Shown: positions 1-64,000, counted from the first letter of the stretch. The stretch: DNA of 64,000 bases from Lytechinus pictus (GCF_037042905.1 NC_087250.1:13022001-13086000); one strand, 5' to 3'. Made by a program: numbers and translations. Notes: generated from the sequence alone by a model not told the origin.

Positions 1-1096
1 GTTTCCAACGTAGTCAACGCTGTGCCTTTGTTGGCTGTTCAACACCTATCCAATCAAACACGCGTTTCCAACGTTGTGACGTTGTTGGCTGTCCAACAAA
101 TCTCCAACACACTAGTTTCCAATGTTGTGCCATTGTCTGTTGTTCAACAACTTTCCAACGTTGCCAACGTTGTGTCATCGTCGACTATCCTACTGATCTC
201 CAATCTACCAGTTTCCAACGTTGTGCCAGTGTCAGTTGTTCAACAACCTCCCATCTAACTAGTTTCCAGCTTTATCAACGTTGTGTCATTGTATACTATC
301 TAACTAATCTCCAATCTACCAGTTTCCAACGTTGTGCCATCGTCGACTATCCAACAAATCTCCATCGAACTAGTTTCTAGCTTTGACAACGTTGTGCCAT
401 AGTTGGTTGTTCAACAACTTTCCATCGAACTATAGTTTCCAACGTTGCCAACCCTGTGTCATCGTCGACTATCCAACTAATCTCCAACCTACTAGTTTCC
501 ATCGTTGTGCCATTGTCGACTGTCCAACAACTCTCCAACTAACAAGTTTCCAACGTTGCCAACGTCGTGTCATTGTTGATTGTTCAACAACTTTCCAGCG
601 AACTAGTTTCCAACGTTGCCAACGTGTGCCTTTGCTGGCTGTCAACAACTATCCAATCAAACGTGTCTCCAACGTTGTGACATTGTCGACTGTCCAACAA
701 CTCTCCAACTTACTAGTCTCCAACGTTGTGCCATTGTCGACCGTCCAACAAATCTCCAACAAACTAGTTTCCAACTTTGTCAACGTTGTGCCATTGTCGG
801 TTGTTCAACAACTTTCCAGCGAACTAGTTTCCAACGTTGCCAACGTTGTGCCTTTGCTGGCTGTTCAACAACTATCCAATCAAACGTGTTTCCAACGTTG
901 TGACATTGTCGACTGTCCAACAACTCTCCAACTAACAAGTTTCCAACGTTGCCAACTTCGTGTCATTGTTGATTGTCCATCATCTTTCCATCAAACTAGT
1001 TTCCAACGTCGATTCAACGTTAATCCATCAAGTTTTTCCAACGTCCAACGACTTTCAAGTTTCCAACGTGGAGCCAACGTTGGCTTGTTACCTGGG
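1..1096. mobile_element. Non-autonomous element built of degenerate tandem TTTCCAACGTTG repeats; right end GTTACCTGGG followed by TTA (Harbinger-like)
   Basis: Dozens of CCAACGTTG/CAACAA subunits; sharp end at 1096 against Gypsy RNase H coding sequence; left end outside the window. Confidence 0.65.
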
Positions 1097-1362
1097 TTAC
1101 TTCGAAGAGAACAAGCATATTCCACCATTGAACGTGAGTGTTAAGCCATAATTTGGGCTGTAAGAAAGTTCGAGCCATACTTATATGGTAGACAATTTGT
1201 GCTCGAAACTGATCATCAACCATTAACCTACATGAATAGTGTAAACCCAGCCAATATGGGAGGCTGATGCGCTGGATCTTAGCATTGCAAGCTTACAGAT
1301 TTCGCGTAGAAGCGATTCGCGGCAGCGACAATGTCGGAGCAGACGTATTGAGTAGGTTGTGA
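1097..1362 (+). pseudogene. Gypsy pol RNase H C-terminus (degenerate)
   Basis: [39 protein letters not shown]...RLMRWILALQAYRF...GSDNVGADVLSRL*; one stop and one frameshift. Confidence 0.9.
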
Positions 1363-1409
1363 AAAAAAAAAGTAAAAGTAAGAGCATTTTATCGAAGAGG
1401 GGAGTAAAA

Positions 1410-4348
1410 TGTCACATTGAAAATGCATTTATTTTATTTTATGTATTTTCCTCAGCAAAGCTTGCTTATTTTATCTAAGTTTCACTCCTCAGCCAGGTTG
1501 CTAAGAGACAAGGAGTAGATCTTATGCAAGAGTGAGTAGGAGATGAAAGAAGTATGTGAGAGATTCTTTTTGCTAGAATTGAATTGAGATAATTTGCATA
1601 TCTATTGTGTGTTGTGTCCAGGGTGGTAGACTTGTATAGATCCCTTTTAGTGAGCTCAGTGAGCCTTTTCTTTTTAACAGCTGCTTAAAGTTGAATTAAG
1701 AAGGGGGTGAGTTTCCATAAATATAGGTTCTACATACAATATATAGTATATATAAGTTGTTCAAACACATAGCATGTCACAATAATCCTCTGCCTTCTCG
1801 ATATTTTGCTTTGAAAGTCTATGAAATTAGCCACCTGTCAGAGCCCGAGAGACGAGTGTACAGAAAAGTCACTCGGAGTGTGACGTCACCGGGGGGAATT
1901 TAGTATAAGAGGTGCCTGAATGTCATACAGAAATGCTATGCAGAGAGAGAAAGATATTTTACAATTTTTTTTCAAAGCAACTCAAATCAAACAAATAGGA
2001 CTGATATGTACAAATCTTTACTTTCCCTGTATAAAAAACAGTATGAATAACCACCATGAACTCTTCAATCATGATGTAAGATAGCAAACAGTGAGTTATT
2101 GAATGATATTTTCACTATTTCTCATTTATTTTATCACGATGTTCAATCAAGTGAGTAGCTGGAAAGTAATTCCGGCGGCTAGCTCAGCGCGCGCTGAACG
2201 CATAATACTAGTACACACAACACCCAGGCATTGAGTGTACTGTTATGGTCTGGTATGTCGACTTAGTTCATGGCCGTGCAGCGATCCCCTGGCGTTTTTT
2301 CTTCTTTTCTTTTGTCTTTGACTCCACTTTTATATCCTCTGGATCATTTCCACTCATAGCTCATTCCACAGAACAATCTTGAACCAAACGTATAGTATTC
2401 TTTCTCGGCCTTCTGAGTTGTTTTCTATATTTAATTACGCTAGGGGTCACCGTCACACATACAAACGCAATTCGGAAGTGAGTTGAAGACAGAAAGATAT
2501 ATAGTAATTAGTATACATCTCTATGGCTGAAGACAACAAGAACGGTACGGTAGCTCGACAGCTAGCTGCGCCGGAGCGGGCGGCCGGTCGGCACAAAGCA
2601 ATTCCGCAACCAACTGTGTTTTTTTGCAAGAGCCGCGTCACACGCGGATAAATATGTCATAATAACACGTCTGCTACGTTATCGACTGGTGAGAAGATCT
2701 CGATCAAATTTCATATTATTCACCTTGAAATTATTCCTTTAGGGTCTATGTTATCATTCTGAGGGAATTCACATATTTGGAATAATAGTACGGCCACAAA
2801 TATTTTAATCATTTCCTCTTTGCAAGTTCTATGGCTCGCAGATACAACTTCAACTGCAGTTATTCCATAGTAGTACACAAAACGGCACTGCCTTGTTTAC
2901 TAAACCGGGACCGAATACCCCCCGGTGACGTCACACTCAAAGAACACCCGTCTCGGTAGGCATTGCAGGAGCGAACTCAGGGAAAATGGGTAGGGATAAA
3001 TCGTTCAAATTCACTATTTTGAAAAAAGAAAATGGGGGGTCGAATCACCTATTAGTGTTTGGGGGGTTGTAAGGTTGCTATTAATGTAAATATCTCAATA
3101 TTTGGAATCGTCTTCTTAATTCAACTTTAAGATACTTTTGGGGGAATTGTAAAATTGGGAGGAGACCCCAGTAGCTTTCCACTAGTTTTCTGGCATTGCA
3201 TCTTGGAGACTTTGTGTAACACACACCTATGCAATTTTGGGGCAGTCGCCATTTTAGCTGCCATCTTGATAATTTTTGAATTTCAACTTTAAACAGAAAA
3301 GCAGCCTTTCTTGTTTGATCTTGGCTGGAACTTTTAGATACCTGTATGAGGTCAGATTTAGCTGAATTTATGCTGTTATATTTATGCCTGTATTGAAGAA
3401 GCCATCGATGGTTCTAAGATCGGGATATATTCCAAGACCGGATAATTTCCAGGATCGGGACATTTCCCAAGACCGGGTCGCTTTGAAGACTGGTGAATTG
3501 TTTTAAGCTGAACATTATAAAGTGCTGACTCTGAAGGTTTTCGGTCAACATGTCACCTGACAGATAAGTTGTAAATAGCAGTGAGAGAGAAAGCAGGAGA
3601 CGTTTCGTTAAATTTGAAACTAGCTTTCTAAATACCAGGAAGTCTTGCAAATTGACATTTCAGAAAATAGACATTGATTATGAAGATGACCGAACATGAA
3701 CAGTTTGATAGTGAGAAGAGTTTATTCGAATTTGAATCCGTGTAAGATATGATGTCGATTAACAGAGTTTTGAGCTAGAATTTAGGTGCATAATTTTTGT
3801 AAGCTCAAGTTCAGGAGTTAGAAGGATTTTGAAATGTAATCACAAAAATGTTGTGATAAGAGATACAAAGTGGTGAGAATGGAATTCTATGAAGGTGGAT
3901 TAATGCAGGATCCTTTCATAGGAATTTTTGGTAGTCGTTATTGTGAAAACAAAATGAAACAAAGTTAAAGGTTCAATTGATATATTTGGAGGTAATTTTG
4001 CAGGTGAAAATGTAATACACTGAACGTTGAAGTTGGTGATTAGATCAGTGCAGGATCTCTTCAGTTATATTGGAGTTAGAGACAGATCGAGAGTTTAATG
4101 TTATAGCTTGGATCAATGCAGGATCCTTTGATTGTAAACTTGTGAATTAGAGTACTTTTCAGAATACTTTATCATTTAGAGGTGTTACAGTTTTATTTCC
4201 CTTTTAAAATTCATACGTTGGACAATATTGAACTTCGAAGAGAGATGTTTTGATATTGGAGTTTTGTATACTGAAAAAAATTTGTAAATTGTGATTTGGT
4301 ACACATTGAGTTTTACTTGAATTTTATTTGGAGTCCGCCCATGTGACA
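1410..4348 (+). mobile_element. 3' LTR of the Gypsy element, interrupted by a TTAA element
   Basis: PPT GAAGAGGGGAG at ~1394-1404, then TGTCACAT...ATGTGACA 8-bp inverted termini. Confidence 0.75.
1689..3126. mobile_element. Kolobok-like non-autonomous DNA transposon (AG...CT ends, TTAA TSD)
   Basis: 15-bp TIR AGTTGAATTAAGAAG; TTAA at 1685-1688 and 3127-3130; subterminal inverted GAGTGTGACGTCACCGGGGGG. Confidence 0.75.
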
Positions 4349-4455
4349 CCCGGCAGGGACATTTTTTCGGCATCACCAATTTTTCCAAAGGGTAGATAGC
4401 TCTGGGGAACCTTGATTTAAGCTACGCCTACCATTGTTCTCTTCATCCATTTCTT
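4349..4455 (+). mobile_element. 3' part of a tRNA-derived SINE split by the LTR element
   Basis: Near-identical to the reverse complement of 41960-42065. Confidence 0.75.
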
Positions 4456-4505
4456 TACAATATTTAAATAAAAGAGTTGCCAAAGCTGTTGTGCATGTAT
4501 AATTT

Positions 4506-4537
<32 letters not shown>

Positions 4538-5809
4538 CATTGAACATGAGAACAATTAGTATAATACATCTTAGCAAGACAATAACTGATCATTTCAAAT
4601 TTTCCATGTACGTAGGCCTATCGATTACCCCCCCCCCCAAAAAAAAAAGGGATATAGCTCGCTGAATGCTGCCATGCACACGACCTTGATACTACAAGAA
4701 GTTAAAGTACTCCATGACGCAATTAACTGTATGTGGGACCATACCAACTTACACGAAAGAAACAACACGCACACGCATGAGTGGTACTTTGTGTCCCCTT
4801 GACCGTTTGGAGTACTTTAAAGTGTTTCCGTCGGCCTCAAAAGAGCGCGTTTTTGCTCTGTCTAGTTTTTATATCGATCATTGGGAATGCACAAGGGAAG
4901 TCGTTATATATCTGTTTTTTCTTGCAGCATGTTTTTAAAGCCCAAGTAAATCCACAGTAGAACACAACTTAACAAGATGTATAGACCTGATAATAGCTTT
5001 ATGGGGCGTCTGGCACTTTTTTATTTGGGTGATTTGGTATGTAATTGCCGAATTAAGTAGCTAACCATATTACCATTGATTTAAAAAAAAACACGGAAAG
5101 GTAGAACAAGGAAAAATAATTATTAGGAAACAGACGGGATTGATACTGCAGCGTGTTCATCGCGTTGCGAGGACAAATTCTACTTAAGCATTTTAAGTGT
5201 GCCAGGTCAATATTCCAAGCTATTTGAACTTGGATCCCACATCCAGAGGTATATCGTCAAGAAAATAATTTGCTTATCCGGGGGCGGGGATAAAGCTCTT
5301 CGTAAGTTACGAATGACTGGTTATTCTTGGGGTAAATGATATTAACCAAATGTTCATTGATCAGTGGATGTTCATTTAGCGCCCATCAAAAGGATCACCA
5401 ATTGTACGTACTTACGAACATTGGCATAAAAGGGGGTGGGGGGGGGGGGGGGCTGTCCCATCCGGCGGATTTCGCATGGAAATATAGAAAAAAAGGAAAA
5501 TGGCGAAAGGTCAGCAACAACGATTGCACACGATAGTTCTTATACCCCCCCCCCAAAAAAAAAAAAAATAATAATAACAATAATAATATTAAATAAATAA
5601 ATATAATTAAAATGAAGCGCACATTTGAAGAAATCAATATTCATATACCGTGTGAGTAAAAAAAATCAGAAATCCGATGCATTAATACATTATTACTATA
5701 TATGCCCTGATCAACATTATTTTCTCCCAAATAATTTGACACCATATTAATGTGGTGTGTGTTAACACTTGGATGATCAGGAGGTATTCTTTGCAGTGAT
5801 GTCAATCTT

Positions 5810-6077
5810 GATTTGCGCCCAAGTAAGGCATGCATGACTGCAGTAAACGAATCAAGATGTCAATAATGTCACAAGCCTACAAGGATTGCATTAAAATCCA
5901 TTTCAAAACAAATTTTCAATAATTTACATTATAGCTGTCTGGTAAACGCTTTTTAGTAACAATTCTCAAGTTAATTTCATTGAAAAGGGATTTACAAATA
6001 TGTTTACTAACTCATGTATGATTATGACATCATTGGATTCATTCATTGCAGTCATGCCTTACTTCGGGCGCAAATCA
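5810..6077. mobile_element. MITE, ~270 bp
   Basis: Inverted ends GATTTGCGCCC-AAGTAAGGCATG...CATGCCTTACTTCGGGCGCAAATC extending ~55 bp. Confidence 0.65.
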
Positions 6078-6084
6078 TCATTTT

Positions 6085-8445
6085 TCTTAGGGTTTCTGTT
6101 ACGAGGAATTCATTTATGACCTAAGTTTTTGTTTTTATGTAAGGCAGTCATTGTATTCAGTGGAATTGGCATAATGAGCTAATTAGCATAAGTGATTATA
6201 GACTCTTTGCGAATGTACATACAGCAAACACCAAAACATAGATAATACAGCTCTTCTATGGTTTACTATATGACGAGGAATTCATTTATGACAATTATTT
6301 CCGTTTTTATGCACTGATATTTACGTAATCAGCATAATTAGCATAATTCACCAATTAACATACATGTGCAATATTTTATTTCTCATTTCATATCCTCAAA
6401 ACCTGAAAACATGAATAATACATCCATTTAAGGGTTAATATTGCGAGAAATTCATTATGACAATGGTTTTCATTTAATGTTACGGTCGTAATTTGCATAA
6501 TTAGTATAGCTCACTTATTAATATATAAAATATAAAAGTATTTATGTATCATTTTATATCTAGAAAGTCTAAAACATGAACAATGCAGCTCTTCGAATGT
6601 TTTCTAGGATGAGGAATTAATCTATGGCACAAGCCTTCCTTTCTAATCAGTGTAATCATCATTATTAACACAATTAACATAATTTGACCTCTGGAAAGAA
6701 CAGAGCCATTTTATCAATGGCTCTGAATATAGTGATCCATCCGTATCTTTTTAAGTGTTTACATATTTAATTTTAATTTGTTGTGATTTTTATATGGTAA
6801 ATAAAACCAAACCAAACCAAACGTGCAATGTCAAGATTTCTTTGTCACTATTTTACCTCGTAAGCCTGAAAAAAAAATACCGCTATTCCAAGGTTTTCTG
6901 TGAAGAGAAATTCATTTATCTCACCAATTTTCCTTTTTAAACAAATTTATCATCTGAATTACTAGCACGATTAGCATTATGTGCTAATTAGTATATGCCG
7001 TATAGATTTCTTTGCCACAGAATAGAAAGCTTGAAAACAGGAATAATACAGCTCTTCTTACGATTAAATCATTTTTTACACGAGCTCTCCTTTAATAACC
7101 AACGAAATCATCGTAGAAAACATCATTTCCAGAATGCCCTATTTACATTTTTACATGACTTGTATTTGCATTAAGTTCGTTTCACTGTATTATATGGAAA
7201 GCCTGCATGGAAACTTCAACGATACAGCGTTTTTTGGTTTCTATATGACATGTATGAGGTGTTCACTTTAACACTACTTTCCATTTTACCAATGTAATCA
7301 GAATAATATAGGGACGAAGAAATCTATAGGTCCATGTCAATTGACGCACTATGCAAATTATGTCAATTGCGGTGATTGAATTTTGTTAAAAAGGAAAATT
7401 AAATGTAAAGTCGTAAATGAGATTCTCGTTATAGAAAAAAGAGTTGTATTATTCATGTTTTGAGGTTTTCTAGATAACACTTGACAACAATGCAATGTAT
7501 TGCATATTATGTCAATTAGCTAATCATGCTGATTATCCTAACAATGATGAATAAACTTTGTTTAGAAGGAAAATTAGTTTCATAAAAATATTCCTCTAGA
7601 TAGAAAACCTCAGCAGAGTTGTAAAATCATTTTTGTTTTCAGGCTTGTTTAATTAGATAATACAATGGGAAATATGATATTGCACGTAGGCCTAACGGTT
7701 ACTTAGCTCATTATGTTAATTATGCCAGGGTGCTACATAAATTTTTAGAAGCACTTGCCCGGTCGGGCAAGTAAATTTTTAAATAGTTGGAATATACTTG
7801 CCCAAAAATCTATTTCACTTGCCCCCAAAAATCCTTGAAAAAAGTTTTGCATCTTCAAAAGAAAGTTTTGCGGTTTTATAAACTATTGACCTTTTTCTCT
7901 CTTTTGACATGAAGTGTTATTGCATTTCTTTTTCAAAAGTGATTTTATCTTGCCTGTCATGACCAAAATTAGGGTCAATATAATATCATATCGACCCTAA
8001 TTTTGGTCATACTGTGAGAATTTTGCTTGCCCTATCGGGCAAGTAGTTTTGGTCTTTACTTCAAAGCACTTGCCCGACTCTAACTTTTACTTGCCCCGGG
8101 GCAATCGGTCAAGTGCTTATGTAGCACCCTGATTATGCTAATAAAAGCATAAATATTTGTTAGAAAGGAAAACCATTTTAATAATATTAAACCTTAGAAG
8201 AGCTGTATTATTCATGTATTCTGGTTTTCTAGATAGCACTTGACAACAAATTCTATGTATTGCACATATATATATATGTATATAAAGCAAAATACATTTA
8301 TACATATATGTATATATGTGTGTGTTAATTGGTGAGCTAATTACGTAAATGTCACTAAATAAAAAGGAAAACGATTGTCATAAATGATAAATTAATTCCT
8401 CGTCTTAGAAAACCATAGAAGAGCTGTATTATTCATGTTTTTAGG

Positions 8446-8477
<32 letters not shown>

Positions 8478-8671
8478 CAAAAAAAGTTGAATAAAACAAC
8501 CGTAGATAGAAAAGTTGATCAAATTTTCGCCCATAGGGCTTCATCAGGAAATGATGAATTTATTAGTCAACAGCACCAAGAAACGCAGTGCGCAAAATGC
8601 AAAGCGTAAAAAACAACGCGCTAAGAGGTAAGACGCGAAGCGCAACAGTACAAAAGAAAAGAGAGAGAGAG

Positions 8672-8740
<69 letters not shown>

Positions 8741-9690
8741 TACGAAGATATCATTGTAAATTATACATATGTTAAGAATATTGATTATACAAATTATGAC
8801 AAAAACATTACTAAAAAATGAAAACATTTGCAAGTTATGGAGTCCTTGCCATATCAAACCTTAAAATAGTTGTATTATTTACGTTTTCAGGTTTGTAGAT
8901 ATAATCCAAAAAGATATATGTATTGCACATTGTATTGAGGAATTATGTTAATTGTGCTAATTACGTAAATGTCACTCAATAAAAGGAAAATCATTGCCAT
9001 AAATGAATTTCTCGTCATAGATAATCATAGACATGATAGAAGAGCTGTATTGTTCATAATACCAGAAAATACGGAAAAACTAACTTTGATTAAAATGAAA
9101 ACCATAGTTGCAATAATGAATTCTTAAAATGTAGCCTATTATTCATGTTTTCAGGTTTTGTGGATATACATAATGACAAAGAAATATATATTCCACATGA
9201 ATGTTACTTGGGGAATTGTGCTATGTAAAAAAAGAAAATAGTTGTCATAAGAATTCCTCGTCATAGAAAATCATATAAGAGCTGTATTATCTATGTTTTA
9301 GTGTTTTCTATATGTACTATTCTTAAAAAAAAGTATATTACACTTCTAATTAGCCCATTATGCTAATTAAACGTACTGATTACATGCTTCATTTACTTAA
9401 AATAAAAACTAAGGTCATGAATGAATTCCTCGTCAAAGGAACCCGTGGAAAATCGTATTCTTTTTGTTTTCATTCTCTAGATTTTTTTTTGCAGTATCTT
9501 ACTTATAAAAAAAAGTATGCTTATGCATGATGATGATTGTGCTTATTATGCTAATTTAAAAAATGCCCAAGGTTGACAAGGTGGCAACCACTTTTTACTT
9601 CAAAACCCATCTAAAACACAAATCAACCAAAAAACTTTGTACTTAACAACTTTCCATGACCTTTGTGATTTTTCATTAGGATAAGCACTA
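6085..9690. repeat. Degenerate ~170-bp tandem units in two opposing arms (foldback-like)
   Basis: GAGGAATTCATTTATGAC and AATACAGCTCTTCT units on + to ~7300; reverse-complement units from ~7330 to ~9560. Confidence 0.65.
7726..8131. mobile_element. CA...TG MITE (P/hAT-like) with 7-bp TSD
   Basis: 15-bp TIR CAGGGTGCTACATAA; TSD ATTATGC on both sides; internal ACTTGCCC repeats; hairpin at ~7958-8010. Confidence 0.85.
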
Positions 9691-10349
9691 TCATTTTCAA
9701 ATGTAGATGTTGCGTAAGCTTTACCGGTAGAGTATTCAAATTCTAAGAACAAAAGGCATTGTATAGACCAGGTGACTAGAATAGTACATCAGGGATAAAG
9801 TTTGGAAATCTGTTTTATTGTCTGCCTTTGGCACATTTGACTATTGTTTAGGCTACTATAAAAAAAAACAGTGATTATGAAGGCTCTATTTATTACTCTT
9901 CAGCTTGGATGTGATAAAATGAATATTCTGAAAGGAATACATGAATAATCATCAAATCACAAATGCCTATGTCAGTGAATTTGAAAGCCACCTTCATGGT
10001 TTTTCTCAAATGACCTTTTTCTGCTCGTGCGCAGTTTACAACCGTGAACAGGCTTATTTTTTCGAATAATATACCGAGAAGTGCGTATGATACCAGAGAG
10101 TTTGGAGTTAATACCAACGAATGGAACAAAAGCATGAATTGGTACCCAATCGAAGATTACATAACTCAAATGACGTGGGCAAACGCCAGAGCGTGATTGT
10201 CCACCGGTGTCCACTGGCACTGACCTGATAGGAATCCATGCTATGTACACGCGGTGTAAATTTCACGTTGGCTTCAGTGAGCCCGTGTGGCTTTATATGT
10301 AGATATCGCCCATAGCAACTCGCATTCCGCACACAGACCGCATGCTCTT

Positions 10350-10361
10350 TGCACACGGCCC
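10350..10361 (+). promoter_or_regulatory. Metal response element (MTF-1 site) TGCACACGGCCC
   Basis: Exact match to the extended consensus TGCRCNCGGCCC, ending 42 nt before the ZIP ATG; further cores at 10027-10033 (-), 11133-11139 (-) and 11385-11391 (+). Confidence 0.7.
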
Positions 10362-10402
10362 TTATACTTAGCATAAGCAGTACACCATACACATAGCGAA
10401 TA

Positions 10403-10732
10403 ATGATGGCGGCTGTACGGTGTTGTTCCTGTTGTGTCGTGTGCATAACTCTTCCTCTCCTCCTCCTCCCACCGTTGTCGGTGTCGGCTGAGGAGGGATT
10501 TCCCCGACTTCGAAGACAAGCACACGACCACGAACATGACCACGATTTGGAAGAGAGCTATTTTGCAGGTATAGGAAACTATCTCGTAGATGAGGAATTA
10601 ACAGCAGAGAGAGCTAATTGCGATTTTGCGGAAAACCACAATGAGAACATCACGTTAACACAAGTCAACATCTTGATTTCGACGCTGTTTGCGAGGGCTG
10701 GTTGTGAACACCGCTGGAATGACTGCTCAGAG
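10403..10732 (+). CDS. ZIP exon 1 (signal peptide, His-rich segment)
   Basis: ATG at 10403; AG|GTAAGC donor, phase 0. Confidence 0.85.
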
Positions 10733-13700
10733 GTAAGCTTCATAATTGTTATCAATAATTCATTTTAATAAATATTTTGAAAATAAACTATTTTATCAAG
10801 ATAGCGATATAAATCAAAACCATTGTTAATAATAATTTTAACTCCGTCATCGATATATAGGCCTTTCGAACATCTTGTTTTTAAAACAAAAAAGATATTG
10901 GCTATTGCATTCAAAGTTAGTTTAACCTTATAGATTTGCTGTACGTAAATTGAAAAAAAAAAGGAAAAATTTAACGAAACGCACTTAAAAAACCCACATG
11001 AAATATGAAAAATTGGACGCCCCATTTAAAACACGTGGTACCAGTCGCCGCGTGGTCATCTACGGACAGTGAACGCCCCTAGATGCATAATGGATAAATT
11101 TAAAGGACATAGCCACGTGATCAGTGCGTGGCGGGTGCAAAAATTTAGATTAGAACCTTTTGTGTGTTATAATCACACGCATGAACTATGCATGTGGCCG
11201 TGAGGCCTACGTGGGATATGAATTATTCATAAATTGAGTTGGAAGCTGAAATACGCATGCGCTTGCTGCAGAGCCAGAGTTAACGTCCTCGATTTTTTTA
11301 ACCTCATCCCTTTTACGTTTTAATATGTTTCTTCGTTGCGTTGTACTTAAGTTGAAATTATTGCTTTTAAGAAATTAAACCCTTTGCACGCTGAATAATA
11401 ATAATTTTTTTTAGGGGGGGGGGTGGAATTGTTTCCATGTTATTTTCTTTAAATAAAAATGTCCATATTGTACCATTGATGCCAATGATTAGTATGAGAT
11501 TATTGATTATTACGATTGTTGAATTTAATTGTACGAATGTGCAAATGATATTGGTTTTATGAAGAAATGGTGGTGCAATTTTATCTTGTTTAAAACTTTA
11601 GCACAGAATGATGTATTTTCAGTAAATATTTTTTTTAATCCAGCCCAGAAACTCGTTATTTAAATTCAAACTTTGTTTCATTAAACATTTTGAATATCTT
11701 CACAATTTAATTATATATTTAGACAATTTCTAATGCTAGTTTGGTAAAGGAGCCCTTAATGCAATTTATAATTCATCATTTAAATATTACAAAAGTGTAC
11801 TAGTCATTAGTTTGAGTTTGATACTTTTCTTCAGTAATTTGTTTTTCATTTTTGGTCTGATATTTTCATTCTTTGTATTATTATTGCTGATCATATGTTA
11901 TTTCTTTTATTTCGTTTATTGTACTTCCGACTCACTGGACATGCGATATACAGCAGCCACGGTGCTGATTGTTATTATTCTGTATGAATAAATATAAATA
12001 AAATTGAATAAGTAGATTATATAATTTTAATCTCCGGCCCCCTCTCGGCAATGTTTTGATTATTTACATAGGCCCTATATATTTTTAACAAAGCCATTTG
12101 AACTCTTACAGATTCAGTGGTCAAAATGAGAAAGCTAGTGGCAACAGTACAATATATCCTTGATTTTTCAGTGCATTTAATGCTAAGTTTTATGTAAATG
12201 TAAATAAAAAAGGCGTGAATACGCATATTAACAGAAATATTCATCGGACGCCTGTTCGAATTTATGAAATGTTGAGGTACTCGGTAATCCACGCAATAGA
12301 ACGGTTTTCCCCTTTTTTTTCCAGGGGGGGGGGGGGTCATACACAATAACCGTTTTATATATTATATAATATATATATATCTTTGATTTATGTTTTATAT
12401 ATATATATATATATAAATGTATTTTATATATATACAATTTCGGGGCTAATTAATATTTAGAGCCAAGTATTAAATTAATTGGGATCAGGTGTGTCAGACT
12501 AGGAGTCATAATTTTAGGTACCAGATATAATGTAGATATGCCGTTATGGGGAAATCTTTCCAAAAACAGAGCTGCGAGTGAGAATTGTTTTAACTATTTA
12601 CATTAATACGATCTAATTTTGTGATAGATTTTGACATAATATTTTCCTCAGAAAAGAATGTTATCTGTAACCATATCTGTCCTTTCACATTTTCTTTTTT
12701 TCCTTTTTTAATTGGTCGTAAAACTACTTTATTTTGTCTTGTCCCCCTCCTCGATCTGTACGCCAGTAATTAGGGAAGTGACATGCACTTCTGAAGCCGG
12801 GATCTACCCCCCCCCCTCCCCTTAAAATAATGGATTTCAAACCTGTAGGAACTAGGAACTGACTTCATTTTAATCTGATTATTTTATTTCAGCCCTACGA
12901 AATATATAAACTATACTATATATGTCAACTGAAATGATTTACCCGTCCGAATCATTCGAGAGTTTGCAGGAGTGAATTTAGTACTCCGTTAGCTGATATT
13001 AAACTCATCTTTCCATCTAGGCGTTTTTCATCAAATGTGGAAGTATGCTGAGATCATGACGTCTTCCCAACCAACCATCGATGAGTTAAGACCAATTGCA
13101 TTAACATCATTTTTTGCGAAGATTGTGGAAACATCTATATGCAAAATGGCTTTGGGAAGATATTTCGAACAGATCGAATTGATCAAAATCAGAACGGAAA
13201 CAGAAATCGAATATCTGCATGTCACTATTTGATTTGCTAGTAGGTCCATGGTTACATGAATTGTTTAGGAATGCTGATAAACCTAAGTCAATATCAACCA
13301 ACTGATTGATTTTCGAAAGCTTTCCGATCGGATAAATCACAATATTCTTTTTGCTAAAGTTATGTGAAATGCATGTTCGACCTTGTGTTATACCAAATAG
13401 CAGATTTCTTAAGTGCTTTGTCATACTTTGAAATAGATGAAGTACCATGGTAGAGTGTAGAATGAATAATCAAACTTCACATACAAATCAATTGCATCAA
13501 AATGTTATACAAATAAGTCAATTTCATTTTTCAAAGCAAATTACCTCTTCAACCGCAATTGATATTAATAACACCCCCATTACAATGTAAAGTTCTAGGA
13601 ATTACAGTTCAGAATGATTTAAAGTGGAATTTTATGTTACCGAAATGATGAAAAAAGGCAACAGATAGTTATACATGCTAAAAAGATTGAAAGCTTACAA

Positions 13701-16700
13701 TCTAACTTAATGTGATTTGTTGACAGTGTATATCATGGTATATGGCTATGTAAGGCCAGTCCTGTGTACCTATTTTCGTTGCTTCTCTTACCTTGAAACA
13801 GATAAGTTATTTAAACTGTCAAGAAAATATAGCATGCAAGATAATATTATTTTCGCTTTGAAATTAGAAATTAATGAATTGTACAAAACGCTCTCAACTT
13901 AGGACATAATAAATGAATTTGAGGAGATTCCATGTAAAACAAAAAGATTTCAGAACAGCTAGTGCTCTTCTAAGTCTGACAAGATTATTAAATATGTACC
14001 ATTAAAGTTTGCAATTAGTGTGATGAATGTGCATTATTGTTATCTATCATTTAATTTTAAAATCCATTTTAACTCCATTTTTAATTGCACATATGTAATT
14101 TTAATTTGTATATTAATTGTTAATCTTATGATAATTTTGATTATTTTTATATATTGGCATTGTGTAAATTCTCATAAAACAAAGTTAAAAAAAGTTCTCG
14201 CCATAAAGCAGCGTCACCGGTCGCCGAGCGGTATCTACAGAGACGCCCCTTGATGAATAAACATTGTGCAAAAAATGGGAGAGCCCGAAAGAGAATTCAC
14301 TACCAGTCCATGAAACGCCCCCTAATGAATATGCCATTGCGTGTCGGGTGCAGAAAATGGGGGAAGCCCGAAATTGTGCATTTATAATTTTATATTGATC
14401 TCTTGTGTTTACAATGTTTGCTATCGTCATTGTAAATGGCTACAGTCTATACTCGATCGTGTTTTGTAATGACCGTAACAAAATTCATGTCCCATATCAC
14501 CTTTTTTGCTGCAGTGTTCTGACAATTTCGTAAACGATCTGTTTAACGCCCTTAATGTTGACCCGGAGTATGGCCTCAGTGAAGATGTATTCAAAAAAGC
14601 AGCACCGCTCTTGCTCTATGCTCTGTACAACTTCGATGCCCTGTGCGCCGCCGGGCCTGGCGGGACAAATCTTGATGAGGAGGTGGTGTACGGGAAGCTT
14701 ATGTCTGCTGACGTAAGTGGGACGAATTCTACCTTTTCTGAAGGGGACCTGGAAGAAATCTTACATTCGATTAGTGAAGATTACACGGCTACAACCCAAG
14801 CAAAGGTAAAATGAAGTTTTAACTTAGAATCTTAAGCCGTGGGCATGGTGGGCGTGGTTAAACTAATTATAGTTTATACTAACACTAACAGTACTATTAT
14901 TCTAAACGTAACTATATCTAGTAGTATAGTCTACTAACGTTAAAGCCAAGTCCTTTTGAAGCATGGAGACGGATCTAAAAGTAAAATTATGCAATTTTGC
15001 TGTTGCCTTTTTTTATACAGTAACATTGTTAACATTTTATATATGCAAGATTGTGTATTATCTTATCGATGATCAAGGATTATTATTATGATTATTGTAT
15101 TATTTTATTGTTATCATTTATTACTATTTTTATCATCATTTATTGTTATAATCATCATTAAAAGTTTTGTGTGCTATGATATTATTATGAATCTCAAGAT
15201 CAGGAATTTGATGTTATAAATAAGTTTCGGGATACATTTCAAGATTTCAAAATAATTCAAAAGTTAGTTCAAACTGCAAAGTAGTTTTGGGAAAAGTTTT
15301 AAGTCTTTTCAATGATTTAATGCTTGTCATGAGATGTGGCTTACATTTGCTCATTTTTTTTCAGTGTTTCGATGCCACATCAGTCTTTTCCGCTACAGTG
15401 GAAAACCATGAAGCCGGGGCGAGCCATTGTGAGGTCAGCGCTGTCTCTGGAAACGTTATCTCAAGGATGTTAGAGGGATACTGTATCGGCGAGGCAAGCT
15501 TACCATCTACCGACGACTTCACGGATGTTGTTTTCGATTCCTATGGTACAGATGGAGTTATTCACAAAGAAGGTAACTTTAATACATATTAGTACTAATT
15601 TTACTTCTAATAATTAATCGATTCTGATGCTAATATTACTACTACTTATAGTAATGTATAATAATGATAGTATAACCGGTAATAATGATAATAATAATGA
15701 TACTTCTACTTCTACTACTCCTAATATTGATGATACTTATAATTATAATAATAATAACCAAATAAACAAAACATAAAAATATATAAACTATAACGGTAGA
15801 TATGGATGATAGAACCAAATTATTGTAAATAATAATGACAACAAGAGTGATCTTTAGATGATAATTGTAGGCTGTTCTTTTTTATTATTTGCCATTATTT
15901 GTGGAGGCGTCATGGCGTACTTGGTTCAGTCACTTGACTCTTAAAGAGTTTGAAACTTTATAGTTTCCCTATAACTTAAAGTGTTGTCAATTTGTTTTGA
16001 TATCAATATGTTACAAACAAAGAAAAAGAAATTTACCTAAAAAGAAAGAGAGAGAAAAAAAAAGACAGAGATGAGGGAGGACTGACAAAAGTAAAGAGGA
16101 ACATATAGGCCCACACTATTCATATTACAACAGTGCTGACTCTGGGGTGCTCATTCAACACCCATCCATTGGTTTTATTACAACACCTTTTGTTATTTTT
16201 ACAATGTGTATTGTTATATTAAATCTCTAGGGTTTAATTTTAACACCTCAGAGTGTCATCCTCTAGGGACACCATCAGGTGTCATCAAACACCCCAGTTT
16301 TCAGTTTAAATCTATGTTGTCTTTCAGAATTCAATCAGTTACTTTCGGAACTTGGTATCGGGGGCTCCGCGGAATACAACGCTGGTGCTGTCCAAACTGA
16401 AGCCCCAGTTGTCATAGGTGACGGCGACCTCAATCGTCGTCGAAGAAGAAACGTGCTGGTGGCAGCGGTGGGATATAAACATCGTGTGGAGCGCTCTGTG
16501 GGTGCATCATCCAATAATGCATCATCCGTAAATATGAACGTGTCTGAAGTAAGTGCATATTTGCTATTTAGTCGAGTCAGGGTATGATTTTTTTTTTTTT
16601 TTTTTGGGGGGGGGGGCTTTCTTTTTCCACACTAGGGCAATTGCAGAATTTTGGGGGCCTTTTTTCTTTTGTTGTAAAGGCTACTTTTTAAGAGCAATTA

Positions 16701-19700
16701 GCAACTTATGCAGTAAAATGAAACATCAATACTATGATACTGCCATTGATTTTTCAAATAAGTTTGAGTATTGTTTGTAAAAGATCTTGGGGCGACTCTA
16801 GAAAGAATGGTCGCCCCCAAAGCATGCATTTCAGGGGCGATTTTGGCTGTCACGAGGGCAAAATCGCCTGTCGCCCTCATGTAATTCCTATGCTGAGTCG
16901 ATCACCCGGGGGGGGGGGGGGGGGCTGCGGTAACTTCACCTTGCGTTCTCGATTAATTGTACAGGTATAGTCTTACAAACATACTGGACATCAAAGAAAG
17001 AGGGGTATAGTTTGTGTTATCCTATTTTACCCTATAATTCAATTGAGAGAGAGAAGAAAATAAAGCTCATCTCCCCCCATAAAAATATCCCAACATTGCC
17101 TCTGCAGTGGTTGATTATTGATATAAAATTCACTAACATAATGAAGACAGAAGAAAGAAACATCATGCAATTGAATGACATCACATAATGTATTGAATTA
17201 TTATTACCTATTTCATGGAATTAAAGTAACACATCAAAAGTTTATATCATAGTACATCAACACTTTCTGTAGGTTATGTCCAAGTGATAGCCCTAGCTGG
17301 AGCAGCAAGATTATGCATAATTAGCTGTTTTGATTTACTAATCCGTCAATGTATTTCTACCAACCAGACATGCTACACGGGGGCGGAACTCCTAGACATT
17401 CACGGGATCGACCATGGGTCTGGTCTTACCGAGTCCCAGTATATGCAGTTGTGTCCGTCCTTGATCCAACAGACCCTATCGGGCGTGTGCAGCCAAAATG
17501 AAAATCAGACCCCAACTAGTACGATTACAAATGCAGAGAGTAAGTAATGCAATATATCAACAGTTGAAGTGATTACGGTATTGAAGGCGACACGAGTGGG
17601 TACCCAGCAGGATTAATTCCTTGAATGCACTGAGCAGTGGAAAGCAGCTGGTAATAATGATAACAACAATGCGCCTCAGAATAGATTATTTCTAGATAGA
17701 CGGCGCTGTATAAATGCCCTAGGCCTATCATTTTCTTATACCAACATTCACTATCAAATATATCTTCATTATTGAGTGGGCCCACATCGCATATGAGTAA
17801 TAATGATGATATTAATACAAAAAGCAATTGGTAATTGGAGCTAATACAAAAGAACATTCATTTGCTTATCAAATAAATGATGACATCATCATAGTTTAAA
17901 CATTGATTCGAAGCAGTTCACAATATAAGGTATATCACAACATCACACTATCAAGTAATGATTATCTTTCTTAAGAAAAGAATGACAATGATATGATAAT
18001 CCTGGTTTCTCGAATCAATAATGGTGATACTATTACAAATAACTCTAATAAAGCTTTCCTTATTAAAGTAGTTTTGACAACTCTCTGCAAAATGACCTAA
18101 AATCCGTTTTTGTCATGTTAAGGATAGTACTCCATTAGGTATTTGTTTTGAAAAAGATGTAAGATTGCCTGGTACATACATACCATTCTGTGATATTCAA
18201 CTGTAATATATATATATTTTTTCAGTTTGGATTTATGGAAACCTAGCTGTCATCACCATTAGCCTTCTTTCAGTTGTCGGGGCATTGTTTGTCCCCTGCA
18301 TGTCTGGTTTTGTGTACGAGTGTGCAACACAGACGATGATGGCCCTTGCCGTATCAACACTTACTGGGGATGCCTTGATGCATCTGATACCACAGGTAAT
18401 TAATAGTCTGCAACCAAAGACTCAAATCTGACACTCAAAGGGGAAGTTCACCCGGACTAAAAGTTTGTAAAAATAGCAAAAAATATAATAAAAGATATTG
18501 GTGAAGGTTGGAGGAAAATCCATTTAAGTTTTTAAAAGTTATTAGAATTTTTTTTTTTTTTTGTGACATCATGCAAGCAGCTTTCCATGTATCATGAATT
18601 TAAAAATATCGATGAAATGTAATTTTCTAAAAAATTATTTATTTTATCTGCTTTTTTTACTATAAACATTTTGACAGTGTGAACTTCCCCTTTAAAACAA
18701 TTTCTAATTTGTCAAGAGTGGAGATTGTATTCTCTGTACTGTACAGAAAAGTTTCAGATGATATCATAGCAGAGGACATAAAATAAGGAAACATGCATTA
18801 AACCTTTAAACCCTTTAAAGAAAAGGACCTGTCCCTGTTTTATACACAAAGTTTTACTGTTTGTCCTCAAACATGTCAGCATTTATGAAGGCACAACTCT
18901 TATGGTTTGATTTTAACTTTGGTTTAACCCTTAAGAATGAAAAAAAAAAATACATAGGAAATTAATTATGTTCCGGCATTTTTTTTGTAGGTATTTGTGA
19001 AATGTAAGAATTGATATTTTCAATAAAACTTAGCATTCTACTACATGTAACTTATAACCATTTGGTCTAATCCTCATTTCCTTTCATTCATTTCACCCAA
19101 TCGACAATTATTTCCAATAATACCAATCACTATTTCGTCTATGACCATCGTCTCATAACCAGTTGGTCTAATATCCATTTCATTTTCATTCATTTTGCAC
19201 AATTAGCATTAAGTTCAATTAGACCAAATATGGACTAAATGGCGATTGGACCAACTGGTTATGAGACAAAATGGTGAGTGGACGAAATGGCAATTAGACC
19301 CCGTGAATAGTGGACGAACTAATAGTAGACCAAATGATAGTAGATGAGTTGGTAATTGGATGTATTTGCATTGAACCAAATAAGCCAGTTCGTAGTTCCT
19401 TTTTGCGCATGATCAGAGGAAGGTCATTTGTACTAAAGTGACATGGTGGTTTAAAATCTAATGAGATAAGCACCAACTTTGGTGTCTTGATTATTCATAT
19501 ATTCTTTTCAATTGTGTTTTTCATTTGCATCCACAAAGAACAAAAATGCGTCCACGACTGGTATTTCACTGCAGTTTGTCAAGGACATTGTACAACATGC
19601 TATAGTATGCATTCAAAGTAGAAATGCGACAAATACCTTCATGGAGTCTTCAATGGTGTGCTATTCTGGTCACCTGGTATAATTCAATTTCTTCATCCTG

Positions 19701-22700
19701 CTATGTAAGGCATGCATATGTTATATCCTGCTTTGAAATCTGCCTATCATAATGAAATAAATGAAAGGTCATTTGACCAAAATTGTCCCTGATGTAACTA
19801 CGAACTGGTCTATTGAAAATAAACCATTAATCAATTGATCTTTTCCCAGGCTATCGGACTACATGCTCATGGTCATCATAACCATGCCTTCCAAGGCCCA
19901 CTCAATCCTGAGCTAGCCTATGTATGGAAATGCCTTGTCATAGAACTTGCCATCTATTTCTTCTTTCTTCTGGAGAGGTTCTCTGCTATTACTGGCGTAA
20001 GTATATAAATAACTGGGCCCTGTATTACAAAGAGTTACGATTGATCCAATCCATCTCAACTGTATGGAAATCCATCCATGCCATAATTTTCTCTACAGGA
20101 AATTTGTAATTAGTAAACAAAGAGAACTGAATATATATAATATATAGAAAATATTTTGATCAAACATGCATCTTAGATATTGATGTTGCTGGCCATCCAT
20201 AGTTGTGGTTTAGCGAATCAATCGCAACTCTTTGTAAGACACGGCCCAGGTCTATTTTCTAAAGTGAGCAAGGACCATAGAATGACTATGAAAGTGTGTA
20301 TATTACTGTGAGGGGGTATGTTAAGTTAGGCCAAACAACTCGACTTTAAGATATTTCATCCCCCCCCCTCCAAATATTTTTGTTTATTATTATTATTTGT
20401 TCTTTATATTGTATTTATATAATTTCATTATTGATTGTTATTTTTTTTATTTGTATTGTTTTTGTTTTCTTTCATGCTATCCTTTTTGTGGATTTATCTA
20501 TTTAATTAGCTTTATAGTAATCATTGTTTTTAATTTCTATTTTTTATAGTCTTTCAATTGTTTTAGTCCCCCACTAGTAATTTCATATTTTTAGCAAGTA
20601 GTTAGGATCATGGTTATCTATTAGTTATTCTAAGAATATAACAGTATTATGGAACTAAGTTGGTCCTTCATTCAAACAGATTTTATCATCATGTCATAGT
20701 ACACACATACAGCTGTTAATGTGTTAACTTCATCATATTTGCGTAAAATTTATGATTTGTTTTCATGTTCTGATTTTGTAAATTTTGTGAATTTGCATTA
20801 AGGAGTTCCTCAGGGTTCCATATAAGGACCTATACCATGAAAATTTTCTATGAAAGAAAAGAAGACCAACATATTTTTTGTGTGTTTTCCTCCTACTAGT
20901 ACACACATACAGCTGTTAATGTGTTTGGTTTATCATATTTGTGTAAAATTAATTATTTTTTGGGGTAAATTTTGTGAATTTGCGATACAGAGTTCTTCAG
21001 GGTTCCTTATTAGGACCTCTACTATAAACAATTTCTAGGAATATGTGTTTTTTTCCTACTATAGTGTGGTCATTCCCACTTGCGAGACCATGGACAGGCC
21101 CATTACCTCGACCATGACGCAGGCATGGGAATGGATTCGGTCAAGACTCCTATGAAGTCGTGTCAAGGGTCCGCAAAAGTGTTTGACTCCTCCAAAAGTC
21201 TGGTAAGAACACACTAGGTGCCTCTCAAATGGGTTCCATCACATTTGCTCCGGCGACAATTGCTCCGCTGTAAATCCCACACAATAATGGAAAATACCAA
21301 ATTCAATCCTGGATTGACATCATACCCTTACCCTAAACGTACTTTCATTTAGTCTGATGCCATTCCGTCTTTTCGGTCTAACAACCATTTGGTCCACTAA
21401 CCATTTGGTTCAATCATCACTTCGTCAAATAACCATTTCGTCTGTAATCATCGTCTTATAAACCAGTTGGTTGAATATCCATTTCATTTTCATTCAGTTT
21501 GCACAATTAGCATTGAGTACAATTAGACCAAATGGTATATGGACTAAATGGCTATTGGACCAACTGGTTATTAGATGACATGGCGAGTGGACGAATCGGC
21601 AATTAGACCATGTCGATAGTGGACTAACTGATGGTAGACCAAATGATAGTAGACGAGTTGGCAATTAGATGAGACAAATTGGAAATAAACCCACCTAACA
21701 TTAGACCCTACCGCAACCCTAACCCAACTCCATATCTTAGATCAAATAAAGCCAGGAGCAATTGTCCCCAGAGCAAATGTTGTCTCACCCTCATATCCTC
21801 CCCTTTTATATCCTAAGTAGTATTTGATTAAATATTGATAAGTTCAGTCATATATATTCATTTGATTTTGTTTTTGTGTATTTTCCAAACTGAAACGACA
21901 TTGAATCATGATGATTTTAATTCCTGCGCTGCTAAGAATATCGCACTGTCACGGTTTGTCAAGATGAATGGGGATATGGAGGGAAGGGGTGCATTTGCGA
22001 TAAATTGAAAAAAAAAAATTATTATTAAAACATGCAGAATGATAATGAAAAAGACGTAGTTCCTAAAATTTAGTACGATTTATGATTAGTTTACGGGACA
22101 AAATATAAAATGATCATGGCAAGTGGAATAGTATGGAATTTTCCAAAGGCTAAATTACGTGCACATGGTACTATGTCCGTAATGTGAGCTTGTTCGACTG
22201 CTTAAGTGGTTTTCAATAATCCCAAGTCTTAGTCTCAAGATTCCTAAACCCAAATAACAATAATAATGAAAGCTGAATTTATAAAGCGCTTTTTGCCCGA
22301 GGATACAATACAAAGCACTACTATTGTTACCCCGGCCTTAGCTGTGCTGCCAGGTAGGCACTGAAGCATTCAAGGAATTTCTTCATACCAGGAATTCATT
22401 CACCTCACCTGGATCGAGTGCAGCACAATGTTGGTAAAGTTATTGCTGAAGGAAAACAGGTCATGGCTGGGGAATCGGACCCACATCGCTCAGATGGAAA
22501 TATGAGAGTCATAACCACTAAACCATGATGCCCCCATGATAAATAACCATTCTCCATCATGCTATATGAAATCATGTGCACAGAGTGGGTGATGTAAAGA
22601 AAAGATATCCTCACAGTGAGAAGAGTGATTTCTCAAATAATGTTGAAATTTTATTTTTGCAGGTGAAAGTTGAAAATGGCCTGGAAGAGAAGAATCGCTG

Positions 22701-25575
22701 GACGAAAGGTAAATTATGAAAAAAAGTGTCTTGAAAACTTGATTACTTTCATGACAGCATGATCTGGGGAGTTTTGTTAACAGCTGCACAGACACCTTCT
22801 GTACTGTGGATAATCTATTGTCAGATTCCCTTCGTAACAATAAAGTCTTTGACGGGTCGTTGAAAGGTAACAGCAGTTTCGTCGGTGACTCTGGAGCAAC
22901 AACATATTGGTGATTGTTTTTTTTGTCAGCTCTGAAATGTCGATGAAACTGCTGTCCTGATTCACCGAGCCTTGACAAAGGCTTCATTTGATTTGACTTG
23001 CATTTTCAATGCATTTGCTGCGTTGTAGATTCATTCTGCATTGCGGAGCGAAAACTTCCAATTGCCTAAATGACAAAATGTATTATTATGGTAGCAATGC
23101 TGAAGCAGGGTTAATAACATTTAGTGCTTAGAATATTGTATTAAGTGCTATGAATATGTGGCGTATTATACTATATTATTATTATAGTATTACAAATGTA
23201 ATTTTTAATAAAAATAGGAAAGTTAATGACCTGTAAGTTCATTACATTCATTTCCCCTCCCTTCTTCAGGTTGTGGAACGGTTCCTCTGATGATCGTCTT
23301 GGGTGATGCGCTGCATAACTTTGGAGACGGGCTTGCGATCGGAGCCGCATTCACTATTTCGATCTCGGCCGGTCTCAGCACAACTATTGCGATGTTCTGT
23401 CACGAGTTACCTCACGAGCTAGGTACGTTGTCATGTCATGTTTTAACCCCATCTAGACTTGGGTATTTTGGGAGATCATATGTCCCGAGGGGGGGGTGCG
23501 TCGCAGGTTCCCCCTTGAGATCTCAGCCGTTGACCGTGCGATCGCACCAAGAATTGGCATGCAGGTTGTCTAGGACATAATCTACATAATTGTATGATAA
23601 ATTATTTCATGCAATTTGCTATTAATTGATTATGCTAATTTATGCGTAATTAGTATGTAAAATCGTACTTTTTGCATAGTGTGCTACGGGCTTAAGGTTA
23701 CAAAGGATTTCAAGAGTAATTAGTGATCCTTTCCTAGGTGGAGCTATATCAGCAGCAATGAAAATTTGTGATATATCTTCCACCTCAAGAAAAGATCACC
23801 AATCATTGTAGAGTCGCTCCATGTTAAGAGTATTATCACAGCACCATTATGTGATCCTCCTCCTCTTTCATTGTAGGTGACTTGGCAGTTCTTCTCAGTC
23901 AGGGTATGCGTCTATCTACAGCAGTGTTCTGGAACTTCCTGTCTGCGTTAACTTGCATTGTGGGACTGTGGGTCGGCATTCCTCTTGCACAGCATCAGAA
24001 TGCTGCTGCCTGGATTTTCGCTGCTACCGCCGGCACGTTTTTCTACGTTGGGCTTGTGCATATGGTGAGACCATCTGAATCTTGGATTGCATTGCCTTGG
24101 CATTGCTAATTTGACACAATTTTTCACTGGGCCTTATATCCTGTGTGGAGGCTGCATTTATAGGCCCGTATTCTGAAGTCAGGTTTAACTTAGACCATGG
24201 TCTAACTCTCTGCTAAAATTATGGGAAGCCAAAAGTCTCAAAATTTTTATTAAGTTGTATGTTTCTTATGTTTGCTGAGCTCTTTCCTGATTCATCAAAG
24301 GTGAAGACAATCATCTATTTATACTTCCTAGACAATTATGAATGATTTAAGAGCCAAAATGAGCTGAAATATGATATCTCTACCATTGGTGATTTATGTA
24401 ACAATTGGCTCTCCATACTTAAACCACAACTTTAAACCCGAGTTTAAGTTAAACCCGACTTCAGATTACGGACCATAGGGTATTGTGTGAAGTTCAGGGT
24501 TTGGTTTATTAGGGCAGGGTCCAGTGTAAAGTCCAGTGTCCCGTCTTACAAAGAGTTACGAGGATCAATCGTAACTCTTTGTAAGACAGGGCCCAGTGAT
24601 ACAGTTTGTCATTCGATGAGTGTTTAAATTTGTAGTAGAGTAATATATCGTCGCCGATTCAAATGACACGATCGCTTGGATGCAGATGTGGGGATGCTAT
24701 GATGAAATTAATTACATCTGCTTCAAATTGATGTCATACCAACTAATTGGGAAAAATCTATTATTCCCTTTAGCTGCCCTGGTAACTCCCTATTCTCCCT
24801 ACCAGTGTATTTGTATGTGTATTCCAGACCATTGCACAATATAGACACTTTTTCCCCCTGTTTATGGAAAATTGAAACCTCTTTTTTTCAATATCAAGTG
24901 CCCCTACCCGAAATGTTTGTTTTTCCTGGATAAAAACCTCATCAGCGTGTCTATTACAAACTTTGTGATTGGGTATCCATAAGTTACAGACAAATACCAT
25001 ATTCGTTGAGCCTGTTCTGTGCTTAGGAAGGGGGTTTATGTAACAAAGCAACAAAAATGCAGATGTTCTCCTTTGATTGGGCAAATAAAGTTTCATGTAA
25101 AATTTAATCATTTATTCAGTGGAATACATTTTTATTTATATCCCAATTATACCGGTGTGTTGGTTCAGTTGGTAGAGCGCCCAGGGAGGTCGGGAGTTAA
25201 AGCCCCGGCTGTGTCATATGTAAATACGTTAAAAAGATGAATCGCTGCTACCCTGATTGGCGTTGAACGGATCAAGGGATTGAGCACCTTCGATCTGGTG
25301 CTGCACAGTGGCTGGAGGGCCCACAATATCAATAGAGTAAAAAAAAATGGGAGTATTTATGTTTTCAGATTTTATTTCGAACAATAAAATATGGGTTTTC
25401 ATGACTGGTGTTTATTTGTTTTTACTCTTTCATCTTCCAGCTCCCGATGCTTCATTCCTACAATGGCAAAAATAAGGGACTCATCTTCTTTCTCCAAAAT
25501 GTCGGCTTCTTGCTAGGCATGGGTATAATACTGGTTATCGCACTCTATGAGGACGCAATCAACGTCTCAATTTGA
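10403..25575 (+). CDS. SLC39A12: LIV-1 subfamily zinc transporter, ZIP12/ZIP4-like; 12 coding exons, 732 aa
   Basis: Hand-spliced GT-AG exons: 10403-10732, 14515-14805, 15365-15572, 16328-16548, 17368-17539, 18226-18395, 19850-19996, 21065-21202, 22663-22708, 23270-23422, 23877-24064, 25441-25575. Total 2199 nt, all phases compatible, ends in TGA. Has a signal peptide, His-rich [15 protein letters not shown] (PAL-like), [16 protein letters not shown] (TM4) and [10 protein letters not shown] (LIV-1 HEXPHEXGD motif). Family is certain; ZIP12 versus ZIP4 orthology is tentative. Confidence 0.93.
13030..14000 (+). mobile_element. Decayed LINE (CR1/L2-type) reverse transcriptase remnant in ZIP intron 1
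   Basis: [15 protein letters not shown], traces of IDF-KAF-RINH and YVRPVL; many disablements. Confidence 0.7.
14515..14805 (+). CDS. ZIP exon 2 (ectodomain)
   Basis: ttttttgctgcag acceptor, AAG|GTAAAA donor; CSDNFVND...TTQAK. Confidence 0.88.
15365..15572 (+). CDS. ZIP exon 3 (ectodomain)
   Basis: tttttttcag acceptor, G|GTAACT donor phase 1; CFDATSVF...IHKE. Confidence 0.88.
16328..16548 (+). CDS. ZIP exon 4
   Basis: tctttcag acceptor, GAA|GTAAGT donor; [11 protein letters not shown]...RRRRR. Confidence 0.88.
17368..17539 (+). CDS. ZIP exon 5 (PAL-like motif)
   Basis: TCYTGAELL...[15 protein letters not shown] donor. Confidence 0.9.
18226..18395 (+). CDS. ZIP exon 6 (TM1-2)
   Basis: [18 protein letters not shown]...[17 protein letters not shown]; absent from the ORF track. 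Confidence 0.92.
19850..19996 (+). CDS. ZIP exon 7 (TM3)
   Basis: [12 protein letters not shown]...[27 protein letters not shown] donor. Confidence 0.92.
20016..20246. mobile_element. Harbinger-like MITE immediately downstream of the ZIP exon 7 donor
   Basis: TIR GGCCCTGTATTACAAAGAGTTACGATTGAT; internally deleted hairpin copy at ~24535-24595. Confidence 0.7.
21065..21202 (+). CDS. ZIP exon 8 (His-containing cytosolic loop)
   Basis: [13 protein letters not shown]...; GTAAGA donor, phase 0. Confidence 0.85.
21330..21690. repeat. Palindromic element made of CCATTTGGTC/GACCAAATGG subrepeats
   Basis: Related copies at ~19060-19380 and ~60780-61005. Confidence 0.7.
22260..22537 (-). mobile_element. 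tRNA-derived SINE
   Basis: Reverse-complement homology to the SINE at 53330-53600; (TTA)n tail. Confidence 0.7.
22663..22708 (+). CDS. ZIP exon 9 (46-nt exon)
   Basis: tttttgcag acceptor, G|GTAAAT donor; needed to convert phase 0 to phase 1. Confidence 0.8.
23270..23422 (+). CDS. ZIP exon 10 (TM4-5 metal site)
   Basis: [17 protein letters not shown]...CHELPHEL. Confidence 0.96.
23877..24064 (+). CDS. ZIP exon 11 (TM6-7)
   Basis: [11 protein letters not shown]...[18 protein letters not shown]. Confidence 0.95.
24163..24474. mobile_element. PIF/Harbinger-like MITE
   Basis: TIR GGCCCGTATTCTGAAGTC.GGTTTAACTTA; 3-bp TSD ATA. Confidence 0.8.
25441..25575 (+). CDS. ZIP exon 12 (TM8, stop)
   Basis: LPML...[29 protein letters not shown]. 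Confidence 0.93.
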   Translation, partial: LPMLHSYNGKNKGLIFFLQNVGFLLGMGIILVIALYEDAINVSI

Positions 25576-27513
25576 GCAACTATACACTCCGCCTTCCACA
25601 AGCCTTTATGAAGGGCAGCGCATGTTATTTTGTCAATTTTTTTCCTAGGATTTTGTTTTTTTTATGATCCTTTTTTTCATTGGATCTTTTTTCGTAGCAT
25701 TTAGTTTTTTCTGTAAGATCCTTTTTTTCCATACGACCTTTATTTTTTATTATCCTTTTGCGTAGGATTTTATTTTCGTAGGATATATTTAGTAAGAGTA
25801 AGAGATCATCATGGTCATTTAATAAGAAACCAAGAATACTGAAATTCTAGAAATTTAGATGCAAATATGCATTTTAGAAATTAATCTATTTTTGTCGAAC
25901 AAAGTTCAATCATGTCTTTTTTTAGTACCTGATCATAATTTGCTGAGATTGTATATATTGAGGAGAATAAAAAAGAGTACTATCACATTTTATTTGAATT
26001 ATAATCAGGGATAGATCAACCCAGTTGGTCACAATAATAGAATATGCAACTGTTGCAATGTCAGTCATTTCACTCAGAACACGTTATGCAATTATCAGTA
26101 AGATAAGGAATGGTCTTCCACTTTTCAGTTCTTATTAAAGCTCAGAATGAATTTGTAATGTTTCAAAAAGTGTGTATTTTTGGATATTGAAATCTAGCTT
26201 CATTACATGGCATATTCTGAATTGGAATTATGAGAGCAAGTCCTCCCCACAAAGTTGTTTTGAATAAAGAGAAAAATCTTGGAAATTTCGTTCCACTTCA
26301 CAAAACGGTTTTCTTTTCAAAGGATACCAAGGGAGATGATGTTGTCACACACTCGACTGTCTTTTCAATGTCGTTGGTATCTGTGATTTAAATCGTATCT
26401 ACAAAAATTGTGCCTTTTGGATATTGAAGTCTAGCTTCATTACATGGCATTTTCTGAATTGGAATTGTGGTAGTTAAGTCCACCCACTCAAAATTGCTTT
26501 GAAAAGAGAGAAAAAATCTTTGAAATTTAGCTCAGTTTCATAAGATGGTTTTATTTACATACGATACAGAGGAAGCTCATGTCATCACATGACTCGATGG
26601 CCCCGTCTTTCACCAACTCCCCATGTCTTTTCGCTAATATTTTTTTTCATTCTTCATTTTAACCCTAATAACGCACTTACATAATTTTGCCTAATTTCAG
26701 AACCCCGTACCCACGGGTGACGCAATTTGGGTCTCAAAAAGTTGCACGAGGCAAGATAGTAAAAAGTCGGTGAGCAAAGTGGTAAAAAAAAATTTGCGCA
26801 GCAGATTTATCATAAAAAATGGCCAAGGGGGGGCTTATTCAGCCCCCCCCCCCTGCCAGTCTTCTAAAGCGTCGAAATAGCCCAGTGTGTTTACAGATGA
26901 ATTCCAGTTGTGGTAACGATCTCAAAATGAGTTCAAACAGAATCCAATAAATTTACCACCCAAGTGTTGTATGTATAAACAAAAGATATGTGCCAAATGG
27001 CTCTGGAAGAAAATGCTCAATTGCTGTGATATGGGAGCAAAATAAGCACAGAATTCCATCAAATGTCTGGTATTTTTCCAATCAATATTCATACACTGTC
27101 CCAAATATACTTTTTTTGTCTTAGTGATCATCAGAATTATCGGTTTTGAGCCAAGATTTCATGATTTCACAAAGATAAGTTTATTTCAATGTACAATATC
27201 TAATCAAATACATTACTAAGCTATGTGGCTAAACTATCCTTATTATAATAAATGCGAATTTAATATCTGGTCGTAATGACGTCATAGCAATCGTAAAAAG
27301 CTAATATGGCCTTTACTCCAAAATAAGAGCTTGCAATCATCCGAAATTGTGATTAGTATTATTTCAGTTAATCTTAACTTGAAATAGAAAGATCCTTTGA
27401 ATTCACATTTTCAGAAAATATGCAAAATGCAATTTGTTTGAAAAGCGAATCATGGTCCAGTCGTAAGGTGTGCAGTGACCTGAAGAATATGCTGATAGTT
27501 GACATCAAATTAC

Positions 27514-27727
27514 CATTGGCGGCGGAAGCCAAAAATTTTAGGGGGGGACGCAGGAAACAAAATTGACAAGCAAAAAAATAAAAGGTTATCAACCAAAATT
27601 TCAGGGAGGGACTACCAAAAAATTTTGACATGCAAAAAAAAAAAAAAAAAAAAAAAAAAAAGGTCAACAGAATTTAGGGGGGGATCGTCCCCCCCAATCC
27701 TTGTCCTCCCCGCTTCCGCCGCCTATG
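27514..27727. mobile_element. hAT-type MITE
   Basis: TIR CAT(T/A)GGCGGCGGAAGC; perfect 8-bp TSD CAAATTAC. Confidence 0.88.
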
Positions 27728-27983
27728 CAAATTACTGAGCAACGTGTATGGCATGCAAGTACACGTCAGTAATAAATTAATGCAGTTGAACTATGCAACG
27801 TTATGGCAGAATGAATAAAAAAAATGTTTGATTTTCATGTCTTGTGACATGACAATTCTAAAGAAAATCAGCTCATTGTTGATTTTGTAAATGTTCATAC
27901 TTGTCCACAGAAATCACATGTTTGGTAGTACATGCAATTAAACCGAAATGTTGCAATTTGAAATGGAGTAAGGTTAGAATTTG

Positions 27984-28140
27984 GGGAGCGTTTCATGAAA
28001 GGACTTGTCGGACGTTTTATCCGACAAGTCACATTTTATCCGACAGTTACCATAGTAACAGTACCTCTCAGCCAATCAACATCAGAGAAAGATGTCAGAT
28101 CTGACAACTTGTCGGATGAAAATGTTGATGAAACACTCCC
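27984..28140. mobile_element. Harbinger-like MITE
   Basis: TIR GGGAG(C/T)GTTTCAT; second copy in reverse at 47057-47202 with CTG TSD. Confidence 0.8.
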
Positions 28141-28856
28141 CTGATATATTTACAAAACAATAGGAAAATTCTCTTTAATTTTGTGCAAATATTTTTTGTA
28201 TTCATGGTGGAGGTTTCAATAAATTTCTTTAATTAAAAGTATTATGTTTCATGTTTGCATTTGTTAAAAGTGTTTCTCAATGGGAACTTTTATTCATTTC
28301 ATTTATTTATTTTTCCATAAAATACAAAGCTCTGGACAATTACCTCAAAAGACTTTGGCTTGCAAAACAGGGATGCCCTTAAACAAAATATACAACATCA
28401 AAACTACAAAAAGGAGCTGTAGAATCAATATGCAGCTATTTTTTTATATTTTGATTTTAATGCATATTTGTTTTAAGATGCAAAAGCATTCCATGTACAT
28501 TTAAAGGTAAAGTTCACACAGAAAATAGTTGAATTGAATCAGAGAAAAATCAAAGAAACATTTAGTGTTGAAAATTTCATCCAAACAGGATATAAAATAA
28601 GAAACTTATGACATTTTAAAGGTTCGCATATTTTTCACAAAACAGTTATGTAACTCAATGACAGGCAAATGAGAGTCAATTTCTGTCACTCACATTTCTG
28701 AAGTAATCTATATTTAAATTTTACCGATATCAAACTAGGGCAACCTGAATGAACCATGAAATATTAAAGCAATGGCAACTCCACACGATCAGAAAGGAAA
28801 CGAAAAACCTTGTTTCACATCAGAATGAAGAGAAAATTAGAATATTTCTATTTCAT

Positions 28857-28894
<38 letters not shown>

Positions 28895-29104
28895 AAAAAA
28901 TAGTAACATCATTTGCTCTCATTTTGTGAAAGAGCGAAATTTTAAAATGTCATTTATTTATTTATTTCACTTCCGATTTGAATGAAATATTCAGTGTTAT
29001 GCTTGTATGAAATTTATCTTTTTTATTCGAATCAACTTTTTATTAGTGTGGACTTGGACTTTGTAGATAAAGAAATGCCTTGAATTAACAGTACAGTCTT
29101 GATT

Positions 29105-29292
29105 GTGACGAGGATGGGAATGATGGTGATGTCGACGAAGATGATGGTGATGATGATTGTGATGGTGATGATGATGAATATGATGATGATGAATGGTGGT
29201 AATGATGATTATGAAGATGAATGGTGATGATGATGTTGCATGATGATGATGATGAAAATGTTGATGATTATGACGATATAGGAAATGATGAA
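29105..29292. repeat. (GAT)n-rich microsatellite
   Basis: Imperfect GAT repeats. Confidence 0.85.
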
Positions 29293-29445
29293 AGACTTGT
29301 GCGAATAACTGTGTTTTTAGTGAATATTTGAAGGTGATAAGAAAAGAAATATTGTGGAAGATTTATTCCATAGGAATGGCCCAGCATATTGAAATACCCT
29401 ATGAATAATGAGTATCGGATGAAATAGCAGACATTATACTGCAGT

Positions 29446-29661
29446 CACAGTAAAAAAAAATCATACAACGCTGTTTACTATATGAACCTTACAGTAATTG
29501 TTAAAACAGTTTAAACAAGTGTTTAAATCTTAAGCAACAAAGTTTAATTTTCAATATCTAATCTTCAATAAATTAAACATTGTTTAAACGGTTAAACAAA
29601 TACTGTAAGGTTCATATAGTAAACAGCGTTGTATAAGATCTTAAACAGCGTTTTTACTGTG
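29446..29661. mobile_element. CACAG-ended palindromic MITE (CACTA-like)
   Basis: CACAGTAAAAA...TTTTTACTGTG with a long internal inverted repeat. Confidence 0.75.
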
Positions 29662-29689
29662 AAATACGGCGTCCGTAGTCGAAAACACC

Positions 29690-30560
29690 CGTTTTATTCG
29701 AGAAATATGAAAACATAACATTTATAACGATTGGAGTACTATTAGGTTTATCGAAAGCTTTCGATTGTATCGACCATAATATGTTAATTGATCAGTTATC
29801 ATGCGGGTTTAGAGGCATTCTACTAAAATGGTTAATGAGTTACTTAAGAAAGCGTATGCATCAATACAATTTATTCAGAGTTTCAGGATATTACAGAAGA
29901 GGTACCCCATGGGTCTAACCTAGGTCCTCTTCTTTTTTTCTATTGTTCATCAATGACCTGCAACATGCAAGTGACATTTCTACTACAACCTTATTTGTAG
30001 ACGATACAAGTTTATTTTATCTGGTAAGGATCCCATCCAATTAAATATTATCCTAAATTCTGATATGGAAAAAGTTTATTTGTGGTTCCAAACAAACAAA
30101 CTTCAAATAAACACAAAGAAGGTGTCTTTAAAGATTTTTAAGCCCATAAATAAGAAAGTTGAAGAAAATAAAATAAGATTATATATCAATGATGTTGAAA
30201 TTAAGAAAGTGCAATATACAAAGTTCATAAGTGTCACAATCGATGATAACATGAATCGGAAACAAATAATATTTCTTTGAAAATCTCTCAAACCATTGGC
30301 GTACTAAATATAATTGACTTACCTTTATTGTATAATACAATAATACTAATACATCTTGGCTATGCAATATCGTATGGCGCGGGGGGGGGGGGGGGCTGTG
30401 CAAATCATTTAATGTTGCAATTATTTCGCGGGAAATGATTAAAAAAAAAGTAATATCAAATTCTCCATACTTAGCTCATTCCTACTTGCTCATTCCCATC
30501 AATTCTTTGAATTAAAGATTCTTAAAACAATGATATACACACCCTTCAAACTGCATGTTT
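29690..30560 (+). mobile_element. Decayed CR1/L2 LINE reverse transcriptase
   Basis: LSKAFDCIDH, VPHGSNLGPLLF, LFVDDT, WFQTNKLQINTKK. Confidence 0.8.
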
Positions 30561-32721
30561 TATGTTTTCATACTCCATGAACAACTTGCTTGACACATTC
30601 AATGGTTATTTTATAAACAAGGTGGTTCAAGAACCACGAGTCTCGCCTGATATCGCGATCGATAGAATATGCAATGTGATCTTTTGACCTATATATTATC
30701 ATCCTCACTGGCACACGTGTGGTATTAACCAATGGTTCTTTGTACCAAGTGTAAACACAATTGATGCAAAAATGAAGAAATAAGAGCAATTTGAACAAAA
30801 ACACGACATTTTGACCCCCAGATGACCTTTAACCCCATCACTCTCATGGACACATATGCGGTATTACCCAAGGATCATATGTACCAAGTGTCAACATAAT
30901 TGATGAAGAAATAAAGAAATAAGAGCAAGTTGAACACTAGAAACTTGTACATTATCATTTGACCTTTTGACCCCTATATGACCTTTGACCCCATCACCCT
31001 CAAGAACACACATGTATTATTACCCTAGGATCATATGTACCAGTGTCAACATAATTTGAGGCAAAATAAATAAGTGAGTTGAAAAAAAATTTAAGGTCAA
31101 GTCCACCCCAGGAAAATGTTGATTTGAATAAATAAAGAAAAATCAAATTAGCATAACACTGAAAATTTCATCAAAATCGGACTATATAAAATAAGAAAGT
31201 TATGACACCAAAAGTTTTCGCTTTTTTCACTTTGACAAAACATTTATATCCACAACTCAATTCTATGCAAATGAAACAGTCGATGATGTCCCTCACTATT
31301 TCTTTTTTTTATATCGTTTGAATTATAAATACAATATTTCATTTTTTACAGATTTTCCAATAAGTACCAACTTGACTGATCCATATGGTATTAAACAATG
31401 CTAATTCCACATGTTCAGGGAGGAATGAACCTTTTTTACACTCGACAATGAGGAGAAAATTATAATATTTCATATTATACAGATATTGACTGATGGGGTG
31501 TGTAACATTGTACCGCCGTATTTATCACAATGGAAAATATAAATCCTTCAGGCGGTCCAAATTATTATTTTTTTTACACACCCTATCAGTCAATATCTTT
31601 TATATTAGATAGCTTTGAATGATGAAGATACATGTAGATCTAAAGTAATTAGGTCTATGATGAGTGCAGTAGATAAATTGCAGCTGTACTGTTTGTTGGT
31701 GGTGGTCCTGATCTTTCTGTTGTCGAGCCAGGTCCAGGACCAATTCTAACTAGATCTAGATCTAATATTTCGTTAGCACTAACCTACGTTGACGTTAGCA
31801 AGATTTAACGTTAGATTTCTCTAACTTTTAGACTCTAGCCTAGATCTAACACGTTAAAAAGTTAGACCTAACTTATAGATCTGTAGGCCTAGAGGTCTAG
31901 CCCTAAATCTGAATTTACTTACCCAAAGTAATTTGATCGTCCAAAAGCTAATCTTACTCCCCATTGCTCATCAGACATCACCATATGTCATAAATCTTTG
32001 ACGTTAGACCAAATCCAAAACTAAACGTTCTAAAACTAGACTGAGCTTATCTTCATTCTCTATCTGCTATACAGTATACTCCGTTGATTCCATCTTATCC
32101 AGAAATTGTTAAATAAATCTCCAGAATTTCAGAAATGACGGTTACTCCTGTCTATACACAAACCTAGGCTCCATTTTAGTAACTGAAGAAGGCCTAACGT
32201 TAGATCTAACGTTAAACCTAGCTTACTCGTAATACACTGTAGGCCCCTGATCCTACGTCGTCGTCGGACTCACCTTCCGCGGTCCGGTTCGAAAATTTTG
32301 ATTGTTTCCAACTGATATCTAGTGTTGATCGATTGCAAACGATCGCTATTTTAGTCCAACATACATTATGTTATTGGTAATATTAGATAGCCAAGCGCGA
32401 TTGGTCAATTGCACGTCACGTGAAATGATCGAAATCAGTGTATTTTCCCAACCGGTCCACCTTCGATGGATATATTGACCAGCTGGTCCATGAATATATT
32501 TTTATGCGTGTATGGCGTCCTCTCATGGATTAGATGTTACCAATTACACATAAATAACATATGTGGGACTATAAAGTAGCGATCGTTTGCAATCGATCAA
32601 AATCAATATTGCAATATTTTTTTTGGGCCGAGTACCGCGTAATTTAAAAGCGGTGTAGTATAGTGCAGTGAGTCCGGTCGAGGTCCAGTCCCAGTTTAAT
32701 TCAACAATACTTCAATACGGA

Positions 32722-33625
32722 GGCTAGATTTGTGCTAATGAGCAATGAGGAATTAGACCAGCTTTTGGACAATAAGGATTCTAATTCTACTAAAAATGTT
32801 GTGAAACAGGCGATAGATATATTCATTTTCTATTGTTAGGCAAAGTCTCTTGACTTTGGAAAGTGGAGACGGAATACTCGGAGCGCGAGCAAGAGTTATG
32901 CGAGTGCATTAGATCATTCTACGTACGCAGAGGTGAAATGGCCATGTTACGCAAAGAGTTCCATGGTCTCCAGAGGCACTTTCTGAAAACAAAGGCAATT
33001 GACATTGTGAACAGTGTTATTAGACGTGCAAACGACATGTCTGCTGCAGTTCTCCATAAACTGAAAGCTGAAGGAAAGGGTTTAATAACACATAAGGATT
33101 CTATTAGTAAGGACGACTTAAAAAAAAATGACTTCGCGAGCCTTGGACCGTTCTACTCCGAGAGGTCTTCAGAATGCTGTGTTTGTGAATCTCATGTTAC
33201 ACCTGTGTAACAGAGGCAGGGAGAATCTTAAGTATCTAAGGACAGACGACTCCGCTATTGCTACATATTCTGGCAACAGGAGATATGTTTATCTTGCGAA
33301 GGATAAGCTGACTAAAAGTCACAGAGGAGACAAAGATGATGACTCAAGGAGCCAATAAGGTCGGATGTATGAGGAGAAGGATGAAAATTGTCCCGTCAAG
33401 TCGTTCTGTGAATGTGTTTCGCATCTGAATCGTGATTTTCCGTATTTTTGGCAACGGCCAAAATCAAGTGCGCCTCAAGAGACCGTCAAACTTGGAAGCG
33501 GTCCAGGACCAGGGACAGTAGAAGAAGACTAACAGAATGTGCCATGGTATGATCATCAGGTTGTTGGTAAGAATGCATTGGGGAACAACATTAAAATCAT
33601 TAGCATTGAAGCTAACACGTCAAGG
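32722..33625 (+). pseudogene. Crypton DUF3504-type tyrosine recombinase, disrupted
   Basis: ARFVLMSNEELDQLLDNKDSNSTK; TPRGLQNAVFVNLMLHLCNRGRENL; RMYEE..NCPVKSF; FWQRPK; WYDHQVVGKNALG. Stops and frameshifts; truncated by a tandem-repeat insert at ~33625 before the expected HSLR motif. Confidence 0.82.
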
Positions 33626-34104
33626 CCCTGCTACAACCGATAATGTCGCACCAACGCATTATGTCGCAGATTGCGACATATGCCAATCTGAGCGTCCGAC
33701 GCATTTTATAATGTCGCAGTCAACGCATATAATGTCGTAGTTTTTCTAACGCATAACGTCACATGTCGCAACGCATAATGTCGCAGCAAATTTCTAACGC
33801 ATAACGTCACATGTCGCAACGCATAATGTCACAGCGGTATTTTCTTCAGGACTCGAGTTACATTTAAGATATATGCTTTCACTAAGTATTTTGAGACACG
33901 AGATAGCTAGAGAATTAAGGTGAGAGCAGTCTTATACATTACTCTCCATTTGAAGGACACAAACGACAAATGAGCTTATGCTTGTCAGAGAAATGTCAGT
34001 CGAAGGTTAGGCTTTCTAGTCCAAGTAGTACAAGGTCTAAAGTTAGTAATTTGTCCTGGTCCTGGATCTGGTTCAGCAAAAGAAAGATCAGGACCACCAT
34101 GTAT

Positions 34105-34746
34105 GATGGGGTGTCCAAACTTCGCGCACTTTTCAAAAATATTCATCAGGCTTAAATTTTCTCACAAAATATTCATAATTTATACAAAACCAATTCAAGA
34201 AATAGTTACCACATTGACGGCAAGATCATAAACTATAAAATCATGGACGAAAATGTAAAGTAGGTCAAGGGGATTCGCCGGTATTGCGATCTCAAAATTC
34301 TATTCCGATCGGCGAATGCGCGCTGTGCTGGAAAACCGTTCAGAAAAAACGTGACCTAACTTCGCGGACCAGTTTTTGTGGACATTTAAACAAAAACTCA
34401 AGCTAAAAAAGTGAAATATTTATATCAGATTGATGGCAAAATGCTATAGAATCGGTTAGTACCACATTTAACTTACATTTTTGATGATTTCTGCTTGCAA
34501 AATGGTGATATCGTGATGCTTGTTGAGAATATCAGATTTCTTCAAAACGGGCGCTAACGGTGACAAATTTGCCGATCTTTTGCCAATATTTTTATGAATA
34601 CTGAACTCATCCTAAAGAAAGTTTCACCAAAGGGTAATTTTAGGTCGCTTTTCACGTTGATGATGTCAGATTTTAAGGATATTGTCTAGTTTTTTAGATA
34701 ATGACCGTCCGCGAAGTATGGACACGCGCGAAGTTTGGACTCACTG
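34105..34746. mobile_element. Non-autonomous TIR element nested in the Crypton
   Basis: Inverted GTCCAAACTTCGCGC ends. Confidence 0.55.
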
Positions 34747-37188
34747 CCATACAGTCAGCAGGCCACTACCTAGTCCTGTTTCAACTCATCCATTCACCAC
34801 CCGAATCTGCACCTGATGTTATGGCTCAGCCTCGGGATCTACACAGATCCACATTGGGTTCTGGACCAAGTCCTGGTTCGACAACAGAGATATCAGCCTC
34901 AGGAAAACCTTGTACAATCAGTAGGCCGCCGTCTAGTCCTGTTATATCTCATCCCCAATTTTGTACATCTAATGTTAGGGCTCAGAATCAACATGGATCT
35001 CGGTCAGCCCTGTGGCCTGGACCGGGACCGGACTCACAGTCCTAACCTCAAATGAACTTTGTATCAAACAAATTGGATGTGGACCACAAAAGGGTCGTAC
35101 AGTACCATACTTCCGTCAGTGTACTGTAAACATAATAAACAAGTAGACAATACTGCATCGTACCCTATGTAAATATGTTGCATTCGTATTTGTTGTTATT
35201 ACGTTGAACAGTTGGAACAGAATTTTATTGGAATGTAGACTACCACTAGGACTGTTTTCCTTATTTTTGCTTTTGGCTTTATCTCTGTTGGAATTGGAAT
35301 TTTTGCAAGAAATGGATCTGGTGAGTTACATTCTATATTTTGTTCTAAGGCCTATGTAGATCTAGATTAATCTAGGCCTAGGTCTAGTTCTCTACAAATT
35401 AGAGTCTAGATAAAGAATCTCCATCATATCAGGCTATCTAATGTAAAAGATATTGACCGATTGGGTGTGTAAAATAAAAATTCTTTGGACCGCCTAAAGG
35501 ATTTACATTTTCCCTCGTGATCATATTTTCCAGAAGCGCGCAGCGCTTCTGGAAAATATAACCCCTCAGGAAAATATAAATCCGGCGGTCCAAAGAATGT
35601 TTATATTACACACCCCATCAATTGATATCTGTATAATATCTAATCCACAAGAGGACGCCATACACGTAGAAAAATATATTCTTGGACCGGCTGGTCAATA
35701 TATTCATCGAAGGTGGACCGGCTTCGAAAATACATTGATTTCGATCATATCGCGTGACGAGCATGGACCAATTGCGCTTGGCTATCTTATAATAATGAAA
35801 CACAAAAGAAATAGTGTTGACGTCATCAATCACCTCATTTCCATACAGACCAGGATGTGCATATATACTGTTTTGTGAAATTAAGCGAAACTTGAAAATG
35901 TAAAATATTCTTATTTCACATCCGATTTTGCTGAAATTTTCAGCGTTACGCTTGTTGGATTTTTTCTTTTCATTAAAATCAACTTTTTGTTGGGGTGGAC
36001 TTGTCCTTTAACATTTTTGGAACAGACATGACCTCACTCCATTTGACCTTTTGATCCCTAGATGACCTTAGACCCATCACCCTCATGGTTGAACAAAAAC
36101 TTTTTCGAACAGACCAACGGACTAACAGACCAACAGGAAAGGTGGTCTAAGCATGGACCTTATTAGGGTCCCTGCTAGGTCTCTACCGAACTTCGTTCAG
36201 GTGGGACAAAAATTGCAGCATTAAATAAATAGAATACGAGAAAGTTTGATAAAAAGTTACAAATTCCTTATATCACCGTTTCAATTTCTCAAGATCAGTC
36301 ATAAGTTACAGTGACCACTACGTCATGTACTTCGTTCAGGCGAGACAAATATTGCAGCATTAATAGATATAATGACGATAAATTCTGACAAATTTCACAT
36401 TCTCTTGACTTATTTCAAATACAATTTAAATCATACATTTGGAAAAATGACCCTTCTCAAGTTTCTCGATGAATAAGCTTGCATGTTGTATGTTTTATGA
36501 TATTTTTTATTTTGTTTATTCAAATTCTTTACTTCTTTGCTGAATTGGTTGAATTTGAAATTTTTATGATTCTTACAATCCAAATAATTGGATTTTCTTG
36601 TAATATTAGTAATAATTATAAAGAAAGGAGTAGCCATGATAGGCCAACGCTTTTTTTCTACTCCCTCAAATCCCGTTCATTACCTATTGTTTTTTTGTCG
36701 ATTTTCTTTTACAATCGAAATTGTTTTTTTTTCCTTTATTATGGAATTGATTTCGTCTCGATGTATTGTATCTTCTTCTTTATTAGATGTAAAAAAATGA
36801 ATTTGATTTTGAAATAAGTTAAAAAACCATTAGAAACCATTCTCATTTCTTTCGAGAAAATTATATATAAATGATTTTAAAAAATCACGATACGTGACTG
36901 TGAACCTGCTCGCGTGTGCCATCACAAATGAAGAAATTAGAATTATGACACTTTTAATCTTTGATGGATTTTCCTCAAACCTTGACCACTATTTATTATT
37001 ATTATTTTTCTCCTATTTCTACAATAAACTTTTGGTCAGGGTGAACTTCCCCATATAATACCTTCCCAAAGGACGTCGATAGGCCATAGCTAGGCACACT
37101 GCTGTATAACTTGGAAAGCGGGTTGAAATCTCGACCAATCGTAAAGTTTTCCTGTCGTTCGGGAACTTCTCCTGTCTCACAAACGTTG

Positions 37189-37340
37189 TCAGCGTTCGTC
37201 ATTTTGCTCAGTACTACCATAGGTGGCGCTATTGTCGGCATGAACCTCATCAGTACAACTCTCTCCCGAGGGTTCATTTTGCTGACGATCCATCCCAACT
37301 TTGCTGTGACGGTAGCCGTAGGACGCGTAGATGGTCAATC
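37189..37340 (-). CDS. CAT terminal exon
   Basis: tttcag acceptor; GLTIYASYGYRHSKVG...QNDER*; this frame is not in the ORF track. Confidence 0.9.
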
Positions 37341-40300
37341 CTGAAATTGGTGATCATTGAATAAAATGATTAAGAAAAAACTGGAAAAAAAAGGATGAAC
37401 CATAAAGAGCAAGGAAATTAAAAGCAAGGAGCAATAAAAGACACGCCCAAATCTTAAAAAAAAAAAGAGAGAACATGAGACAAAGAAGACAAAAAAAAAA
37501 TTAAAGAAAGTGTTGAGTAGATGCTTGATAGGGAAGAACACAGTCTTGAGTAATCACATATATGTGCTCCTCCAGCACGCTGGCACGCAGCTGTATATTC
37601 CCGCAATCGCACGCACGAGTTCGTGCCCGTGCGGGGGAACCTCATTGCGTGCAAGTTTCTCCATCAATTCCGAATCTTAATGATACTTCATAATTATCAT
37701 TATAAACTGTTATGTACATTTATACCCACAGTATACGTCTAAAAAAATATAGGCCTACACTTTTGAAACGGCTGCCTACTAAAAAATATGTCACCCTGAT
37801 GGGGGAAGGGCTTATACCAGGGGCCGCGGAACGGTTTTCAAAGTGGGGGGGGGGGGGGCTGACCATGCTAAAAAAAATCACAATCATATGGTAATTTCTA
37901 CGTTTTTGTACACGGTTTCGGAAAAAGTGGGGGGGGGGGGGGCTTATATAAGCCCCCCCCCCCCCCAGCCCCCCGGTTCCGCGGCACCTGTATATATATC
38001 GAAAGCCAATAAACTCAACTTTGAAATGACGCCAAAAAGATTGAAAACCATTCATGCTTCAGTTAGCACTGCCCATTTAAACAAAGGGTATGGGAAATAG
38101 GTTGGGCAGGAATTAGCCTTCCATTTTCATTTACTTTAGGTTCTGAGATGTGAGTCCATTGGATCTTCAAAGTTTAGGATGTTGAGATAAATTTATGGTT
38201 GTATCAACTAATCATATGAGTTATTAAATTGTAATTTAGCGCATGGGTGAACAAGAATAGCAAATTACAATAATGTAGCATTTTAACTTTATGCTGTGGA
38301 TCTCAGCAGTGTGTCCATGGGAGTAAGGAAAATGTGAATGGTACCTGTTGCATGGTCGAGGATGAGATAAGGTAAGAATTAAAAGGACATTCTTCTTCTT
38401 GTATCACACTTACACCCGCCCCCCCCCCCCCCCCCCCCATCTCCCGCACTCTCCATCTCTTTTTCTCTCACTCACTTCCTGGATGTGCAGTTGATCAATT
38501 ATTTTTCAATAGTCAATTCATGTGCAGTGGTTTACGCAAAAATATTCAGAACACCTTTGCCTATACTGAATTCTATCATAAGGATGGATGGATCAATTAT
38601 TACCCCCCCCCCCCCTCTCCATTCCTCCCTTTTCCCCTTCTGAGAGACTGATTGCTATTGCATAAGAAGTCCAGAATTTTCAGCTATCACTATCAGTAAC
38701 GCATCAAGCAATCTGACCAATTAAACATTCACTCATCATTCAGCTATTCAGTAAATATTTCATAAATCATTCATAATTAGATTTGAAGTAATTATTCATT
38801 AAAAAACTAGCCCATCTAATATCGGTCACTTGAATAACACAAGCTTTTAAAAACACAAAATTGTAGGACGAACAAGAAAAGTTTGTTTGTCTTATTGTCA
38901 TTCTGTACATTTACAGCCATGTCATCTATCTTGTAAAAAGAAACAAAACATTATAAATGTGTAAGATTAAAATCAAAGTCTTTCATGTCAGTGATCAACG
39001 TGGCCACCTCCTCTTTCCACACACAGTCTGCCTCTCTTCACCATATCTTGCACTGCTCTTTGGACCTTTCTTCTATCTTGCTTCAGTGCACCCATCCCGT
39101 GGGAGATTCTTCTTCTAAGTTCATTCAAGTTGAAAGTAGGGATGGGGAACATTTTCGATTTCAGGTATTCCCACAAGAAAAAATCCAGGGGTAAGGTTGG
39201 GTGAACGTGGAAGTCATTCATCATCTCGGTGCAAAGAAACAATAGGATTGCCCGACAGTTTGGTGAGACGCTCTGTCACTGCTCTTGATCGATGACATGG
39301 AGCCCCATCTTGTGCAAACGAGACTTGTTGAAAGCGACCGTTCCGTCGACCTCGAGCCGAAACTGGTCGACGGCAGGAACAACTTCTTCGTTGATCATCA
39401 TTCTGGAGGTATGCATCACCATTGACATTGTTGTCAAAGAAGACCGGTCCGACAATGCTTCCATTTCCCAGTTTCCTGTGAGTCCGGTCCAAACTGTCAC
39501 CTCTGAAACGTCTGGAGGGTGACCCTGCTCTCGATATGCTCTCAAGTTGTGAGTGTTCACTTGGACATTCAGCGCAAAGCTGGACTCATCTCCTACGATA
39601 AACTCACGTAGGAAACTGGCAGGCTTTTCAAGTAGCCATTGACAAAACCTCAAGCGACGCAGGCGATCATATTGAAGCAGTTCATGGCGCTTGATCATCT
39701 GATAGGGATGAAACGTTAAGTCCAATTGGGTTATCCTGTTGAATTTTGCGTGTGGAATCCCTAATCCATTACGGCGACTGCTTCTCGTTCAATCCCCACT
39801 CGGATGTGATGTCATCTTCTGATCTGCCAGTTCTTTTCCTCCCGGATCTTGTTCGATTTTGATTGTGATTGATCCCTGTAACGCGATATTTTCTGACGTT
39901 TTGATAAACGGTTGCGTGTGTGGGGCATCTTGTATCAGGAAAGACTTCCCGAAACCTTCTAATGTCGGACAGCAGTTGCACTGTTGGTGCGATGGTATTC
40001 TGTCACCATAAAAGACCGCTGCTGTGGTGAGAACTGAGGCCTATCCATCTCAAGCTGTCATCCCAACATCAATGACGACTCGGTTATATCATACAGACTT
40101 AAATAGTCCAGTAAATTCATTGTGTATTTTCTGTCTTGCCACTGTAATTTTATCTATCTGTGACTTTGAATAAAAAATTAAATGGACAATTAAGAATCTT
40201 ACCCAGCATTCCAATAGTTGTAAGATTACTTAAAAATGTCATTGATACTATACCCAGGTGTAAATTAATAAAAAAATTGACTTTGCATTACTGTTAATTG

Positions 40301-41340
40301 AAAAAGGGAATTCAAATGAAGTTGGCTGATTATTCTTAAGTTCAATGGCTATTCGTGCTCATCAACTTTGAAGATGATAGAATTTAGGATAGGCAAGATG
40401 TTCTGAATATTTTTGGGTAAACTAATGCACATGAATTGACTTTTGACGAATAAAACAACTGCACATCCAGGAAGTGAGTGAGAGAAAAAGAGGTGGAGAG
40501 TGCGGGAGAGGGGGGGGGGGTGTACGTGTCAACAAGAAAAAGAAGAATGTCCTTTCAATTCCTACCTTATCTCACCCTCGACCATGCAACAGGTACCATT
40601 CACATTTTCCTTACTCCCATGGACACACTGCTGAGATCCACAGCATAAAGTAAAAATGCTACATTTAATGTGCAATTCTTGTTCACTCATGCGCTAAATT
40701 TCAATTGAATGACCCATATGATTTTTTGATACAAAGGGGATATCAACATAAATTTATCTCAACATCCTAAACTTTGCAAGATCCAATGGACTCGCCTCTC
40801 AGAACCTAAAAAAAAAAAAAAAAAAAAAAAAAACCGGAAGGCTAATTCCTGCCCAGCCTATTTTCCATACCCTTTGTTTAAATGGGAAGTACTCACAGAA
40901 GCATGAATGCTTTTCCAACTTTTTGGCGTCATTTGAAAGTTTAGGTTATTGACTTTCCATATTATACAAGTCTTTTCTACAAGGATGACATATTTTTTAG
41001 TTGGGAGTCGTTTCAAAAGTTATATTTTTTGAGATGCACTGTATAATGACCGGTCTTATTGTTTACTACCAATATTCTCAAATCATTATGATGTTGTGTA
41101 CTAATATTCTTTAAATGTTCTATTAATTATTATTATTACAGACCCCGGGTACAGACAGTCTAGGTACTTGTAGCTTGGTCGGGAGGGAGACCCTCGGGTC
41201 ACATTTATCAAGTTAGCTTTCCCCAAACCCAGGCAGCTAGTCTACATGTACCCAACCACTGTTCTGTTTTCATTCATATTTTGTTTAAGCCTTTATATTG
41301 TAATTGCCGAATCGATAGTAGATAAATAGACACACTCACC

Positions 41341-41377
<37 letters not shown>

Positions 41378-44300
41378 CCTCTCACACACACACACACACA
41401 TATATATATATACATATATATAATGCCTGTAACAGCGAAACAGAAGTAAAATAATATCTGGGGAAAAAAAGGTTTCTGACAAAATATTTATTTTCTTTAT
41501 ATCACAAATTGCTGTCATAGACCTCTGTATAGTTTATTATGAATAAAAGAATGGGGAAAATAAATTTCACAAGAGCGAGCACTAAAATGCGCGTTTGTGA
41601 TCTGTGAGTGACGTACTGTCTGAAATCATAATTGCTAACGTCATGTACGGTATATGTGGCAAATGCATTATTTTGATTATCCAAACGGCTGCCATACGTC
41701 CCCAACGAATATAAACAATTTGAGCGAGGACAAATAACTTGTGTTGTATGCGTGAAATATTGCCTAAAATCATGATTCCTAATGAAATAAAGCGTTTAAC
41801 TGTTTTGTGAAAAATAAGCATAACTTAAAAATATCATAACTTTTTTATTTTATATCCGATTTCGATGAAATTTGCAGTGTTGTGTTTGTTTAATTTTTCT
41901 CTATCGATTAAAATCAACAATTTTCTGGGGTGGACTTGACCTTTAAATATTGTTTAAAAAAAATGGATGTAGAGAACAATGGTAGGCGTAGCTTAAATCA
42001 AGGTTCCCTAGAGCTATCTACCCTTTGGAAAAATTGGTGATGCCGAAAAAATGTCTCCGCCGGGAATCGAACCCGGGCCCCCAGCTTTGAACACCGGTGC
42101 CTTATATATAATATTTATATATAACACAACCGTACAAGTCAGCAAGGAAAGGGGTTGTTGAGTTCAACCGGCATGCAACGATTACCCACGTTCACGTCAC
42201 GTAATCACGTCACATTATCACGTCACGTTTTTAGTACAGACTTTCTTTTAAAAAAATCCCCCTAAAAATGAAACAGCGAAATTTAGTACACCATTTTATT
42301 GTAAAACCTTAATACTTTACAGGTATGTATTGAAAATAAAGCCGAGGCTGGAATGAACTGATAAAAAAAAAAATGATTTGATTCTAACTTGCGTCCCAAG
42401 GAAAAGGGGGGGGGGTCGCAAATTCAAAGTGGATTTAGGAATGTAGACCGGTACAACGCAAATTAACCAATAGTGAATCGATTATTAAAGCCACAAAGAT
42501 TCAATTTTCTTTCGTTTAGTACAAAAATGCTAGAATTTACCGAAACGCAAATAACAGGATAAGATAGGAGATTAAGCTGCGTCATAATAAAGGGTGAAAC
42601 TTTCGGACTTTTAATATCGCACACATACAGTGCGATCCTTATGTGGTTGCATTTCGGTGAGTAACGTCATGATTAGTCTAACAAGCGCTTGCAATTCTAA
42701 AAATGTTGGGGAAAGTGCGTAAAAACTCGTGTCATGTATGTGCAAAACTGCGACTTCTCGTGGTTTACCGGCGTACAAATTAACAAATTGAAGACCTTAC
42801 ACCTCATAGATTAGGGGGACTTTTTTTACGAAAGTCCTCAAAACATGACGTGATAAAGTGACGTGAACGTGAGTAATGCTTGCAAGCCAGTTTAATCCCC
42901 CTCTTTTGTAATTTAAGGATACCCAAGGGGAATGGGCTAAACACCGAAAGGAATGAATACAGCAATGGCATTTCCTTGTTTGGGGACAAAAGCAGTGTCT
43001 ACCAAACCACTTTATTTTGGAAGGGCGATAGCGTAGGCTACGTAAACTACGATGACGTCATGAAAGGGAAATGGTGACTTACCAGCTACGAGCCAGACCA
43101 GATACCGAAGCCAAGTGACCTTTCTGAGTTTGAGCATGAGAACAACATTGCACACAATACTGAGCCACGGCAACCAAGGGACCAGAGGAACCTGCAAGGA
43201 AAGTGTTAAGTGCCCAGTTAGAGCTCATCAAAATAATAGACCTTTACTTTAGCATATGACATCATAATCTCATTGCGCCCTCCCTTAGAGGCTATAGAAA
43301 TACGCGTACACGGAGCTGTCAGAGATGCGCCAGCTGCAGATCACCAAAGCGTGCAAGGCAATGGCTTCATCCTTTAAGATCACGGCACCATGACGTCATT
43401 GCAAAATGTATATAGACACATGTGATGTAGACTAGTCTTGATACTCTGATTCATAATGTTTTTCGAAAAGATATTGTGACATTAATCTTTTACTTGCTAC
43501 TACTTTTTGTTCCTTGCAGGAAAATATAAATATTTGTAGATGAAATCTATTATCCCTTAAGTTTTTTTACCCGGCTAAATATTTGTGTTATAAAATGTTG
43601 ATCAGTTTTTCCTAAAAGAAAACCTATAAACACCAAATCCTATTAAAGGTCAAGTCCATCACCAAAACCAGTTGATTTCAATAGACGAGGAAAAAAATGC
43701 AAAGCCGAAATAAGTGAAGTGTGACTTCTAAACATGCATACAATTGAAGGTAATTTTCACGTTCTTTTTACATGGCTGTGCAAAATATTTTGCTCAAGCC
43801 CCCATTTACCCCCTCCCTCGGTTGCGTGGCCCCTGTGAAGTCATGGTGGGGTGGGATTGCTTACCCTGTAGTACTGTTTTGTATCTTCATTCTGATAGTG
43901 AAGCGTGATGATGAGGAAAGTCCCGAGTGCACATACGCCAAAAAGGAGGAGTAAAATAATCGCCCACCATTCTCCTTTTGCAATCTCCAGGGAAGCATGT
44001 TCTATTACGGCAATGCTACCAAACAGAAATAGAATCGAGAAGAGTAGACTGGCCTTAACAGCTACCCCTGACTCGAATCGTAGGAGCTCGCGTAGTAGAG
44101 GGGTTGAACGAAACTGATGCTTCAGAGTTCCAGGAGTTTGTATGGACGTGGTGTCCAGGAGAGCGGTGCTATCATTGGCTGGTCCGCTGTTGCTATTGGT
44201 TGGAGCTTGTCCTAGGGATGACAATTCCACCCCATCCATGGTACTTGCCCTCAAGTCTTCTGGTCCGTATCGGAGAAAGATGATTGCACCTGCTACGAAG

Positions 44301-45499
44301 GCATACCCTACTAACACTCCAATTGAGATAAACTCCACTAGTTCTACGAGAGGAACAAAAGTTGCCGGTATGGTGGCAAAAAACATTGCAAGAAGAGTGG
44401 CATACACGGGGACGTGCGTGTAGCTGTTGATAATGCTCAAGCAACTGAAGAGCAGCCCGTCCGAAGAAATGGCGTATAAAGTTCTAGGGATGCAGTAGAG
44501 ATTCATGGCTAGGGCTGAAAACATGGCGCAAATTGCACCTACACTTACTAGCCACCTCGCCCACTCTATCCCACGGGCTTGAAAGGCGCTGGCGAATGCC
44601 GACTGTTCGTCCAATTCTGTATAGGGCACCAATAGGGTTAGGACAGCTGACGCAAGAATGTAGCAGGTGCCGGTGACAAGGATAGCTAAGAATGTAGCCC
44701 TTGGAATACTTTTCCGTGGATTCATGGTCTCTTCGTTTGCCATTGCTATGGCATCGAACCCGACGAAGGAAAAAAAGAGCGTGGCTGCTCCTGCTATGAT
44801 GCTGGAAGTTCCATTTGGCACAAAACCACCATTGTCCTCCCAGTTGTTGATATCGGCTTTAGCGAAACCCGTTACAACTATCACGGCAATGACACCAATG
44901 TTGATAGTCATGCAAACTGTTGTGACCCATGAAGATATCTTCGCTCCAGTTATAATTACGATAGCCACCAGAACAACCGCAACGCAAGCGAATATATTAG
45001 GATAAGGTGCAAGATATGGAATATCCCACGTTTGACCCTCCATCAAGACGTTTACGGTGAAGTTTCTGAAGGCATACCCAGTCAAGTTGTCCAGGTATCC
45101 TGTGATAGATGAGGCCAACGCTGCAGCGGTGATAACGTACTCAAGAATCAAGTCCCACCCTATAACAAAAGCCCACAGTTCTCCAAGAGAGATGTAAGCG
45201 AAAGTGTACGCCGACCCTGTCCTTGGGATTCTGCAAGCAAACTCCACGTAGCAGATTGCGGACAGCATGGCAGCAACCAAAGCTATTGCGTAGGATATTA
45301 TGATGGCAGGTCCGGTGACTTCTTTCACCTCGACGCCGGTGAGGACGTAGAGACCAGAACCAAACATGGCTCCCATGCCCATGATACAGAGCTGAAAGGT
45401 GTTCAGGGACCGTCTCAAAGGCGTCTCAAAGAGCTCCTTGTCGCTACCAAGCGGTTTCCTTTGACTGATCCTAGATAAAAGGTCTCTGCAGAAAGTCAT
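37189..45499 (-). CDS. SLC7A4: Cationic amino acid transporter (SLC7A/CAT family, CAT-4-like); 3 coding exons, 631 aa
   Basis: Exons 45499-43865, 43191-43083, 37340-37189; total 1896 nt, phases 0 and 1. Motifs LRRSL, GSGLYVLTG, CYVEFACRIPRTGSAYTF, FVGFD, VPLVPWLP, GLTIYASYGYRHS. Family is certain; the paralogue assignment is tentative. Confidence 0.92.
37818..37990. mobile_element. Poly-G/poly-C MITE inserted in the left TIR
   Basis: CAGGGGCCGCGGAAC...GTTCCGCGGCACCTG; absent from the right TIR. Confidence 0.75.
38988..40048 (-). pseudogene. DD41D transposase, frameshifted
   Basis: HTH region, RSGRKR, FHPYQM, VGDESSF, VGPVFF, QDGAPCH, PRSPNLTP-LDFFLWEYLK; 41 residues between the second and third Asp after repairing a 1-nt deletion. 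Confidence 0.88.
41960..42103 (-). mobile_element. tRNA-derived SINE
   Basis: B box GGTTCGATTCCC; body shared with 4349-4455. Confidence 0.7.
43083..43191 (-). CDS. CAT exon 2
   Basis: VPLVPWLPWLSIVCNVVLMLKLRKVTWLRYLVWLVA; ttgcag acceptor, GTAAGT donor. Confidence 0.93.
43865..45499 (-). CDS. CAT main coding exon (545 codons)
   Basis: 552-aa ORF, ending at an AGG|GTAAGC donor. Confidence 0.95.
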
Positions 45500-48400
45500 T
45501 CCGGATACAGGTCTGCACGCAAATGAGTTAGACTTACAAATATTTATCGATGATGAGTCTTACGAATCTCCATATAGTGGGCAACTTTCTAATTCGTAAG
45601 GCGGCTAGCGGTATTGGCGAATCATCCAAAGAAATGCTGTCCCGAACAACGAATCTCAAAAATTTCTTTCCGTTGAGTTCCTTCGACTGATCGCGGGCAG
45701 GATGAAGATTTGACGTAGGAAATTGTGTGGAGCAAGTCACCATGCATGGTACGCCTTTATTCGCTGTCAAAGTCCTATAATGGGTGCCCTGGAAGGAAAA
45801 TAATGGGGAAAAACAATAAAAACTACCTTCATGGCTCGCTATAAAAAGCCTCACAAAATATCGCCAACAAAATTTTAGGAATACACGTACTCCTTATGCG
45901 TAGTGTCATAGCACCTTCCCCCGGAGGCTATATGAAAACGCACTCGTCAGATATGCGCCATCTGCATCAACGTACGCAAGGCAATACTGCTGACCCCTAA
46001 GACCCCCTAACTAAATTGCCATGATGTACTACCCTATCAAGTGAACATAAAATTGGGTATAAAATAAATCTACCTGTTTTAAATTTTTTTTTCTATATAT
46101 TAAAAAAAAAAACATCATTGTGGACCTAACCCCTTTTGCATGTAAACTGAAATGAATCCAATCTCTTTTGATTAAAATAGAGATTTTTCTTTGCCGCTTT
46201 CAATCACGTTTTCATTTGAATTTCAAATTGTCTTTGGTATCATCAGAGTGACTAAAGATTTAGAGGTTTAGAGACGGAAAACAGTAAAATTTATGAAAAA
46301 TTGACCTAACCCCTTTTGACAAATGAGTTCTTCAGAAGAATTTGGTTGCAAAAGGAGTTAGGTCCACTCCAATAAAATAATTTTTTTAATTCTCCCATAT
46401 TGCAATATTCTTAATATGCGAAACTTAATTTTCATGATACCCTACCATGAGAACATAAAGTTGGGTATAAGAGAAATCTACCTCTCTAAACTGAAATGGA
46501 CCTAACCCCTTTTGAAAAAAAAATTGATTTTTCTTTGCCATTTTAGTTCACTTTTTAATAGGAATTTCAACTTTTCTTTGGTATCATCTTATAGAGCTAA
46601 TAACAATCTATACATTGAGACATAAAAATCAAATTTAATGAATAATGGACCTAACCCATTTTGCAAGTGAGCTCTTCATGTGTCAAAAGTCTGTTTTAAA
46701 CCGATTCACGTGATATTTAGCTAACACATCGGTCTTGGGGTGATACTGGGTAAGACATATTTTTCACTGTGTTGGAAACTGTTGCCATGGTAGCGGCGAT
46801 CATCGGGGGTAATACTCACCTTCAGTGAAAGTTCTAGTTGTTTTGTTTTTTATTGCTTGAATTGCACAATAGTTCATTTTTTAACCTATTTGACCTTAAG
46901 GACCAACTTGATTGAATCACAAAATATTAAAAGAAATGTAATTCCACGTGTTTGGGGAGGAAGAAAACTCTCTTTTACATGACAATAAGGAGTGCAAAAT
47001 ACAAAATAAATAGTAAGTGGATGATGTCATCCTGCTCCCACTTCCATACCCACCTGGGGAGTGTTTCATCAACATTTATGTCCGACAAGTTGTCAGAACT
47101 GACAACTTTCCCCGATTCTGATTGGCTGAGAGGTACTGTTGCTATGGTAACTGTCGGATAAAACAGGACTTGTCGGATGAAATCCTTTCATGAAACGCTC
47201 CCCTGGATGTGAATATAACTGTTTGTAAACATTGAGCGAAAATTAGAAATTCCATAAATGTCTTATTTTCATCCAACTTTGATGAAATTTCTATGTTATG
47301 CTTGTTTTATTTTTTTTTCGCTTTTTATTTCAATCAACTTTTGTTAGGGTGGACTTGTCCTTTAACTCTGCTTGTCTTGTTCGACTACAGCAGACCCGAG
47401 TTCGACTCAAGTCACATTCTATTCACAAGACACACAGAGTGCATTAAATCTATTGTTCACACACACATACGCAACAGCGATATGAACATCGCATTGTACT
47501 GTGTACACACAAAGCTATTATTTACAATAAATCACTCAACTAGAGAGTAGTCCATGCAAATCCCTTCGTTAGGTTGAACCTTAAAAATGAATGTGGCTTA
47601 TATAGGAGTGATTCTGACTGTGGCGGGCAAAAAATTAAACGATTGAATTCAGATTCGTTTTTTCTTATGCTGCAGCCCCCCCCCCCCCAAAAAAAAAAAA
47701 AGAAGATAATATTCAGTGTGTCCCGTCATGCAACATTGATATTCCAAAGGGCAGCATTTTCATTATTCATTATCATGAATTTGTTTAGTCTGTCATATAT
47801 TGTCTACATATTCCGATCATTGTGTTTGAGGAGGGCGTCTCCGAGTATACATGGTGCATCATAGGGCAGACCCCATTCACTCACGTGTTAAATCATAGCA
47901 GACTGCTCATCAAAAAATAAATCCCACGATAGATTTTGCTTTAATTTACTCAAATTAGTCACAATGAACATTACAACAAAACTAGATATGTTAACCAGGT
48001 ACTTGTCCAGCTCAAAAAAGTTAAATGGCCTGAAATAAGACTAACCATAATTTCGGTCAATTCACTGTAAGAAAATCTGGAACTGCATTTTGGATAATGA
48101 GAATTAAAATGAAATACAAAATTGCAGTCTAGCCTCCCCAAAGGACCTAATTATGAAAGAGTATGAAGATGACATTATTTCTATCATTTATGTTTTGATA
48201 TAAAAACATTTTGTCTTTTGTTATGAATTATTCTAATCAATAAAGTCATGTGATCTTTACTTACGCCTGTCCGGCATGCTTTGAGTGCAGATGAATTACT
48301 CTGTGTGCCCTATAGATACTGCGTCTTTGTCCTCTCAAAACGCACACAATGCAATTAGATGCGACGCGATTTTTTTTTTAATAAATCGCATTTTACATGA

Positions 48401-48599
48401 AATTTGAAAGTTCCATGAAGTAAGAATATTTCATTTTAAGTTCGGCATAATGAGTGAGTGTACAAATTTGTCTGTTGTAGAACGAGTTATTTTCGAAAGA
48501 AACCAATGTTGTGCCATTGATAGCGGACAGATTTACAAATACGTACAGGTGATCCGATTTAATAGACTTAGACATTTGAGAATAAAAAATAAAAAGGAA

Positions 48600-50110
48600 G
48601 ATTGCGGCATGCCAGAATGAGGATTTGGATTACCGGAAATAAAAATAGAATCTATGTTAAGTTTACTTTATTGAGATTTGGAGCCAACGAAAACATGACC
48701 CCACATTTACTGTAGCTTAATTGCAGAGAATTTGATTTCATCCAGGTGTCAATACGCATGCTAGGAGAAATGCAATTTGCCAAAATGCGCTAAGTTTGGG
48801 AGACTTCAATTTGGTCCGTTAGAAAAGAGAAAAAAAATGTATATCGTCAGCATAAATAAGATACTGAACAGGGTGATGATAAAAAATATGGCAAAGACCG
48901 TGTAGATAAATTGAAAATAAGGTCGGTCCGCCTACAGAGCCTTGCGGTACTCCAAAACCTAATGACCGCAAGGAGGATGTAAAACCGTCAAGAACGACGG
49001 ACTGTGACTGGTATGATAGGTGAGATCGAAACCACTCAAGAGCCTGGTCCTGGATACCTAAGCTTGTATGAGCATTTACAAGTATCAACTGTATCTAAGG
49101 CCAAAGACAGATATAAAAGGACCATTACTCTGCCAGCTTAATATTCTGCAATATAAAACTAGAAAGGTTTATGAGTAGTCACAACCAGGGGCGTCGATCC
49201 ATTTTTCAGATTGGGGGGGGGGGCAAAATCATGAATCAACTTTCCAAAGGCACTCGATGACACAAAACAAACAAACAAACTCACACACAAATATGCCTAT
49301 ATATATATATATATGACTCATGAGATAGAGACACATCTCACCAACAAATTAATGCAAGCGCGAAGCGCGAGCTGAAATTTCTTTATATCCTGACCTGAAA
49401 GCTTGATATTCTAAGCATTTTTGGTACTACTGATTAGGATGGGTATCTAAAAAACAATAGATGCGAGCGCGAAGCGCGAGCTAAAAATTTTGATATTTCG
49501 ATCTGAAAAATTGAGTTTAATGGACGTTTTCAATAAAGAACAAGATATATATCCAACAATATATTATTGCAAATCGAAGTGGGAGTTCTTTTGAGGTCTA
49601 GAACTGAAAACGGGACATTCTATTCACCTATTTAATCATGAAAAGTACAGGTTTTTGCTACAGAAATGATGCGAGCGCGAAGCGCGAGCTAAAAAAAAAT
49701 TATATTCCAATCATTTTGAGCACGATTTTTGATAAAGAACGAGTTGTGTATTTCAATCTCGCTTGCTGATTTCTGAGTAACTTAACAATCTTATTTTTTT
49801 TTGCACATGCGGAATTATTGGGGGGGCAAAACGATATGTTTGCCCCCCCCCCAATATTTTAATTGGTGGAGCGATCGCCCCCCTGCCCCCCCCCCCCCCA
49901 TGATCGACGCCTCTGGTCACAACTATGGTGAGGGCCGTCAGCTGACTGGAACCGGTCAGGTAAATGTGTTTTATCCAATATCCGTGCAGTCGAGTAAACA
50001 CGACTCTCTCAAGCATCTTAAACAGAAATGGAAGATTACAGACTGGATGATAGTTATTCAAATATGGACAAAAACTGCAAGCCCTCTTTCATTTCCCGTA
50101 TTAATCAATA
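48600..50110 (-). mobile_element. Decayed L2/CR1 LINE reverse transcriptase
   Basis: NYHPVCNLPFLFKMLERVV, ALEWFRSHL, GVPQGSVGGPTLFSIY, YADD. Confidence 0.85.
49186..49915. mobile_element. hAT-type MITE inserted in the LINE remnant
   Basis: TIR CAG(G/A)GGCGTCGATC; perfect 8-bp TSD GTCACAAC; internal GCGAGCGCGAAGCGCGAGC repeats. Confidence 0.9.
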
Positions 50111-50704
50111 TCAAATTATTACATGTATTTGATAAATAGTTTATATAGAAAAGAATGGTTCAGAAAATTACTAAACTTAGCCTTTGGCCCTTTCATTATG
50201 AAATATTTTTGCCAAATTGGGACAGAAAAGCGTGTACAACTCTCGAACGCACACACTGGTCACGGAATGACCCTGAGTGCGATCAGCTGACCGAATTAAC
50301 AAGTTGGGCATGTTGGGAGTAATACATTCTTACGATATGACTGATCAGACTCTCTGAAGGGACTTTCATTCACTCATAACAAAGAAATGTTCATTACAAT
50401 ACTCATGTTAAATGCTCTGATAAAAATTAGATGAGTTTCACATTCATTCGAACGAGAGGACAAGATTATTATATACATCCAGTGCATTACGCGTACTACC
50501 ATTGCGACCCCTGCCAAGCCATTGGTTCGGGCGCGACTACCCTGAATGACGTCACCGATAGAGACCTCAGTGTCAGAAGAGCCGATTTGACAACTACCTT
50601 TATGTTAAAAATAAAACACGGCACGAATATCACTTCCAATGGGACATGGCTTGCATTTTCGGGAAATAGACATTCTGTTCTATAAATATTTTCTCCGTCG
50701 TTAA

Positions 50705-51303
50705 AGGGGTACTCCGGTCTGAAAATATTTATATCTAATTAATATAGTACAATTTACAAAGCAAAATGCTGAAAACTTCATCAAAATCGGAAAATAAATA
50801 ACGAAGTTATTGAATTTTTAAGTTTAGCAATATTTTGGGAAAATATTTATATGCACATCATCATGATCATTAGATGGGCTGATGATGTCACATCCACACT
50901 TTTCCTTTCTTATGTTATTACATGAAATCATAATTGTTTCATATTTTGTCATAAATGTGTGAGTAATGTATATCCTTTATAATGAAATAAGTTGCAGCAA
51001 TGAATATCCAACGCACTTTATCAGTTCTCAATCCACTTTTTTTCAGTTTTTGGTAGAAAAATTTGAATAAACCTAATTTCATATAATAAAATACAAAAGT
51101 ACAAGTGGGATATGACATCATCAATTTGTTCATTGGATATTCATAAAGACATGCCTAGAACTGTTTCACCGGAATAATGCAAATCATTAAATTTTCATAA
51201 CTTTGTTATTCCTTGTCCGATTTTGACCAAATTTTCAGTGTTTTGTTTGTGTGATTTTTCTTTATATGTTTGAACCTGAATACTTTCAGCCCGGAGCATC
51301 CCT
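50705..51303. mobile_element. Kolobok-like TTAA MITE (related subfamily)
   Basis: TTAA-AGGGGTACTCCGG...CCGGAGCATCCCT-TTAA. Confidence 0.75.
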
Positions 51304-52550
51304 TTAACTGCCCATTCTTCCTCAAAAAAATGAGGAAACGAATACAGCATGTTTCAAAATTTGTGAAAAAGGGGTGTATTTTCAATATAAAATTTTCATT
51401 AGATGGGATGAATCATAACTGGAATCAGTTAAATTTAGTGTCTCCTCTCCTTATTACCGAGCTCCCCGACTTGGTACGATTAATTACCCCCCTCTCCATT
51501 AGCTTTTAAGATAAAAAGGTTCATAATTTTCGAAGAAATGCCATGGACGACCGTGCGTACGAGCAGGAGGAAGCCAAATGTCTCGTATTTTTCATAATGC
51601 GTGAAGAACCCCGCGGTTGTTCCGAAAGCATGCGTTAATTTTACACCCCTCCCTTAACCCAGCCTTTCGAGAAAAGCTCCTCCGGTTTTCTCGAAAAGGT
51701 GCGGCCACCCCCGCTACGCGAACTCGAAAGATCGTCACCAGTCGAGGAACAAAATCCTCTTCCAGGCTGTGATGTTTTTTTTTTTTCAATCTATTTTTCA
51801 GATTTATGATGACCTGGATTGCAAAAAAGGCAGAAATTCCTTAGTAAAATGAAACTTACCAGAATTCAAACTGTTGACACGACATTACCTCCTGCGACCA
51901 TTGTTCCGGTCTTAATTTCTCAGAAGGCATAGAATTATAGTTAGGAGAGTAATATAATTTTTGATTCAGAATAATGTAAAGATTAGGATTAGGGTTTATT
52001 TAGTTTTGGAGGTTAGATTTTATGTTTCGCTTAATGTTCAGATTTTCCATCGGAGTAATTGTCGCCGAAGGAAATATCATGGAACTTCCAAGCTTAGGCT
52101 GGGAACAGATTTTTGAAACAGAATTTGTATAGTACACTATAGGACTACAAAATGTACCTTTCCCCTGATTTATGCAGAGAAACCACTGGATACATACTAA
52201 AAGCAACATGGTGTTTTATAATATTAAGCCTGTGAGATATTAAGCCTGTATAGAATAAACTATACAAAAGAAGGACCTGGGAAGCGAGGGTGCTGGGGGT
52301 ACACCCCCAAAACTTTCCTTGGGGGGGGGGGTGCTGCGTGTGTTATTTAAAAAAAGGCAGCACCCCCTGGAAATCTGGTAGTTATGACGAATGACAGAAA
52401 TATAATGAAAAAAATGAACGACGTTTTGTAGAAACCTTCTCCCCCACTTCAGAATTTTCCTACACAGTACTTGAAATAGTGTTCGAATTCACCACTTTTC
52501 AGATCTGAATATATGCTCGCGCTTTTTTTATATATACATATATATATATA

Positions 52551-52590
<40 letters not shown>

Positions 52591-52631
52591 TCTTTTGTTT
52601 CTACATTATGACGCCGACGCTGAACTCTTTG

Positions 52632-52673
<42 letters not shown>

Positions 52674-52733
52674 TAATAATGATAATAATAATCATGTTGT
52701 TCAGTGTTTACCATGAACACTTTTTTTTTCTTT

Positions 52734-53171
52734 TGGGCAGTTATGTTTCTTACAATGCATATTCATTTTTATTGTTACCATTATTTATATATGTTTAATC
52801 ATTTCCTACGTTGTATAATTCAGCTAGGTTGAAATGAAATAAACCAAGCTTGAACATGAACTTGAACGAAATGTTTGAATAAATGAAACGTAACCACATT
52901 CAATGTCATAGACGATTGACTATACCAACTTTATCTATTTAAAAATATGGGCAGTTATGTTTCTTACCGCAATGCACATTTATAAATTTTTATTGTTACC
53001 ATTTTATATATATGTCTAATCATTTCCTACATTGTATAATTCAGCTAGGTTGAAATGAAATTAACCAAGCTTGAACATGAACTTGAACGAAATGTTTGAA
53101 TAAATGAAACGTAACCACATTCAATGTCATAGACGATTGACTATACCAACTTTATCTATTTAAAAATATGG
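52734..53171. repeat. Recent tandem duplication, 2 x ~220 bp
   Basis: Near-identical units beginning TGGGCAGTTATGTTTCTTAC. Confidence 0.85.
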
Positions 53172-53329
53172 TAGAGATATATACTACCAGCAACCTCTTA
53201 GGTGAATCAAAACAAGCGTAGCTAATGATATGCGCATATTCTTCTTTTTTAGCACTATATTGAAAATAGTGTTAGTGGTAGTAAAATTAATAGCAGTAAA
53301 ATTAGTAGTCATAATGATAGTAGTAAAAG

Positions 53330-53602
53330 CGTGGAGCGTTGTGGCCCAGTGGATTAGTCTTCGGACTTTGAAACAGAGGGTCGTGGGTTCGAATCCCAGC
53401 CATGGCGTAATTTCCTTCAGCAAGAAACTGATCCACAATGTGCTGCACTCAACCCAGGTGAGGTAAATGGGTACCGGTAGGAAGTAATTCCTTAAAAAGC
53501 TGTGTGCGCTATGAACGCCTAGCTTAGCCGGGTAATATAGGAGCGCCTTGAGCACCTAATTACAAGGTGGATATGTGCGCAATATAAATACCCTATATTA
53601 TT
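53330..53602 (+). mobile_element. tRNA-derived SINE with CORE-like central segment
   Basis: A box TGGCCCAGTGG, B box GGTTCGAATCC, CACTCAACCCAGGTGAGGTAAATGGGTACC; relatives at 54768-54990 and 22260-22537. Confidence 0.85.
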
Positions 53603-54333
53603 AAAAGTAGTAAAAGCAGTTGCAGTAATACTACTACTACTAATCATAATAATATTAACATGAATGATGATAATAATAATAGTGATAATAATAATGACAA
53701 TAACAATAATAAAATGATATGATGTAGTAATACTTATAATAGCAATGATGATTACGAGAAAACTACTGAAACGCAAAGTTTATCTAGCACTTGATATGAT
53801 TCTTTAAGCGATACATACTATTATGCCGTCTTTAGCACGGCTACCCTGATCAGTCGCCCGAGCATTCCAGGAATTCCTACAGGTCTTAATTACTACACCG
53901 AGGTGGGGAGTGGTAAATGCAGATAAACGTCTTGTTACAGGACGCGAGTTCTATAGTGGGAGTCGAAAATAAAGTCCTGATTTTTTTTTTGATGGGAAGA
54001 CAAGAAAATATAACATAAAATAAAATTACCAAGCATATCATTGGGGAGGACTAGGGTCGCAAGGAACCAACAACTTTCCTGAAATTTCGAGAAATTTCTA
54101 TAAAAAGTTTCCGGGAATTTTCAACTACCGGAAATTTCGGAAATTTTCAGGATTTTTTTTCCTCATTTTTTTTACACGAACTGAACATTTGTGTTTTTAA
54201 ATACAAAATCAACACTGACATTCTTTTATACTATACGTTCTACAAATATACAGTAGTTATTTTTTCTTTGAATCGCTCAGGGTACAGCAGTGCAGTGCAT
54301 GACTTATCAATTAGTTATACAAAATGCAGTGTT

Positions 54334-54578
54334 CACTGCAAAAACTCCGGTGTTGATTTAACACCAGCCCGGAATCTCTATTCTGTCCACACCAGAGAAG
54401 TATTGAAACAACACCAGTTTGGAATCAAACCGATGCTGTTTTAATACTGATTGGTGTTGTATAAAAACCTTTCTGGTGTTAGACCAAAACGAAACTGGTG
54501 CTGTTTATTAACACTTGTCTGGTGTGGACATAATAGATTCCGGGCTGGTGTTATATCAACACCGGAGTTTTTGCAGTG
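54334..54578. mobile_element. CACTG-ended palindromic MITE (CACTA-like)
   Basis: Almost whole-length inverted repeat CACTGCAAAAACTCCGGTGTTGAT... Confidence 0.85.
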
Positions 54579-55175
54579 TATACATTAACTATAGCGTGTA
54601 TGTTCAATGTAAGCCCCATCCTTAGAGGGTAGTATACGAAAGGATGCTAATCAAGTGAACATAAAAACGAAATACCATCGTAATGCAATATATCTGGTCA
54701 CATTCACATATAGCTGTATTGTACAAATGATGTCAAACGGGTTAATAGCGCACATGGGAATGCATTGTGAGGGGCGTCGTGGTCTGTTGGTTATGACCCT
54801 CGTCTTTCAATCTGAGGGACGTGGGTTCCTAGCCGTGGCGTGCTTACCTGCAGCAAGAAAGTTACCCTCATTCATGTATCATGTCATTGTGTTGCACTCA
54901 ACCCAGATGAGGTGAATGGGAACCCGGTAGGAAGGAATCCCTTGAACGGTTGATCGCCTATAGGTAGCCGAGCTAAAGCCGGGGTAGTACTAACAGCACA
55001 CAGCAAAAAAAAAGCTTTTGATTTTAGTGGGGGTAATGTTGAAAGATCCCCATCCACAAGAACATTTGTGTCAATCATCCCCCCAACCAAGAATACCGAT
55101 CGACACCCATGGGTGTGGTCCTCTATGTACACAAGTTAGGACATTTGGGAGTGGTTGATATGCATGGTGTTCTTG

Positions 55176-56312
55176 CAGTGGCGTACCGTGAGTCACGGCA
55201 TGGGGGGGGGTGGGGGTACCAGCAAAATTTTTGAGTCACTTAGTGAGCGCGCGAAGCGCGCTCAGTTTCCAGGTATATACTGACCTAATACATGTAATAG
55301 GGACATTTTAAGGACAGTGCCATTAAACGGATATGTATCTTACTGCTCAAATAATGCGAGCGCGAAGCGCGAGCAGAAAATTTTTGATATGCAGACCAAA
55401 AAAGGACATTATAAGCAAATTTTTGTAATCATGATACATACCTGTCTCGCTAAACAAACAATGCGAGCGCGAAGCGCGAGCTGAAATTTTTGTAAATATT
55501 TACCCCAAACAAGGACATGTTAAGGACTATATTTTAGGAATCCATTAAGAGTATACATATCTCACCATAGTCATCTAATGCGAGTGCAAAGCGCTTGCTG
55601 ATTTTGCTACATCTAAACACATGAAGCACTTTTTGTAGTCATTGTAATCATGATAATACGCATCTCACTCATCAAATATTGCGAGTGCGAAGCGCGAGCT
55701 GAAAATTTAGGATATTCAGACCTGAAGAGAGGCATTCTAAGGCCTGTTTGTAAGAATTCACTAAGACCATACGATACGTATTTCACTAAACAAATGATGC
55801 GATCGAAAATTTTTGATATTCAGATCAGAAAAAGGGACATTTTAACCCTTTGCGTGCGGACCCGCGAAACCTGGTTTTTAGGAATTCATGAAGAGCAGTC
55901 ATATGTCACCAATCTACTTGTGCGAACGTAAGCACGGACGGGAAATGTTTTATATTAACACCTTAAAATGGGGCAATCACTTTAAGTAGTCATGAAAAAG
56001 AACCATATGTCACTACATAAAACAATAATAAGTCGAAGTGCGAGGAAATATATTTGGTGTAAACGTTAAACAGACAATGCGAGTACCGGGAACAATGAAG
56101 AAATCTAGGCTTGAGCAAAATAAAGTTATGAAAAAATGTTTCTTATGTATTATAACATAACATTATTATAATATAACATTATAATGAACAATAATTTCTT
56201 CATTCCCAATACGTTTCTCTTCCTTTCTCCTCTTCCCCGTTTTTTTTTTGGCCAGCCGATTGGCGGGCACGTGCCCCCATGCCCTCCCCCCCCCCCCGTA
56301 GTTACGCCACTG
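55176..56312. mobile_element. hAT-type non-autonomous element
   Basis: TIR CAGTGGCGTA; perfect 8-bp TSD TGTTCTTG; periodic GCGAGCGCGAAGCGCGAGC motifs. Confidence 0.9.
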
Positions 56313-59300
56313 TGTTCTTGGAAATTATTTCATTATTGCAGTGTACTGTACTTATATTTTTTTTTTTGAAAATTCAATTTGTGTTACAAGCAAGCCTATT
56401 CTAAACTCATACGAAAGAAAAAATGACAAAAATTGTCTGGACCATGTACAAAGTGATCTGTTTATTGGACATGATGTATACAACTTCTCTCTTAAATATA
56501 ACCCGACTGGCGATATCTTTTTTCTTCTTAATGCATGATGATAAAATGCAGATTCGGACAAATTAAGACTAGCACAAATTACAAACTGTGTGGCTTCTCG
56601 TGCGCCATCGGGCTTACCGTCATTCCTTAGACGATTTTAACCCTGGATTTTTACATGTTTTAAATGCTTTATAAGTGCATAAAACAAAAACAAACATAAA
56701 AACAATCAAAACTCAACTGTCATGTTATGATATTTCTCCAACATTTTCTTGAACCATCAGTGTGTAATATCAGCTAATATATGTGTTAAAATGAAATTTA
56801 CGTACCGCATGAGTGTGCTCATATAGAATGCAAAACTATCATCCCTTTCCAAACTCAAAAGAGATGTCTTTTTGCCAAAATAAGAAAGAGCCAATCAAGT
56901 TTAGTTATTCAAGTCCATAACAATAACAAGAATAACATGAAAAAAAAATCCGATGTTCATATCCGAAGATACGCTTTAGAGAGAAATTAATGATTATTCT
57001 TTCTGAAACCATTAATTGATTTCACTTATTAAAAATTGTAAAAATATGATCATATTACCACTGGTGGGATGGAACACCCTATCAACAAAAGTTGTTTTTC
57101 GTCGGGGTCCTTTTATGTCATGTGTTAAAAAATATCATATACGTAAACATTTCATTCTTTTTCATCTTGAACCTCCACCCATCTGTTTAAAAGTCCTGGA
57201 AAATAATGTTTTTATTTAATAACAATATACACAAAGTGCGAGGGAAACCAGTTGATTGATGGCATACTATAATCATCACTATAATCATCATGATCAAACT
57301 TTTACATTTTTTCATCATCATTATTATAAATTTTCTACCCTAAATTATTGGGGGGGATGATAATACAGGCCATCCCCCCACTTGAAATATTGGGGGGGAT
57401 ATATCCCCCCATCCCCCCCCCCCCGTGATCGACACCCATGACCACACCAGTTATTTTACTCTGGTGTTAAATTGACAGTGTTAGTTTAACACCTAAAACT
57501 TTGGTTGTTACATGTACGCTCATTGGTGTTATGTTGGATCTCTAGGGTGTAATTTTAACACCTCAGGGTGTGGTCCTCAAGATACACCAAAAGGTGTCAG
57601 TTTCAACACCAGAGTTTTTACAGTGCAGGGCCCGCTGAGAGAACAGTTTCGGGACTGAAGTGGCTATCATACCCTTGTTATTATAATCATGATTATTATC
57701 ATTATAACCATTATAACCAAATTAATGTTATAACACAATATTTCACATATATATACCTACAAATGTAACATAATATAAAAGACTATAAAGTAGTTGCGAA
57801 CAAGTTTTCTAATGAGAATTTTTAAATCAGCTTACCTTTTACAGTTAGCGGTGCCTCGCCATGACATATGAGGAATTCAATTCGCGAATAGAGGCAAAAG
57901 CTCAATTGCTGTTACGACTGAGAGCACACATTCAGTGCGCCTTCTGCAAGAGTACGTGGCAAAGCAAACTTGATAAGCACGGACAATAGCAAAAAATAAC
58001 TAGTTTTGAGTTTTATCATGTTTATAGCGAGGGAGAAGAAAACAGAACTTTTCGAAAATTCGACAAGGGCCTCGTTCAGACGTGAGTTACTGTTCGATGG
58101 TAAATATTTGTATAATTATGTATGGATTGAAATTCCAACGATATATTTCTAATCACGACCCAGAAGTAAGCTGTTCAGTGTGAATGGATGAAGGGTTGTA
58201 GGGTCGCATTTTGTAAAATCAAGGCAAATCGTAAAATTCAACGCAAAAAGTAAAAAAAAAAAAAAAAAAAACGCATATCGTAAAAGAAGAAATTAAAGAA
58301 AAAGCCGCATTTTGTAAAAAATTTGTGTCGCAAAACGTAACAAAAATTAATGCATTTTACGTTTTGCAGTGCTTGAAGACTGCCGAAAAAAGTAAAAAAA
58401 AAAAACAGTAGAATTTTAATAAAGACAATGATGTTTTCCACATGCAAAGGCCCTCTGCTGGCAACTACATAAAGAGACTCGAGTTATAGGCAGAGGACAA
58501 ACGAGACGGTACCCACCTCACCCTTCCCCTCAGTCAACAAAAAATGAGCAGAAAAGTGTCTAAAATCCAGAAATTGGGAGATTTGCTGGCCCCCTTGTAA
58601 GTGTGTGTGTGCACGTTTAAAATTCTCGTCCTCTCATTTTCTTACCATTTCATATGCGTGTATTAGTGAGCAATTTTTAAAGAATCATTGGTCCATGGTC
58701 AAATGAATGTCGTGTTTTCCTATTTTGAGTTCAGGTTCTGGCCTAAATTCGCTCGACCCTCTTCGTTAATTTCACATTCACACACCACTCATATTAATCA
58801 AAATGTGTGTCTCACCTGAAAAAAACACTTCGCGCAACTGTACACATTGACATTGCATTGCACACACTAATCCACTATTTTACAACTTAAAGATATTGAA
58901 GATTAAGGATATTAAAACATACCAAATAGCCATATTTTTTTTAATATGTCATCTAACATTATTCCTACTCCATTTTGCAATATCTTTGTATATAACAAAG
59001 ATATCCATACTTAATATCCAACGCGTCATTCAACAGATATCCACTTAACCAACCCCAGAATATTGCTCACTCATAAAACAATACGCCACCATGCATGGTC
59101 CAGATATTTGGAATACCTTGCCACATAATATCAAACAGTCCGCGTCTCTTATCTCTCTTAAAGCATCATTGAAAATGTTTATTACTTCTAAGTATACATA
59201 AATGTACCACCTACACTAATCCACTCGCTCGCACGTATTTACCCTTCTTTTGCCATTATTACTTTATCTTGTCTCTCCCCACCAAGTTTCTAAATTTGGA

Positions 59301-59340
59301 CACTTTCTACTTCGTGACATCATTTCATCAATATGTATAG

Positions 59341-59382
<42 letters not shown>

Positions 59383-61379
59383 ATTATATATAAAAATAGT
59401 CTGCATATTATATATATATATGTATAGATATATATACAGTTTACCCAACTTACCATTTATATGCTTTATTTATAATACAGTTTTGAGTCTTATACATTAG
59501 CTATCTTTTCGATTTTCACACAAAAAAACATGTATTCATTTTTATCATCGCTATTGTATAAATGTGTTTATTTGTAATTGATCTTAAATAAACTGCAGAA
59601 AATCCTTCCAAAAAAAAAGAAAATTAATAATGTTTATTATTAAAAAATACAAGATGTATTGAATTAAAAAACTCTTTTATTGCATAAAGGAACAAATCAA
59701 TATCCAATCACTATTTCATAAAGATTCGTTGGTATAAATTACTCATGTGTACATGCGGAACAGATAACAAATATTGTATATTTATGGACCAACAATATCA
59801 TGCTTTAAGACAATGAGGATGAAGTAGGCCCCCCTTGTCAGCGGGCAACTGCCTTTATAGATGTTGCTCTTTGGAGGGTTTAATTGCAGCACGTGCCAGA
59901 AGTGTAAAGAAGTGATGATAAAAACAATTCCAACGTGTTGACAATGTGCTTCTGTTATGACTTTTGTCATACAGTGTGTACAGTAATGATGAAAATTTGT
60001 ACCGAGGGCCTAATATATTTCCACTTATTGAGGCCAAAAATAAGTGTCAGTTGTTTCGGACTGACGCGTATTGGTAGGTCTTGCGTGAAAGGCCCAAAGC
60101 CAAGCAACATTTTTTCCCCTTATTCCTTTCTATTAAATATATGTATATATATTTATATATATATATATATATATATATTCATATATATATAAATATATTT
60201 ATAATCCGACCTATCAACCGATCAAAACAGCCTACGTCTGGGTCGTTTATACATGTATATATATATTCCGTATATATACATATATATTCCGTATATATAT
60301 ATATATATGTATATATATATTCCGGCCTAGATCCGCGCCTGAATGCAACAGTGTATACAATGCAACAATATACATGATATAGCTCCACCTCCGAGTGTCG
60401 CTAGCTTAAACTTTGCATAAAATTTATTGAAACATAATTGTCTTTGAATTTTACTACTATCGCTTTACGTTTTGCCTAGCGAGAACCTTGATTGACACAA
60501 TTTGGCTTTTCCTTTTTTTTTTGGTAACGACATGCCTATTATTTCTTGTGTTGATTTTTACACGATTTAATAATAATATAATAACGTTTTATTTACCCAG
60601 GGTAGCGACTTCCTTTAGGAAACTACTTTCCCATGTCTACCAGCGGGCCCTGCATAACATAATATATTATTATTACCCTTTCCCAATCTAAATGCTGAGC
60701 GCCTAGCAAGGCAGAAGGTCAAAGTTTTTAATATGACTCGGTCGAGGATCGAACCCACGACCTCCCGTTTATGAGGTCGACCAGTTGGTCCAATAACCAT
60801 TTGGTCCAATAACCATTTGGTCCAATCATCACTTCGTCTAATCACCAATTAGACCAAATGGTATATTAGACCAACTGGTTATCAATGAAATGGTGAGTGG
60901 ACGAAATGGCAATTAAACTATGTGAATATTGGACGAACCGATGGTAGACCAAACGATAGTAGACGAGTTGGCAATTGGACGAATTGGCATTGGACCAAAT
61001 GAAAATAAGCCACTGCTCCGACCTCTTCTCCAACTGGGCTTCGTCCGACCTATCCACCGATCAAAACAGCCTACGTCTGGGTCGTAATAAGATAAATATC
61101 ATTGGAATTTCAATCCTGCATTGTACAATTTTACTCCGACATGGGGACAACGTCTGAACATGGATAGGTCCATGGTCTGAACTAGGCTTGTTGTGTTCGA
61201 TTAACTTTAACGATGTCAATTGACGTTAACGAGTCCTCCGCACGAGTGATTCCATTCGTGTTATGGGTTGTTTTGGTTCAACCATAGAGCTAGCTCTATG
61301 GTTGAAGCGTGGATGCTGCTAGGATCCATTGTTGAAGTCTAGGAAGTTTATTAGCTGTGTGTAGGTTTGTATTATTTAA

Positions 61380-61764
61380 AGCCCCCATCACACTTATTCC
61401 GAATCAAGCAGAATTGGCCTGAATGAAAGGACTATTGTTTGACCACCAATTGGTCATTTAAATCTACTTCCAACATCGTTCGAGAATACCCCTCGAATGT
61501 TTTGAACGTGACCAAAACCTTCGGGACGGCCAAAAGAAATGACAAAAATATTTCGAATGCACTCAGAATGCAGTCAGAATATTTAGAATGTCCAAGAACG
61601 TAGCACGAATTATCAATCTGACTCCATTGCGGTTCATTTTGACTAGTGTATGATGATACACCTGGTCAATTTACTGAATTTCAACTCCAGTTTGATGAAT
61701 TCATAAGTTCCTCCCAAAAATTTCTAGATTTTTTGAATGATTCCGAATAAGTGTGACGGGGGTA
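61380..61764. mobile_element. Harbinger-like MITE
   Basis: TIR CCCCC(A/G)TCACACTTATTC; TAA TSD. Confidence 0.75.
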
Positions 61765-61767
61765 TAA

Positions 61768-62361
61768 AGGACAAGTCCACCCCAACAAAAAGTTGATTTG
61801 AATAAAAAGAGAAAAATCCAACAAGCATAACACTGAAAATTTCATCAAAATCGGATGTAAAATAAGAAAGTTATGACATGTTAAAGTTTCGCTAAATTTT
61901 CACAAAACAGTTATATGCATATCCTGGTTGGTATGCAAATGAGGAGACTGATGACGTCATCCACTTACTGTTTCTTTTGTATTTTATTATATGAAATATG
62001 AAATATTCTAATTTTCTCCTTATTGTCAAGTGTTACAACGATTAATTCCTCCCTGATCATGTGGAATTAGCGTTATTGAATCCTAAATGGTTCAGTCAAG
62101 TTGGTCCTTATTGTCAAATCTGTAAAAATGAAATATTGTATTATTCAAACAATACAAAAACAAAGGAAATAGTGAGTGATGGACATCATCGACTGACTCA
62201 CCAAGTTGTGCATTATCACTGTTTAGTGAAAAATAAGCGAAACTTTAAAATGTCATAACTTTCTTATTTTACATCCGATTTTGATGAAATTTTCAGCACT
62301 ATGCTAGTTTGATTTTTCTCTATTTATTCGAGTCAGCATTTTCCTGGGGTGGACTTGACCT
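61768..62361. mobile_element. Intact Kolobok-like TTAA MITE, ~594 bp
   Basis: AGGACAAGTCCACCCC...GGGGTGGACTTGACCT-TTAA with long inverted subtermini; other copies near 28501-29085, 41490-41946 and 46880-47365. Confidence 0.85.
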
Positions 62362-64000
62362 TTAACAATAATGAATAGAAAGGGGGGGGGGGTATAAACG
62401 AGAGAGAGAGAGAGAGAGAGAGAAGGGGGAGGCCGGTGTATGGGTCTAACAATATTTTTTTTCCTGAGTCGGGGGGGGGGGGGGTAGCATCAATGGTCCC
62501 ATTCCTGATTTTGTGGGTGATCTTTCTTTACTCTGCAATTCTTAATTGCAATTGAGGAAACTTAAACAACCCCCTTCCGGATATTTGTGAAAATTCGTCA
62601 GAAACAATTATGTTTTAAAAGTTTATGATGAGGATGGGGGGGGGGAGGGGCACTCTTCGCAGACCCTAAAATAAGGTAGGAGGAGACAGATTTCCAAATT
62701 TTCCAAAATTTGAACTTTATCATAATAAGTATAATTATGAGCCTCACTGCCATTTAATAGAAAAAAAACGAATATATCACGGTAAATCACTTTCATTGAA
62801 CAACAAGTGGACAAAATGACAAAGTAATGATTCAAATGAGGATGCAAGTTACTTAACCATACAAAACTATTTATTGCAAAAATACATTACAGTTCGTGAC
62901 AAAGTACAAGTTTGCCGATAGATGGCAGTATATAACAATGGTTCGTATGACAAACTGATCTCTCGCACTCAATTGCAATTACGTAGTAAAACAGCCAATG
63001 ACGGTGTTATTTAAAACCACGTTCTCTATTCGTAATGATTTCGAGCATCATGAATCAATTATTAAAAAGCGATGTTGACATGCGGAAAACTTCATTCATT
63101 CATTCATGGCGGTGGGGGGGGGGCAAATAATATTAAATTCTACACATAATACATTTGGCTCTCTTCCCAAAGGAGAATGCCCTTGACATATTTATCATCC
63201 TATATAATTTGTCAATCGGCAAACAATTTTTCCCCTTTTGCCGTTGATCATAACTACCCCCTACCTCATAAAACAAAATGACGGAGACCTATGAACGTCG
63301 TTGATTGCGTATGAAGATAATACACTAATATCATGTTTCACGATTTTCCAACTTTTATGACAAATCGCAAAGCCTGGTGTAGCATCGTTTATTCATTCTT
63401 AAATGCGTCCGATTATAGTAATATAACACTTAATATTTTACCATAAATTTTATTTATATTACAAAGATTAATTACCAAGAAAAAGAATAAGTATTCACAA
63501 AAAAGAAAATAGAAAACAAATGCTTAATAATATTCAAATTCGAAAGAATATTAAACATCATATATTCAAATATGGCAAGAAGTTAACCTGTCAAGAAATA
63601 AATATTGCTACATATTCAATATACATATGGTACAGTCATATAAACGCCCTCGATAAACTAACCGATAGTATACCAGACGAAAATTTATTCGGTCTGTTTT
63701 AACAGCCGGTGCAACTTGGGTATTAACCATTAATACTTCACTTTGTGACGTCGACTTCGGCCTCTGATGCACAAGCCGCATCCCATACCGGCTTTGAAGC
63801 CACCTCATTCCTGCAATATGGATGGTGATGCACCAATACGCCGAAAAAGAATGAGGCCGCCTTGAGATATTCCGAACTTTTCGCATTTCCTAAGAGGAAC
63901 TCACACCTCACACCACTTCCTTTGAAAATGCAATTAAAATCACAATGGAGAGTTGAGAGGCTTTTGTCGAAAATTAGTGGACTGGGGCAGATGATCATCC

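Follow-up and report, generated by a model that had tools for sequence, protein, structure and literature searches.

A very probable nesting of two Crypton-type elements behind an apparently shuffled locus of Lytechinus pictus

Features of the locus

The analysed window is a 64,000-nt stretch of Lytechinus pictus sequence NC_087250.1, in which a first-pass annotation had distinguished the modules A', X', C', B, C, a recombinase, X, A and B'. All of these are present within a few bases of the positions assigned to them. By self-alignment, A' (31467-31629) and A (35417-35644) are inverted counterparts with 85-91% identity, and B (32378-32539) matches B' (35634-35794), also inverted, with 88% over 162 nt, in agreement with the earlier description of B as recurring inverted after A. 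C' (32325-32381) is an inverted match to C (32543-32600) with 85%; the likeness of the proposed C' module to C is detectable over about 58 nt only. The features are listed below, where el1 denotes the outer, short element and el2 the inner, long one.

31079..31476: host MITE-like repeat, left part; 80% identical to an uninterrupted paralogue (62365-61995), with further copies in the window
31472..31477, minus strand: outer (3') end of el1, ATATTA, reverse complement of the family 3'-terminal TAATAT; its ATAT overlaps the target
31478..31613, minus strand: A' of el1, 3' palindrome with arms 31481-31505 and 31574-31598, centre deleted
31602-31613: inverted copy of the 5' terminus, in A' of el1
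31614..32324, minus strand: X', internal region of the short non-autonomous el1
32325..32383, minus strand: C' of el1, ending in TAATAT (32378-32383), the target-side copy of the duplicated hexamer
32384..35633, plus strand: el2, long autonomous-type copy, TAGATAGCC...ATCTGTA, 3.25 kb, inside el1
32384..32539, plus strand: B, 5' terminal module of the family, carrying the GATTGGTCA and CGTCACGTGA motifs
32540..32715, plus strand: C, leader between B and the ORF
32716..33629, plus strand: recombinase pseudogene, N-terminal two thirds, with stops and frameshifts
33630..33913: foreign 284-bp stretch with 48-bp tandem repeats
33914..34103, plus strand: rest of the recombinase core, SSL(I/K)HYS tyrosine motif kept
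34104..34749: unrelated 646-bp MITE in el2, inserted at TA; TIR ...GTCCAAACTTCGCGC
34750..35431, plus strand: el2, sequence coding for the C-terminal tail, and 3' region
35432..35444, plus strand: GGCTATCTAATGT, inverted copy of the 5' terminus ATATTAGATAGCC, immediately 5' of the A palindrome
35448..35630, plus strand: A of el2, 183-bp 3' palindrome
35634..35639, plus strand: TAATAT, element-side hexamer copy, direct repeat of 32378-32383
35640..35794, minus strand: B' of el1 (5' end), with ATAATA at the host join
35792..36018: host MITE-like repeat, right part; 86% identical to 61990-61765
61765..62367, minus strand: uninterrupted host-repeat paralogue (empty site)

The arms of A' remain well paired, 31481-31505 matching 31598-31574 at 96%, and X' retains collinear remnants of the recombinase gene (31936-31974 resembles 32735-32773, and 31700-31742 resembles 34057-34099). 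Except at two insertions, el2 aligns collinearly with L067 and L068, both of them complete long copies; for the 646-bp MITE, L067 has the empty form and L055 carries another copy of the MITE.

The five hexamers named as junctions are found as described: ATATTA at 31472, TAATAT at 32378, ATGTTA at 32534, TAATAT at 35634 and ATAATA at 35789. Four of them lie at true element/target joins, where Cryptons would be expected to have their short direct repeats, whereas ATGTTA at 32534 is ordinary internal sequence, present at the B-C transition of nearly all other family copies. The hexamers are common in themselves, with 110 occurrences of TAATAT and ATATTA together in the 64-kb window (63% A+T); their evidential weight comes solely from their placement at alignment breakpoints. 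The TATCT-N8-AGATA palindromic sites at about 31594-31611 and 35435-35452 were confirmed.

Family layout and genomic copies

As read from the aligned copies, the family has one layout: (i) a 5' end ATAT|TAGATAGCC opening module B of about 155 bp; (ii) module C; (iii) the recombinase gene or X; (iv) GGCTATCTAATAT, an inverted copy of the 5' terminus; and (v) the palindrome A of about 185 bp, closing with GTA|TAATAT. The long form, with the recombinase gene, measures about 2.4 kb, and the commoner, short non-autonomous form, with a degenerate X, about 1.3 kb. The short form keeps the same ends as the long form, about 220 bp at the 5' side (B and the start of C) and about 260 bp at the 3' side; its X is a strongly diverged collinear remnant and no clean deletion.

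The B-start 20-mer has 102 genome matches with up to three mismatches, against 9 for a control, which puts the family at about 100 copies. At least 42 genomic matches to B were recovered, and copy counts are lower bounds, as 40 of the 103 B candidates were scored. Among the matches listed, 36 of the 37 distinct 3' ends of other B copies are followed by C on the same strand, and the remaining one belongs to the truncated copy L002. Likewise among the matches listed, GGCTATCTAAT (up to two mismatches) stands immediately upstream of A in 31 of 35 distinct copies; three of the remaining four are deletion variants of the family flank, and the flank of L058 is unrelated. The palindrome has a single orientation relative to its flank in the copies examined. 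The complete long copies L067 and L068 show the order B-C-YR-A, and about 20 short copies the order B-C-X-A. One fixed order in other copies, which the annotation had named as evidence against its own reading, is what these copies show. Nor do A and B behave as independent MITEs with their own target-site duplications, given that C follows B in 36 of 37 cases and that an unrelated flank precedes A in one of 35 (L058). On the sequence of these copies, both modules belong to one family, with A as its 3' end and B as its 5' end.

The recombinase gene

The recombinase ORF of el2 had been called a pseudogene, and it does contain stops and frameshifts and has lost a catalytic segment: the foreign 284-bp stretch stands in place of about 85 bp in which other copies have the coding sequence for the H-x-x-R and SGH motifs. 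Searched fragment by fragment against Pfam, the window copy gave no match. The assignment to a Crypton-type tyrosine-recombinase family is upheld by Pfam matches of ORFs from the family and a paralogue. The 260-aa ORF of L004 (L004:2375-3154), 79% identical to the window copy with three TAA stops within the match, reaches Phage_integrase (PF00589) with E = 4e-6, its 27.1 bits just attaining the gathering score, and its motifs HCIRAT and SGHKSESSLKHY are visible; its N-terminal part matches QRICH1 at 1.3e-5, where the 25.6 bits fall short of the cut-off (30.8). An intact paralogue of 467 aa, with 63% identity in the compared region, scores 42 bits for DUF3504 (cut-off 29.7). Copies with at least 79% identity have a best open frame of 308 aa. 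In the complete long copies (about 2.4 kb), neither a reverse transcriptase nor a second transposase was found, the recombinase frames being the sole long ORFs, and intact relatives of 2.0-2.3 kb have a single ORF of 464-478 aa.

Nesting of el2 in el1

The locus very probably comprises two copies of a single Crypton-type tyrosine-recombinase family, one nested in the other; the modules appear scrambled because a long copy is nested in an older short copy, and no DNA-flipping switch is called for. el2 (32384-35633, plus strand) lies inside el1 (minus strand; 31472-32383 and 35640-35794), at the B/C boundary of el1 and between direct TAATAT repeats. In element orientation, the B half of el1 ends ...GGATTAGATATTA and the C half begins ATATTACCAAT; nine other copies read unbroken across this boundary as GGATTAGA(T/C)GTTAC... 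After removal of 32384-35639 from el1, single HSPs cross the join (base 161) in comparisons with all five other short copies tried, such as el1 14-851 with L020, or 10-224 at 88% with L008. The 24-mers over the C'|B and A|B' joins each occur once in the 812-Mb genome (up to two mismatches), and the nesting is a one-off event. The outer and inner copies are independent, with 12-15% divergence. The earlier proposal that an autonomous-type copy is joined to a deleted one thus holds in the form of a long el2 within a short el1.

In the very probable order of events, the short el1 first entered the host MITE-like repeat on the minus strand at an ATAT-containing site. Later, the long el2 integrated on the plus strand at the B/C boundary of el1, which read ATATTA there (ATGTTA in other copies). 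This integration left TAATAT as a direct repeat on either side, and the modules now seem to follow one another as A' X' C' | B C YR X A | B'. el2 subsequently decayed, with its stops and frameshifts, the exchange of the H-x-x-R segment for the unrelated 284-bp repeat and the insertion of the 646-bp MITE.

A transposon nested in a relative can thus mimic shuffled modules, which is as such an ordinary finding.

Ends, core sequence and target site

ATAT stands 5' of TAGATAGCC in 29 of 35 outer left ends; at the outer right ends, TAATAT follows CTGTA in 16 of 34 and 32 of 34 begin with TA. On the right, ATAT is preceded by two constant bases that belong to the element; on the left, the two preceding bases vary. 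Two empty sites contain a single core copy, namely the canonical B/C boundary and the host paralogue. In the latter, ATATAATA occurs once (reverse complement of 61950-62040), as the annotation had noted for the uninterrupted repeat, the core of the outer join (ATAT or ATA-) being uncertain by one base as the paralogue is just 80-86% identical. By analogy with the Crypton literature, the element would be excised as a circle in which the end of A is joined to the start of B, and would integrate by recombination across the short ATAT/TAATAT microhomology. Two loci in the genome have exact head-to-tail A|B junctions, which is how the closure of a circle would be expected to read. Among about 45 copies examined, self-association comprises one nesting, one head-to-head abutment (L006) and two to three tandems (L026, L061, L014); this seems too frequent for random insertion, so that some insertion-site preference beyond ATAT is likely.

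Alternative explanations

The annotation had interpreted the locus as shufflon-like, with several att-like sites that let a tyrosine recombinase flip or reorder A, B and C. Such a reading could draw on the coincidence of the hexamers at 31472, 32378, 35634 and 35789 with alignment breakpoints, on the inverted terminal-motif copies flanking the A palindrome and on self-associated copies being commoner than random insertion predicts, but the other copies, fixed in order and orientation, give it no support. The one arrangement holds for 36 of the 37 B ends and for 31 (plus three variants) of the 35 A copies, A, which alone is flanked by the inverted terminal motifs, is not found flipped relative to its flank, and ATGTTA at 32534 is ordinary internal sequence. 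Moreover, the inner segment lies between TAATAT repeats in direct and not inverted orientation, which is the geometry of integration and excision and argues against inversion; one excision restores two intact elements, as no single inversion does. The R64-type shufflon combines a tyrosine recombinase, Rci, with repeated short sites; unlike it, the present family has a fixed order, direct repeats around the inner segment and, at this locus, a dead recombinase gene without the H-x-x-R segment, with stops and a MITE insertion. It is through this dead gene and the fixed family order that present-day flipping at the locus appears excluded. Invertible modules are therefore considered extremely unlikely.

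Mis-assembly of repeats, or ectopic homologous recombination between dispersed copies, is very unlikely as a source of the structure. The region is repeat-dense, and public contigs over the locus are short and repeat-collapsed; however, one hexamer, present in two direct copies, marks both breakpoints, and taking out the inner copy yields a canonical short element, base for base. The 12-15% divergence between outer and inner copies is too great for collapsed identical repeats, and the outer pair of ends fits the empty paralogous site. It is equally hard to credit that the short elements, or A or B alone, are DDE-mobilised MITEs with the recombinase gene as a passenger, the 13-nt inverted repeat ATATTAGATAGCC ... 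GGCTATCTAATAT serving as TIR and ATAT as target-site duplication. An inverted repeat of the 5' terminus does lie near the 3' end in four families, and ATAT is found at both ends, but the inverted copy is not terminal, as the palindrome of about 185 bp and a GTATAATAT tail lie outside it in every copy. The four families differ in their termini, and each has a tyrosine-recombinase ORF only. As the bases preceding ATAT are constant on the right and variable on the left, a microhomology crossover fits better than a staggered-cut duplication. Nested integration of el2 into el1 remains the preferred explanation.

Comparison with known systems

Like CryptonA elements as presented in PMC3212892, the family, which may belong to that group, has a single tyrosine-recombinase ORF with DUF3504/QRICH1-like and Phage_integrase signatures, a length of about 2.4 kb and no reverse transcriptase. 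As in that group, named relatives come from sea urchins and other marine invertebrates. According to the main survey of Cryptons (Kojima & Jurka 2011, PMC3212892), fungal and oomycete Cryptons have terminal direct repeats of 4-6 bp, whereas the animal elements yielded no terminal repeats of either direct or inverted type. The present family shares with Cryptons, as characterized there, short terminal direct repeats matching the target (PMC3212892). It departs from that description of animal elements in its 3' palindrome, inverted 5' copy and ATAT joins, the absence of terminal repeats being a descriptive trait in that survey and no criterion of the CryptonA group (PMC3212892). As in the entries for the non-autonomous CryptonI-1N1_RPro and CryptonA-1N1/1N2_OL (PMC3212892), the short form keeps both ends of the long form; in contrast to those entries, its X is a diverged collinear remnant.

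The Goodwin microhomology model of Crypton and Starship integration, as outlined in the Glomhopper paper (PMC13465315), likewise has a flanking repeat of which the empty site holds one copy and the filled site two, one of them borne by the element; in the present family this is TAATAT, near-constant at the right end. In place of the circle of that outline, the present family shows genomic head-to-tail A|B junctions only. DIRS1-like elements, in the account of the same paper (PMC13465315), combine inverted terminal repeats with an internal complementary region. The likeness lies in the encoded tyrosine recombinase and in an internal sequence near the 3' end complementary to the terminus; the differences from that account are that the family, at 2.0-2.4 kb, has no reverse transcriptase, RNase H, methyltransferase or long inverted terminal repeats (PMC13465315).

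A candidate attachment structure

What the locus offers is an animal Crypton family in which both ends are defined to the base, together with a non-autonomous form and an ATAT/TAATAT joining sequence. The DNA fold of the el2 palindrome A has -61.2 kcal/mol with z = -13.7, and the three palindromes folded have z of -12 to -16. In four of five Crypton families checked in the genome, with recombinases 47-63% identical to that of the window family, a 3' palindrome of 175-200 bp is preceded by an inverted copy of the family's own first 9-14 bases. The pairs of 5' end and inverted copy are as follows:

Window family: ATATTAGATAGCC and GGCTATCTAATAT, 13/13
Second family: ATATTACATGAC and GTCATTGTAATAT, 12/13 with one indel
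Third family: TTATATACC and GGCATATAA, 8/9
Fourth family: TTTTATAAAATAGC and GCTATTTTATAAAA, 14/14

We tentatively suggest, at somewhat less than even chances, that animal Cryptons have a conserved attachment structure, not described before, of which A and B form the two sides, and that the recombinase possibly acts on a folded or cruciform, Holliday-junction-like substrate. In a circular form, the 5' terminus and the subterminal inverted copy would lie on either side of the 3' palindrome and lengthen it to a palindrome of about 220 bp, and the crossover would take place at its base, within GTA|TAATAT|TAG. Integron attC sites and the attP of XerCD/CTX would be analogies to such a substrate.

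To our knowledge, the circle-and-integrate mechanism of Cryptons has never been demonstrated. If the palindrome with the inverted 5' copy is a recombination site, the young intact sister families would give a defined enzyme and a defined substrate, with which this mechanism would become testable. Three young sister families may still be active, as their copies are 98-99.7% identical and have open reading frames of 447-467 aa. The B motifs GATTGGTCA and CGTCACGTGA are common to four other families.

Nested organization of the two Crypton copies

The analysed block very probably consists of a dead long copy nested in an older short copy, both belonging to one Crypton family. The following elements and modules have been distinguished:

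31472-32383 and 35640-35794, minus strand: el1, the short non-autonomous outer copy
32384-35633, plus strand: el2, the long inner copy
32378-32539: B, the 5' end of the family
32543-32600: part of C (the leader after B) that is matched by C'
35417-35644: A, containing the 3' palindrome
31467-31629: A', the el1 counterpart of A
35634-35794: B', the el1 counterpart of B
32325-32381: C', the el1 counterpart of C
61765-62367: uninterrupted paralogue of the host repeat

Self-comparison of 31000-36300 recovered the modules A, B and C with the inverted partners described in the first-pass annotation: A' is inverted relative to A at 85-91% identity, B' relative to B at 88% over 162 nt, and C' corresponds over about 58 nt to the inverse of C. 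Internal palindromes are present in both A and A', and the DNA fold of the A region reached -61.2 kcal/mol (z = -13.7). The five hexamers (at 31472, 32378, 32534, 35634 and 35789) and the two TATCT-N8-AGATA sites also read as claimed. TAATAT and ATATTA occur 110 times in the window, at 63% A+T; these hexamers are common words and their weight comes only from their positions.

The block interrupts a MITE-like host repeat, whose uninterrupted form (a paralogue, not an allele) carries a single ATATAATA at the point matching the insertion site. The host repeat is palindromic (31078-31181 against 35921-36023), and its further copies lie at 28501-29062, 41799-41958, 47202-47366, 50721-51265 and 61765-62367.

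The first-pass annotation had proposed a shufflon-like element, with modules inverted or permuted at a 6-bp core. The hexamers do stand at the joins; the rearrangement itself was not supported, in view of the fixed family order, the orientation of the repeats and the absence of any fitting inversion. In nine other copies, read in element orientation, ...GGATTAGA(T/C)GTTAC... is unbroken across the B/C boundary, whereas the B' half in the window ends ...GGATTAGATATTA and then continues into the A end, and the C' half starts ATATTACCAAT..., preceded by the B start. Thus, el1 has been split at one hexamer, which now flanks el2 on both sides. Integration leaves direct repeats, while inversion needs inverted sites; TAATAT at 32378 and 35634 forms direct repeats on the plus strand that bracket el2, and two intact elements cannot be restored from this order by any single inversion. 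The ATGTTA at 32534, previously listed as a further recombination core, turned out to be the equivalent, left intact in el2, of the site hit in el1, the only copy seen with ATATTA at the B/C boundary. An empty allele of el1, lacking el2, would read ...GGATTAGATATTACCAAT..., and after removal of 32384-35639 single HSPs spanned the join in all five short copies tried. The divergence between B and B' (12%) and between A and A' (9-15%) marks them as separate old copies. The composite as a transposing unit was rejected: each of the C'/B and A/B' junctions has a single genomic occurrence when up to 2 mismatches are allowed, so it has not been propagated as such. The best-matching public runs contained at most 0.14 of the words; Logan contigs from four runs, short and repeat-collapsed, represent paralogous forms only (e.g. 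31476>35793 and 34101>34750) and are uninformative on orientation at this locus.

The readings of A and B as invertible cassettes and of A as a separately mobile MITE have been weighed against the other copies in the 812 Mb assembly, in which all copy counts are lower bounds. At least 42 genomic matches to B were found (40 of 103 candidates scored), and for the 20-mer at the B start, 102 occurrences were counted with 3 mismatches or fewer, compared to 9 for the reversed control. Arrangements were counted at the loci surrounding B and A matches (L002-L060, minus the window's own L023 and L031). C is found downstream of B, in the same orientation, at 36 of 37 distinct B 3' ends, the single exception (L002) being truncated. 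Directly upstream of A, GGCTATCTAAT is present (up to 2 mismatches) in 31 of 35 distinct copies; three others have small deletions of the same flank, and one (L058) has an unrelated flank. Since this arrangement is constant, A and B are neither invertible cassettes nor independent MITEs; instead, they represent the two termini of a single transposon family, A the 3' and B the 5' end. The family exists in two size classes with common ends: (i) a long form of about 2.4 kb, B-C-recombinase ORF-A, complete in loci L067 and L068; (ii) a short form of about 1.3 kb, B-C-X-A, in which the degenerate interior X holds collinear gene remnants only.

Long copies with shared flanks, spaced tens of kb apart, were also observed at C8 17.46-17.93 Mb (L038-L041, L043, L046) and C4 23.88-24.07 Mb (L069-L072, L077). 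These clusters arose when the DNA around the copies was duplicated, segmentally or in tandem, and not by transposition.

Recombinase and decay of the inner copy

The recombinase frames in the window are broken by stops and frameshifts, and a Pfam search with their ORF fragments gave no significant family; classification is based on better-preserved copies. The Crypton identification made earlier was upheld. Locus L004 (2375-3154) encodes a 260-aa open frame containing ...YTNHCIRATTITTL...SGHKSESSLKHYS..., which matches Phage_integrase (E = 4e-6; 27.1 bits, equal to the gathering score); QRICH1 is matched by the N-terminal frame at 1.3e-5, with a score below the cut-off, and the ORF had no match at E up to 1 among sequences of solved structures. 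A paralogue, 63% identical, has an intact ORF of 467 aa with matches to DUF3504 (42 bits, against a cut-off of 29.7), to QRICH1 and to Phage_integrase. The named relatives of this paralogue come from marine invertebrates, sea urchins among them, and are either uncharacterised or labelled 'ZMYM2-like'. At least 120 matches to the window family's recombinase are present in the genome; in those with 79% identity or more, open frames reach at most 308 aa. The domain signature matches CryptonA-type elements as given by Kojima and Jurka (PMC3212892); the assignment to this group, made from domains, is putative.

In el2, compared to L067, a segment of about 85 bp that encodes HCIRATTITTLDEQGFEARHIMTVSGHK has given way to 284 bp of unrelated sequence (33630-33913), and a 646-bp MITE is inserted at TA in the recombinase tail (34104-34749). 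Part of the replacement recurs in L036 (89%), which indicates that it belongs to another dispersed repeat. It contains two tandem units of 45-48 bp, rich in CGCATAA(T/C)GTC. The terminal inverted repeats of the MITE end in ...GTCCAAACTTCGCGC, and TA is apparently duplicated; L067 represents the empty form and L055 contains another copy. As read from its sequence, the local el2 recombinase cannot be active.

Element ends and self-association

Of the 35 distinct outer left ends, 29 have ATAT immediately before TAGATAGCC, with variable bases at the two positions preceding ATAT. Among the outer right ends, 16 of 34 have TAATAT after ...ATCTGTA, most others are one-base variants, and 32 of 34 begin with TA. 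These statistics indicate that the two ends overlap by ATAT. The core is present once in each of two empty sites, the host paralogue and the canonical B/C boundary. Together, the single core and the ATAT/TAATAT ends match the short direct repeats of Cryptons (PMC3212892), which the Glomhopper paper (PMC13465315) regards as microhomology with the target and not as true duplications.

The expected circle junction, ...ATATCTGTATAATAT/TAGATAGCC..., was found in the genome as head-to-tail joins at L026/L062 (short and short) and L061/L074 (short and long); two more matches to the pattern, at 2 mismatches, are not full family members. L014 resembles a tandem in which a deletion covers the join, and two copies abut head to head in L006. 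This self-association exceeds random insertion for about 100 copies in 812 Mb, suggesting that end sequences of the family itself are to some extent preferred. Inspection by eye of the el1 target (TTGGTAATAT/CTAATCC) against the inferred circle junction (CTGTATAATAT/TAGATAGCC) gave no convincing half-site similarity beyond the hexamer. The abutting 5' ends in L006 (1440-1500; ...GGCTATCTGTCTTGCATATCTAATAAATTATATTAGATAGCC...) form a new palindrome.

End architecture of sister families

Terminal repeats were not detected in animal Cryptons by Kojima and Jurka (PMC3212892); in contrast, the present family has a 3' palindrome and a subterminal inverted copy of its 5' end. The words 'palindrome' and 'hairpin' do not occur in the available text of that paper or of the Glomhopper paper (PMC13465315), and a search of published papers returned no description of palindromic Crypton ends.

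Five families, with boundaries set from pairs of copies 98-99.7% identical, have been compared. Four of them (the window family, L075/L076/L078, L081/L082 and L083/L084) have three common features: (i) GATTGGTCA and a CGTCAC(G/A)TGA-like motif at the 5' end; (ii) a family-specific 3' palindrome of 175-200 bp; (iii) an inverted copy of the element's first 9-14 bases immediately preceding the palindrome. The two motifs of the first feature are presumably promoter elements. Three of the palindromes were folded and are strong (z = -13.7, -12.4 and -16.3), that of L083 being known from its inverted-repeat arms.

Pairing of the 5' end with its inverted copy in the four families (5' end; inverted copy; matching bases)
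Pair 1: ATATTAGATAGCC; GGCTATCTAATAT; 13/13
Pair 2: ATATTACATGAC; GTCATTGTAATAT; 12/13, one indel
Pair 3: TTATATACC; GGCATATAA; 8/9
Pair 4: TTTTATAAAATAGC; GCTATTTTATAAAA; 14/14

That the pairing is maintained in spite of sequence change is an argument for a function. In a circle, the palindrome would be lengthened by the 5' end, and the observed crossover would lie at the palindrome base. The TATCT-N8-AGATA sequence, located in the window family at the boundary of inverted copy and palindrome, was not accepted as a core site of the classic arm-spacer-arm type: it is absent from the L075 family, whose 5' terminus differs, and is thus regarded as a side effect of the palindrome lying next to the inverted terminal copy.

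The common 1.9 kb of the fifth family, L079/L080, contains neither palindrome nor inverted copy and terminates in an A-rich end; this family may represent a retrocopy or have another construction. Its unit (L079:2076-3970 and L080) is 99.5% identical between copies and encodes a 478-aa recombinase ORF.

The exact 3'-terminal 20-mer of the window family also terminates other Crypton families of the genome. With 3 mismatches or fewer allowed, it has 891 matches genome-wide (control 219), of which many read TAGGCAATATCTGTATAATA, which indicates that other abundant families share the terminal motif. The three sister families (L075:675-2695, L081:1831-4149 and L083:1120-3460) comprise copies 98-99.7% identical with open frames of 447-467 aa; by sequence, they look young and possibly active.
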